64,000 nt of DNA from assembly GCA_038087875.1 (NCBI GenBank), contig CM075978.1, positions 55,924,001-55,988,000 on the forward strand, written 5' to 3'. A program made the position numbers and the translations under genes. This stretch comes from Malacoraja senta. Its lineage: Eukaryota. The notes under the pieces are model-generated. The model was not told the origin of the DNA, did not search any database, and saw only the letters and a list, made by a program, of their open reading frames with translations. Shown here piece by piece: positions 1 to 64,000 of this stretch (position 1 is its first letter; each line of letters opens with the position of its first letter).

Positions 1-1248
1 GGGGAGGGGAGGAGACAACCAGAGGGCTGATGAAGGGGAGGGGACAGCAAGGGCTAACAGAATTGGGAGAATTCAATGTTCAAGCCCCCAGGATGTAGAC
101 TGCCCAAGCGGAATATGAGGTGCATTTCCTCCAATTTCCGGTGTTGCTCGCTGTGGCCATGGAGGAGACCCAGGACAGAGAGGTCAGATACGGAATGGGA
201 GGGGGAGTTGAAGTGCTGAGCCACCGGGAGGTCAGGTTGGTTATTGCGGACCGACCGGAGGTGTTCGGCGAAACGATCGCCAAGCCTCCGCTTGGTCTCA
301 CCGATGTAGATCAGCTGGCATCTAGAGCAGCGGATGCAATAGATGAGGTTGGAGGAGATGCAGGTGAACCTCTGTCGCACCTGGAACGACTGCTTAGATC
401 CTTGAATGGAGTCGAGGGGGGAGGTGAAGGGACAAGTGTTGCATCTCTTGCGGTTGCAAGGGAAAGTACCCGGGGAGGGAAGGGAAGAATTGACAAGGGA
501 GTTACGGAGGGAGCGGTCTTTGCGGAAGGCAGACATGGGGGGAGATGGGAAGATGTGGCGAGTGGTGGGGTCACGTTGGAGGTGGCGAAACTGACAGAGG
601 ATTACTTGTTGTATGTGACGGCTGGTGGGGTGAAAGGTGAGGACTAGGGGGACTCTGCCCTTGTTGTGAGTGGGGGGATGGGGAGAGAGAGCAGTGTTGC
701 GGGGTATGGCAGAGACCCTGGTGCGAGCCTCATCTATGGTGGAGAAGGGGAACCCCCGTTCCCTGAAAAATGAGGACATTTCAGATGCCCTGGTGTGGAA
801 CGCCTCATCCTGGGAGCAGATGCGGCATAGACGGAGGAATTGGGAGTGGGGGATGGAGTCCTTACAGGAAGCAGGGTGGGAAGAAGTGTAGTCCAGATAG
901 CCATGGGAGTCGGTAGGTTTGTAGTGGATGTCGGTAAGAAGTCTATCACCTGCGATGGAGATAGTGAGGTCAAGGAATGGTAGGGAAGTGTCGGAAATGG
1001 TCCAGGTGTATTTGAGTGCCGGATGGAAGTTGGTGGTGAAGCGGATGAAGTCAGTCAGTTGTGTGTGGGTGCAGGATGTGGCACCAAAACAGTCATCGAT
1101 GTAGCGGAGGTAGAGGTCGGGGATGGGGCCCTGGTACGCATTGAACAAGGATTGTTCTACGTACCCGACAAAGAGGCAGGCGTAGCTGGGGCCCATGCGT
1201 GTGCCCATAGCTACGCCTTGTATTTGGAGGAAATGGGAGGAGTTAAAT
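1..1248 (-). mobile_element. Penelope-like retroelement (Neptune type), 5'-truncated, in a UBR1 intron
   Basis: Open 384-aa frame 54..1208 with RT motifs (MGTRMGPSYA, YLRYIDD, FLDL), Cys-rich linker CNRKRCNTC and GIY-YIG endonuclease (NLIYCIRC...IYIGET). Confidence 0.93.
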
Positions 1249-1377
1249 GATCAGACTGCCACCTTCGATTCCATTATGTGTGTTCGAGTTCTGAAATTGG
1301 TGTTGTTAACCTGTCTGCATCTTTACCTCAAAGGAGGTTTGTAATCAGAAGTGTGAAGTGCAGGCATTGGCTTGCAT

Positions 1378-2178
1378 TAAGGCATAGTAGTAGAATTAGG
1401 CCATTCGGCCCATCAAGTCTACTCCGCCATTCAATCAAGGCTGATCTATCTCTTCCTCCTAACCCCATTCTCCTGCTTTCTCCCCATAACCTCTGACACC
1501 TGTACTCATCAAAAATCTATCTACCGCTGCCTTCAAAATATGCACTGACAGCCTCCACAGCCTTCTGTGGCAAAGAATTCCACTGATTCACCACCCTCTA
1601 GCTAAATAAATTTCTCTTCATCTCCTTCCTAAAAGAACATCCTTTAATTCTGAGGCTAGTCTTAGACTCTCCCATTAGTGGAAACATCCTCTCCACATCC
1701 ACTCTATCCAAGCCTTTCACTATTCTGTATGTTTCAATTAGGTTCCTCCTCATTCTTCTAAAGTCCAGCGAGTACAGGCCCAGGGCCGACAAACACTCAT
1801 CATAACCTACTCATTCCTGGGATCATTCTTGTAAACCACCTTTGGACCCTCGCCAGAGCCAGCACATCCTCAGATATGGTGCCCAAAATTGCTCACAATA
1901 TTCCAAATGCAGCACCTTATTGAGCCTCAGCATTACATCCCTGTTTCTGTATACAAGCCCTCTTGAAATAAATGCTAGCATTGAGTTTTCTTTCTTTACT
2001 ACCGATTCGACTTGCAGATTAACTTTTTGGGAATCCTGTACCAGCACTCCCAAGTCCTTTTACACCTCAGATTTCTGGATTCTCACCCCATTTAGAAAAT
2101 GATTGACTCCACACTTTGCTACACTATATTCCATCTGCCACTTCTCTGCCCACTTTCCCAACCTGTCCAAGTCCTTTC
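1378..2178 (-). mobile_element. CR1 LINE 3' fragment, degenerate
   Basis: Broken frames with CR1 ORF2 C-terminal motifs (HLEYCEQFWAPYL, RRMRRNLIETYRIVKGLDRVD) and a typical 3' UTR. Confidence 0.9.
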
Positions 2179-2769
2179 TGAAAATCTAATTAAACACCAT
2201 CTACTGACTCTCCTTTGTCTGTCCTGCTATTTACTTCTTCAAAGAATTCCAGCAATATCATTGTCCAATATCATTGGAGAAGATGCGGGTTTCTGGGTTG
2301 AGCATCTCCTTCAGGCGGATCGTGCACTGAAACTACTCTGCTACTTGAGTGATCAGATGATTGTTCTGATCTGATCCTGCAAAGGAATCTGATAATCACA
2401 GGGCCAAAAGAGATCATTTGATTCAAAGTATCAATCTGGCGCTTCGGGAGAACGCTTTCTGGTTATGACTCTGCTCATTTTTTGCTTTAAAAAAATCTGC
2501 TTTATGGTTTAGGCCATATTTTCATCTATTATCTTTTGAGGACTGCGTTTAAACCTGCTTCTTCAACATTATTAAACTTTCCAGATAAAAACTATTCACA
2601 ATATTTTTTAAAAAGCACTTTTCCCGAGTCCTGATGCCAAATATGTTAAACCGGTGACTTTTGGATCTTGGCCTTCTTTGCTAATGGGGATGTGTCGAGG
2701 TGAGTGGATTGAGTGCATGTGCAAGATTTAAGTGCTATAACCTGGAACTAATTTCTGCTCTTTCACCAG

Positions 2770-2940
2770 TTGCCCCAGATCATCCGATGATGAGCCCAAG
2801 AATTTTGCCCTCTGCATGTTCTGTGGAGCCATGCTGTGTTCACAGAGTCAGTGCTGCAGGGAAGAAGTGAATGGAGAAGAGTTTGGAGCATGCGCAGCTC
2901 ATGCTATTAACTGTGGGTCCGGTTTGGGAATATTCCTCAG
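2770..2940 (+). CDS. UBR1: UBR1 E3 ubiquitin ligase, third-last coding exon
   Basis: ttcaccag|...|gtatct. Encodes [56 protein letters not shown], the Cys-rich UBR1/2 C-terminal domain; CPRS.DDE and VNGEE resemble UBR1 more than UBR2. Confidence 0.88.
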
Positions 2941-3792
2941 GTATCTTGTTATGCAAACTGATTTGCGTTTAATTAATGGCACAGAGTTATCATGATCATG
3001 TACTACACAAAGAGTTTGTATGCTGTGTTGGTCGCTAGAAAATTATGCTGTTGGTCTATAGATTTCCCATTGCAAATATTGATTAATTTACCCTTTGAAA
3101 GTGGCATTGATCACTGCTTTATCAAAACACTATTTTTCTCATCTCTTTTGATTTGGTTAGTTTAATTGATGGCAGCTCATACACTGCATTCATCCCTGAG
3201 AATGTGTCTTTCATTCCATCCAGTTGAGGAAGTTGATGATAGCCAATGTGCCAGAGAGACAAAGAGCTCTGCAGGTTCAAGGCTCAAGAACCAGTCATGG
3301 CTGGGATGATGGTTGCAATGTTACAGCTAAATCTGTTTGGCCACTGATGGGTCATGTACGGTTCCCACTTGTTAGAATCTATTGACCCATACTGAACAAG
3401 TTTGGCTTACAAGTGTCGCAGTAGCCTACTTATATTTGCAGTTAGGCCCACACACTGACTGTAGACCAAGGATTTGAGGGATCAGTGATCAATCAGGGCC
3501 TACAGAAACCAAACTCCAGCATCGTAGGGAGACTGACAGCACATCCCAGGATCTGAGGGACCATTCTTTTAATCGCTCAAACCTGGACTTTACCACAAGC
3601 TCTTCCCTAAATGTAACAGTCAGATGAGTAAGGAATCCAAGCTACCAAATCAAATTAAAGCTCATGCAAATAAATGATAAAGTGGAAGTTACTTTACCTA
3701 TTGCGACATTGCAAGCAAATTGGAGAGTTTGCGTCTGACAACATCTTCAGGCAGTAGGATATCAGAATATTTGTTACCTTTCCACCCACCAG

Positions 3793-3894
3793 GATACGGG
3801 AGTGTCAGGTGTTGCTGCTGGCAGGAAAGAACAGAGGATGTTTCATACCTGCTCCATACCTGGACGATTACGGAGAGACTGACCAGTTGCTCAG
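3793..3894 (+). CDS. UBR1: UBR1 penultimate coding exon (102 bp)
   Basis: ccaccag|...|gtatga. Encodes (R)[33 protein letters not shown](R); phase-compatible with both flanking exons. Confidence 0.9.
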
Positions 3895-4194
3895 GTATGA
3901 TTATTGCTAAGAAATGTATTTGGTAGCATTGAATTGTTTGTACAGCCAGTTGATATCTTTCCAAGCAATGACCTTTTCTGAATCTGTGCTATCAGGGACT
4001 ATAATGGATACTGCAGAGTAATTGGATTCCATAAAAGTTATCAATGGATGTTATAGTTCATTGGGATCGAAGTAGGGATGCTGTGACCGGAAAGAGTAGT
4101 ATTAATAGCTGAAGATTTGATGCATCAAGAGTAGACATCACTTACTCACTTTTCCTCCATCTACCTGGAGCAGAAACTAATTATTTATTAAGGA

Positions 4195-5850
4195 ATTATT
4201 GGAAAGGTCGCATAGAAAACAAAAAGTTGGTATAAATGGGTCATTTTCAAACTAGAGGGAGGTAACTTGTGCAGTATCTCAGGGATTGGTTCTAGACCTT
4301 TAATGGTTTACAATTTCTATCAGCGACCTGGAGGAGGGAACAAAACGTACGGTTTACAAGAGTGCTGACGATACAAAAATAATGGAAGGGCATGTTTATT
4401 AAGAACATGTGTCTATACAACAGGATATAAATGGATTGGGAGATTGTTCAAAACTTGACAAATGGAGCTCAATGCTGAGAAGATTGAGGTCATGCACTTC
4501 AGTAAGAGGATGGCAGTTACCTAAGTGGAGAGAGACTGCAAGTGAGTGAAGCTCAGAGGAAGCAGGCGTTCTCTTGAATGAATCACACAAAGTAAGCAGG
4601 CAGATCTAACAAGGCAAATGGCATGTAGTCTTTTATTGGAAAACTGTTTGGAGATTAAAAATAGGGAGATTTTATTATAGTTGTACGGGAACTTGGTGAG
4701 GCCATGCCTGGAGTGCTATGGAGACACAAACTGCTGATGCTGGAATCTGGAGCAAAAAAACAAATTGCTGGACGAACCCAGCGGGTCAAGCAGCGTCTGT
4801 TGAAACTCCCTTCTCATTTCACACCTCCTACCTTGTGATCTTATAGAGGTGTATAAAATAATGAGGGGAATAGATGGGATGAATGCACATGGGCTTTTAC
4901 CCATGGAAGAGGAATCAAGAACCAGCAGACAAAGGCTTAAGGTAAGAGGGACAAGATTCAATAGGTGCCTCAGGGGCAAAGTTTTCACTAAGAGGGTGGC
5001 CGATATATGGAACGAGCTGCCTGAAGATATAGTTGAGACAGACACTACTATAGCATTGAAATTGACAGGTCCTTGGATAGGAAAAGTTTAGAGAAATATG
5101 GAACAAATGTGAGCACATGGGACAAACTTAGTTGGAGCATCTTGGTCAGCATGGACGAGTTGGCCAAAGAACCTGTTTCTCTATTGTATTGACTCAAAAA
5201 TTACTCTATGACTTCCACTTCTTTATCTAGAGGGCTATCTTTCTTCCACTGTCCTGATGCAGGGTTTCAACCCAAAACTTTGACCAGACCTTTGCATCCA
5301 CAGATGCTGTCTTGTCTGCTGAGTTCCCCCAGTGTTTTGTACTTGTTAAACTGTACATAGTTTTGGACCCTTTATCTAAGAAAGGGTACATTAGTATAGG
5401 GAGATTTCCAAAGCAGATTCACCAGGCCCTTGCCTGGGGTTGTCGCATCGAGAGGCAGAATGGTTTGGATCTGTATTCCTTGAAGTTTAGAAAAAACAAA
5501 GGATGACCCCATTCAAATACAAGATTCTTAGAAGGTTTCACAGGAAAGATATTGCGATGTTCTCATTCATGGAAGGGGTTATAAACATAGTTATAAGATA
5601 AGAGGTGGATCATTTAAAACCAAGGTGTATTGACATTTCTTTTCTCAGGGTGGTGAATCTCTAGAATGTTTTGCCCCTACGTACGTTGGAAGCCAGATCA
5701 TCACAAACATTTTAGGTGGATATAGATATTTGAAAGATTGTGCGTTATGGGGATCTAGCAGAGAGGAGTTGAGGCAGGCATAGATCAGCCATAGTCATTT
5801 TGAATGATGGGCAGGCTTGAGGGCCCAGTGGCCTACTTCTATTTTCTTGT
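4195..5850 (+). mobile_element. Old CR1 fragments with nested younger CR1 and Penelope-derived short pieces
   Basis: Degenerate RT/C-terminal motifs (YKIMRGID..., RVADIWNELP) and CR1 3' UTR-like ends. Confidence 0.7.
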
Positions 5851-6666
5851 AATCTTTTTCCTTGCTAGAGCTTGGAACAGTGTGTGTGTTTCAGGGGTCT
5901 GGTGTAAATGATTCCAAGCTACCCAAATCACACTTAGTCCTACTTTGTTACTGTAATAATGCCAATCTTTGCCCTCCAATGCTGTAACCCAGGGCAGGGA
6001 GGTTGGCAGGGAAGACTGCCTAAGCTTAGTGGTTGAGGCAGACGTTGTTTTGATAACTTGGAGAGCAGTAACAGGGCCAAGGATGGAGCCAGAAAGTTAT
6101 TTGATTTGGTAGCCTTTCTTCAACCAGCATGGGCTAAACAGCATCCATCTATAGATTCTGCATCTGTCCCTTTAAGCTGTCCAGCATACGTCCAGTAATG
6201 AATCAGCAGAAACTTCCTATGGCTATATGGAATGAAGGCATTGTCTATGAACAGTCTCACAACCATCGCCTGATAATTCCTGGATCAATCCTTCTCTCTG
6301 GCACTGTCTGAAACTGAATAACATTGCATGTCATTCTTGACCATCTGAGGCTTAGACCTAATTTTCATTCCCTCACCAGGGCCACCATTTTCCACTCCTT
6401 ATAACATTTCTTGCATCAGTTCATCTGCTGAGTTATCAGTTTCATCAAAACGATTGTTGACTGTCCAGTCAACTTATTCCAGTTGATAATTAGGCAACAC
6501 CAGCATTATGAAGGATTACATTTGCTTCATTCTTGGATTGCAAAAGTCCTGTCAGGCTGGTTGAAGACTTTGTGGAACCAATGTCTTCATGTCTCGTTGC
6601 CTCCTTTGCCACCTGAATCTTCCAGTACACTCCTGAATAGCCTCCTTTCCTTTATCTCTATCTCTT

Positions 6667-7111
6667 CTCTATATATAACTAAAATATTTTGTCTTGTTTG
6701 TGCCCACGATGTGTCTCTGTGTCAATCTGGTTAATTCCTATCTTCTTCCAAACGCTAGGCATCACAGCATTACCATTATTACACATCCTACTCACATTTT
6801 TCCCGTGGTGGCGATAAACATCTTCCGTCGCATTTCTACCTATATTTCCGAAGTTATTCATCGTTGAAAGTTTTAAAACATCCCGATATCTTCCAACTCA
6901 CCCATTTTGGGAAAAATAATCCGAGTGACGTCACAATGCACTCGCAAGGCAGGACGGGCCACTCTGGGAGGGAGGGTCACTCCAGCGCTCCAAACCCCCC
7001 TCCCTCCACCACCCCCTCTCCCCCCCCCAAACTCTTGTTCTTCCAATCTGATCACCTAATATTTCTAGAGGAAAAATTATCTTCCCGCTCCGAACCGGAT
7101 CCATTAGTAGT
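6667..7111 (+). mobile_element. Possible non-autonomous Helitron
   Basis: Begins TCTATATATAACTAAAA and ends with a GC-rich subterminal segment (cccgctccgaaccgga) followed by ..TAGT. CpG-rich relative to its flanks; no TSD or TIR. Confidence 0.4.
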
Positions 7112-7290
7112 TCTGTCGTATTTTTATTTATGTCATTTTGTTTTCTATTTCTGCAACTGCAATCCCGTTGTATTCATGTGGATTATCTCCTTGCAATAAT
7201 AACATCTTTCACCTGAAAACTTGAGAATATGAAGTCTTGTACAATTACTATTTCCAGAGATTTAATGAATTTGGATACTTTTTCTTAAAG

Positions 7291-7426
7291 GAGAGGCAAT
7301 CCATTGCATCTGTGTACCGAACGATACAAGAAGCTCCAGCAACTGTGGCTTCAGCACCGCATTCTCGAAGAGATCACGAGGAATCAAGATGCGAACCAAA
7401 TAATCTTTGATTGGCAACAGTTCTGA
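7291..7426 (+). CDS. UBR1: UBR1 terminal coding exon
   Basis: tttcttaaag| then [47 protein letters not shown], matching the UBR1/2 C-terminus. Confidence 0.92.
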
Positions 7427-8830
7427 ATCATTGACACAAACACGTTTGGGCACCTTGCGGTTTTTATCACGTCAGTGACTATTTTCTCAGAGCTGATTAA
7501 ACTGATGTGAGCTGCTTCTAATCTGCTGTGAAGGTAATCTAGTTACATTGCAGCCAGCTCATACCAGCAAGGAAGCCAATGACTTTCTGTTTTCTGGCCT
7601 CATACACTCTTTTTAAAATGGAATACCCTTGACCATAGTTCTTACATGGAAACCTTGGTGTAGAAAAGGAAAAGTAATCGGAGAGTGAAGTTAGAAATTT
7701 TAATTGATGGATATATTTCTTCCAGTTCCCATGCTTCCCCTTCACTGCCTTTGTTATGTAAATCACTTTCTGCTGTGTAAACCAGCCCTAGAAAGGTCAG
7801 AGTAGTCAAAGTTGCTGATATTTTATTTGGTGCCTATTGTAGAACAGTTGAAGTAGGATAAGGCTGTGTACATTTGAAGCCGCAGTGATCAGAACCATTC
7901 ATGCCACTCCATCTTGCTTAAGTTTAACTTTTTTTTTAAATTACAATGCTTAACTATGTTCAGGATGCATCAGGGATCTGGAGAAGCATATTGTGATCAC
8001 AGAATTGAGATCTCCTATAAAATTCTGCTTTGTTTCATTATTTTGATCCATGTAATTGACATCAGACAGAAGTCAATGCTAATTGACAAATGCTGTATTT
8101 GATTTTGCTCATTTTATTTCTGAAAATAATGTTATTTTGAGAATGCAGACATTATTTTACATTCTTGAATGTATTGCAGGGTGATAAGGACATTAGAACA
8201 TAATAGCAGGAGGCAGGCATCTGCCTCCCCCCCCACCAACCCCCCCTCCCCATTTGTTGCCTCATTCGTAAGACCCTCTTTGATTCTGTTCTAACAACGC
8301 AAGCTTATTTCAGTCAGTTAAAGTTTAAAATAAGTGTGGATAATAAACTAAACTATTGAAGAGGAGCTAATATGTATCTTATTATCAAATATTAAACATG
8401 AAAACTTTCAGAGAGTGGATACTGCTGTATTGAATTTGTGAGTGCTTAAAAGTCTGCCCAGTTGCTGAAAGTTCTGTGTAAAAGTATATTTGGTGACAAA
8501 ATACAATGGAAGTTGTATGTGCCTGCCCTATTTCATATGGTGCTTTACTGTGAATCGCAATTAATTGTGATGCTCTTTAGCACGGTGAAAGCAGAATTGT
8601 TGGAACAAGGGAGATTTTTACCCACTCCCAGGTTCAACTGATATAAGTATCTGATTTTCCATCTGTTTCTGTATTAAGGGGACCGTGTGACCTAGTACTA
8701 GTTCTGCCAAGTTTCAACAGATATTTTATAAAGTTAAATACAAATGAAGAATGTATCAAATGCAGTGTATTTTCTGTTTTTATTTTTGGGGTGGGACTGT
8801 ACAATAAATGACATGATTACTAAATAATAG
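7427..8830 (+). other. UBR1: Probable UBR1 3' UTR with candidate poly(A) signals
   Basis: AT-rich, repeat-poor sequence after the stop codon; AATAAA at 8342 and 8803, the latter followed by GT-rich sequence. Confidence 0.55.
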
Positions 8831-10969
8831 CCCTGTGGTGTATGCATTTTTACATTGGTGAGTTATCAGTGATCCATTTGATGTGTTATAACAGTCATGC
8901 TGTCATGAACATTGGTGGTAAGAACATAGTGAGCTGTCGTTTTAAGATTTTTAGCCACTGATCAGTGCACGCTGATTTAAAACCGAAGTCATTGTTTTTG
9001 GGTGAAATTCGGTAGCATTTAAGGAACTGCTTAAAGCCTTAGTGAAATCTGGAAATGCATAGGAGGTGGAAGGGAATTGTTGGCAGCCGGTCTGATGACA
9101 GTTGCTGATAGTTCACGTTTGAATCACTGCCCTGTAAATTAACTTCTGTGCCCACAGTTCCAGCCTTTCACGTGTGTGCTTTGAGCACCAATTACAATTC
9201 CAGTCTGAGTTAGTTTGTTATTGAGAAATGGGGCGTTTAGCTCAGCAGCGTCACTAACCTGAATCCAGTTACGTGTCTTTTGATCAAAGTTGCCACAACC
9301 ACGTTCTTTGTGGAGTTACAAACTCGTAGAAGTGGACTGATGCAGTGGCCCAGAGAGTCCAACCAGTCTGGGTTCCCTGGAAAACACCAAAGCTACCCAG
9401 AAATTATGGAATATAAACAGGAATGGCTGGTAAGTCCAGTAGGAGGCACAGCATCTGCGGAAAGAGAAAAACAAGTAATTGGAGCGTGCCAGTGATTACA
9501 CAGCAGGCACTCAAAAGCTGAAACATAAGCTGCTGTATGCTGGATATTTCCCACGTATTTTTATTTCAGATTATTCTGTATCTATTCCGGCATTTTTTTC
9601 TTTGTTTCTTCCTCCTCTGGTTTCCATCTGCTTACATTTCGTGACAGATTAGCTGCCAGTAACAACCTTTACTGCCCTCTCAGACAGCACCGGTCGACAT
9701 TACCAATTTTCTCTTGGATGTCTCCTTTATCGTATAGATAGGGTGAATGCACAGTCCTTTTCCCAGGGTGGTGGAATCAAGAATCAGAGGACATAGGTTT
9801 AAGGTGAGAGGGAAAAGGCTTAATGAGAACCTGAGGGCAACTTTTTTTATATGGAAGGTAGTGAGTATATGGAACAAGCTGCCAGAGGAAGTTGACAGGG
9901 ACGACATGATGGGCAAATAAGACTAGCTTAGATGGGGCAAAAAATGGAAATGCAGATGCTGATTTATACCCAAGATGGACGCAAAATGCTGAGTAACACC
10001 AGGCAGCATTTCTGGACAAAATGAATATGTGATGTTTTCGGCCGGGTCTCTTCTTTAGACCTTCAGCTTAGATGGGCATCTTGGTCGACATGGACGAGGT
10101 GGATCAACGTGTCCATTTCCAGTGCATTACCCATGCTTGCTGGGTAAGTGGCTGCTTCTAGTTGAGCCTGAGTCGGTGTGCAAAGTCGCTTGTTCTAGGA
10201 CGTAGGCGGGTGCGTCCACTGGTCCAGAATTTTGTGCGTTTCAGTGAGATTTCTTGCTCTTCTGAACTCTAAATAATACGCTGCCCAGTCTATTTGATGT
10301 AGCAAACTTGCTTTCTGTGGTAGCAGTCAAGTGAACTCGCTCTATGCCATATATATCCTTTGGTTTGGGTCAGGTGACTGAAACCTCACCCAACAATCCA
10401 TTTTCAGATCCTGCAGTGGTGCCAAAAAGTTAAATTCCATTTGCCATTCCTTTGCCCACCTTTCCAAATGATCTGAAATCTGTTGATAATTTAGATATCC
10501 TTCCTTATGACTAATGGCCTTAAGACCTCACAGTCAAATGTTGGTGTCATTTGCAAATGTATGTATAATGTTAACACATTGTCATCATCCAAACAATGAA
10601 TGAATAAACAAACAACAGGAGACCAAACACCGGGCCCTTTGACACATCGTTGTCGCAGGTCCCTCATCAGATAAAACAACCCTCCACAACGACCCTTTGA
10701 CTCCTTCCTTCAAGTCAAATTTGAATCCATTGGCCAGCTCACCTTAGATTTCATTAAAACTAACCTACACCATCATGTGAGACTTTGTGGTCTATATGGA
10801 CACTGCCCTGTCCTCATCAATACTTTTTGGGACCTCTTCAAAATAAACTCTTGGATTTGTGAGACACGATTTCCCACAAACGCAGCCATGCTGACTATCT
10901 TCCAAAACAGTCCATGCCTATTCACATACAGGTAGACCCTGACCCCAGGAATCCCCTGCAATACCTTTC

Positions 10970-13100
10970 ATAAGGTCATAAGTGATAGGAGTAGAATTAG
11001 GCCACTCAGCCCATCAGGTCTACTCCGCCATTCAATCATGGCTGATCTATCTCTCCTTCCTAACTCCATTCTCCTGCCTTCTCCTCATAACCTCTGACAC
11101 CTGTACGTATCATGAATCTATCTCTGCCTTAAAAATATCCACTGACTTGGCCTCCACAGCCTGCTGTGGCAAAGTATTCCACAGATTCACCACCCTCTGA
11201 CTAAATAAATTTCTGCTCAACTCCTTCCTAAAAGAACGTCCTTTAATTCTGAGGCTATGACCTCTAGTCCTATACTCCCCCACTGGTGGAAACATCCTCT
11301 CCACATCCACTCTATCCAAGCCTTTCACTATTCTGTATGTTTCAATGAGGTCCCCCTTCATTCTTCTAAACGGCCCAGTGCCGACAAATACTCATCATAG
11401 ATTAACCTCCTCATTCCTGGGATCATTCTTGTAAACCTCCACTGGACCCTCTCCTGAGCCAGCACATCCTTGGTGCCCAAAATTGCCCACAATATTCCAA
11501 ATGCGGCCTTACCAGCACCTTATAGAGCCTCAACATTACATCCCTGTTTTTGTACACAAGCGCTCTTGAAATAAATGCTAGCATTGAGTTTGCTTTCTTT
11601 TTTTTTTTTTTACAATTTTTTTATTAGAAGCAAGTACATAATAAAAACATTTCATATATATCAATCATACATTGCAAATATTATCAATTATTTAATAACT
11701 CTGCTTCTATTATTTTTTTTAATATAGATAGAAAATAATAAAGAGAAAGAAAAAAAAAGCATGGTAAAAAAAAGAATGGAATAAGTTACTAATACTACAA
11801 CATTGGAGATAGGTTTGAAGATTATTAAGTATAACTTTTCATCTAATCCTGAGCTCGAGCTTCTGTCAGTTTTCCGTGCCGAACCATTCTACCCCTTCAA
11901 ATAGTCGATAAATGGAGACCATATTCTGACAAAAAGTTCTTGTTTGTCCATTAAGACAAGTCTAATTCTTTCCAAATGTAAGGTCTCCGACATTTCCATA
12001 ATCCACATTTTAATTGTAGGAGTTATAGGGCCTTTCCAAAATTTTAATATTAATTTTTTCCCAGTTATTATACTGTAGTCGAGAAAGTTTCTTTGGCTGT
12101 AGTAAGTGTTAGGCTTTGTTCTGATATTCCTAATATTATTAGTTTTGAGTCGGGATCCAATTGGGTGTTGACAACTTCTGAAATTATTTTTAAAATTTCC
12201 GTCCAATTTTTTTTAAATTTTTATACAATTTACAAATGTGTGAGTTAAATTAGCCTCTAAATGCTGACATTTTTCACGTAGGAGATGTGTGGGAAGATTC
12301 TATTTAATTTAGTTTTTGAGTAATGTAACCTATGTAATATTTTAAATTGTATTAAAGAGTGGCATTTAACGAGCATTGATGTATATGTTGTAAACTTTCG
12401 TCCCAAATATCTTTCATTATTGGTTGTCCTAGTTCATTTTCCCAGGTTTGCCTATATAATTCCGTCGGTGGTGCCTCACTGTCTAATAGGATATTATAGA
12501 TATAAGATATTAATTTATCTGTATTAGGATGTTTATTCAAACATTCATCAAGAATTTCGGAATCTCTAGTTCTGCAGTCTTGTGTATTTGATTTAACAAA
12601 ATCTCTAAGTTGTAGATATCTTAAATAGTCATTGAGTGGAGTCCATAAGTTTGTTGTAATTCCTGAAATGAAAGAAAGGTACCTTTCCTATAGAGATGAC
12701 CCATCTTCTTAATTCCTTGATTTTTCCATTGTGAAAAACCTTTGTCCAACATTGAAGGTTTAAATGCAGGGTTGTTTACAATGGGGAGAGAGAGTGATAA
12801 ATTATCCAATTTTAAAGTCTTTTTTAATTGCTTCCAAATTTGTATACCACTGTGTTTGCTTTCTTTACTAGCAATTCGAATTACATATTAATTTTTTGGG
12901 AATCTTGCACCAGCACTCCCAAGTCCCTTTGCACCTCGATTTCTGGAGTCTCTCCCCATTTAGAAAATAGTCTACATCTTTATTTCCACTACCAAAATGC
13001 ATGGCTCCACACTTTGCTACACTATATTCCATCTGCCACTTCTCTACCCACTCTCCCAACCTGTCCAAGTCCTTCTGCAGAATCCCTGCTTTCTCTACAC
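10970..13100 (-). mobile_element. CR1 LINE 3' part, split by an L1 insertion
   Basis: KGDLIETYRIVKGLDRVDVERMFP (11110-11361) and DRLGEWVEKWQMEYSVAKC (12868-13068) are collinear CR1 pieces. Confidence 0.9.
11601..12853 (-). mobile_element. L1-clade LINE 3' fragment with poly(A) tail and TSD
   Basis: Poly(T) at 11598-11611; gtttgctttcttt duplicated at 11588-11600 and 12854-12866; L1 ORF2 C-terminal peptides (KKLILKFWK, LHLERIR, IWSPFIDYL). Confidence 0.85.
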
Positions 13101-13285
13101 TACCTTTCTCACCACCGGCGTCAGGATCATCGGCCTGCCGTTCCCTGCCTTGTCTTTCCTGTCCGTAAATAACAGTACAATATTAGCCATGCTCCATTCT
13201 GGCTAAAGATGATACAAATATCTCTGCAAAGGTCACAACCGTTTCCCGGCTTCCCACACTTTCCAGTGATGTGCTTCATTCTAAT

Positions 13286-14842
13286 TAGCAATGTTACAAA
13301 ATTTTGAGATTTTAAAAATCAAGTCTGCAATTTATCCCATCAGATAAAGCATAAAAAGAAGTTTAATTTGACACCTAATTCACTTTCATATCTTCAGTAT
13401 TTAAAATGTTATGGCCATTTTCATACTCGGAAATTCTTGGATCTTGTTCCCTATTGCTTTTGCATTGACTTAACACAAAAGCTGTGATTGAGGACAGTCA
13501 AAAGCCCATAACTTTCTTAAAAATTAAGAGAACTGAATGACATTTTCAGTTAATATAGATTGAAGCATTCTGAAACAAATATAAAACATCTTGGATGACC
13601 TGAAATTAAAGCATATAGTTAGTTAATTACCTAATTGTAGCTAATTACAAAATTGACCGTTGTGACGGAAATAGTAATAAACACCCAGACTGCCTTGAAA
13701 ATTCAAAAATGTGATATTCTCAAGATCAGAACTTTAATATTATTGTATTATATGCTGTAAGTTCGTAACAGATAGGTAAATAAATTACAATTTCTAGCAA
13801 TAGACCAAGTCTTTATGGAGAAGATCAGTTGCTAGCTGGTACATTGGCATATCATAATCACTAGCATCATCATACTCCTCAGATTATAACCAATAAACAA
13901 CTCTGTACACCTGGTTTTTCCTCAACTCTTCAATTTTGGCATTGTAAACTACAAGTTTTTGCTCTTCAAACCACGCATGACATGCCTTTCTGCCCAATAC
14001 TTTCCCATTAAGAATGTCCTGTAGATTCCATTTCTTAAGAAAAGGATTTTTTTTTTAAATAGCCTAAGTATCCAAATAACAAACTAATCCCATTCACACA
14101 AGAATTCACAATAGAACATGATTTTTAAATCTCACTGTCATGAATTCATATGCTAGATGGAAGGAATTTGATGTTTAATTCCCATAAATTAATCTAGAAG
14201 CATCAATATAATCAAAACAAATATTTTTTTGCACAATACATGGGACTAAAACTGATATTTAGTATAAAAATATTGACTATGCATAGACAATAACACAAAA
14301 TATAGACGATTTAGATGCTCTTATGACATGATTGTCCAAAAAAAAGAGCATTTAAATCATCTTGCGAGTGGGTTTTTTGGAACGCGATCGATTGGAATGT
14401 TGCATTTGCAGTGAATTTGAACCCCATATCGGCAGGAAAAACACTGCCGGTTCGTATGGGGCCAAAATCACATTTTCGCAACGTAAAATTAGATTAAATC
14501 CATCCCAAGAAGCAGGTATATATGTAAAATAAACAACTTACCCTTTGTTTTGTCCCGTTCTTGCGATCCGTCACGTTGTAGGCGTTGAGGACGTTAGAAG
14601 TCGCATTTTATTTTAATCAAATTATTAAATTGTCTCATGATTTAAAAAAAAAAAAAAAAATCGAGAACAGACGTCGGATCAATTATTCTTCAGCAGCTAG
14701 CAGCCCGAGGAAATCCTCCGCCGACAGGCAGCAGAAAACTGGATTTTAATCCCGCCCACCCCCCCTCAAAGGCACCAAAGTCGCGCACACGGCCAGTGGC
14801 AGAACTGCAGCGCCGCTGAAGGTAAGTTTTGTAACATCGCTA
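13286..14842. mobile_element. Non-autonomous DNA transposon with TAG-terminated TIRs and 7-bp TSD (copy A)
   Basis: TIRs tagcaatgttacaaaa / ttttgtaacatcgcta; TSD ttctaat at 13279-13285 and 14843-14849. Confidence 0.85.
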
Positions 14843-16029
14843 TTCTAATCATGGAGATTTATCCACCTTAATGGGTTTTAAAACTGCCAGTACTTTTTCT
14901 TTAGTAATTTGTATATGATCTTGGGCATGACAACTCCTTTGCCTCAATTCCTTAGCTTCCATGATCTTCTCAGTACAAATGATGAGAAATACTTACGGTA
15001 TTTAATATCTCCCCCATTTCTTGTGGTTTGAGACAAAGTTAGTCATGCTGTGCTTTAAGGGGACCTATATTTTTCCTCGTACCTTTTTACTCTTAATGTA
15101 CCTGTAGAATCTGTTGGGATTTTCCTTTACCCTGACCACTAGCTCCATTTCATTTCTTCTTTTTGCCCGCCTGACTGCTTTCTTAAGTTTATTCCTTCCC
15201 TTATACTTGTGGAGGGGTTCACTTGATGCCAACTTCCTAAATCTGACGTATACATCCTTTTTTTGTCCTGACCAAACCCTCAACATCACTCTTCAACCAA
15301 GATTCCCTAAATTTACCAGCCTTACCCTTCATCCTAACAGGAACATGGATAAGGAAAGATTTGGAGGGATATTGGCCAACTGCAGACAGGTGGGACTAGC
15401 ATAGGTGAGCATCTTGGTCACAAAATGGACTAAAGGTTCTGTTTTCATGCTGTATGATTCTATGCTGCCCTTGTTCTCTTGCTATCTCAATTTTGAAAAT
15501 TAGTGCATCTTATTAGTGCATTTCTCACTTGCCGGCATCCCTTACTTGTAAACAACCACAGCAAGTTCCCGCCTAATATTTCCAAATCAAACTTGCTTTA
15601 ATTTAGGATCATTACTTGGGGGCCAATGCTATATTTCTCCATAACTGCTTTAAAACAAATTGAATTATGGTCACTGGTCCCAAAGTACCCCCCACCCCCC
15701 CCATTAACACTTCAGTCACTTGCCCTCCCCAACATGAGTTCCACTGCTGTACCCTCACTAGTAGGGCCCATCATATATTGGTTAAGAAATCTTTTCTTGG
15801 GCATATTTAACAGATTCCACCCCAGCCAAGCCCTTTACACTACTGGAGATCCAGTGGGTAGAATTCCATGTGTAATCTTCAACTCAGTGAACCATAGTGA
15901 GATGATTGCAGTGTGAATAGAAGTATCCATCTCCACAGTGTTTCCTTCCACTCTATGATCTTCAATTATGTCTGATGCCACAGGACATGCACTTGCTTTA
16001 TTTTTTGCACCATATAATGCCACTGTATA

Positions 16030-16330
16030 ATGGGGTTTTGTGGTGCAGCAGGTAGAGCTGTTGCTTTTCAGTACCAGAGACCCTTATTCAATCCTGGTCT
16101 CTGGAGCTATCTGTGTGGAATTTGCATGCTCTCCCTGTGACCATATGGGTCTCCTCCAACCTCCCAAAGACAATGCAGTTTTGTAGGTTAATTAGCCTCT
16201 GTAAATTGCCTCTAGTGTGAAGGGAGTGAATGCAAAAGTGGAATAAGATAGAACTCGTGTGAACGGGTATCGATGGTCAGCGTGACTCAGTGGGCAGAAT
16301 GGCCTGCTTCCCCGCTGTATCTTACAATCA
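16030..16330 (+). mobile_element. tRNA-derived HE1-like SINE
   Basis: A-box-like gtggtgcagcaggtagag, B-box-like ttcaatcct, V-domain-like tgtgtggaatttgcatgctctccctgtg, CR1-like tail. Confidence 0.75.
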
Positions 16331-16695
16331 ATCATTACTACTGCTCTCAAAACAAAAGCTGTCCACATTATGTAAAATGCTGCGAAATGCTAATTTTATT
16401 TTTGAAAAGTATGTCATTACTCCAGGCTACACATTTTGAACACCACGCAGATATCTGTAAATATCTGTTTTGCAATTCATGATAGTCTTCACAGTAACTT
16501 GATTAAGCAAATCATTGCAAAGGTAATAAATGATGTTTCAAAAACAGCGTATCTTCGACAAGACGTGTACACTTTGACTGATCTCAAAAGAAACCTGCCT
16601 GCAAGAAAATTAGCAAAAACAGGGAAAGATAAAGTTCGCACTCTAAGTCAGTTGCTATTCCACATGACGCGTGGGGAATCTCTAGTGTCCAGAAC

Positions 16696-18216
16696 CAAAG
16701 ATCATAGAGGTTCACTCCGCGAAAAAGCCGTAGTATGTGAAGGGTGATCTTCAGCGCCATTTCCGTAACCGGCTTCCGTCATGGTGTCCTCATCTACAAG
16801 CGGAGCGTACTGCTCTGCTATAATTTGCTCGAATCGCCAATGTAGGCGACCCGACCTGTCTTTCTTCAGGTTCCCCATGGAAAAACGATCTTTGGTCGGA
16901 ACGACTGTTACCCGACTGGAACTGATATGTTGAGACTCCGAACCAGTGTGTGTTTGGCACATAGGGCCGCCTGTCTAAACTACACCAAGCGATTGATGTC
17001 AAGGGCTTAAATGTGTATCCACACACACGCCTTTCAGAAAATTGCAGCAACAGCGATAATTAAATTGGAGAATGAAACGAGACAGGTTGGAGTTGAATGA
17101 AGTAGGCGAAGAAGAGAGAAATCACGAGAAAAAGACATGCTCGGCTCAATGTATCAATAATAGTTTTAAAAAACTGGCCAACCCAGTCCAACCTTCCCCA
17201 GTAAATTAACAGGGATACTGCAATAAATTTGGTAACATTGTGTTCCTGTCTTCTGTATTTGTTCTGGAGATTGATGAAACTGACCTAACCTTTGGCAGAA
17301 GTAATTGGTTCTAGGCTGGTGTATGAAGCTATAGCTGGATTTTTTGTGTCCTTGATCCAGATTTAAGACAATTTTGCTCTGTATCTAAGTTTCTTGCAGA
17401 GGCAGCACAAGCTAATTCAGGGAGATTCTGCTATATCAGGTTGAGAGATTAAAGGGTAGACACAAAATGCAGCGGGTCGGGCGGCATTTCTGGACATTTC
17501 GGGTCGAGACCCGTCTTCAGACTGAGTCGGGGAAAGAGGAACACGGTACCAAGGACAAATGAATGGAAGATATGCCGATATCTCCCGTTTCCCTTGACTG
17601 TCAGTCTGAAGAAGACCAGTCGACCCGAAATATCACCTATTCCTTTTCTCCAGAGATGCTGCCTGATCTGCTGATTTACTCCAGCCTTTTGTGTCTGTCT
17701 TCGGTTTAAACCAGCATCTGCAGTTCCTCCCTGTACAAGGTATGTGCTGTTTTCGTGTGTATTAGCGTGTGTCCAGTCAGATTTGGCTTCCAGTCAGATT
17801 AACAATCATGCAAGTTTTCACACACACACTTACTTCAGCAAATAGCGACCAAGGCAGTGCTGACTGTGATGGGGGAAATTGATGAGAGTTTGCTGCATTT
17901 AAAAAGAAATTAAAAACATGTTTTAAAAACAAGTTTTTAAAACATTTAAAAACACAAAAACTGTTCCCCCTCAACGCTAATTACACTGCGAGAGGCATAA
18001 TTGAAGTCGGAGGTACACAAAAATGCTGGAGAAACTCAGCGGATGCAGCAGCATCTATGGAGCGAAGGAAATAGGCAACGTTTCGGGCCGAAACCCTTCT
18101 TCAGACTGAAGTCGGGTTGGGTTTACTGAAATGGCGGAAGTTACGCTCCGTTGCGTACTACACTCAGTCCATTGGATTTCAGGAGTGAACCATCTTGCTC
18201 TGCTCTATGATCTTTG
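16696..18216 (+). mobile_element. P-element-like non-autonomous transposon
   Basis: Perfect 14-bp TIRs CAAAGATCATAGAG / CTCTATGATCTTTG; 8-bp TSD tccagaac at 16688-16695 and 18217-18224; THAP remnant inside. Confidence 0.82.
16781..16888 (+). pseudogene. N-terminal half of a THAP zinc finger (transposase exon-1 remnant)
   Basis: ATG at 16781 reads MVSSSTSGAYCSAIICSNRQCRRPDLSFFRFPMEKR, matching the THAP pattern C-x4-C...SFFRFP. Confidence 0.75.
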
Positions 18217-18834
18217 TCCAGAACCAATGACCCCATCGAGCAACTAGTCATATTGAAGAATTGGAAAAGGCAGCAAACCATACACTGTGGAGGATCAGGT
18301 AATGAACAAAACAGACTGTATAATTCTGCCCCAGACTTTGTTCTTGTCTTTCCTCTGTTGTAATAGAGTGTTGTTATTCTCTACAGATTCAAGTTTTTCT
18401 ACAAATCTATATATTTAAAGAAATTAGATCTCTGGAGAAAAATTAACAGTGACTTTGAAACAAACAGCAACCTTAAGAACTTACAGTATACCTGAAGATG
18501 TCAAGATATTTCTACTGCTGGGAGAATCTCAAATGAGGGACATGATTACATCATTGAAACCTGAGATGTGTAAGAGCATCACTTAGATTGGTCTGATTTG
18601 GTTTATTATTGTTTATTTTTGTTATCATATGCACCAAGATCATTCCGCACATGAGTATATCAGGTTTGCAAATGAGAAAATAAACACTGTAAAATATAGT
18701 GTTACTGATGCAGAGAAAGTACAGATGAAAAATACAATTGGAAGATCGGGAATACATCCCCAGCATATAAGATTCATTTGCGTGTCTGATAACAGTGTCT
18801 GATCACGCTCCCAATGTGCATAATTGATTTTAGA

Positions 18835-20200
18835 GTCTTGCAGCACAGAAGTGTGCCCTGTTCCCCAATATGTTGACCAAGATTCCCCATCAAAGCTAGT
18901 CCCACTTCCCCATGTTTGGATCATTTCCCTTCAATTCTTTCCCGTTTATGGACCTATCCAAATGTCTTTTAAATGCTATTATACCCATCTCCATCGCTTC
19001 CTCTGGCAGCTCGTTCCATATACCCCCCCCCCCTCTTTGTGTGTAAACGGTGCCTCTCAAGTTCCTATTAAATGTTTCCACTCTAACCGTAAACTATGCT
19101 CTCTAGTTCTTGATACCCTTGGAAAAAGACTCTGCATTCACCCTTTCTATTCCCGTCATGATTGTATACATCTCTATGAGGTCACCCTTCATCCTCCTGT
19201 GTTCCAAGGATCAAAGTCCTAGTCTGCCTGACATCTACCTATAGCTCAGGCCCTTGAGTCGTAACAACATCTTCAAAAGTATTTTCTGCATCCATTCCAG
19301 CTTAATGACACCCTTCCAACATCAAAACTGAACACAATACCCTGTGCAGTCTCATCTACATCTTGTACAACTGTAATATAATGTTCTAAAGCCTACACGC
19401 AATACCCTGACAGATGAAAGCCAAAATGCCAAAAACCTTCTTCACCATCCTATCTACCTGTGACACCACTCAGGGAACTATGTAGTTGTATGCCGATATG
19501 CCACTGCTCCACAACATTCCCCAGTGCCCCTCCATTCACTGTGAAGATCCTGCCCTGATTTGACTTCCCAAAATGCAATGTCTCACCCTTATCTGTATCA
19601 AACTCCATTAGCTATTCCTCAGCCCATATGCCCAGCTGATCAAGATCCCCCTGTAATTCTTAATATCCTTTGCTGTCACCACCTACTTTGTGCCATCCAT
19701 AAACGTAATGATCATGCCTTGTAATTCTCATGTAATTGTTGATATAGACCACAAACAGCAACTGGTCCCACACTGTTCCCTAAGGTGCTCCAATTGTAAC
19801 ACACCTCCAGTCCGAAAAAATACCCTTCTCCGCCACCTCTGCTTCCTACCATGAATCCAGTTCCTTATCCAGTTAGCTAGCTCTCCCTGGATCCCATACA
19901 ATTGAATCTTCCAGAGCAGCCTATCTATCAAAGACCTTGTTGAAATCCATATAAACAATGTTTACAGCCCTGCCCTCGTCAATCTTCTTGGTTCTTTTTT
20001 TTAATAATTCAATTTTGTGAGATACGATCTCCCAAGCACAAATAATCATGCTGACTATCACTGTCTATCCAAATGCATGTTTTCTTATACCTCAGAATAC
20101 CTCTCCATCAACTTTCCTACCACAGGTGTCAGGTTTATTGGTCTATAGTTCCTGAGGTTTCCTTTGCAACCCTTCTTAAATAGGGGTACCACATTAGTTG
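18835..20200 (-). mobile_element. CR1 LINE fragment, degenerate
   Basis: RLLWKIQLYGIQGELANWIRNW and IWNELPEEA motifs. Confidence 0.85.
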
Positions 20201-21280
20201 GGCTTGCCTTGAAACCGCAGTAAGTGCACCATTCTTCCCCACACCTTCTCCCTCACTGCTATCCAAGGATCTATAACGTCATTCCAGATGAAGGGAAAGA
20301 TTCACCTGAAACTCCTCCAACCTCATCTACTCGTCTACATTTGGTACTCGCGATGTAGCCTCCTCTACATCAGCAGGACATAGCACAGACTGGGCAACTG
20401 GTTTTGAGAGCACCTGCATTCTGTACCCACACCACTGTCCATTCTTGGCGTTCTCTATTGCCAGTATGAGGCCCATTGTAAACTCGAAAGCCAACACCTC
20501 ATATGAGGCCCGGTAGTTTACAACCCAATGCTTTGAATATTGACATTTTCAGTTTTGGGTAACCCTCACCTGTGCTTCCCAGCCCGACCCACCCACCTTC
20601 TGATCCACCTTCAGTCCTCCCATTTCTGTTCCCTCCTCCATTCCCCACTCTGGCCCTCCGTCACCCATTTTTGTCTCCTAACTCCCTCTGATTACATCAC
20701 CACACTTTACCCACCAACTCCCCATTCTGAAGATAGACACAAAAAGCTGGGATAACTCCCTGGTACAGGCAGCATCTCTGGAGAGAAGGAATGGGTGATG
20801 TTTCCGGTCAAGACCCTTCTTCAGAGTTACTCCAGCTTTTTGTGTCTATCTTCGGTTGAAGTTCCTTCCTACGCAGCTCCCCATTCTGGTTCCATTTGAT
20901 CTTCACCCCTCCCGTAACTGTTCCCATTATCACTTTACCTATTTATCTGATTCCTGCACAGCCTTTGTATCTCCCCCACCAGCTCCCTCTGTCTCCCATT
21001 GCCGCCCATTCCCCATCTGACTCCACCTGCCCATTATTATTCATCCATCCCCAGTCCTCCAACCAACTACCGGCCCCTGTCTCACGTCTAACCCTCTCCT
21101 CTCCTCTGCTTACCAGCTATCTTCCATCTCCACCTTCAATGCTGTTGAAGGATTTCAACCCAAAACATTGACAATACCCTCCTACCTCAACCCCCCCCCC
21201 CCTCCACACACACACACACAGATGCTGCTCAACCTGCTAAGTTCCAACAGTTTGTTTATTGCAGAATATGCAATCTCCAG
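20200..21280 (+). mobile_element. Old Penelope 3' relic with a nested fold-back short element
   Basis: Degenerate GIY-YIG-coding DNA (tccaacctcatctac) and a pyrimidine-rich 3' UTR like the intact copies. Confidence 0.65.
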
Positions 21281-22029
21281 AGTTTCAGTAAAACCTGGTA
21301 TGTGGTTATTTAATATTTATTTTGTGTTGTGTGGAGGACTTTGTCTGCAGATTTGCAGCAATATTGTGCATATAACAACAGTGACACAATTTCAACAAAG
21401 TACTTCTGTGGGTGGAAAACTTTCTAACTTCCCCTTGTCCTGGGTATGGAGAGACAGTGATTCGATGGGCAGCTGGTGTGGCTTTTACTCGCGAGTGATG
21501 GCTTGCTGCAGAGCTGCTTTGTTTTTCTAGGGTAGATTCAAGCATAAGCTACAGAGCAATGAAATTCAGTTACTAAGGATTGAAAAGGGAGGGTCCAGAG
21601 GTCATGCTGAGCATGGGCAGACTGAGATCCTGCTCAATGTGCAATTTAGTTAACGGCTGCAACATGATAGTCCAGTTAAGTTAATCTTATTAGATTTATC
21701 TTGAATAGTATGTACACCAGATGCAGTTGCGTCCGCTGAGTTGCTGCAGACCATGAACATCTCAACACTCGTGCTGTCATAATGTGTCTGGGAGCTCAAA
21801 CATTGGCCAGTAATGCAACCAATTCTAAGAAATATTTAAATGCAGAGTCAAGTTACGGCAGATGCTGGAATCTTTTTTTTAAAGCAAGCTGCTGGAGAAA
21901 CTCAGCAGCTCAGGGAGCATCATATAAAACCAACCTCCCTTCCATTAACTCTATTTATACCTCACACTGCCTCGGTAAGGCCACCGGCATAATCAAGGTC
22001 GAATCCCACTCCAGCCATTCCCTCTTGGG

Positions 22030-23988
22030 GACAACGCAGCATACAAATTGGCACGGAGAAATCTTTCCCGGGGGATCAGGGAAGCGAAGAGGCGGTATGC
22101 ACAAAAACTAAACAGCCACTTCACAAACGACAAAGACACACGTCGCTTGTGGCAGGGATTTCATACCATCACTGACCACAAGCCCCCCCCCCCCCCCCCA
22201 CTGCGGATATGCCAAAATGACCCCTCTCTACCAGACGAACAAAACGAGTTTTATGCACGTTTTGAGGCTAAAAATACCACTCAGGCACAAGCACTCCTGC
22301 CATCATCCAGCGACCAGTCACTCAGGCTGTCCACAGCTGGAGTTAAAAAGGCCTTCGCCAGCGTCAATCCACACAAAGCTGCAGGGCCGGACAACATCCC
22401 TGGACGCGTTTTAAAGGACTGCGCAGAGCAACTGAAAGATGTTTTTGTAGACATTTTGTAGACATTTTTAACATCTCACTCAGCCAGGCATTAGTGCCCA
22501 ACTGCCTCAAAAGTGCCATCATCGTTCCGGTCCCAAAGAAGCCCAACCCAGCCTGTCTCAATGACTTTCGTCCAGTGGCTCTCACACCCATATTAATGAA
22601 GTGTTTTGAGCGGCTGGTCATGCAGCACATCAGAAACTGTCTCCCTGCCAACCTGGACCCACTACAGTTTGCTTACAGAACCAACCGGTCCACAGAGGAC
22701 GCAGTCTCTACAACACTCAACCTCGCGCTGTCACATCTCGACCAGAAGAACACTATGCCAGGATCCTCTTCATAGACTTCAGCTCAGCTTTTAATACAAT
22801 GATTCCACAGCAGCTGGTGGAAAAGCTGAAGCTGTTGAAGGTGAACACTGGCACCTGCAATTGGGCCCTTAACTTTTTGACGCAGCGGCAGCAGACAGTC
22901 AGGGTGGGCAGCCGTACATCAAGAACCATCGCAGTGAGCACTGGCTCACCCCAAGGCTGTGTCCTGAGCCCCCTGCTGTTCAGTCTGCTTACTCATGACT
23001 GCACTCCCAGACTCAGCAACAATTACATCAATAAGTTCGCTGACGACACAACAGTGGTGGGTCTCATCAGTGACAATAATGAGTCGGCATACAGGATGGA
23101 GGTGGAGCTGCTTACAGAGTGGTGCAGATCTCACAACCTCACCCTCAACGTGGATAAGACGAAGGAGATGGTGATTGATTTCAGGAGGGCTGGCAAACAC
23201 CATCATACACCGCTGCACATTGATGGTGCTGCTGTGGAGAGGGTTAGCAGCGTGAAGTTCCTGGGAGTTCACCTGGCAGACGACCTGACCTCAACGACCA
23301 ACACCACAGCAGTCAACAAAAGAGCACAGCAACAGCTCCACCCCCTCCGGAGACTCAGAAAAGCAGGTCTCCCCACTGTTCACCTAACGACCTTCTACAG
23401 GGGAACCATTGAGAGCTTACTGGCCTACGGCATCACTTCCTGGTTTGGGAGCTGCAAGGCCTATGAACAAAGACAGCTAAACAGGATAGTGAAGACAGCC
23501 AGTAGGATCATTGCTGCTCCACTCCCTTTCCTGTTGGAGATCTATCAGAAGCGGAGCATCAGCAGAGCCATATCCATCATCAAGGACCCTTATCACCCAT
23601 CCCACCACATCTTCTCCATTCTGCCATCTGGGAAGAGGTACAGGAGTATCAGCTGCAGAACCAGCAGGATGCTAAACAGCTTCTTCCCACAAGCAATAAA
23701 AATGGTTAACGGACTGTGTCCCCTCCCCATACACATACACCCCCACATCTAATCTAACCCCGCCCAAACCTTGACAGCTAGACACTTGTCAAGGTAAAGT
23801 CACTGTTTGGTCTGAATTTCTGTTTTTAGTTCAATTTTAGGTCTATTTTAGATATGTTAATTTTAAAGTTGTATGTATTTATTCTGTTTTTATTAATTGC
23901 ACTGACAGGAACTGATGAGAAACAATTTTTTGTTTCTTCTGTGTATGTAAGTACTCAGTGAAACGACAATAAAGTTAATACTGAATAC
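22030..23988 (+). mobile_element. Rex1/Babar-type non-LTR retrotransposon, 5'-truncated
   Basis: [60 protein letters not shown] and KFADDTT motifs; few frameshifts (11-bp duplication near 22443-22464); ends aataaag...ctgaat. Confidence 0.88.
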
Positions 23989-25089
23989 TTCTCTTCCCCC
24001 TTCAGGCAAGAGGTATAGAGGTACACACACGTCCAGATTCAGGGACAGTTTTTTCCAAACTGTTGTCAGGCAACTGAACCATCCTACCAACAACAATAGA
24101 ACAGCCCTGAGCTACTATCTACCTCATTGGAGACTTTATCTTGCACTAAACGTTATTCACATTATCCCTTTATCATTTATCATTATGGAGGATCGATTCT
24201 AATCATAGATTGTCTTTCCACTGACTGGTTAGCACGCAACAAAAGCATGCAAGAAAGGGAGGAACAGTAACGGACAGCATGTAGAAGGAGGTGGAGGATC
24301 AGTATGGGTTGTCATCGGGAAGAGCAGGGAAATCTTACTTGGACAAGAATTGGGCTCAGAAAAGCTGATCCAACAGGAGTCGAGTGTTTATCACCTGTGA
24401 GGGGGAGAACAAAGATTGTTGGAAGATCATGTAGAACCTGACCATGTTTCCTTGGAAGGGCAAGGTATCCATGGTTAGGGTAGGATGTGTCTACGAGGAG
24501 AAGCTGAGAGGGGAATCCCGTACCCTGGGGGATGAATGACATCCTTCCTGGTGTTGAGGGAACGACATGGTAAGCTTTGTACCTGATAGCAGCAAAGTGG
24601 CTTGGTGAGAGAAGGGGAGCATGTGATCCAGCCTAAGATCACAGCTTTGGAAAGAGCCAGCAAGCACCCATGTTTAGAGACTACCAGGTTCCAGGAGCTA
24701 AATAAAACAATTGAACTCAAAGGTTGTAATCTCTTGTTTATAAATTAAGCCATACACAAATTGGTTTAAGGTTAAGAAGATTAGGGAGTTGAACGTTGCT
24801 GAAGGAATGATGTGAGGAGGGGGCTCATTTTATGTCACAGAAGTGCACTGGGATCAGTCTCATGGTCTGAGTGCAAAGGATTGGATGCGTGAATTATAGA
24901 TGGTGTTGAGGTACAGGAACGGATTTGAGTGAAAAGTTAGTTGTAGTTATTAAACAACTGAACGGGAAGGGAGCAGAATTGGCCAGAAGATGTTTTAAGC
25001 TCCAAGGGTCAACAGAATCTGAAATATCCACATAGCGAGAATGCTTTCAGCTAACTATAGGGTATGTGACTTTTTTGATGTAAAGGTAA

Positions 25090-25480
25090 GCCACTTGAGT
25101 AACTCAGTGGGTTATGTAGCATCTTTGGAGAACATTAATAGGTGATGTTTGGGGTCGTTTGTAGAGGTTGTTTGTAGGTAAGGTACCTAAATTGAAGAAT
25201 TCAATGTTCAGACCATGAGGTTAAAAAGCTGTCCAAGTGGAATATGAGGTGCCACTCCTTCAGTTTGCATGTGGGCTCACATTAGCAATGGGGGCGGCCC
25301 AGGACAGAAAGGTCAGCATGGGATGGGAAGGGGAATTCAAAGAGTTAGCTACTGAGATATCCAGCTTGCCTTGGCAGACCGAGCACAAGTATTTGGCAAA
25401 ATGGTGGACTAGTCTACGCTTGGTCTCGCCGATGCAAAGGAGGCCACATTGAGAACACCAAATGTAGTAGATAGACCAGG
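25090..25480 (-). mobile_element. Penelope GIY-YIG relic
   Basis: IYYIWCSQCGLLCIGETKRRL in frame 25260..25526. Confidence 0.8.
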
Positions 25481-26139
25481 GGAACTCCGTCGTTGTTCCG
25501 TCTTTTTGGAAATGGAGTGAGAGCAAAACTACGGGATATAGATGAAACGCAGGTGAGGATCCAATTTGTTTAGGATCTTGTTTAGGATCACAACTTGTTT
25601 AGGATCACAACAGAACCAATCCCAGCATAGCTATCTGCCTCAGTCAAGAAATCTTGCTGGATTTTAATGTCATTTTATTATGTTAACACTGAAAGTAATT
25701 ATTTCTACAAAGTAATTATCTAAAATGTACATATTTGATTATAAAAGTACAGAGATTATATAGCTTAATTTTCCTAAAAGATTACAAATCGGAATAAAAG
25801 AGCTAATTTTATTTCTCTATTTTCAAAATAAACTGTACATAGAATTAATTTAATTAATTGGGATTAATTAATGAAGGTAAAATTAATGTAGGTTCCTTGT
25901 TGATTTTTCAGGACATGGTTACCAAGAGTAAAGACAGCATTTATTGTCCTTGAAAAGGACACTCACCACCACCAACTACCATCTTGCCCCTTGTATATAC
26001 CAAGATGTACATTTTTTTTTGGCTCCGTCTCTGGCAACTCCCGGTGAGAGAGATGGACTAAAACATTTTTGAAAGGGCTTTCAATTTTGCACGTCCCCCC
26101 CGCACCTCCCCCCCCCGGGATTTCCGCCCATGTGTCCAT

Positions 26140-26795
26140 AGCTTGCTGAAAGTAAGCAACATAAGTAGATTGAGTAGTAAAAAAAGCATATGGTATGCTT
26201 GCCTTCATTGGTTGGGGCATTGTAAGAGTCGGGGCGTCGTTTTGCAGCTTGATAAAACTTTATTTGGGCCACTTTTGGAGTATAGTAAACAATGTTGGTC
26301 ATCCCGTTAAAGGAACATTATGGAGGCTTTGGAGAGGGTGCAGAAAAGGTTTACCTGCAGCCTGAATTAGAGGGCATTAGCTATAAAGGGATGTTGAACA
26401 AACTTGGATTGTTTTCACTGGAGCTGATAGAAGTATATAAAATTGAGAGAGAGATAGGATTGATAGGATAAACAGTTGGAACTTTATACTCAGGGTGGAA
26501 ATGTCAAAGGCTGGAGACCTTAGCTTTAAGGTGAGATGGAGAAAGTTTAAAGGAGATGTGCGGGTGTGATTATTATTTTAGAGAGCGGTCGGTTCCTGGA
26601 AGGTACTGCCAGGGTGGTGGGAGGGGCAAATATATGAGAGTTGCATTTAAAAGGCTTTAGATAGGCACAGGGATAGGCAGGTAATGGAAGGATATTAATT
26701 GTGTGCAGGCAGAGCAGATTGGCTAACTTGGTGTCATGTTCGGCAAATGTTGTGGGCCGAAGGGCCAGTTCCCGTGCTGTACTGTTCTATGTTCT
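26140..26795 (+). mobile_element. CR1 3' fragment
   Basis: CR1 C-terminal coding DNA and 3' UTR ending gttctatgttct. Confidence 0.8.
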
Positions 26796-27182
26796 GCAGT
26801 CAATTAGATAATTGGTGATGCAGTGTAAGAAAGGTGGAAGTAATTCTTTGCACAGTAAGTTCCCATCTGCAAACAATGCAGTGATCAGGTGATGATAGTT
26901 AAGGCAGTAATATTGGCCCAGAATTGCTCCTCCGCTTTACTAAGAGTCATGCAAATCCGCAGTTTACCATCTCATCTGAAAGACAACACCTATAACAACG
27001 GACATTCAGTGGATACTCCAGCATGGGCAGACCTTTGCTCACCACCATCTGACTGAGAGTCCTCTTACCTCTGCCCCAGTTACAAGTGAAATCATTTGGT
27101 TTAAGTATCCAAGTTTTAGATGTCCAGGGTGGTACATCCTGAAAGGAAACGGGTTATTGAACACTTTACTCCATTTGTTTAC

Positions 27183-27426
27183 CTCAAAGAACCAGATGAT
27201 TAGGATGGAGAGCCCGATGGACTGCATGATCTGGGTGTAATGATCCAGCAGTGCCTGTCGGTAACCTGTTCAATGGTTCAGCTCCTCTGTCAGGTCGTCG
27301 TAGTTGTAATGGACCGGGTTGTTGGGGAGGTCGAACTGGATGCAAGGGCGAGGTGAGTTGAAGTTGCAGCAGCTGAAGGGGATGCCATCCATCAAATACT
27401 TCCCATCCACGTTACTCCTCAAACGG
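27183..27426 (-). pseudogene. PRPH2L: Peripherin-2-like pseudogene, coding exon 2
   Basis: ctgcag|...|gtaaac. Encodes [80 protein letters not shown], with an in-frame TGA at 27272-27270. Confidence 0.92.
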
Positions 27427-27477
27427 CTGCAGTGGGAGAAAAACTCTTATGTGAACACAACTCATCTCCATCTGAAT

Positions 27478-28210
27478 AGACAATACAATAATACTTTGTT
27501 AGCCAAGTGTGTTTTGCAACATACGAGGAATTTCATTTGCCAAGTCAGTCATACAATAAAAAGCAACAGAGCGCACAAAATACATTTTAACATAAACATC
27601 CACTACAGAGACTCCTCCACATTCCTCACTGTGATGGAAGGCAAAAAAAAAAGTTCAATCTCTTCCCTTCTTTGTTCTCCCGCGGTCGTGGGCCTCGAGC
27701 CATCCGTTGATGGGATGATCTTGACTCCCGTAGCTGGCGGTCGAGCCCTTCGCATCAGGGCGATCAGTTCCTGCAACGGGGGGATCTCAGCTCCCAAGCG
27801 CTGGTGATCGGAGCCCCAGGTCAGGGCTGGTCGAACCTCTGCGTCGTTGGAGCTTCCCGACTCGGTCTCTCCCGAGACTGCGAGCCCTTGATGGTTGGAG
27901 TAATCCCAGGCAAGGGATCAGCCCCGATGGTAAGTCCCATGCCCCGCGGTGGGGCTCAAAGTCAGTCTCGGGGAGGCCTCCAGCTCCAAGATGTTAGGCC
28001 GCAGAGCGACCAGAGATACGATCCGAAAACCAATCGCATCTCCACAAGGTAAGAGACTGAAAAAAAGTTCCCCCTCCCCCTCCCCCTCCCCCACATAAAA
28101 CAAACCAGAGGACATTTACACAAACTTTTAAAACACACTAAAAATAAGAAAAAAAAGACGAAAAAACAGACTGTTGGCAAGGCTGCCAATCGTACGGTGT
28201 CCCTGGTGGT
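27478..28210 (-). mobile_element. Non-autonomous retroelement: GC-rich body plus Rex/Babar-like tail
   Basis: Tail-like ...cttggctaacaaagtattattgtattg on the - strand joined to a CpG-rich body; no coding homology recognised. Confidence 0.45.
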
Positions 28211-28391
28211 GAACACCAAGCCTCAACTCACTCAAAGAGCCAGTCACTGAATCCTCTCAGAAAACCATCCAGCCCATCTTCTCCTGTTAGTCCCATTCCT
28301 TACTCCTTCCTCACAGCTGAAAATTGTTGCCTTCTGTATATCTAATATCCTATTAATTTATTCTGCTTTCACCGTCCTTTCAGGTAGCACT

Positions 28392-28675
28392 TTCATAGCA
28401 CCATAGACCCGGATTTGATCTTGAGTTTGGGTACTGTCTGGGTGGAGTTTGCATGTTCTCGCTGTGAACGCATACGTTTCCTCCAGGTGCTCCAGTTTCC
28501 TACCACATCCTGATGATATGCAGGTTTGTAGGTAAATTTAGCTCTATATATTGCCACCAATGTAGATGCGAAAGTGGGATTGCATAGAAGTAATGTGAAC
28601 AGGTGATCGATAGTCAGCGAGGACACTGGGCCGAAGGATCTGTTTCCAGTCTGTATCTCTAAAACGAAATTAAAA
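28392..28675 (+). mobile_element. HE1-like SINE
   Basis: ggtggagtttgcatgttctc V-domain-like core and CR1-like tail. Confidence 0.7.
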
Positions 28676-29037
28676 CATTTAACATCTTTTCAATGCCATC
28701 TTTATCTTCCTCTTGTATCTCCAAGCAATAATTTAACATCCCCATCCCTGGGATACTAGCCATCAAAATACTAATCATTTTATTGCCAAATATTTGGATT
28801 TACAATCGGAAGATTAAATTATTAGGTCAAAACTGTGAAGAACTCTTGAGGCAGATGGGAATGTTTTGTGTTTCTTAATGTGAACTTTATATGCAGCAGC
28901 TTCCATTAAATCACATTATATTTAGCAGCTGAAGAACCTATTTCATTTATTGTTAATCTTGTCTCACTCCCCCCCACCAGTGCTGGAAGTGTCCAGTACA
29001 CCACCCTTGCTCTCATTATCCTCCATGCTTTCCCTTA

Positions 29038-29767
29038 GGGGCCTGTCCCACTATGGCGACCTAATTTGCGAGTTTAGAAGAGATTGCGCTCGCCACAAAC
29101 TCGCAGCATGGTCGACACGTGGTCCTATGAGGTCACTGTAACTCTCCTTCATGCTCGAGAGAAGTTCCCGCATACTCGAGGCCTCAGTTTGGTCGAGGGA
29201 CGTTTTTCAGCATGCTGAAAAATTTTCCGCGAGTAAAAATTGGTCGGCATGGTTCTTTTCAACTGGTAGTGGGGTCGCCATGTAGTTATAGACAGTCGAG
29301 GTAGCTGCAAGCAATCTCCTTGGCTGACCGGGCATTTTAATTGGCTCATTGTAGGAAAACCGACCAGTAATGTTAAATGCCCGCAAAACTTTATTAAAAG
29401 TTGTCTGGCTTCTTAAATGTGTCTCCACTCCTTCTCCCCCCCCTTCTCTCCCCCCTTCTCTCCCCTTCTCCCCCCTTCTCTCTCCCCCCCCCCCCCCCCC
29501 GCTCTCTAACGCACTTACCATACACTGTGCCAGCCGTCTTTTACCTTCCTGTTCATCGTGGGTGTGAATTTCAGACAGCGCTCCCCAGCTTTCCCTGGCC
29601 CCCGCCTTTGCGATGTGTTTGTGTGTGTGTGTGTGTGTGCAGACGGTCAATCCAGCTCACGGTTTCATCGCTGACGGTCGATCCAGCTCGAGGTTTTTCA
29701 GGCGAGTGCCCTCGATCTTGAAGATCGAAGACAGTTGCTGAAAAGTTGAGTAAGTGGGACAGGCCCT
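29038..29767. mobile_element. PIF/Harbinger-type MITE
   Basis: TIRs gggcctgtcccact / agtgggacaggccc; flanked by tta and tca (imperfect 3-bp TSD); no ORF. Confidence 0.7.
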
Positions 29768-29869
29768 TCAGTCTTATTCCATTTAGATGAACCAAGTGGA
29801 CCAGATTCTTGGGCAGTCGTAATGGACCTAGATCAGGTACCTGAACATCATGTGTTATGATGGACACAG

Positions 29870-30265
29870 AGCAGACTGGGACCATATTCCCTGGAGTGCA
29901 GGAGGATGAGGGGTGATCTTAAAGAGGTGTATAAAATCATGAGAGGAATAGATCGGGTAGACGCACAGTGTATCTTGCCGAGAGTAGCAGCATTGGGAAC
30001 CAGAGGACATAGGTTTAAGGTGAAGGGGAAAGATTTTATAGGAATCTGAGGGGTTTCACATAAAAGGTGGTGGATGTATGGAACGAGCTGCCAGCAGAGG
30101 TAGTTGAGGCTGGGACTATTGCATCATTTAAGACAGGTACATGGATAGGACAGGTTTAGAGGGATATGGGCCAAATGCAGGCAAGTGGGACGTGTAGATG
30201 GGACATGTTGGTCGGTGTGGGCAAGTTGGGCCGATGGACCTATTTCTACACTGTATTACTCTATG
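29870..30265 (+). mobile_element. CR1 3' fragment
   Basis: gaggggtgatctt...gtgtataaaatcatgagagg coding relic plus 3' UTR. Confidence 0.8.
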
Positions 30266-31009
30266 TATTGATTATTGTGTATTTATGGTTTGTTATTGCA
30301 TTAATGGGCATATTAAGCTGCAGCAAGTAAAAATGTCATTGTTCTGTTACCAGTACACGTGACAATTAAACACACTTAACTCTTTCAGCATTTGAATTTT
30401 ACCAAAAGTAACCTAAATATGCAGCACTTTGAATTGTTTCACTAACATTCCTACTCCAGACCATCTGTACAGCCTCCGTTGCCTACTTCCTCCCAGCCTG
30501 GCATAACTGGGAGGCCGCCAGACCTCAATCATTTGTACCCACAGCAGCCAGAACGATTTACATCTGTTGCAGCCAACGGGAACAATAATTTGAAGAGGCG
30601 GCAGCAAGCCATGGTGAAGTGAGTTGTGTAACCCTTATTGGGGAGAAGGCAAGAGAATGGGGTTAGGAGGGAGAGATAGATCAGCCATGATTGAATGGCA
30701 GAGTAGACTTGATGGGCCGAATGGCGTAATTCTGCTCCTATCACTTATGACGTTATGACCCTGTAATGTGGTTCAAACTGCGTTACTCCGAGTTCCACTA
30801 GTCTGGGAAAGAGAGGATTGAGATTCTCACTTTAAACCCGATAAAACTACACTGAAAATGGAATGGACCAGGAAGAACGGTGTTCACTGATCAGATATAC
30901 TGGAAATATGGGGAAAGTAGAGAGAAAATGAAAACTTGTAACTTCTGAGGTTGACTCAATTTATATCTGTTGTTTGAATCCCCAAGCTTGAATTTCCCAG
31001 ACTAGTGTA

Positions 31010-32420
31010 ACTGGAGGTTTTCCAGTCTGGGTTTAAAACAATGCATAGCACAGAATCAGCATTGCTAAGGGTTTTTAATGACATCCTCTTAGCAAATGAT
31101 TCTGGTAATTATGTGGTTCTTGTCCTGCTGGACCTATCTGCCGCCTTTGATACAGTGGACCATGGTATCTTAATATCTCGGTTACAGCACCTAGTGGGCA
31201 TCTGTGGCAGTGCCCTGGAATGGTTCAGGTCCTATCTGGCAGACAGAACCATGTGTGTAAGCCTTGCTGGTTTTGAATCCTCCTCCGCTCCTCTGTCATA
31301 TGGGGTTCCACAGGGCTCAATTTTAGGGCCCCTGCTTTTCTCACTATACTTACTTCCTCTGGGTTCCATTCTTAGAAAGCATGGCATCTCTTTTCATTGT
31401 TATGCTGATGATAGCCAACTATATATACCGCTGAGGAAGGAAGATGCCTTTTCTGTTAAATCACTTCTGTTATGTCTTGAGGACATTAAGTCCTGGATGG
31501 CCCTAAACTTTCTAGGATTTAATGAAAAGAAGACAGAGGTGATATTGTTTGGACCCAATGGCTGCCGTGAACCTCCCCTTGTTGACTTGGGTCCACTGGC
31601 ACGGAATTGTGAAGCCAACAGTTTTGAACCTAGGTTTTAGGATGGACAGTGATTTTAAATTAGATCATCAAATAGGCGTGGTGGTTAAGTCCAGCTTCTT
31701 TCACCTAAGGAAGCTGGCAAAGGTGAAGCCCATTCTCGAGCGGCAGCATTTTGAAACAGTAATCCATGCCTTTATTACATCTAGGCTGGATTACTGTAAC
31801 GCACTCTATTTTGGAGTTGCACGATCTTCACTGGCTCGTCTCCAGTTGGTTCAAAATGCTGCTGCTCGCCTTTTAACTGGAACTCGAAAGAGGGAGCACA
31901 TAACGCCAATTCTGGCCTCCCTCCACTGGCTCCCGGTGCACTTTCGAGTTCATTTTTAAGTTCTTTTATTTGCTTTTAAATCTCTAAATGGGCTCGCCCC
32001 GCCTTACCTCTCTGAACTGCTCCACCCATACGCTCCTGCCCGGTGCCTCAGGTAAGCTGATCAGCTGCTCCTGGAGGTACCGAGGTCTAAGCGGAAGCTC
32101 AGAGGAGATAGAGCCTTCTCTGTTGCTGCTCCGGCACTCTGGAACACCCTGCCGTTGCACATCAGACAGGCCCCCTCACTGTCCATCTTCAAAACCAGTA
32201 TTAAAACACATTTATATTCCTTGGCTTTTGACACTGCTTGAGACTTTGCTCCTGTTTTTAGTGCTTTTAATGTTTTTAATTTTATTGTTTTTACTCTTTC
32301 GTTTAATGTTTTTATTGTTATGTAATAATTTCTTGTCCATGATTAATCATGTACAGCACTTTGTTGCAACTGTGGTTGTTTTTAAAGTGCTCTATAAATA
32401 AAGTTATTATTATTATTATT
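31010..32420 (+). mobile_element. L2-clade LINE 3' part with (TTA)n tail, in the PRPH2L intron
   Basis: HSTESALLRVFNDILL, LLDLSAAFDTVDH, GVPQGSILGPLLFSLY, HCYADD and LQLVQNAAARLL motifs; ends aataaagttattattatt. Confidence 0.9.
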
Positions 32421-32611
32421 CAACAAATATTGAGGATGATGGCAGATAGATTTATTAATACCTAAGGGAACCATGGGATTTAAGGGGGAGAGATAAGATA
32501 GTGAGGTGGATGAATAGCTCCAGTAGTACTGAATGGTACAGTGGAGCTGCTCAGATATTCTTGCTCCTATTTTCTGTCACCCGTGCCCTCCCCCATTTCC
32601 TTTCCACATAC

Positions 32612-32917
32612 ACCTGGACCTCTTTGGAGTTCATGTCCAGATAGCGTGAGCTGATCCACTGGATCTCGAACCAGTCCCTGAAGCCGTTGTTGCCGCAGCA
32701 GTGGAACTCAAAGTGAAACTCGTCCACGGTCTTCTTGAGGGAGCACCTGCCCGGGGTATCAGTGTCTTTATAGAACCTCATGGCGCGCTGGAGGCCCAGG
32801 TAGAGGGACTTCTCCATCATGCTCCTCATGCTCCAGGATGCAGAGGGTGAAGAAAAAGGTGCAGGTGATGTAAGGAAGCATGAGCAGCCTCCAGCGGGAG
32901 GACATGTTATCCGAGCA
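32612..32917 (-). pseudogene. PRPH2L: Peripherin-2-like pseudogene, 3' part of coding exon 1
   Basis: [28 protein letters not shown], frameshift near 32833, then [37 protein letters not shown]...[29 protein letters not shown]; donor gtatgt at 32611. Confidence 0.92.
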
Positions 32918-34584
32918 CACAAAAACGCTGGAGAAACTCAGCGGGTGCAGCAGCATTTATGGAGTGAAGGAAATAGGCAACGTTTTGGGCCGAAACCCTT
33001 CTTCAGACTGATAGGGGGTGGGGAGAAGAAAGGAAAAAGGCGGAGGAGGAGCCCAAGGGCTGAGGGATGGGAGGAGACAGCCCGAGGGCTGAGGAAGGGG
33101 GAGGAGACAGCATGGGTTAACAGAATTGGGAGAATTCAATGTTCATGCCCCCAGGATGCAGACTCCCCAAGCGGAATATGAGGTGCTGTTCCTCCAATTT
33201 CCGGTGTTGCTCGCTCTGGCCATGGAGGAGACCCAGGACAGAGAGGTCGGATACGGAATGGGAGGGGGAGTTGAAGTGCTGAGCCACCGGGAGGTCAGGT
33301 TGGTTATTGCGGACCGAGCGGAGGTGTTCGGCGAAACAATCGCCAAGCCTCCGCTTGGTCTCACCGATATAGATCAGCTGACATCTAGAGCAGCGGATGC
33401 AATAGATGAGGTTGGAGGAGATGCAGGTGAACCTCTGTCGCACCTGGAACGATTGCTTAGGTCCTTGAATGGAGTCGAGGGGAGAGGTGAAGGGACAATT
33501 GTTGCATCTCTTGCGGTTGCAAGGGAAAGTGCCCGGGGAGGGGGTGGTATGGGAGGGAAGGGAAGAATTGACAAGGGATTTACGGAGGGAGCGGTCTTTG
33601 CGGAAGGCAGACATGGGGGGAGATGGGAAGATGTGGCGAGTGGTGTGGTCATGTTGGAGGTGGCGAAACTGACGGAGGATTACTTGTTGTATGTGATGGC
33701 TGGTGGGGTGAAAGGTGAGGACTAAGGGGACTCTGCCCTTGTTATGAGTGGGGGGATGGGAAGAGAGAGCAGTGTTGCGGGGTATGGAAGAGACCCTGGT
33801 ACGAGCTTCATCTATGGTGGAGGAGGGGAACCCCCGTTCCCTGAAGAATTAGGACATTTCAGATGCCCTGGTGTGGAACGCCTCATCCTGGGAGCAGATG
33901 CGGCGTAGACGGAGGAATTGGGAGGAGGGGATGGAGTCCTTACAGGAAGCAGGGTGGGAAGAAGTGTAGTCCAGATAGCCTTGGGAGTCAGTAGGTTTAT
34001 AGTGGATGTCGGTCAGAAGTCTATCACCTGCGATGGAGATAGTGAGGTCAAGGAATGGTTGGGAAGTGTCGGAAATGGTCCAGGTGTATTTGAGTGCCGG
34101 ATGGAAGTTAGTGGTGAAGTGGATGAAGTCAGTCAGTTGTTTGTGGGTGCAGGAGGTGGCACCAAAGCAGTCGTCGATGTAGCGGGGTAGAGGTCGGGGA
34201 TGGGGCCCTGGTACGTATTGAACAAGGATTGTACGACGTACCCGACAAAGAGGCAGGCGTAGCTGGGGCCCATGCGTGTGCCCATAGCTACGCCTTGTAT
34301 TTGGAGGAAATGGGAGGAGTCAAACGAGAAGTTATTGAGGGTAAGGACCAGCTCTGCTAGGCGGAGGAGGGTGTCAGTGGCCGGGTATAGGTTGCTTCTC
34401 TGGTCGAGGAAGAACCGGAGGGCTTTGAGACCATCCTGGTGGGGGATGGAGGTGTAGAGTGACTGGACGTCCATGGTGAAGATGAGGGGGTGAGGGCCTA
34501 GAGAATGGAATGCGCGGAGACGACGGAGAGTGTCTGAGGTGTCTTGAACATAGGTAGGGAGGGATTTGTTAGATAGGGAGGGAG
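32918..34584 (-). mobile_element. Penelope-like (Neptune) retroelement inserted in PRPH2L exon 1
   Basis: RT (TMDVQSLYTSIP, GVAMGTRMGPSYA) and GIY-YIG pieces; nearly identical to the copy at 1-1248; TSD tgttatccgagca at 32905-32917 and 34585-34597. Confidence 0.93.
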
Positions 34585-34840
34585 TGTTATCCGAGCAGTC
34601 GTGGCAGATTTTGCCCCCCAGCAGGTTGTCACCACAAGCAATGGCACCAACCGCCACCAGCATTTTGGGGACCGAGGCCGTCCCCTCACCCGCCAGCACC
34701 TCCCTGCGTTTCCTCATCTCCAGGCACAGGTAAACTCCCAGGCTGATCAAAACCAGCACCGACACCCAGTTCGAGATCCACAGCACCTGGGCCAGTTTGT
34801 CTCTCCTGCTTTTGGTGAATCTCACTCCAAGAACAGCCAT
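34585..34840 (-). pseudogene. PRPH2L: Peripherin-2-like pseudogene, 5' part of coding exon 1
   Basis: gccATGG at 34840 reads MAVLGVRFTKSRRDKLAQVLWISNWVSVLVLISLG...VPKMLVAVGAIAC...LLGGKICHDCSDN, closely like the RDS2/PRPH2L N-terminus. Confidence 0.92.
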
Positions 34841-35584
34841 GGCCGAGACCGCAAGAAGATGGGGTTCGGGCATGACCCTGACATGAGATCACGGGGTAAC
34901 CTTCCTGCAGAAGGCAAATTCAATAGTCAGGAACCTACACGGCACAGAAACAGGCCATTCGGCCCAACTAATCCACACAACCAAGTTGCGTAAGCAAACT
35001 AGTCCCACAAGTCTGTATCTGATCTATACTCCTCCATACCTTTCAAAGTGTCTTTTACAACTTGTATTTGTTCCTGCTTCTAACACTCTCTGGCAGCTTG
35101 TTCATGTGGCCACCACCCTCCGTGAAAATGTTGCGCCTCTACATTTTATCTTTCTCGCCTTAAACCTATGCCCTCTGGTTTTAGACTTCTGTACCCTGGG
35201 GAAATGACTGGGTCTATTCACTTTATCTCTGCCACTCATGACTTTATAAACTTATTTCTTTGAAATATGACAATGATTTTGTCAACATTTGTTACGTTTT
35301 TTTAAATTAAAACTGAGAATCCCGGAAGCATACAGTGACGCTGGACTACTCTTTTCGGGACTTCCAGAGGTGAAAATCTTCAACAGAACAACCACGATAC
35401 AATCTCTGGAAACACTCGGCAGTTCAGAGGGTGACTGCCGTGAGGAGCAAGTTATCGCTTCCATTCTTCATGATCAACTTCCATGACCGGAGTGAGGTTT
35501 GTGACAAAAGACTGAAGCAAAAGTTGGCGGTGAGGTGGAAAGGTGGGAGAGGGCGGATTTCTGAGCCTAGTAAAAGGCACTCAC

Positions 35585-36625
35585 TAGGTATGTTACAATA
35601 CTTACCTTCAGCGGCGCTGTAATTCTGCCACTGGCCGTGTGCGCGATTTTGGTGCCTTTAAGGGGGCCGGGGTTAAAACACGGGTTTCTCCTACCTTGTC
35701 CTGTATTATATTTCGTTGGAGTACAAGCGTTTGCTGAAAAATCGTTCCTAGGGGCGTTTTGCGTATTTTTTATTTTTATTAAATCGACAATGTCAGCGCT
35801 GGAGTCATTTTAAAATCAGCTTCTGAAGCCGTCAACGCCGACAACGGGGACGGATTTCACACACGGGACAGGTAAACGAAAGTGGTTTATTTTAATGTAT
35901 AAAAGTGCTTCTTAAGAAGCCTTTAATTAATATTTTTTCATGCGAAACGGTGATTTTATTCCCCGAACTAACGGCAGAATTTTTCATGCTGATACGGGGT
36001 TAAATTCACCGCAAATCAATGTTCCAAATGATCGCGTTCCAGAAAACCTCACTCGCAAGATGATATAAATGCCCATTAATTTGCAGGTATTAAACATTCA
36101 ATTCCTTCCATTTGGCCTGTAAATTCATGACAATGAGATTTAAAAATTATGTTATATTGTGAATTCTTGTGTGAATGTTATTTGGACACTTAGGCTATTT
36201 AAAAATGTTAATCTATTCTTAAGAAATTGATAGATGTTTAGATCTAGTACTTGAATTTTGTAATTAGCTACAATTAGGTATATAACTAATTATATGCTTT
36301 AATTTCATGTCTTCTAAGTAAGATTGTTTCATATTTGTTTCAGAATGCTTCAATCTATAATAACTGAAAATTTCTTTCAGTTCTCTTAATTTTTAAGAAA
36401 GTTATGGGCTTTTGACTGTCCTCGATCACAGCTTTTGTGTTAAGTCAATGGAAAAGCAATAGGCAACAAGATGCTAATTTCCGAGTATGAAAATGGCCAT
36501 AACTTTTTTAATACTGAAGATATGAAAGTGAATTAGGTGTCATATTAAACTTATTTTTATGCTTTATTTGATGGGATAAATTGCAGAGTTTATTTTTAAA
36601 ATCTCAAAATGTTGTAACATTGCTA
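35585..36625. mobile_element. TAG-terminated DNA transposon with 7-bp TSD (copy B, inverted relative to A)
   Basis: TIRs taggtatgttacaa / ttgtaacattgcta; TSD cactcac at 35578-35584 and 36626-36632; internal homology to copy A. Confidence 0.85.
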
Positions 36626-37607
36626 CACTCACCGCCTACACCGGGGGGCTGCGGGGAGGGGGCGCAGTGCAGGCAAAAGGCAGTCCATTCTCACACTACA
36701 CCCGGCCCTTTACCCCTCAACCCCTACCCCACCAGCGCATCTGCAGGTTGGGACAAGACTAAATCTAACCAAGTAACAGCAATTTTAAAACCGAGAGACA
36801 TGAAACTACAGAAAATGGATTCTGGACAACACAAACTTTGTGCTGGAGGAACTCAGCCGGTCAGGCAGCGTCTGTGGAGGGAATGACCAGGCGACGTTTC
36901 GGGCGGGACTTTTCTTCAGACTCAAAGAAACGTTCTCTGCCCATTTCCGTCCACAAATGCTGCCGGACTCGCGGCACTGCTTTCTCCAGCACTGTTTTGT
37001 TTTTGGCTCTAGATTCCAGCATCAGCAATATTCACTAACGTCAAGTAACCCTCCCATCCCCTCTCTCCATCCCTCCCCACCCATATCGCACCAGTTTCAA
37101 AGTTGTCTTGTTGAGTCTCGTTGTCTGTAACTCGTTTTCACCTAACAAACAGCTAACAAAATGTCCTGTTTCCTTTATCATCGTTGCTTTTTTTGCATAT
37201 CTTTCATTCATTTGTTCTGTATCTCTCTACATCGCCGTCTATATATCTCGTTTCCCATTTCCCCTGACTCTCAGTCTGAAGAAGGGTCTCGATCGAAACG
37301 TGTCTTCTCTAGATGTTTAAGAAGGAACTGCAGATGCTGGAAAATCGAAGGCAGACAAAAATGCTGGAGAAACTCAGCGGGTGCAGCAGCATCTATGGAG
37401 CGAAGGAAATAGGCAACGTTTTGGGTCGAAACCCTTCTTCAGACTGCTTCGCTAGAGATTTCGGAAGAAGAAGATTGTTTGAAGAAGGGGTTCAGGTCGA
37501 TTTTTCTCTATTTGACCCGCTGAGTTACTCCAGCTTTTTGCGTGTATCTTCGGTTTAAACCAGCAACTGCAGTTGTTTCTTACATATTACATATCCCTTC
37601 CTTCTTT

Positions 37608-37920
37608 CCTTACCAATCTGTGGCGTTAGGTGGGATTTCCCACATTGGGGGTGGGAAATGATGAATTGCCCGAGGCTCTTGCCGTCTGCCCCACCGAGCC
37701 GCGTCGCTATGGGGGTTATTGTAAGATATTAAACAGACCTGTGCGGGTGAGCGGAGGATCCACAGCCCCGGGGACGCTACGGATATGTCCCCACTTGCGA
37801 GGCGGCGAATTCGACGGGCGACTGGACGGGCAGGGGTTAATCAGAGGTTAATGGATTTAGCCGGGACTCCTGTTCCCACTGTAATCCCCCAGAAACAAAC
37901 ACGCGATGTAATCCAGAACA
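37608..37920 (-). promoter_or_regulatory. Candidate PRPH2L photoreceptor promoter and non-coding first exon
   Basis: K50-homeodomain motifs TAATCA 37838, TAATCC 37882 and TAATCC 37909; - strand donor TTG|GTAAGG at 37614/37613; matching acceptor ttctgcag| at 34905/34904 upstream of the ATG. Confidence 0.5.
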
Positions 37921-38139
37921 TTCCTTGTATTTTCCTTTACAAAAATCACTCTAATGTACCTATCTTCTTCTTCTTCTTCTTGTGTTTGAGGCAGCAGAGG
38001 TTATGCAACGCCCTCCAGGCGCTAATAATGTACCTATGACATTATCTGACAGAGTGTTTAAGGGAAAGGGTTTCAAGGGTTGGATGTCAGAAAATCAAAA
38101 GCTGTAATCTAGTCTTTCCAATATTAATTCAGACCAAAT

Positions 38140-38700
38140 CCGTAAGAGGTGCTTCACTGGGTCAGATCTGGCGCTCTGGGGAGATGTCGAGACACAGCCT
38201 CTGAAGTCCCGGGACGACGAGGTCGCCTCTCAACCCCCACCTTCCCCAACCACCTCTCCCCCACGCTTCCCCTGCCGCCATCGTCCCCCCCCCCCCTCCA
38301 TTCCCCCGGGGGCGGGAGCGCCTTCTCCCCATCCCCTCGCATCTACTCGCCCCTCCCCAACACTCCCCCTCCCACACGCCCCACATGCCCCCCCCCCCCC
38401 CAAGCCGGCCCACTCCCCAGGCGCGCCTCCTCTGAGAGGGCGACTCCAAGTCATCGTGAGTTCAACCCTGGTGCAGTTTGTTGCAGCTTCCGTGCGGTTC
38501 CATGAACCTCGCCTGGAAATATACGGCGGCGGAACAATGAAAACACAAAAAAAAATATTCATCGGATACGTTGCAAATATTCATCGGATTGGGCAGCCTC
38601 TCAGTGGGTAGTCGTGAAGCAGAATCAACGCTTCGAGCCGGTGACATCTTCTGTTTTTGTTTCAGGTTAACAGCAACTGCGGGTGAGTTTGGATTTTTCT
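38140..38700. promoter_or_regulatory. CpG/GC-rich island
   Basis: High CpG density, GC box (gggggcggg) and C-runs, unlike the CpG-depleted flanks. Confidence 0.5.
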
Positions 38701-39169
38701 CCCGGCGGGACTTTACAAAGATGTGTAAGAAGGAACTGCAGATGCTGGTTTAAACCGAAGATAGAGACAAAAAGCTGGAGTAACTCAGTGGGTCAGGCAG
38801 CATCTCTGGAGAGAAGGAATGGGTGACCCTTTGCATTTCGGTTCGGGTCGAGACCCTTCTTCAGACTTCACAAGGGTCCGGCCCAGCGACAGCCTCTTCC
38901 CCCCCGAGCAACCTCTCCTGTGTCTGTCACACAGTAATCGGCAGCGAGGGTAGACAGTTCTTCCCTCCCTCGCGTCTTCCCTCATCTACGCGCCGTCCCT
39001 CTTCCCTCGCCGCCCCCTGCCCGATTGCACTCTGCAGACACTGGAAGGAAATGTATCAACGATGAGGTTAGAAGATGCGTCCTGACACCAGGGTAGTGGT
39101 CTATGGAATAATCTGCCAGAGGAGGTAGTTGAGGCAGGTACAACCACAACATTCTGCCCATATCGACAA

Positions 39170-39640
39170 TAGTACAGTGATAGAGTTTCTGCCTCGCAGC
39201 CCGACAAACCCAGGTTCAATCCTCACCCAAGAGGCTGTCTGGGTGGAGTTTGCATGCTCTCCCAATGATCGCACAGGTTTCTCTAAGGTGCTCCACATTC
39301 CACAAGCAGCTTGGTGGGGATCATTGGTCTTTACCCTAGACTTTAAAGATACAGCGAGGTAACAGGCCCTTCGGCTCATCGAGTCCGCGCCGACCAGCGA
39401 TTGCCTCTTCCTCACAAGGGACAACACTCACTATCCTGCCCAGGAGGGACAATTTACAATTTTACAGAAGCCAATTAACCTACAAACATGTACATCTTTG
39501 GAGTGTGGGAGGAAACCAGAGCACTCAGCGAAAACCCATGCGGTCACAAGGAGAACGTACAAACTCCATACACACAGCACCTGTAGGCAGGATCAAACCC
39601 AGGTCTCTGGCGCTGTAAAGCAGCAACTCTACTGCTGTGC
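39170..39640. mobile_element. Two HE1-like SINE pieces in opposite orientation
   Basis: + piece with ggttcaatcc and ggagtttgcatgctctcc; - piece with gagaacgtacaaactcc and gctgtaaagcagc. Confidence 0.7.
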
Positions 39641-40989
39641 CCCCACCCCCCCTCCTTTCGCTGAAACGTGTCCCAAGTGAGGGGTACATTCGGTGGATAA
39701 TTGATGAGAATGCGCAGAGAATTATTCTTGGTCAATAAGGGGCTTAACATTTTGAGATGTTCTCAAGAGTAAGAATGCTGCAGTTTTTCAAGGCACGTCC
39801 TTGAATCTTCTCATCTGTCCATCTGGTAAGATCATACCATGAGAGAACCTCAACAGAGCGCCCCTTTCAGGAGACTGCCATTGGGCTAACAGTCGGCAGA
39901 GGATGCCAGTCCGAGGAAGGGTCCCAACTCGAAACATCACCAGTCCATTCTCGCTACAGATGCTGCCTGACCCACTGGGTTACCCCAACACTCTGTGTTT
40001 TGTGCAAGAGGAAGCTAATGTTGGTTTGCTTATAAAGCTCATAAAATGGAAGTATATATAATGCTTCAGGCCCCCTTGTCATTATTTTGTTTCACGTGCA
40101 AACTTTCACTTACATTGGGACAGTTGATAAATGATCCAATAGTGATCAACTGATACATTCGAATATAAAGGAGAGATTTATTTCAGCAACTTGGAACTCA
40201 CTGTTAGTCATCTATATTAACGGTTTGGGTGAGAAATTAGTTCACATGGTTAGTAGGTTTGCTGATGATATCAAAATTGGTGGTACAGTGAATAGTGGAG
40301 ATTATTTAAGATTACAATAGGATCTAGATCAACTGGAAAGCTCGGCCAACAGAATGTGAGCCCAGTTATGTAATCGCTGTCTTGCTCCATGCTATCCAGT
40401 GACTATGTGTGAGTCATGCTGTGAATTTTGAAGTGGAAGAAAGCAAGCTCTGAACTCAGTCTCTCTCATACTTGGGGAGTGCACTCATTGTTGTCTCACT
40501 AGAATATCATATACCCTCAACTCAGACCTATTTCTTCATTGTCACTGAACAAATATAGCTCCTCACGCTCTCCAATAACATTACTCAATACATTCCATTT
40601 TACAGCGATGTTGATTTTTTTTCCAGGCAGTTGCAGTACTTTATTATCTTAAACATAATTGGTATTGGTTTATTGTAATTTCTCCTAAGATACAGTGAAA
40701 AACATGATCGAAACAAATCACGAATATAATCCTGCAGGGCAATAGAGAAAATATGCAGAATGCAGAATATAATGTTGCAGCTGCACAGGAAATGCAAGAG
40801 CCACAATGAGGTAGATTGGAAGATCGAGAAATTAATCCTTACCATGTGAGGGGTCTGTTCAAGAGTTTGATAACAGTGGTGAAGAAGCTGTTCTTCAACA
40901 GCTAAAATGTTAGTGCTTGGATGATATTGCACATTAACAGTTATTACTCAGTAATTGAGACGCAAGGAACTGCAGATGTTGGAATCTGG

Positions 40990-41935
40990 TGCAGATCAAG
41001 AGTTCCGCAAGTGTTGGTGCTGGGGCCGCTGCTCTTCATGTTGTAAATTTATTATTTAGATAAGGCTTTGTGACATTATACGAAAATAGGTGGAGGGGCA
41101 GTGTAAAGAAAGCAGGGACTCTACAGGAGTACTTGGACAGGTTGGGAGCGAGGGCAGAGAAGTGGCAGATGGAATATAGTGTAGCATAGTGTAGAGTCAT
41201 GCATTTTGGTAGTACGAATAAAGGTGTAGACTATTTTCTAAATGGGGAGAGAATCCAGAAATGCAAAGGGACCAAGTCGAATCGGTAGTAAAGAAAGCAA
41301 ACGCAATGCTAGCATTTATTTCGAGAGGGCTTATGTACAAAAACAGGGATGTAATGCTGAGGCTCTACAAGGCGCTGGTAAGGCCGCATTTAGAATATTG
41401 TGAGCAATTTTGGGCACCATATCTGAGGAAGGATGTGCTGATTCTGGAGAGGTTCCAGAGGAGTTTTGCAAGAATGATCCCAGGTTGAGTAGGTTAACAT
41501 ATGATGAGTGTTTGACAGCACTGGGCCTGTACTCGTTGGAGTTTGGAAGAATGAGGGGGGGACCTCTAAAACTTACAAAATAGTGAAAGGCTTGGATAGA
41601 GTGGTTGTGGAGAGGATGTTTCCACTAGTAGGAAAGTCTAGGACTAGAGGTCATAACCTCAGAATTAAAGGACATTCTTTTATGAAGGAGATGAGGAGGA
41701 ATTTCTTTAGTCAGAGGGTGGTGAATCTGTGGAATTCTTTGCCACAGAAGGCCAGTTCAGTGGATATATTTAAGGCAGAGATAGGTAAGTTCTTGATTAG
41801 TATGGGTGTCAGATGTTATGGGGAGAAGGCAGGAGAATGAGGTTAGGAGGGAGAGATAGATCAGCCATTATTCTACGGCGAAGTAGACAATGGGCCGAAT
41901 GGCCTAATTTGCTCCTATCACTTATGATCTTTATG
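40990..41935 (+). mobile_element. CR1 LINE 3' part
   Basis: VKKANAMLAFISRGL..LYKALVRPHLEYCEQFWAPYL motifs plus 3' UTR. Confidence 0.9.
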
Positions 41936-41987
41936 AACACAAAATGCTGGAGTAACTCAGTGTGTCAGGCAGTATATCTGGTCAATA

Positions 41988-43065
41988 AAGACTGACGTCT
42001 ATTATAAACCTGCCGACTCCCACAATTGTCTTGACTACACCTCTGCCCACCTTGTCTCTTACAAGGATACCATCCCTACTCTCAATTTCTCCATCTCCAC
42101 CGCATTTGCTTCCACAATGAGGCTTTTCACGTTGGGACATCTGAGATGTCCACTTTCTTTAATAAATGTGGTTTCCCTCTTGCTGATGTGAATGGATACC
42201 TCACCTGTGTCTTCTCTGTATTCATAGTTCTGTTCTCACTCCCATTCCTCTTTGTTCCCCTGGTTCTTACCTTTCAATTACTCCGGTCTCTATTTTCAAC
42301 ACATCGTCCCACATTTCCGCCACCTCCAATGTAACACCACCACCAGTCACATTTTCCCGTCCTCATCTCTTTCCACCCTAACCCCAGCAGCTCTTCCAGG
42401 TGATACAGAGGTTCACATGCACCTTCTCTAACCTCATCTACTGCATTTGGTGTTCCGAATGTGGCCTCCTTTACATCGGAGGGACCAAGTGTAGACTGAT
42501 TAACTATTTCTCTGAACCATTGCACTCGGTCTTCCAAGGCCTGCTGGATCTCCTGGTTGTTAACCATTTGAACTCCTCTTCCCTTTCTGTCCAGGGCCTC
42601 CTCCACTGCCAGTAAGGACACTTGCAAACAGGAGCAAAAGCTTGAGGAAATCATATTCCGCTTGAGGAATATTCCTCCTATTCTCCAATTGTATGTAACA
42701 CCTCCCTTTTAATCCTCTCTCTTTCCTGTGGCCCAGGCCATCCCAGTGCATACCCATTTCTCCCACCATCCCAAAACCCTTTTGCAACATGTCCCCTTCT
42801 TATATCCCTACCTTTACATTTAACTCCTCTTCTCTCCTCATCTAACTCCCTTTTGACACCTTTTCATCTCTAGCCTTTGTCCACACATCAGCGAGTCACA
42901 CTCCCTCACCTAATACTTGCCAGGCTATGTCCTGCTCACACCTCTTTTCCAGCTTTCTACCCCCCTACAATGTCTGAAGAAGGGTCCTGACCCAAAACAT
43001 CACCTATCCATGTATTCCAGAGATGCTGCCTGACACGCTGAGTTACTCTAGTGTGTTGTGTTTTA
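41988..43065 (+). mobile_element. Old Penelope 3' relic
   Basis: QRFTCTFSNLIYCIWCSECGLLYIGGTK; pyrimidine-rich UTR; degenerate hammerhead-like motif at 42974. Confidence 0.8.
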
Positions 43066-46000
43066 ATGCACAATAATATTCTGGTGGAAATACCACCCGT
43101 CTCTTTGTACAGGGCACTGCCAAAAGGCATGGTGCATGTCCTGTAATGTTGATGGTTCCCACAAGGGGGTGCTCTCAACAAGCTGAAAGTTATCCAACTT
43201 TCTCCTTTCACTGGGAGTGACTGGAATGTATCTCTGAAAGTGGCCAGTACAATTGTAACAAATAATGTATTTGTTTTTATTCCAAATTCCTATTTGTATT
43301 CTGATGAGTGTGGTGGGCTAATGATTTTCAGCATTAAGATGAAATATTTGCTGAGGTCAGACTGCAACTAAACACCAGGCAGGGCCATGAATCTGCAAAC
43401 GTAACTGTGTACATCTCTGCATACACTGTCTGACTTGCTGAATATCCCTGGTGTTTTCTTGTTGTAGGTCACACAGTACATTCAGCTGAATGTAAGTTGT
43501 ACTGCTCCAAGTTTAAGAAATTAAGGCCACTGCCTTTTTTTCAGTAAATATCACCCCCCCCCCCCACCTAAGTTATTATTGAACATGCTGCTGCAGGCTC
43601 CAAAGCAGTGAATGCCAGGGCACAGCAGTTGAATAAATACCTCCTCATCTCCCCTCTGCCTTTTGTGCCATTGAGCTTCACTCTTCATCAGCCTGCTGTT
43701 GGTCTTCCCTCTCCTGACATACTAAAGTGCTCATTCCTATCCACTTCACCAAGCTGCTTACTGTCTAGACCCCTTTCCTGATCCAGAGTAATCCTAATTT
43801 CTCTATCCTCTGGATATAACCGAAGCCCCCCCCTCCCCCCAACATCCTGTAGATGTGACATGTCCAAATTTGTTAGTCCATCTTTATAAAATAACAATTA
43901 GGATTTATATATCTCCTTTAACATCGTGAAACATTGCAGGGTGCTTAACAGCAACGTCATGCAACAGAATGTGGCGGTAAGCTGCAAACATTAAAGATTT
44001 GATATTTCGGTACAGTCAGATGTTCCAGACTATTGGATGTTATTCCAAAAATGAAACAATCAAACAAATAAATTAATTAATAAATCTGTAGGTAAGTGAG
44101 GAAGTAACTAACTAAATAAATAAATAAACAAATAAATACATAGATTAATAAATCAAATAAGTAAATAAATAAAGAAGAAAGCTCCAGAGGAATTCAATGG
44201 ACCAGGCAGCAGCTGTGGAGGGAATGGACAATGCTGCCTGCTCATTCCCCTCCACTGATCCATTGAGTTTCTCTCGAACTTTGTTTTTTGCTCAATATTC
44301 CAGCATTTGAAATCTTTTGTGTCTCTATTGAATGTTATTTCTATTTATACCCCAACGCACATTAAATTCACTATTATCGGATGTTAAACAGCGTTTAAAT
44401 AAAGTTTCCAGTCAACCAAATGTTGATGGGGAAGTGGGAATAGGGCCCTGGTGAATTTAAATTGTACTTGAATAACTGGATGTGTGTGCACCAAATTCAG
44501 ATGTGAATGTAGCAGCGTGGAACAAACATCTGTACTGATAGAAATGTTGGGATAAACAACTGGACAGGTAGATATCTGGCTCAACATCAGGATAAAGAGA
44601 GATTGGAATAAACCTCTGCCTAGCTGGGGAATTAGACCAATTATTCAAGGGGCGGGTGAGGCATGGGCTGGCAGGTAATAAGTGGTTGATTGATTGATTG
44701 ATATTTTATTACCTCATATGACATTTCACAGTGAAATTCTTTGTTTTGCATACCCGAAAAGCAAAGTATGCAGAGTCATCATGTGTCGGGCACTGACAAA
44801 GTTACAGAGTATTCAAAGTCGTTCCAATGGTCCCTCTTTGTTCTCAGCGGCCCCAAGCAGGACTGGGTGGATCCAGGTTTAGAGGGGTTGATGGGCAGAT
44901 GGACCCAGATGGGAGGAGGTAAGGGTGGAGATTGCAACAGAGTCTGGGAGGTGATAAGTGGAGATCACGAGGGGTTTCAGATTATAGAAGCTGATAGAAA
45001 GGAAAGTGATAAGTGGTCGCTCCGGATTGCAGATTCTGCATTTGCCTGTCTCTGGGGAAATGGAGTCTGGAGTGGTAGGGATATTGTTTCAACAGGAAAG
45101 GAGGTGGGCTGAAGGCTTGTTTAATGTAGTGTGTGGAGGTCATTTGTGAGAGTCCAGTATTAAAACAAAAAAGTAGAAAAACAATGCTCAGGGAACTGAG
45201 GGTGTAATGTGCAGCAAAGGCAGAAATGGATCAACGAGGAAAACTTCATTGGAAAGGAATATTTGTATTGGACACAGTCTGCTGAGATGTGAGCTTGTTG
45301 AGGTATAAATGATCAGGGAAATAACTTTGTGCCATTGCATAGAACTGTGCTCTTATCCAATATGTTTGCATGCTCACGGATAATGGGACATAGATTTGTT
45401 TAAATAAGAAAAGATGCTTTCATGAAATATTGATATTTAAGGTAAAGCAAAATAAGCACCCCATTATTGATGGAGGGACCCAGGTTTGAAATGTCTTGTT
45501 ACATTGGTCCTTATGTCCCAAACAAATTTTTTCAGAGGGAATGAAGAATAACATTTTGTTGTATGTATTTAGAATGACAATAAAGTGTATCATTTATTAT
45601 TATTGTTATTATTATTATTATTATGTATTTATGTATGTAAGTGTGTCTGGTGAAATACCAGGGTGCCTACAGTTGCAGGAAGGATGCCTGGTTGCCGAAA
45701 AGTCTGCAATTTCCCAGTTACCCATGGAAATGGCCACAGACGTCTCTTTTTCAGAATATTGCATTTTCTACTTCCTCATAAATTATTGAGAACCAAGCCA
45801 CTTAGAGTCCATCTTGTCAAATGTGTTGCTCTCCTCATATCGTGTTTCAGGGTATAATATTTCTGTAATGCTCAGCATCCTCCAGACTGTTCCCATAAGT
45901 TTCAGGATCAATAACACTCAGCTTGGAGCCTGATGATGACCTTCAGTCTATCTTTGCTCCTGCTGCAGTATTCCATCGATGTGAAAAGTGTTGCTTAATG

Positions 46001-46289
46001 ACCCAGAATTCTCCGGCAAACTAATGGGGAGAGTAATATGGCCCATCATAATTTACGGACAAATGGTGCAGTGACTGCAGGTGAGGGCCAAACGTGCTGT
46101 AGGCCACCTGTCTACAAGCTCCTGTGTTGACCATCTCTAATTCACCACAGACATCGAATGATATGAAGTTGCTGCGTCTGGGAAATTTGGATAAAATTTG
46201 GCGTGGATGGTAAAGAATTGTCGTTTCCAGTCTGGGCACCCTGTCAGCGACATGAGTGCATTATTTTCAGTCGACCTGGTTGGCCCTAA

Positions 46290-49200
46290 AGGTGAAATAT
46301 TACTTCTGTGGGTGGGTTTAAACTAAATAGCAGGAGGGAGGGGTCGGCAAATTGGAAGTTTAAGGATGGAGTTAAAGGGAAAGAGAGGAGTACAGGTAAA
46401 GTTACGAAAGACACCCAAATGAATGGGACGGAAAGTTCAAGAAGCGATAAGAGGGTAATGTCAGGTGAAATAGGAACCGGTGTGAGAGGGGAGGTGAATA
46501 TCGAATTAAAAGTGTTATATATGAATGCGCGAAGCATAAGAAATAAAGTGGATGAGCTTGGGGCTCAGTTAGAGATTGGTAGGTATGATGTTGTGGGAAT
46601 TACAGAGACATGGCTGCAAGAGGATCGGAGCTGGGAACTGAATATTCGGGGTTATATGTCCTATTGAAAAGACAGACAGATGGGCAGAGGGGGTGGGGCA
46701 GCGGGGGAAACCAGGCACCGCACATCACCTGGCCAATACCATACCTACGATGAAGCATGGTGGTGGCAGCAGCATACTATGGGGATGGTTTTCAGTGACA
46801 GGAACTGGGAGACTAGTCAGGATCGAGGAAAAGATGAACAGAGCAAAGTACAGAGAGATCCGTGATGAAAACCTGCTCCAGAGCATTCTGGACCTCAGAC
46901 TGGGGCGGCGGTTCACCTTCCAACAGGACAACGACCGTAAGCACATAGCCAAGACAACGCAGGAGTGGCTTCGTGACAAGTCTGTGGATGTCCTTGAGTG
47001 GCCCAGCCAGAGCCCGGTCTTGAACCTGATCGAACATCTCTGGAGGGACCTGAGAATTGCTGTGCATCAACGCTCCCCATCCAACCTGACAGAGCTTGAG
47101 AGGATCTGCAGAGAAGAATGGGAGAAATGACCCAAATACAGGTGTGCCAAGCTTGTAGCGTCATACCCAAGAAGACTTGAGGCTGTAATCGCTGCCAAAG
47201 GTGCCACCAACAAAGTACTGAGTAAAGGGTCTGAATACTTATGTAAATGTGATATTTCAGTTATTTCTTTTTAATTACTTTGCAAAAATTTCTAAACACC
47301 TGTTTTTGCTTTTTTATTATGGGGTATTGTGCATAGATTGATGATTTAAAAAAAAGAATTTAATCCATTTTAGAATAAGGCTGTAACGTAACAAAATGTG
47401 GAAAAAGTGAAGGGGTCTGAATACTTTCTGAATGCACTGTATCTACAGGCCCCCAAACAATAGCCTGGATATAGGGTGCAAGTTGCATCAGGAGTTAAAA
47501 TTGGCATGTAGCAAAGGTAATGCTATGGTTGTTATGGGAGATTTCAACATGCAGGTAGACTGGGAAAATCAGGTTGGTACTGGACCCCAAGAAAGGGAGT
47601 TTGTGGAGTGCCTCTGTGATAGATTCTTAGAGCAGCTTGTACTGGAGCCAACCAGGGAGAAGGGAAATCTGGATTTAGTGTTGTGCAATGAACCGGATTT
47701 GATAAGGGAACTCAAGTTAAAGGAACCACTAGGAGGTAGTGACCATAATATAATAAATTTTAATCTGCAATTTGAGAGGGTAAAATCAGAAGTGTCAGTA
47801 TTGCAATTGAACAAAGGGGACTATGGAGGCATGAAAGAGGAGCTGGCCAAAGTTGAATGGAAAGGGACCTTAGCAGGGATAATGGTGGAATAGCAATGGC
47901 AGGAATTTCTGGGAATAATCCAGAAGATGCAGGATCAATTAATTCCAGAGGAGGAAAGATTCTAAGGGGAGTAAGAGGCAACCGTGGCTGACAAGGGATG
48001 TCAAGGACAGTATAAAACGAAAGGAGAAGAGAAAAGAGAAGACGTATAACATAACAAAGATGAGCGGGAAGCCAGAGGATTGGGAAACGTTTAAGGTACA
48101 ACAGAAGGTATTTCATTGTCCTATCAGGGACACATGACAATAAACTCACTTGAACTTGAACTTGAAGGTAACTAAAAAGGTAATACGGGGAGAAAAGATG
48201 AGGTACGAAGGTAAGCTAACCAAGAATATAAAGGAGGATAGTAAAAGCTTATTTAGGTATGTGAAAAGGAAAAGATTGGTTAAGACAAATGTGGGTCCCT
48301 TGAAGACAGAAACAAGAGATTAGTGGGCAAAATTAGAGCACATGGTATTGGGGGTAGGGTATTGAAATTGATAGAAAGTTGGCTGGCAGACAGGAAACAA
48401 AGAGTAGGAATTAACGGGTCCCTTTCAGAATGGCAGGTAGTGACTCGTGGGATGCCGCAAGGCTCGGTGCTGGGACCGCAGCTATTTACAATATATATTA
48501 ATGATTTAGATGAATGAATTAAGAGTAACATTTGCAAATTTGCAGTTGACACAAAGCGGGGTGTGAACTGTGAAGAGGATGCTATGAGGATGCAGGGTGA
48601 TTTGGATATGTTGGGTGTGTGGGCAGATGCATGGCAGATGCAGTATAATGTGGATAAATGTGAGGTTATCCACTTTGGTGGCAAGAACAAGAAAAACAAG
48701 AAGGCAGATTATTATCTGAATAGTTTAAGAAGGTAGACAAAAATTCTGGAGAAACTCAACGGGTGAGGCAACATCTATGGAGCGAAGGAATAGGTGATGT
48801 TTCGGGTCGAGACCCTTCTTCAGACTTATCTGAATGGTGTCAGATTAAGAAAAGGGGACAAGGAGACCTGGGTGTCCTTCTACATCAGTAATGGCATGTT
48901 GGCCTTCATAATGAGAGGATTTAAGTATAGGAGCAGAGGTCCTTCTGCAGTTGTACAGGGCACACAACACTTGGAGTATTGTGTGCAGTTTTGGTCTCCT
49001 AATTTGAGGAAGGACATTCTTGCTATTGAGGGAGTGCAGCGTAGGTTCACCAGGTTAATTCCCGGGATGGCGGGACTGTCATGAGGAAAGAATGGACCGA
49101 CTGGGCTTGTATGCACTGGAATTTAGAAGAATGAGAGGGGATCTTATAGAAACATATAAAATTATTAAGGGATTGGACACGCTAGATGCAGGAAATTTTT

Positions 49201-49508
49201 CCCGATGTTGGGGGATTCCAGAACTAGAGGCCACAGTTTAAGTATAAAGGCTAGGCCATTTGAAACTGAGATGAGGAAAAACTTTTTCACCCAGAGAGTT
49301 GTAAATCTGTGGAATTCTCTGCCTCAGAAGGCAGTGGAGGCCGACACTGGATGCATTCAAAAGAGCGTTAGATAGAGCTCTTGGAGCTAGCGGAATCAAG
49401 GGATATAGGGTGAAGGCACTGATTGTGGATGATCAGCCATGATCACAGTGAATGGCGGTGCTGGCTCGAAAGGCTGAATGGCCTACTCCTGCACCTATTT
49501 TCTATGTA
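46290..49508 (+). mobile_element. Long CR1 LINE (endonuclease + partial RT) with nested insertions
   Basis: LKVLYMNARSI..GITETWL, YRPP..VMGDFN..SDH (APE domain), [10 protein letters not shown] (RT) and 3' tail tctatg; internal deletion near 48310. Confidence 0.9.
46700..47439 (+). mobile_element. Tc1 transposon right half, nested in CR1
   Basis: [19 protein letters not shown] and [15 protein letters not shown] motifs; ends gaatactttctgaatgcactg|ta. Confidence 0.9.
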
Positions 49509-51125
49509 CAGTGGCTTGCAAAAGTATTCATACCCCTTGAACTTTTCCACATTTTGTCACGTTACAACCACAAACGTAAATGTATTTTATTGGGATTTTA
49601 TTTGATAGACCAACACAAAGTGGTGCATAATTGTGAAGTGGAAGGAAAATGATACATGGTTTTCAAATTTTTTTACAAATAAAAAACTGAAAAGTGTGGC
49701 GTGCAAAAGTATTCAGCCCCCCTGAGTCAATACTTTGTAGAACCATCTTTCGCTGCAATTACAGCTGCAAGTCTTTTGGGGTATGTCTCTACCAGCTTTG
49801 CACATCTAGAGACTGAAATTTTTGCCCATTCTTCTTTGCAAAATAGCTCAAGCTCAGTCAGATTGGATGGAGAGCGTCTGTGAACAGCAATTTTCAAGTC
49901 TTGCCAGAGATTCTCAATTGGATTTAGGTCTGGTCTTTGACTGGGCCATTCTAACACATGAATATGCTTTGATCTAAACCATTCCATTGTAGCTCTGGCT
50001 GTATGTTTAGGGTCGTTGTCCTGCTGGAAGGTGAACCTCCGCTCCAGTCTCAAGTCTTTTTCAGACTCTAACAGGTTTTCTTCCAAGATTCCCTGTATTT
50101 GGCTCCATCCATCTTCCCATCAACTCTGACCAGCTTCCCTGTCCCTGCTGAAGAAAAGCATCCCCACAGCATGATGCTGCCACCACCATGTTTCACAGTG
50201 GGGATGGTGTGTTCAGGGTGATGTGCAATGTTAGTTTTCCGCCTACACATAGCGTTTTGCATTTAGACCAAAAACTTCAATTTTGGTCTCATCTGACCAG
50301 AGCACCTTCCTCCACATGTTTGCTGTGTCCCCCACATGGCTTGTGGCAAACTGCAAACGGGACTTCTTATGGCTTTATTTCAACAATGGCTTTCTTCTTG
50401 CCACTCTTCCATAAAGGGCCGATTTGTGGAGTGCACGACTAATAGTTGTCCTGTGGACAGATTCTCCCACCTGAGCTGTGGATCTCTGCAGCTCCTCCAG
50501 AGTTACCATGGGCCTCTTGGCTGCTTCTCTGATCAATACTCTCCTTGCCCGGCCTGTCAGTTTACGTGGACGGCCATGTCTTGGTAGGTTTGCAGTTGTG
50601 CCATACTCTTTCCATTTTCGGATGATGGATTGAACAGTGCTCCGTGAGATGTTCAAAGCTTGGGATATTTTTTTATAACCTAACCCTGCTTTAAACTTCT
50701 CCACAACTTTATCCCTGACCTATCTGGTGTGTTCCTCGGGCTTCATGATGCTGTTTGTTCACTAATGTTCTCTAACAAACCTCTGAGGCCTTCACAGAAC
50801 AGCTGTATTTATACTGAGATTAGATTACACACAAGTGGACTCTATTTACTAATTAGGTGACTTCTGAAGGCAATTGGTTGTATTGGTTTTTATTTAGGGG
50901 TATCAGAGTAAAGGGGGCTGAATACTTTTGCACGCCACACTTTTCAGTTTTTTATTTGTAAAAAAATTTGAAAACCATGTATCATTTTCCTTCCACTTCA
51001 CAATTATGCGCCACTTTGTGTTGGTCTATTACATAAAATCCCAATAAAATACATTTACGTTTGTGGTTGTAACGTGACAAAATGTGGAAAAGTTCAAGGG
51101 GTATGAATACTTTTGCAAGCCACTG
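49509..51125 (-). mobile_element. Full-length Tc1 transposon, about 215-bp TIRs, transposase disrupted
   Basis: ta|cagtggcttgcaaaagtattc ... gaatacttttgcaagccactg|ta; paired-like HTH and DDE pieces ([24 protein letters not shown]); early TAG and frameshifts. Confidence 0.95.
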
Positions 51126-54100
51126 TATCTATGTACCATTCTGATTTTAATTACCTGTAACATTTTATTTAGCTGTCACCTTTATTCCAATCTTTCTGCA
51201 CAGCTCTTTAATTTTCCCATCATGTCCGATTTAATAATGAATTAACTCTCTTTAAACCCTGTGCTCTTAATTTGATTGTCCTGCATTATATTTGGTCAGT
51301 AAAGCTAATGTTGACAGGTCCAATCTCATCCGATTCAAACCTGGCCTTATTGGTATTTTATTTCACTGGGCTACACAGTGGTTCAGCTGGTAGAGCTGCT
51401 GCCTACAGCTCTAGTGATCTGAGTACCAAGACTCTGAGGATCACTGCAAATGTAACCTTTGTTTTTTGTCCAGCATTAAAGCATGTTCTGCTGACTCAGC
51501 ACTGCGATAGGAAGCTGCTGAATGTCCCAATTGCACTCTGGCTATGGTTTCTCTGTTGTCTACCCCTGGGCTAACACTGCTCATTCCAAGGTTGTGCAGC
51601 TCACCCTGAGCTCCTCATACCCTCCACCACAGCCACTTGCTGCCTCCCCCCACTGCACGACACTGCCTTGGTTTCTCAATAACTGAAATATCATGATTTA
51701 TTTTCTTTGCCAATGGTGACTGATCAGCTGCATTTTTATTTTTAATTTCAGATTTGTAGATGTTTTTCCCTTCCCCCATTTCCACTTTGCCTGTCCAAGG
51801 TCGTGTACTCTTAGATAATACAAAAGTGAATCTATTCTTTTATCTCGTAGGAAGCGGGGTCCACGTGTGGAAATTTAAACAAGCCTCTTGGATGGACATT
51901 AAATCTATATCACATCAGAACATAGCTCCTCCGAGTGTGGACTTTGTTGTTACAGGCTGATGGCTTGACATGAACCTGGAATGATTGAACTGCATTGTAG
52001 GTAACCCAGAGCGCTGTACTGCCAATGTGTGGTGTAGAAGCTGATGGGATGGACCAGCAGCCAGTATACAAACAATACAATAACGACTAGATAGCATTTC
52101 TCTCAGCGCTGTTGACTGAGGGATGAATATTGACCAGGACTCTGGGAACATCCCAGTTCCAATGAACATTAGCTCTTTTTATCCACAGATGCGGTCTAGT
52201 GCCTATCTAATATCCTTTGAAATTATTGATCACCTCCAGCACCCCTGTGGATTGTATGTCATCACTAATTGCTGTGTAAAAAGTGTTTCCACTAAGCAGG
52301 GGATGTTAATGTTAAAATACTATTGTGTTTTGTTCTTTTTTTTATTCGTATGGCTGTATGGTGACCCCAAATTTCACTATACCAATTGGTGCATGTGACA
52401 ATAATAATAATAATATATCTTTATTGTCATTGCACAGAGGTTCGACGAGATTTGGAATGCAACTTCCATCTGATGTAATAACTTAATTAGCTAAAAATGT
52501 AGACACCCAGAGAAACAAGATTAAAAAAAACAGTTCTAAGTTGTTCCTAAGTCTGGAGGTGCGGGAGTAGAAGGCCGGATGGTAGAAGTTCGAACAGACT
52601 ATTGCAAGGGTGTGAGGAGTCTTTATGAATGCTGACGGCCTTCCTGAGGCACCGTGTATTGTAGATGCCCTCCAAGGCTGTGTTTGGTAGATGCCCACCA
52701 GCTGTGTCCAAATTATCTTCTGTGCTCCGCTGAAGAGCTCTCCTCTCCGCCTCCGTGCAGCTGAGATACCACACAGAGTCTCTTGAAATGTCTCTTGAAT
52801 CTTGTCTCTTGAATCTTGAATCTTGCCTGAGGCCTGAGAAGCAAGCGATGGCAATCTTGGCAAAAGGAAGCAGAGTGGTGGGTGTGGGAGGTAAGAGATG
52901 GGATGTTTGCAGTGGTGGCCAGGTTGAGGTGTTATGGAATAGACCGCCAGAGGCCCTAGAGCAGCCGGGGCATCACGTAGATCAAACACCGCTGGAGTTC
53001 CCACAGAAGTTGGATAAGCACGCAGCACAGGCACGACCCACAACAGCTTCACGGAGCGACGGGAGAAGGCACCAATATCATCGCTGACCCCAACATAATG
53101 AGTCCAGCGCTACCGACAGGACAACGACCACTTTCAGGCCAAGATGAGACTCAAATTTTAAGAACTAGAAACGTGGCAACTCTTTGTGTACTGCCTCGGA
53201 AAAAATCTATTTTTTTACACGTTACAATCGTAGCACTCTTTTACTTATGGATGATTGTGCTAATGTACAGTGTGATTTTAATGGATTATATGCAAAACAA
53301 AGCATTTCACTGTATTTAGGTAGACGCGACAATAAAGTAACAATTGAGCTATTAAGTTCATGTCCTGATGTTCTCCACTGAACCATTCATTCTGTTTAAA
53401 CCTAGATCTGACAAAATAGAGCAACATTTTGTTTTGTGCAAACTCTGTAAAGAAAGTGACTTTTGTTCAGAGCTGCCTTTGGGCCTGTGCTTGTCTGCTG
53501 GAGGACGTGAGAGTTGTGGCAACTTTTTCTTCCAAATGTTTATCAGTTTTCCCAGCAGTTACGGAAATTTGCATCAGATCAAACCGTCTTAAGGTGTAAA
53601 ACACCACATTTTTCAGCCTTATATAAGTTAATTTAGGAATTTATTATAAAAGCACAACTCAGAAATAGGTCTTTTGGCCCAAATGGTCTCCTCTGGTATT
53701 TGGGTTCCACATGAGCCTTTCCTCAACCTACTTCAGCTCACCTTTTGTAACAATTTGTAATGACTTCACAAACACACTATACCACATCATTACAAACAAC
53801 TACTAACATATTGAGTTGTAGCTTCATACTGCATAGAAGCAGGCCCTTTAGCCGACCATGAAGAGCCGATCTATACTACCATTTGTCAGCACTTGGTCTG
53901 CAGCGGTTGCCATGGCGATTAATTGCAACGTTTTCACCAGAGCGAATTTGGAATGTGTTGCCAGAGGAAACTATATAAGTTGATACAATTATGACTTTCA
54001 AAAGACAATTGAACAGATAAATGGATAAGGAGGGTTTTAGAGGGATTTCTGATCCCGCCTATCACCTACCAGCACCTGTCCCTCCCCCACCTGTCACCAT

Positions 54101-54261
54101 CTGCCCATTATCCTTTTCTTATGTTTTCACCTATCACCTGCCAGCCTCTATCTCACCTGTCCCTCTCACCTCTTTATTTTCCCTTTGCACTCTCAGTCCT
54201 GATGCAGGATATCAACCCCGCTGAGTTCCCAGAGCAGTTTACACTTAATAACTATTAATAG

Positions 54262-55550
54262 ACAATAGGTGCAGTAGTAGGCCATTCGGCCCTTCAAGCC
54301 AGCACCGCCATTCAATGTGATCATGGCTGATCATCCACAATCAGTACCCCGTTCCTGCCTTCTCCCTATATCCCCTATCGAGCTCTCTCTAGAAAATATC
54401 CAGAGAACCGGCCTCCACCACCCTCTGAGGCAGAGAATTCCACAGACTCACAACTCTCTGTGTGAAAAAGTGTTTCCTCATCTCCGTTCTAAATGGCTTA
54501 CCCCTTATTCTTAAACTGTGTTCTGGACTCCCCCAACATCGGGAACATGTTTCCTGCCTCTAGCGTGTCCAAACCCTTAATAATCTTATATGTTTCAATA
54601 AGATTCCCTCTCATCCTTCTAAATTCCAGAGTAGACAAGCTCAGCCGCTCCATTCTCTTAGCATATGACAGTCCCGCCATCCCGGGAATTAACCTTGTGA
54701 ACCTACGCTGCACTCCCTCAATAGCAAGAATCTCCTTCCTCAAATTTGGAGACCAAAACTGCACACAATACTCCAGGTGTGGTCTCACCAGGGCCCTGAA
54801 CAACTGCAGAAGGACCTCTGCTCCTATACTCAACTCCTCTTGTTATGAAGGCCTTCTTCACTGCCTGCTGTCGATTTCTTCATTGCCTGCTGTACCTGTA
54901 TGCTTACTTTCATTGACTGATGAACAAGGACCACCAGATCCCGTTGTACTTCCCCTTTCCCCAACTTGACACTATTTAAATAATCTTCTTTCCTGTTTTT
55001 GCTACCAGAGTGGATAACCTCACATTTATCCACATCTGCCATGCATTTGCCCACTCACCCAACCTGTCCAAGTCACACTGCATTCTCATAGCATCCTCCT
55101 TACAGTTCACACAGCCACCCAGCTTTGTGTCATCTGCAAATTTGCTAATGTTACTGTGATGTTTGGTGGACTGTGTGGGGTGGGAGGACCCGTTGCTCCT
55201 CCTGTGCAGCAGGTGGCGCTGCACAGGACAAAGGGAGATGTTTTGTATATAGTTTATCCTGTCTGTAGACAGTATGCGGACAGCCATTGTCACTGGTCTT
55301 GCTGCCAGCATTGAGTGAAACATTAAAGACTTCTGTTGTAAATTAAAGACTCAAGTTTTGTGCAGACCTAGAAAACGAACACGAAAGTTACGTAATCCCT
55401 TCATCTAAATCATTAATATATATTGTAAATAGCTGCTATCCCAGCACCGAGCCTTGGGGTACCCCACTAGTCAATGCCTGCCATTCTGAAAGGGACCCGT
55501 TAATCCCTACTCTTTGTTTCTTGTCTGCCAACCAATTTTCTATCCATGTC
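54262..55550 (-). mobile_element. CR1 LINE 3' part
   Basis: LVRPHLEYCVQFWSPNLRK and SKFADDTKLGG motifs. Confidence 0.9.
55155..55392 (+). mobile_element. Possible solo LTR nested in CR1
   Basis: About 240-bp insert interrupting the CR1 RT region; starts TGTGATG, contains ATTAAA twice, ends gttacg; TSD unclear. Confidence 0.45.
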
Positions 55551-55997
55551 ACTGCAATAGAATTTTCTATTTCTCACTGCAATAGAATAATGCTGACGGG
55601 CATACTTTATAAAGACCTGTGCTTTAATCTTGTGTCCTTTGGAAGATTATTGTGTTAACATCACAAAATAAGAAATAGCCGAAGGAGTTGGCCATCTGGC
55701 CCAATGAGCCTGCTCCACTATGCATCCATCATGGCAAATCTTCTACTTCTATAACACTCTCCTGCTCTGCCGTCTCTTTATTCCTCTCTCCATTGTTTCT
55801 GCACCAGGTTTATCTCTCAGTTGGTAAGGAGACCAAACCTGTGCATAGTACTCTGGGTGTGGTCTTAACTAGGGTCTATAAAATTGCAGTGAGATGATTT
55901 AATCCTGCAGCTCAAATGTTCAATGGTACTTTAATGTTGCATGTACAGTGAAATTTGTTTTTTTGCATAGAGTTCAGTAAAAATCGTATTATACATA

Positions 55998-57643
55998 AGC
56001 CCTCCATAATGTTTGGGACAAAGACCCATCATTTATTTATTTGCCTCTGTACTCCAAAATTTGAGATTTGTAATAGAAAAAAATCACATGTGGTTAAAGT
56101 GCACATTGTCAGATTAAATTAAAGGCCATTTTGATACATTTTGGTTTCACCGTGTAGAAATTGCAGCTGTGTTTATACATAGTCCCCCCCCCCCCCCCCC
56201 ATTTCAGGGCACCATAATGTTTGGGACACAGGTGTTTGTAATTGCTCAGGAGTGTTTAAATGCCTCCTTAATGCAGGTATAAGAGAGCTCTCAGCACCTA
56301 GTCTTTCCTCCAGTCTTTCCATCACCTTTGGAAACTTTTATTGCTGTTTATCAACACGAGGACTAAAGTTGTGACGATGAAAGTCAAATAAGCCATTGTG
56401 AGACGAGAGACAAGAATAAAATGGTTAGAGACATCAGCCAATCCTTACGCTTACCAAAATTAACTGTTTGGAACATCATTAAGAAGAAAGAGAGCACCGG
56501 TGAGCTTACTAATCGCAGAGGGACTGACAGGCCAAGGAAGACCTCCACAGCTGATGACAGAAGAATTCTCTCTATAATAAAGAAAAATCCCCAAACACCT
56601 GTCCGACAGATCAAAAACACTCTTCAGGATTCAGGTTTGGATTTGTCAATGACCACTGTCCTCAGAAGACTTCATGAACAGAAATACAGAGGCCACACTG
56701 CAAGATGCAAACCACTGGTTAGCCGCAAAAATAGGATGGCCAGATCACAGTTTGCCAAGAAGTACTTAAAAGAACAACCACAGATCTGGAATAAGGTCTT
56801 GTGGACAGATGAGACGAAGATTAACATAACAGAGTGATGGCAAGAGCAAAGTATGGAGGAGGGAAGGAACTGCCCAAGATCCAAAGCATACCACCTCATC
56901 TGTGAAACACGGTGGTGGGGGTGTTATGGCCTGGGCATGCATGGCTGCTGAAGGCACTGGCTCACTTATCTTCATTGATGATACAACTGCTGATGGTAGT
57001 AGCATAATGAATTCCAAAGTGTATAGACACATCCTATCTGCTCACGTTCAAACAAATACCTTAAAACTCATTGGTCAGCAGTTCATTCTACAGCAAGACA
57101 TTGATCCCAAACATACTGCTAAAGCAACAAGGGAGTTTTACCAAGCTAAAAAATGGTCAATTCTTGAGTGGCCAAGTCAATCACCCGATCTGAACCTAAT
57201 TGAGCATGCCTTATATATGCTGAAGAGAAAACTGAAGGGGACTAGCCCCCCAAATAAGCATAAACTATAGATGGCTGCAATACAGACTTGGCAGAACATC
57301 ACCAGAGAGGACACCCAGCAAATGATGATGTCCATGAATCGCAGACTTCAAGCAGTCATTGCATGCAAAGGATATGCAACAAAATTCTAAACATGACTAC
57401 TTTCATTTACATGACATTGTTGTGTCCCAAACATTATGGTGCCCTGAAATGGGGGGACTATGTATAAACACTGCTGTAATTTCTACACGATGAAAACAAA
57501 ATGTATAAAAATGGCCTTTATTAAAATCTGACAATGTTAACAATGACAACTTTAACCATATGTGATTTTTTCTATTACAAATCTCAAATTGTGGGGTACA
57601 GAGGCAAATAAATAAATGATGGGTCTTTGTCCCAAACATTATG
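55998..57643 (+). mobile_element. Tc1 transposon (third family), degenerate
   Basis: Inverted ends cataatgtttgggacaaagacccatc / gatgggtctttgtcccaaacattatg; VLWTDETKI, KHGGGGVMAW, QQDIDPKH and WPSQSPDLNLIE motifs. Confidence 0.92.
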
Positions 57644-58208
57644 TCCACATTACGGAAGGTAATGTAAGTACAAGAGTGTAAAGATAGTAGCTAACATTGA
57701 GGCAGTACATGAGTTGCCACATTTCCAGCGCCAATTCTCTTGCAATAAATTCTAAACAAGTCCATTCCTTCACAACCCTCTGAGGTAGAGAATTCCAAAT
57801 AAATGAGCGAAGAAACTTCTCATCCAGGTTCCAAATGCCCCCCCACCCCACCTCCCCTCTTACCGTGACAGTGACCCCTGAATCGAGCATCCTCCCTATG
57901 TCCAGGTTCTATTAAGAATTTTATGAGTTTCAATGAGATCTCTTTGGATTCAACCAAATTTTTGGGAATGTTGAGCATGTCCACTCAATCTCTACTCACA
58001 TGACAAAACCACCATTCATGGAACTTGTCTGATAACCTTTTGCTGCACTTTCACTCTGACAAGTACATTGTTTCTCAGGTAAGGAGACCAAATGGTCGAG
58101 CCAGAGCCTTATATAATTCCTGTAAGACTACTTAGTCAAGTACGTTTGCAACACAATGCCAACATAGTATTAGCCGTCTTAATCAGGAGACAGGAGACTG
58201 CAGATGAT

Positions 58209-58979
58209 GGATTTCACGCACGGGACAGGTAAAAAAACGGGGCTTATTTTTTCATATAAACTAGCTTCTTAGGATGCCTTTAATAAAAAGTTCAATTTGC
58301 GAAAATGTGATTATTTAAATATACCAACCGGCAGTATTTTTCCTGCCGATATGGGGTTTAATTCAGTACAAATGCAACAATACAAACCAGCGCGTTCCAC
58401 AAAATCCCACTCGCAAGGTGATTTAAATGGCCATTAATTTACAGGAATTAAACACTAAATTCCTTCCATTTGGCCTATAAATTCATGACAATGAGATTTA
58501 AAAATCATGTTATATTGTGAATTCTTGTGTGAATGTTATTTGGACACCTAGGCTTTTAAAAAATGTTAACCTTTTCTTAAAAAATTGATAGATGTTTAGA
58601 TCTAGTAATTGAATTTTGTAATTAGCTACAATTGGGTAACTAACTAATTATATGCTTTAATTTCAGGTCATCCAAGTAACATTGTTTCATATTTTTCAGA
58701 ATGCTTCAATCTATAATAACTGAAAATTTCATTCAGCTCTCTTAATTTTTAAGAAAATTATGGGCTTTTGACTCCTTGATCACAGCTTTTTTGTGAAGTC
58801 AATGGAAAAGCAATAGGGAACAAGATGCTAATTTCCGAGTATGAAAATGGCCATAACTTTTTTAATACTGAAGATATGAAAGTGAATTAGGTGTCAAATT
58901 AAACTTCTTTTTATGCTTTATTTGATGGGATAAATTGCAGACTAGATTTTTAAAATCTCAAGATTTTGTAACATTGCTA
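58209..58979. mobile_element. TAG-terminated DNA transposon, truncated copy C
   Basis: Homologous to 35850-36625; keeps only the right TIR ttttgtaacattgcta. Confidence 0.8.
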
Positions 58980-59601
58980 TGACTAGTAGAACAGAAAAAG
59001 GCTCACTCGTCTGTTTAGCTGCAAATCACTTTAATTGGCAAGAGGACAAAAACAATACTTGTCTCGGTGTACTNNNNNNNNNNNNNNNNNNNNNNNNNNN
59101 NNNNNNNNNNNNNNNNNNNNNNNNNNNNNNNNNNNNNNNNNNNNNNNNNNNNNNNNNNNNNNNNNNNNNNNNNNNNNNNNNNNNNNNNNNNNNNNNNNNN
59201 NNNNNNNNNNNNNNNNNNCTCTTGTACATGAACACTTCAGATTTATTGGCAAGAGTGAGAACAAAAAGAATACTTGTCTTGGTATGCACAGGGTCCGTTT
59301 TACAGCAGCACATCTCTCTCTCTCTGCCTCCATCCGCGACTCAGCCCATCTGTGAACCCCTCTTGTTCATTAACTTGAACTAACTTCTGACTTACTGGCG
59401 CCTGCCTTTATACAGGTAAGAAATCAGGTGTTGAAATAAAGGTGATACACACAGCGCCTCTGGTTTGGAGCGCAAAGGTTTAAACAGCGCTGTCGGCTTA
59501 ACGTGTGGTAATTTAACCAAAGAGCTGCCGGCTGCAGCGCCATGGGGGTTAAATATAGTGCTACCGGCCCCAGCGCTATGGCCACAGCTCTGTGGGTCAC
59601 A
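58980..59601 (-). mobile_element. LTR-like element with an internal repeat, spanning an assembly gap
   Basis: On -: starts TGTGAC, TATAAAG near 59407-59413, AATAAA near 59243; a similar ttggcaagag...aatacttgtct block lies on both sides of the N run. Confidence 0.4.
59074..59218. other. Assembly gap
   Basis: Run of N. Confidence 0.99.
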
Positions 59602-60319
59602 GACTGTTTGGGAAAATTCTTGTATAACAGTGTTTGAAGAAAATAAGAAAATCTAATTTTCTGTTTTGCTGTCAAAATGGATGACCTCACATTTCCCCCC
59701 CAGTAAATTCCATATGCCAAATTCTTGCCCACACACATGGCATCTCTCAGTCGTCCTGAATTGTCTTACCATCCTCCACACCACCTACATTGTATCCCCT
59801 TGGCCAAATCGTTCCTATAGATTATGAACAGCTAGGAGCCAAGCACAAAATCTAGCAGTGTTTTATTTATTGTAACCTACCAACCTAAGGAATATGCAAA
59901 ATACTGGACTAACTCAGCGGAATCTCTATAGAGTAGTAATGGGTGACATCTCAGATCTACAACTTTTTCAGCCTAAAAAAGACTTGTTTTTTCCCCACAA
60001 TTTGCATCCTGTTCATTAACCAGTTCACAATCCATGCCAGTAAATCATCCCAGTTCCTTGTGATAATCTTCAGTGAAGTCCTAATAGAAAGCCCCTGAAA
60101 ATCTAAATATACCACATATATACCACATATCACCCTCTTTTCATAAATCTTTTGCTCTTCACTTCTATTCTTTTCTAAGTGTTCTATTATTACATTTTAG
60201 CTTAAAGACTCCAGCTTTGCCCTACCAATGTTGGAGCAAGTTTCGACCAAAGCATCGGTGTTGATGAAAGCCAACTTGGCTTTCCCCTTCCTCCCCCACT
60301 GACAACTACAATTCCCAGA

Positions 60320-61110
60320 ATGCTTCGGGCCACGATGGCGCAGTGGGTGAATGCGGCAGGACTGTGACGTTCTTTGACGGGCGTCGCCGCCGGCCAATCG
60401 CCGAGACGGGGAGGGCGCTAGAGAGCGTGTTGTGCCGCCCCCGGCTGCCGGGGACCGTCGAATGGGAGGGGGGAGGGGGAGGGGGAGGGGGAGGGGCGTG
60501 GCGTGGCGCGGCGCGCGCTGTGTGCGTTGCGTTGCGTTGCGTTGAGCGGCCGGTTGCGATGGTACAGTGCGACGTAAGAGGTTGCGGCAATCATGGCGGG
60601 AGGAGGAGGAGGAGCCGCCGCGGCCGTCGCCGCCGCCGCTGCCTGACCGAGGGGCAGTCTCATCCATTGATTGTTTTGAGGTGTTCTTCACACGCACGCC
60701 GCCCCCCCCCCCCCCCGCCTTCCTCCCCTCCTCACATTTATTGTTCACCCACCCCTCCCCACACCTCCTCCGTGAGAGATGAAACAGGGACGGCAGAAAA
60801 GCCCGCGCCGCTTCTAAAGTGAGGGGTTTGGGGGGGGAAAGACCGAGGGGCTACTCACCCCCCGGGAAGACGGCGGCGGCGGCGATGTCGAGCCGTGTCA
60901 CAGGTGAGCCTCGGGCCTTGCCTCAGCCGTTGATGGCAACGCACGGAGGAGGGCAGGGGAGGGGATGGATATGATTGAGGCAGCGGCCAGCCACCCCGCA
61001 GCGGCATGTCCTGGCGAGGGGTCGACGCAGGGCGGCCGCTGGCGTTGGGGGCTGTGGGTGGGTGGTAGGTTGGGGATGTTGTCGGTGGCTGATCCTGTGA
61101 GCTCCGTTGG
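60320..61110 (+). promoter_or_regulatory. CpG-island promoter and first exon of the downstream + strand gene (possibly TTBK2 by synteny)
   Basis: Very CpG-rich; CCAAT at 60394, GC boxes, YY1-like ATGGCG, donor CAG|GTGAGC at 60903/60904. No recognisable coding exon in the window. Confidence 0.75.
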
Positions 61111-62399
61111 GAGGAGAAGAGGCAACCCGTTTTATTCTGGCGATTGGGATTTATGAGGGTTGACTGGTACTCTTTCCCCGGACAGAGGCTTGATCAGAAT
61201 AAGTCAAATCTTCCCATTTCCAATCTACTTGCTGGACCATAACCTGCTGAATCATGAATATCACAGAGCCGGATATAGGGTGGAGTGGGGGCCCAATGAA
61301 TTAATCCCGCACACTGATTGTAATTTCATAACGCCTGTGTTTGACACACGCGTTGTACGGCAGTCAGCGTTGATCGGTACATTCTGTCTAACATCCTCGG
61401 GATGCAGTCGGCCATAGCAATCGCCAAACGAGGACATAATTTTTAGTGCACGTTACGAGGGCCTTGCTGTAAAACGATTTGCAGGGTCATTCCCCTTATT
61501 CGATATCATTTGGAGGTCTGTTTCCGTTTGCAATAATCATCCTTTCTTTAAAAAAGGACATTGACCTTGAAGGAACGCAGAGTCATTTGTTTGATACCCC
61601 TTGAAAATAATAATCTCGGTCATTTTTTGTTGTTGTTTGGGTGGGGGGGGGGGGGGGGGAGTTATTTGGCCTCGACTAATGATCGCAGAAATAACGGCGG
61701 TAGAGCAGCTTTTGGCGATGTTGCAGAAAAAGCAATCCTACTGCAATATTTATTGCCTCATGGTGTATTCTGTTCATGCCTTTGCGTCAGTTATGTGTGC
61801 AGGGGCATTTATTTGTATGTATTCTGTACCTGATGATTTTTCAAGTTGATGGGATATACTCCGTCTCTTTATTTTCAAAATGATTTTTTTATTTTCAAAA
61901 TTAGTTTTTTATTTTCTATTGTGTTTTGTGGTAAAGGACTCTCGTGGCTTTTAATAACCATTGGGTTTGTGAATTTAGATCTCATTATATGCAAAAGGAT
62001 GCACGGATGACATTAACGTGGATTCGAAGAGCATGCAGTAATAGTGAAATTGAAATTAGGATTTGAATTTGTATTTAACCAGTTTGAGACAAAGCAGCAA
62101 ACTTTTAAAAGTAACCTAAATCTGTGAAAATGGGGAAGTATGTTTACACACAATGAATATTTTAATTGTTTATTGGAAGATTTAAGGAATGGCATGAATG
62201 AGCATTATTAGACTTGAGATATTAAATGAAAAGTGCACACTGTACAAAATTGTTTACACTTTGTGTTAATTAATTCTGGATTCTGAACTTTTCCCCCCCA
62301 ATGGTCTTCAGGCAAAGTTTATTTTGAAAATGAGCCGATTGTCAGCCAAATAAAAATAATTGTCTCAGTCAGTGTAAGTGTAAATACTGTAGATGTGAT

Positions 62400-63085
62400 T
62401 TAGTTTTCATGAATGTGCCCTTTGGCCCTGAATGTTTCTGCCTAACATGATGCCTAGCTGAATTGATCTTACCTGCCTGTGCATGCTCCTTATCTCTCTA
62501 TTCCCTGCATTTCCATGTGCCTATCCAAAAGCCTCTTAAACACCACTATCATCTCTGTCATATCACCATGCATTCCAGGCCCACTGTGTAAAAAAAACTT
62601 CCCCCACACATCTCTATTAAGCTTTCCCTCTCTCACCTTATAGCTATGCCCTCTACTGTTGGATATGTCCACCCAGGGGAAGAAGGTTCTGAGTGTCTAT
62701 CCTATCTATGCCCCTCACAATTTTATATCAATCAAGGCTCCCCTCAACTTCTGACATTTCAGAGAAAACAATCCTCTCCCTGTAGCTGAAACCTCCTCTG
62801 ATCCACGCAAGTTTCTGGTAAACACTCTCTGCACCCTCTCCAAACCTTCCACATCATTCCTGTTTTTGGGCAACCAGAACTGCACACAGTATTCCAAATG
62901 TGGCATAAACAAAGTCCTATAGAGCTGCATCATGGCTTCCTGCATCTTGTACTTAATGCCCCTAGCAATGAAGGCAAGCATATCACATGCCTTCTTTACC
63001 ACCCTTTCTACTTGTGTTGCACCTTTAGTAAGCTAAGAACCTGGACTCCAAGATCCCTCTGCACATCACTGATGATAAGGGTCTT
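62400..63085 (-). mobile_element. CR1 3' fragment
   Basis: VKKACDMLAFIARGI..HLEYCVQFWLP motifs. Confidence 0.88.
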
Positions 63086-63410
63086 GCCTTTGGTTAAGGA
63101 CTGTTGTGAATAATCAAAGGTAGATAATAAGTTGGATAAAGTCTACAAATGAAGGTAGTTGATCGGATTAATGTGATGACTACGAACTAGCTTTTTGGTT
63201 TCTTGCAAACAATAAGTTGACATATGGAAAATTGCTTTGAGTTAACAGGTTTTTGAAGTTGAATAAATGCAGTGGTTTGTACAAGTTCATAATCTTAAAA
63301 CAACACAAGTATTAATGAGCATTGTTACTGAGGTGTATGTTAACAAAATTGTAATGGCTCTCTGAGGGTAATAAGTAAAACAGCATCAACATAGCTTGGC
63401 ACCAGGATTT

Positions 63411-63530
63411 CATTCAGATCCGAAACGTCGTCCATTCCTTCTCTCCAGAGATGCTGCCCGTCCCGCTGAGTTACTCCAGCATTTTGTGTCTATCTTTGAT
63501 TTAAACCAGCATTTGCAGTTCTTTCCCTCA
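63411..63530 (+). mobile_element. Short Penelope-derived insertion with 11-bp TSD
   Basis: caccaggattt at 63400-63410 and 63531-63541 flank ccgaaacgtc...gatgctgcc...gagttactccagc. Confidence 0.8.
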
Positions 63531-64000
63531 CACCAGGATTTGATTTCTTGCACTACATATCCGTTTCCATGACTTAATGGTTTTCTATACTTTCTATGCA
63601 TTGTAACAGTACTTTCTTTTGAGAGCCTCGTTCTTAATGTTGGCCAATTCAAATTGATTTCATGCTGGTTTGTAATGATTTATGGCTGCTTGGACATAAC
63701 TACTGAGGTGTTTGTAGTCACTGTATCTCAAATCTATGAGTTATAATATTATTCTAACAGTGGTGACCTCAAGTTATTCATCTAGATGGTTAGAATTTTT
63801 AAATCTAGAAGGGAATGGATCATCTTAGCAGTTTGAAGTAAGTGAACAGTTGCTGATGTAAATTGGTAGTCCTTCTGTAGAAATTAAACCTAGACTGGTT
63901 TGTAATGATTGATCAATAACCACAAAATATTGTTAGCTTAACTGGCATATATATCTGTTTTTTAATTCAGTGATGTGAGAATTAATTCAAAAGATGAAAT

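Follow-up and report, generated by a model that had tools for sequence, protein, structure and literature searches.

The window analysed here, a stretch of 64,000 nucleotides from the skate Malacoraja senta, holds on its minus strand the remnant of PRPH2L, also called RDS2 and listed in databases as 'photoreceptor outer segment membrane glycoprotein 2' (CRDS2). CRDS2 was first cloned from chick retina. Two exons are recognizable, and all the pieces described in a first-pass annotation, made from the DNA letters alone, were found where it had placed them. Exon 1 comes in two parts. Exon 1a (34598-34840) opens with an ATG at 34840-34838, encodes TM1, EC1 and TM2, and ends at the site of an insertion; it matches residues 1-91 of the Pristis and Rhinoraja proteins with 81-84% identity in tblastn, and is also found by DNA alignment. 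Exon 1b (32612-32917) spans TM3 and the first portion of EC2, including its CCG motif, aligns to PRPH2L in two frames (tblastn), and is followed immediately, at 32611, by a GTATGT donor. Exon 2 (27183-27426) retains acceptor and donor, measures 244 nt against 247 in intact genes, and is 82% identical to residues 194-277 (tblastn). Overall, the exons display 81-87% protein identity to PRPH2L of Pristis and Rhinoraja. Intact genes are made of three exons, of 578, 247 and 267 nt. The introns have been kept, exons 1 and 2 have intact splice sites, and the locus is collinear with that of Rhinoraja through introns and flanks. A promoter comparison, otherwise uninformative, identified a conserved splice acceptor some 60 bp 5′ of the ATG; this suggests an upstream non-coding exon, in which case the promoter would lie elsewhere.

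Membership of the peripherin/RDS family follows from significant similarity to peripherin-2 and ROM1 across EC2: exon 1b matches the peripherin-2 chain of PDB 7zw1 (7zw1_A) with an E-value of 6e-29, and 7zw1_B with 1e-21. The Tetraspanin profile PF00335, present in all full-length PRPH2L orthologues, gives 27.2 bits with the exon 1b fragment, below its cut-off of 32.1, the query being the fragment only. PRPH2L belongs to the same fold family as PRPH2 and ROM1, the Pristis protein reaching 437 bits against PRPH2 and 238 against ROM1, and it resembles them in its CCG motif, its EC2 cysteines and its three-exon layout. In the M. senta remnant the CCG motif persists, as do the PFSCC cysteines, while the last conserved EC2 cysteine has been replaced by tyrosine, a pattern that fits a decayed member of the family.

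The best protein matches of the remnant are elasmobranch PRPH2L sequences. In a phylogenetic tree, it is sister to Rhinoraja PRPH2L (support 100/95) within a batoid clade (100/99), and M. senta's own PRPH2 falls far outside the PRPH2L group (the tree comprises no ROM1 sequence). The genomic neighbourhood tells a similar story. The last exons of a UBR1-type gene (2765-2941 and 3791-3898, plus strand, with PF18995 matches) lie tail-to-tail with PRPH2L. Their best PDB match is human UBR1, narrowly over UBR2, and a UBR box lying 133 kb upstream likewise resembles that of UBR1 most, the assignment resting on modest margins (71.8 vs 67.2 bits and 57.8 vs 50.3). Narcine PRPH2L likewise adjoins a UBR-type gene. 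M. senta PRPH2 is arranged likewise next to UBR2 at C2:140.6 Mb, where the call is clear (110.7 vs 63.3). PRPH2L, which here keeps its ancestral position, is, unlike PRPH2, the ohnologue linked to UBR1 and not to UBR2. A search of the genome, which scores the best candidates only, retrieved the PRPH2L and PRPH2 loci and no second PRPH2L copy, in an assembly of 1.94 Gb and 6,182 contigs that is incomplete and may have left an intact copy unassembled. No ROM1-like locus came out of the same genome with PRPH2 exon 1, not ROM1, as the query.

The coding sequence is ruined by six separate events, and the reading frame is broken several times over. Lesions were called on an alignment of exon DNA from five species (M. 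senta, Rhinoraja, Pristis, Narcine and Chiloscyllium), and all are given as positions on the minus strand. In TM1, where a loss of about three codons had been proposed, the assembly alignment places a 9-bp in-frame deletion at 34755/34756, removing three codons and absent from the other four species. In TM3, the frameshift previously suspected near 32833 is a 20-bp deletion at 32832/32833, seen both in the alignment and in an identical contig derived from sequencing reads. Exon 2 displays a TGA at 27270-27272, at a conserved tryptophan as announced, where all four other aligned species read TGG ACA: a 3-bp deletion, out of phase, runs over the Trp codon (PRPH2 W246) and the next one. The codon that the first-pass annotation counted as missing from exon 2 stems from this same single deletion over the Trp and Thr codons, so that its lesion count was one too high. 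Close by, at 27261-27263, TGC has become TAC (Cys249 to Tyr); alignment and residue mapping assign this cysteine, an essential one of EC2, the large extracellular loop, to the position of PRPH2 C250, as the earlier reading of GC(R) turned into GY(R) had it. Finally, exon 3 matches nothing in the 64-kb window (tblastn, E 10) nor elsewhere in the genome (protein and DNA search). Its absence had been recorded as a failure to find it; the assembly alignment reveals that it went unfound because it has been deleted. A segment of about 3.2 kb, the counterpart of Rhinoraja L009 15559-18740 (3,182 bp), is replaced in M. senta by a 40-bp filler at 26093-26132, so that exon 3 is gone along with the stop codon and conserved flanking sequence. 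In Rhinoraja this segment comprises exon 3 (17433-17699) and blocks conserved with Pristis.

The sixth event is the insertion that splits exon 1. It is apparently a 5′-truncated Penelope-like retroelement of 1,667 bp (32918-34584, minus strand), in good agreement with the 1.67 kb originally estimated. It would carry the tail of a reverse transcriptase and a GIY-YIG domain, and it contains internal stops and a frameshift; the Pfam matches (RVT_1, E 0.0066; GIY-YIG, E 0.024) are both weak and under their cut-offs. The element is 94.2% identical to a second copy at positions 2-1250 of the window, which has a 384-aa open frame at 54-1208. It is flanked by a clean target-site duplication of 13 bp, the upstream copy at 34585-34597 and the downstream one, with the same 13 bases, at 32905-32917, both on the minus strand. 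Rhinoraja has a single copy of these 13 bases and no Penelope-like element at that site. An open frame of 246 aa that fuses the peripherin N-terminus to the element was considered and discarded, as a chance in-frame junction of a 5′-truncated element.

Data from other organisms help to order these events. Two sequencing runs (X3 and X8) correspond to two other organisms, about 5% diverged from M. senta, whose exon 1b contigs share the 20-bp deletion and miss 9 bp more at 32817. These contigs diverge exactly at 32917, beyond which 40 and 276 letters follow that do not resemble Penelope; judging from these junctions, both organisms appear to lack the insertion. The 20-bp deletion, common to them all, is therefore the older lesion, and the Penelope insertion, apparently missing from the two, the younger. 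In Rhinoraja longicauda none of the M. senta lesions is present. Its PRPH2L, known from the assembly only, has three lesions of its own: a 517-bp repeat inserted in exon 1, a poly-G run longer by 9 bp, which may be a sequencing artefact, and, in exon 2, a duplication of 7 bp by slippage, the corresponding NCBI protein being labelled LOW QUALITY. A shared ancestral lesion at the poly-G/20-bp site was considered and rejected: Rhinoraja has gained 9 bp where M. senta has lost 20, and an unstable precursor shared by both is conceivable, though beyond demonstration. Outside skates, an annotated PRPH2L protein exists in eighteen chondrichthyan species, the gene being unbroken in all sharks, rays and chimaera examined, and it has been kept from lampreys to birds and marsupials.

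Selection left a consistent trace. The codon analysis covered five species, 262 codons and 49 substitutions at the skate tips, with the Hemitrygon, Mobula, Heterodontus and Cetorhinus loci left out. Under a GY94 branch model, omega is 0.098 in the background and 0.75 at the skate tips (2dlnL 34.3, p 5e-9), the latter indistinguishable from 1 (p 0.40); the skate stem, at 0.108, does not depart from the background (p 0.82). Simple counts agree: the tips have 37 non-synonymous and 12 synonymous substitutions, against 94:143 in the background (Fisher p 6e-6) and 18:27 on the stem (p 7e-4), and do not differ from the neutral expectation (p 0.6). Selection is thus relaxed in both skate lineages tested, with an omega of 0.75 vs 0.10 elsewhere. 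A stem at about 0.1 followed by tips at about 0.75 indicates that constraint ended close to the point where the two skates last shared an ancestor, the coding lesions coming later and separately. Purifying selection held along the long skate stem, then was lost on both branches after M. senta and Rhinoraja longicauda parted. PRPH2L may have become unneeded at about their last common ancestor, and this without any common coding lesion. Need for the gene, or its expression, would have gone first, with decay proceeding independently afterwards.

Taken together, introns and splice sites that were kept, a ruined frame, the placement in the tree and the UBR1-type exons lying tail-to-tail make a dead, unprocessed pseudogene, the sole PRPH2L copy found in the M. 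senta genome, the best explanation overall, with a probability of about 0.85. This part of the earlier interpretation stands. Its other part, which connected the loss to the decay of cones, keeps the conjectural status that it had at the outset: the decay hints that PRPH2L died together with the cones of skates, which is plausible and unproven. If PRPH2L acted mainly in cone outer segments, cone loss is tentatively the most likely cause, at somewhat less than even odds. Two cone opsin genes, lws and rh2, are missing from skates (PMC12361510), and in little skate pde6c, arr3, gnat2, cngb3 and grk7 are pseudogenes (bioRxiv 10.1101/2025.07.30.667746). The annotated PRPH2L proteins of eighteen non-skate chondrichthyan species and the relaxed selection in both skate lineages also speak for the link. 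Against it, RDS2 has been reported lost in mammals, which keep their cones (PMC2965184), and zebrafish prph2la and prph2lb were undetected in the cone-dominated larval retina (bioRxiv 10.64898/2026.08.06.743304). We found in the literature no PRPH2L expression data by cell type, or for any elasmobranch, and none of the M. senta RNA runs on record contained PRPH2L exon 1b. A bolder reading would make PRPH2L the cone-specific peripherin of non-mammalian vertebrates, and its decay a clock for cone loss. A constrained stem leading to neutral tips without a common lesion would then imply that cones were retained through most of skate history after the separation from rays, and disappeared only around the time when living skates last shared an ancestor. 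We regard this as doubtful.

What else might account for these observations? It is extremely improbable, and already largely refuted, that misassembly explains the lesions, or that they represent a rare null allele in a species with a working PRPH2L. There is some ground for suspicion: PRPH2, an essential gene, shows two single-base indels in the M. senta assembly, probably errors, which calls for caution with any small indel in the same assembly, and read support covers three of the six lesions. Yet the PRPH2L lesions are large and are not homopolymer slips. Reads were compared as Logan contigs over positions 27100-33099 of the window, and contigs of run X1, from the same organism and perhaps from the very individual that was assembled, show zero differences over 27100-27528 and 32432-32945, the latter enclosing the 3′ insertion junction with its downstream target-site copy. 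Three lesion sites are thus matched exactly, namely the 20-bp deletion, the junction at the 3′ end of the insertion, and exon 2 with both its TGA and its Cys to Tyr change, so that these are not assembly errors. The presence of the 20-bp deletion in two other organisms and a tip omega near 1 argue the same way.

A more serious contender, although in our view unlikely, accepts that the gene is dead and dissociates its death from cones: like ROM1, PRPH2L would be a partner that PRPH2 can do without when building the disc rims, and would have drifted to loss as it did in mammals. ROM1 is indeed redundant to PRPH2 in mouse (PMC10665016), losses recur in the RDS family, with RDS2 gone from mammals and ROM1 from reptiles (PMC2965184), and neither zebrafish gene was detected in larval retina. 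No ROM1-like locus came out of the search made with PRPH2 exon 1, and skates may already rely on PRPH2 alone. However, omega is about 0.1 along the long skate stem and on every other branch of cartilaginous fish, so PRPH2L was not generally dispensable there, and among chondrichthyans a broken PRPH2L was found only in the one group known to lack cones (PMC11886822); the Australian swellshark may be a rod monochromat as well (PMC11886822). Less likely still, PRPH2L might serve extraretinal photoreceptors, such as those of the pineal, or another cell type, the loss in skates tracking a change there. The absence of a prph2la signal from zebrafish retina can be read in this way, and the function of PRPH2L has been described as unexplored (PMC2965184). 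By contrast, the database name of the protein points to photoreceptor outer segments, and nothing in the present analysis indicates a pineal change in skates.

Among the closest known parallels is the set of cone phototransduction pseudogenes of little skate (bioRxiv 10.1101/2025.07.30.667746). These are also unprocessed, have stayed at the ancestral positions in a skate whose retina is rod-only, and bear frameshifts and premature stops, whereas the genes are retained in sharks, rays and chimaera. PRPH2L differs from them as a structural disc tetraspanin and not a transduction protein; it is not on that list, and its cone specificity is not established. The present work extends that study to another skate family, whose lesions are different, and puts a date on the shift in selection. 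Another parallel is the loss of the same gene in mammals, described in a family of three ohnologues, RDS, ROM1 and RDS2 (PMC2965184). Placental mammals appear to be without PRPH2L; marsupials have an annotated protein, so that the mammalian loss looks placental. Unlike skates, mammals kept their cones, and the skate remnant is still readable. As a product, the M. senta copy is, unlike PRPH2, unable to form a four-helix tetraspanin. No published report of PRPH2L loss in skates was found in the literature.

PRPH2L, kin to the protein that gives photoreceptor discs their shape, has been little studied. That it decayed at least twice in a lineage devoid of cones, through different lesions, yields a concrete hypothesis about where the protein acts. 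A structural gene of the outer segment can thereby be added to the cone genes already published as decayed in skates, together with a relative date for the end of constraint. And if ROM1 is indeed absent, PRPH2 may be the sole member of the peripherin family with which skate rods make their discs.

A peripherin-family gene with three coding exons is represented on the minus strand of the window by two of them: exon 1, in two parts (34840, its ATG, to 34598, and 32917-32612), and exon 2 (27426-27183). The second part of exon 1 matches bovine peripherin-2 (PDB 7zw1_A) with an E-value of 6e-29 and ROM1 with 1e-21. The closest proteins are 66-84% identical across residues 1-96 and belong to sawfish, electric ray, stingray, sharks and one skate; all bear the title 'photoreceptor outer segment membrane glycoprotein 2(-like)', a name for PRPH2L (also RDS2). 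A splice acceptor about 60 bp 5' of the ATG is kept in all four batoids (window ~34900-34920; the Rhinoraja longicauda locus L009; two further batoid loci, L010 and L020), which suggests an unannotated non-coding exon upstream.

Twenty-one PRPH2L proteins, a read-through of the window sequence (X at the breaks) and the other peripherin gene of the same genome went into a maximum-likelihood tree. It makes the window sequence sister to that of R. longicauda (support 100/95) within a batoid clade (100/99), itself nested in a chondrichthyan clade whose branching matches that of the species; the other gene of this genome falls outside, on a long branch. A UBR1-type gene ends tail-to-tail with the peripherin exons: its terminal exons are at 2765-2941 and 3791-3898 (plus strand) and its UBR box is 133 kb upstream; terminal exons and box both score marginally higher to human UBR1 than to UBR2. 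In Narcine, a UBR-type gene of 1,757 residues runs antiparallel to PRPH2L and overlaps its locus. The other peripherin locus, PRPH2, is on the same chromosome (C2:140654730-140668918, minus strand), after an unambiguous UBR2 gene (110.7 versus 63.3 bits), in the same layout. Since tree placement and synteny agree, UBR1 with PRPH2L and UBR2 with PRPH2 form two ohnologue pairs. They lie some 85 Mb apart (C2:55.79-55.96 Mb and 140.58-140.67 Mb), each tail-to-tail, apparently two paralogous regions brought together on a single chromosome. UBR1-type C-terminal exons (PF18995) recur on a small unplaced contig (C5346:53598-55490); this third locus could be a further UBR-type gene or an uncollapsed duplicate.

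Lesions were called by aligning the window and Rhinoraja with intact coding sequences extracted from the Pristis, Narcine and Chiloscyllium loci (exons of 578, 247 and 267 nt in Pristis). The first-pass annotation had proposed a PRPH2L pseudogene; the tree, the broken frame and the UBR1-type neighbour support this, and its observations are confirmed with two corrections. The first transmembrane segment (TM1) lacks 9 bp in frame near 34756/34755, matching the loss of about three codons noted there. Exon 1 is split, as also reported, by 1,667 bp (34584-32918) flanked by a 13-bp target duplication: a Penelope-like element reduced to its 3' part, whose RVT_1 and GIY-YIG matches are weak; it has internal stops and a frameshift and is 94.2% identical to a copy at window 2-1250. 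The expected frameshifting deletion removes 20 bp at 32833/32832, in TM3. In exon 2, the TGA at a conserved tryptophan and the missing codon are both present, yet they are one lesion, not two: a 3-bp deletion spanning the codons for Trp (PRPH2 W246) and the next Thr, with TGA left at 27272-27270. Close by, TGC has become TAC (27263-27261), and the cysteine matching PRPH2 C250 is replaced by tyrosine, as claimed. Exon 3, which had not been found, is missing by deletion: a 40-bp filler (26132-26093) stands in place of Rhinoraja 15559-18740, the stretch that harbours exon 3 together with two blocks also conserved in Pristis. Non-conservative replacements in the window lineage include Val74 to Asp (TM2) and Leu23 to Ser (TM1).

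Just before the UBR1 terminal exons, at 54-1208 (minus strand), the Penelope-like copy, 94% identical to the one that splits PRPH2L, keeps an unbroken 384-aa frame (reverse transcriptase tail and GIY-YIG). Intron 1 of the pseudogene holds a LINE-type reverse transcriptase fragment (30988-32417, plus-strand frames of 199 and 136 aa) that is missing from the corresponding Rhinoraja site.

Contigs from a sequencing run of the same organism (X1) cover 27100-27528 and 32432-32945 with zero differences. Reads thus confirm, in exon 2, the TGA and the Cys to Tyr change and, in exon 1, the 20-bp deletion and the insertion's 3' junction; its 5' junction, the 9-bp deletion and the loss of exon 3 are taken from the assembly. 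As X1 may come from the assembled individual, the match rules out assembly error, not polymorphism. The latter is addressed by runs of two other organisms, X3 and X8, whose contigs cover the second part of exon 1 with about 5% differences. Their sole length difference is 9 more bases missing at 32817, so they share the 20-bp deletion; their match ends exactly at 32917, the insertion edge, and 40 and 276 letters unlike Penelope follow. The deletion therefore predates the split of these organisms, and the insertion is apparently younger.

An intact copy elsewhere was also looked for. Whole-genome queries with Pristis PRPH2L and with PRPH2 exon 1 found only the window's locus and PRPH2, and Rhinoraja exon 3 DNA gave zero matches; with 1.94 Gb in 6,182 contigs, this falls short of proof that there is no second copy. 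The PRPH2 exon 1 query found no third peripherin-family locus (ROM1), the query being PRPH2, not ROM1. Skates may thus be left with PRPH2 alone. Exon 1 of the essential gene PRPH2 (within C2:140666816-140670418, minus strand) shows two mutually cancelling single-base indels 110 codons apart, both within C runs: a base lost after GAC, giving an immediate TGA, and a surplus C ahead of the CCG motif. They look like assembly errors; if real, they would leave this skate without any intact peripherin gene.

Rhinoraja longicauda, a softnose skate (family Arhynchobatidae), has none of the six window lesions and three of its own (assembly GCA_053455715.1): a 517-bp repeat inserted at the exon 1 CCG motif (L009:10496-11012), a poly-G run adding 9 bp to exon 1 exactly where the window lacks 20 bp, and, in exon 2, a frameshifting slippage duplication of 7 bp (L009:14380-14410). 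Its exon 3 is intact, and NCBI labels the protein LOW QUALITY. Copies of the 517-bp repeat also occur at window 49015-49505 and 54257-54731.

Over the 262 codons common to all five species, with parsimony ancestors, non-synonymous to synonymous counts are 23:7 on the window tip, 14:5 on the Rhinoraja tip, 18:27 on the skate stem and 94:143 on the background. The skate tips differ from background (Fisher p 6e-6) and stem (p 7e-4), not from what neutrality predicts (p 0.6). A branch model (GY94-F3x4, own implementation, maximum-likelihood fit) gives omega 0.098 for the background, 0.108 for the stem (no difference, p 0.82) and 0.75 for the tips (2dlnL 34.3, p 5e-9), the last no different from 1 (p 0.40). 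Because omega is low on the stem and near 1 on the tips, constraint persisted along the skates' long stem after they parted from other batoids, and ended near the two skates' last common ancestor. As no coding lesion is common to both, it is simplest to suppose that the gene first ceased to be needed or expressed, the coding sequence then decaying separately in each lineage. Independent decay after a shared loss of constraint, which the sequences suggest, is a sharper account than the first-pass one.

What made the gene expendable? Loss of cones in skates is the explanation we tentatively prefer, at a probability of roughly 40%. Skates are described as rod-only (PMC11886822); lws and rh2 are missing from their genomes and kept in sharks and rays (PMC12361510); in the little skate, pde6c, arr3, gnat2, cngb3 and grk7 are pseudogenes, in a paper that leaves PRPH2L unmentioned (bioRxiv 10.1101/2025.07.30.667746). 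Among chondrichthyans other than skates, 18 species have an annotated PRPH2L protein, and skates contribute only the damaged Rhinoraja record. Against this, a tetraspanin survey, which termed the function unexplored, reports the loss of RDS2 in mammals, a group with cones (PMC2965184), although marsupials do have an annotated PRPH2L protein; and the zebrafish retina at 5 dpf is without prph2la, with prph2lb undetected (bioRxiv 10.64898/2026.08.06.743304). PRPH2L might instead be dispensable in general, which we hold somewhat less likely than the cone explanation: family members can be, since ROM1 is redundant to PRPH2 in the mouse (PMC10665016). We found no published data on cell-type expression of PRPH2L in any cartilaginous fish, and no account in the literature of its loss in skates. 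The cone link put forward in the first-pass annotation is offered as a testable hypothesis; the decay of PRPH2L itself is a case of regressive gene loss, of a known kind, in a lineage described as having rods only.
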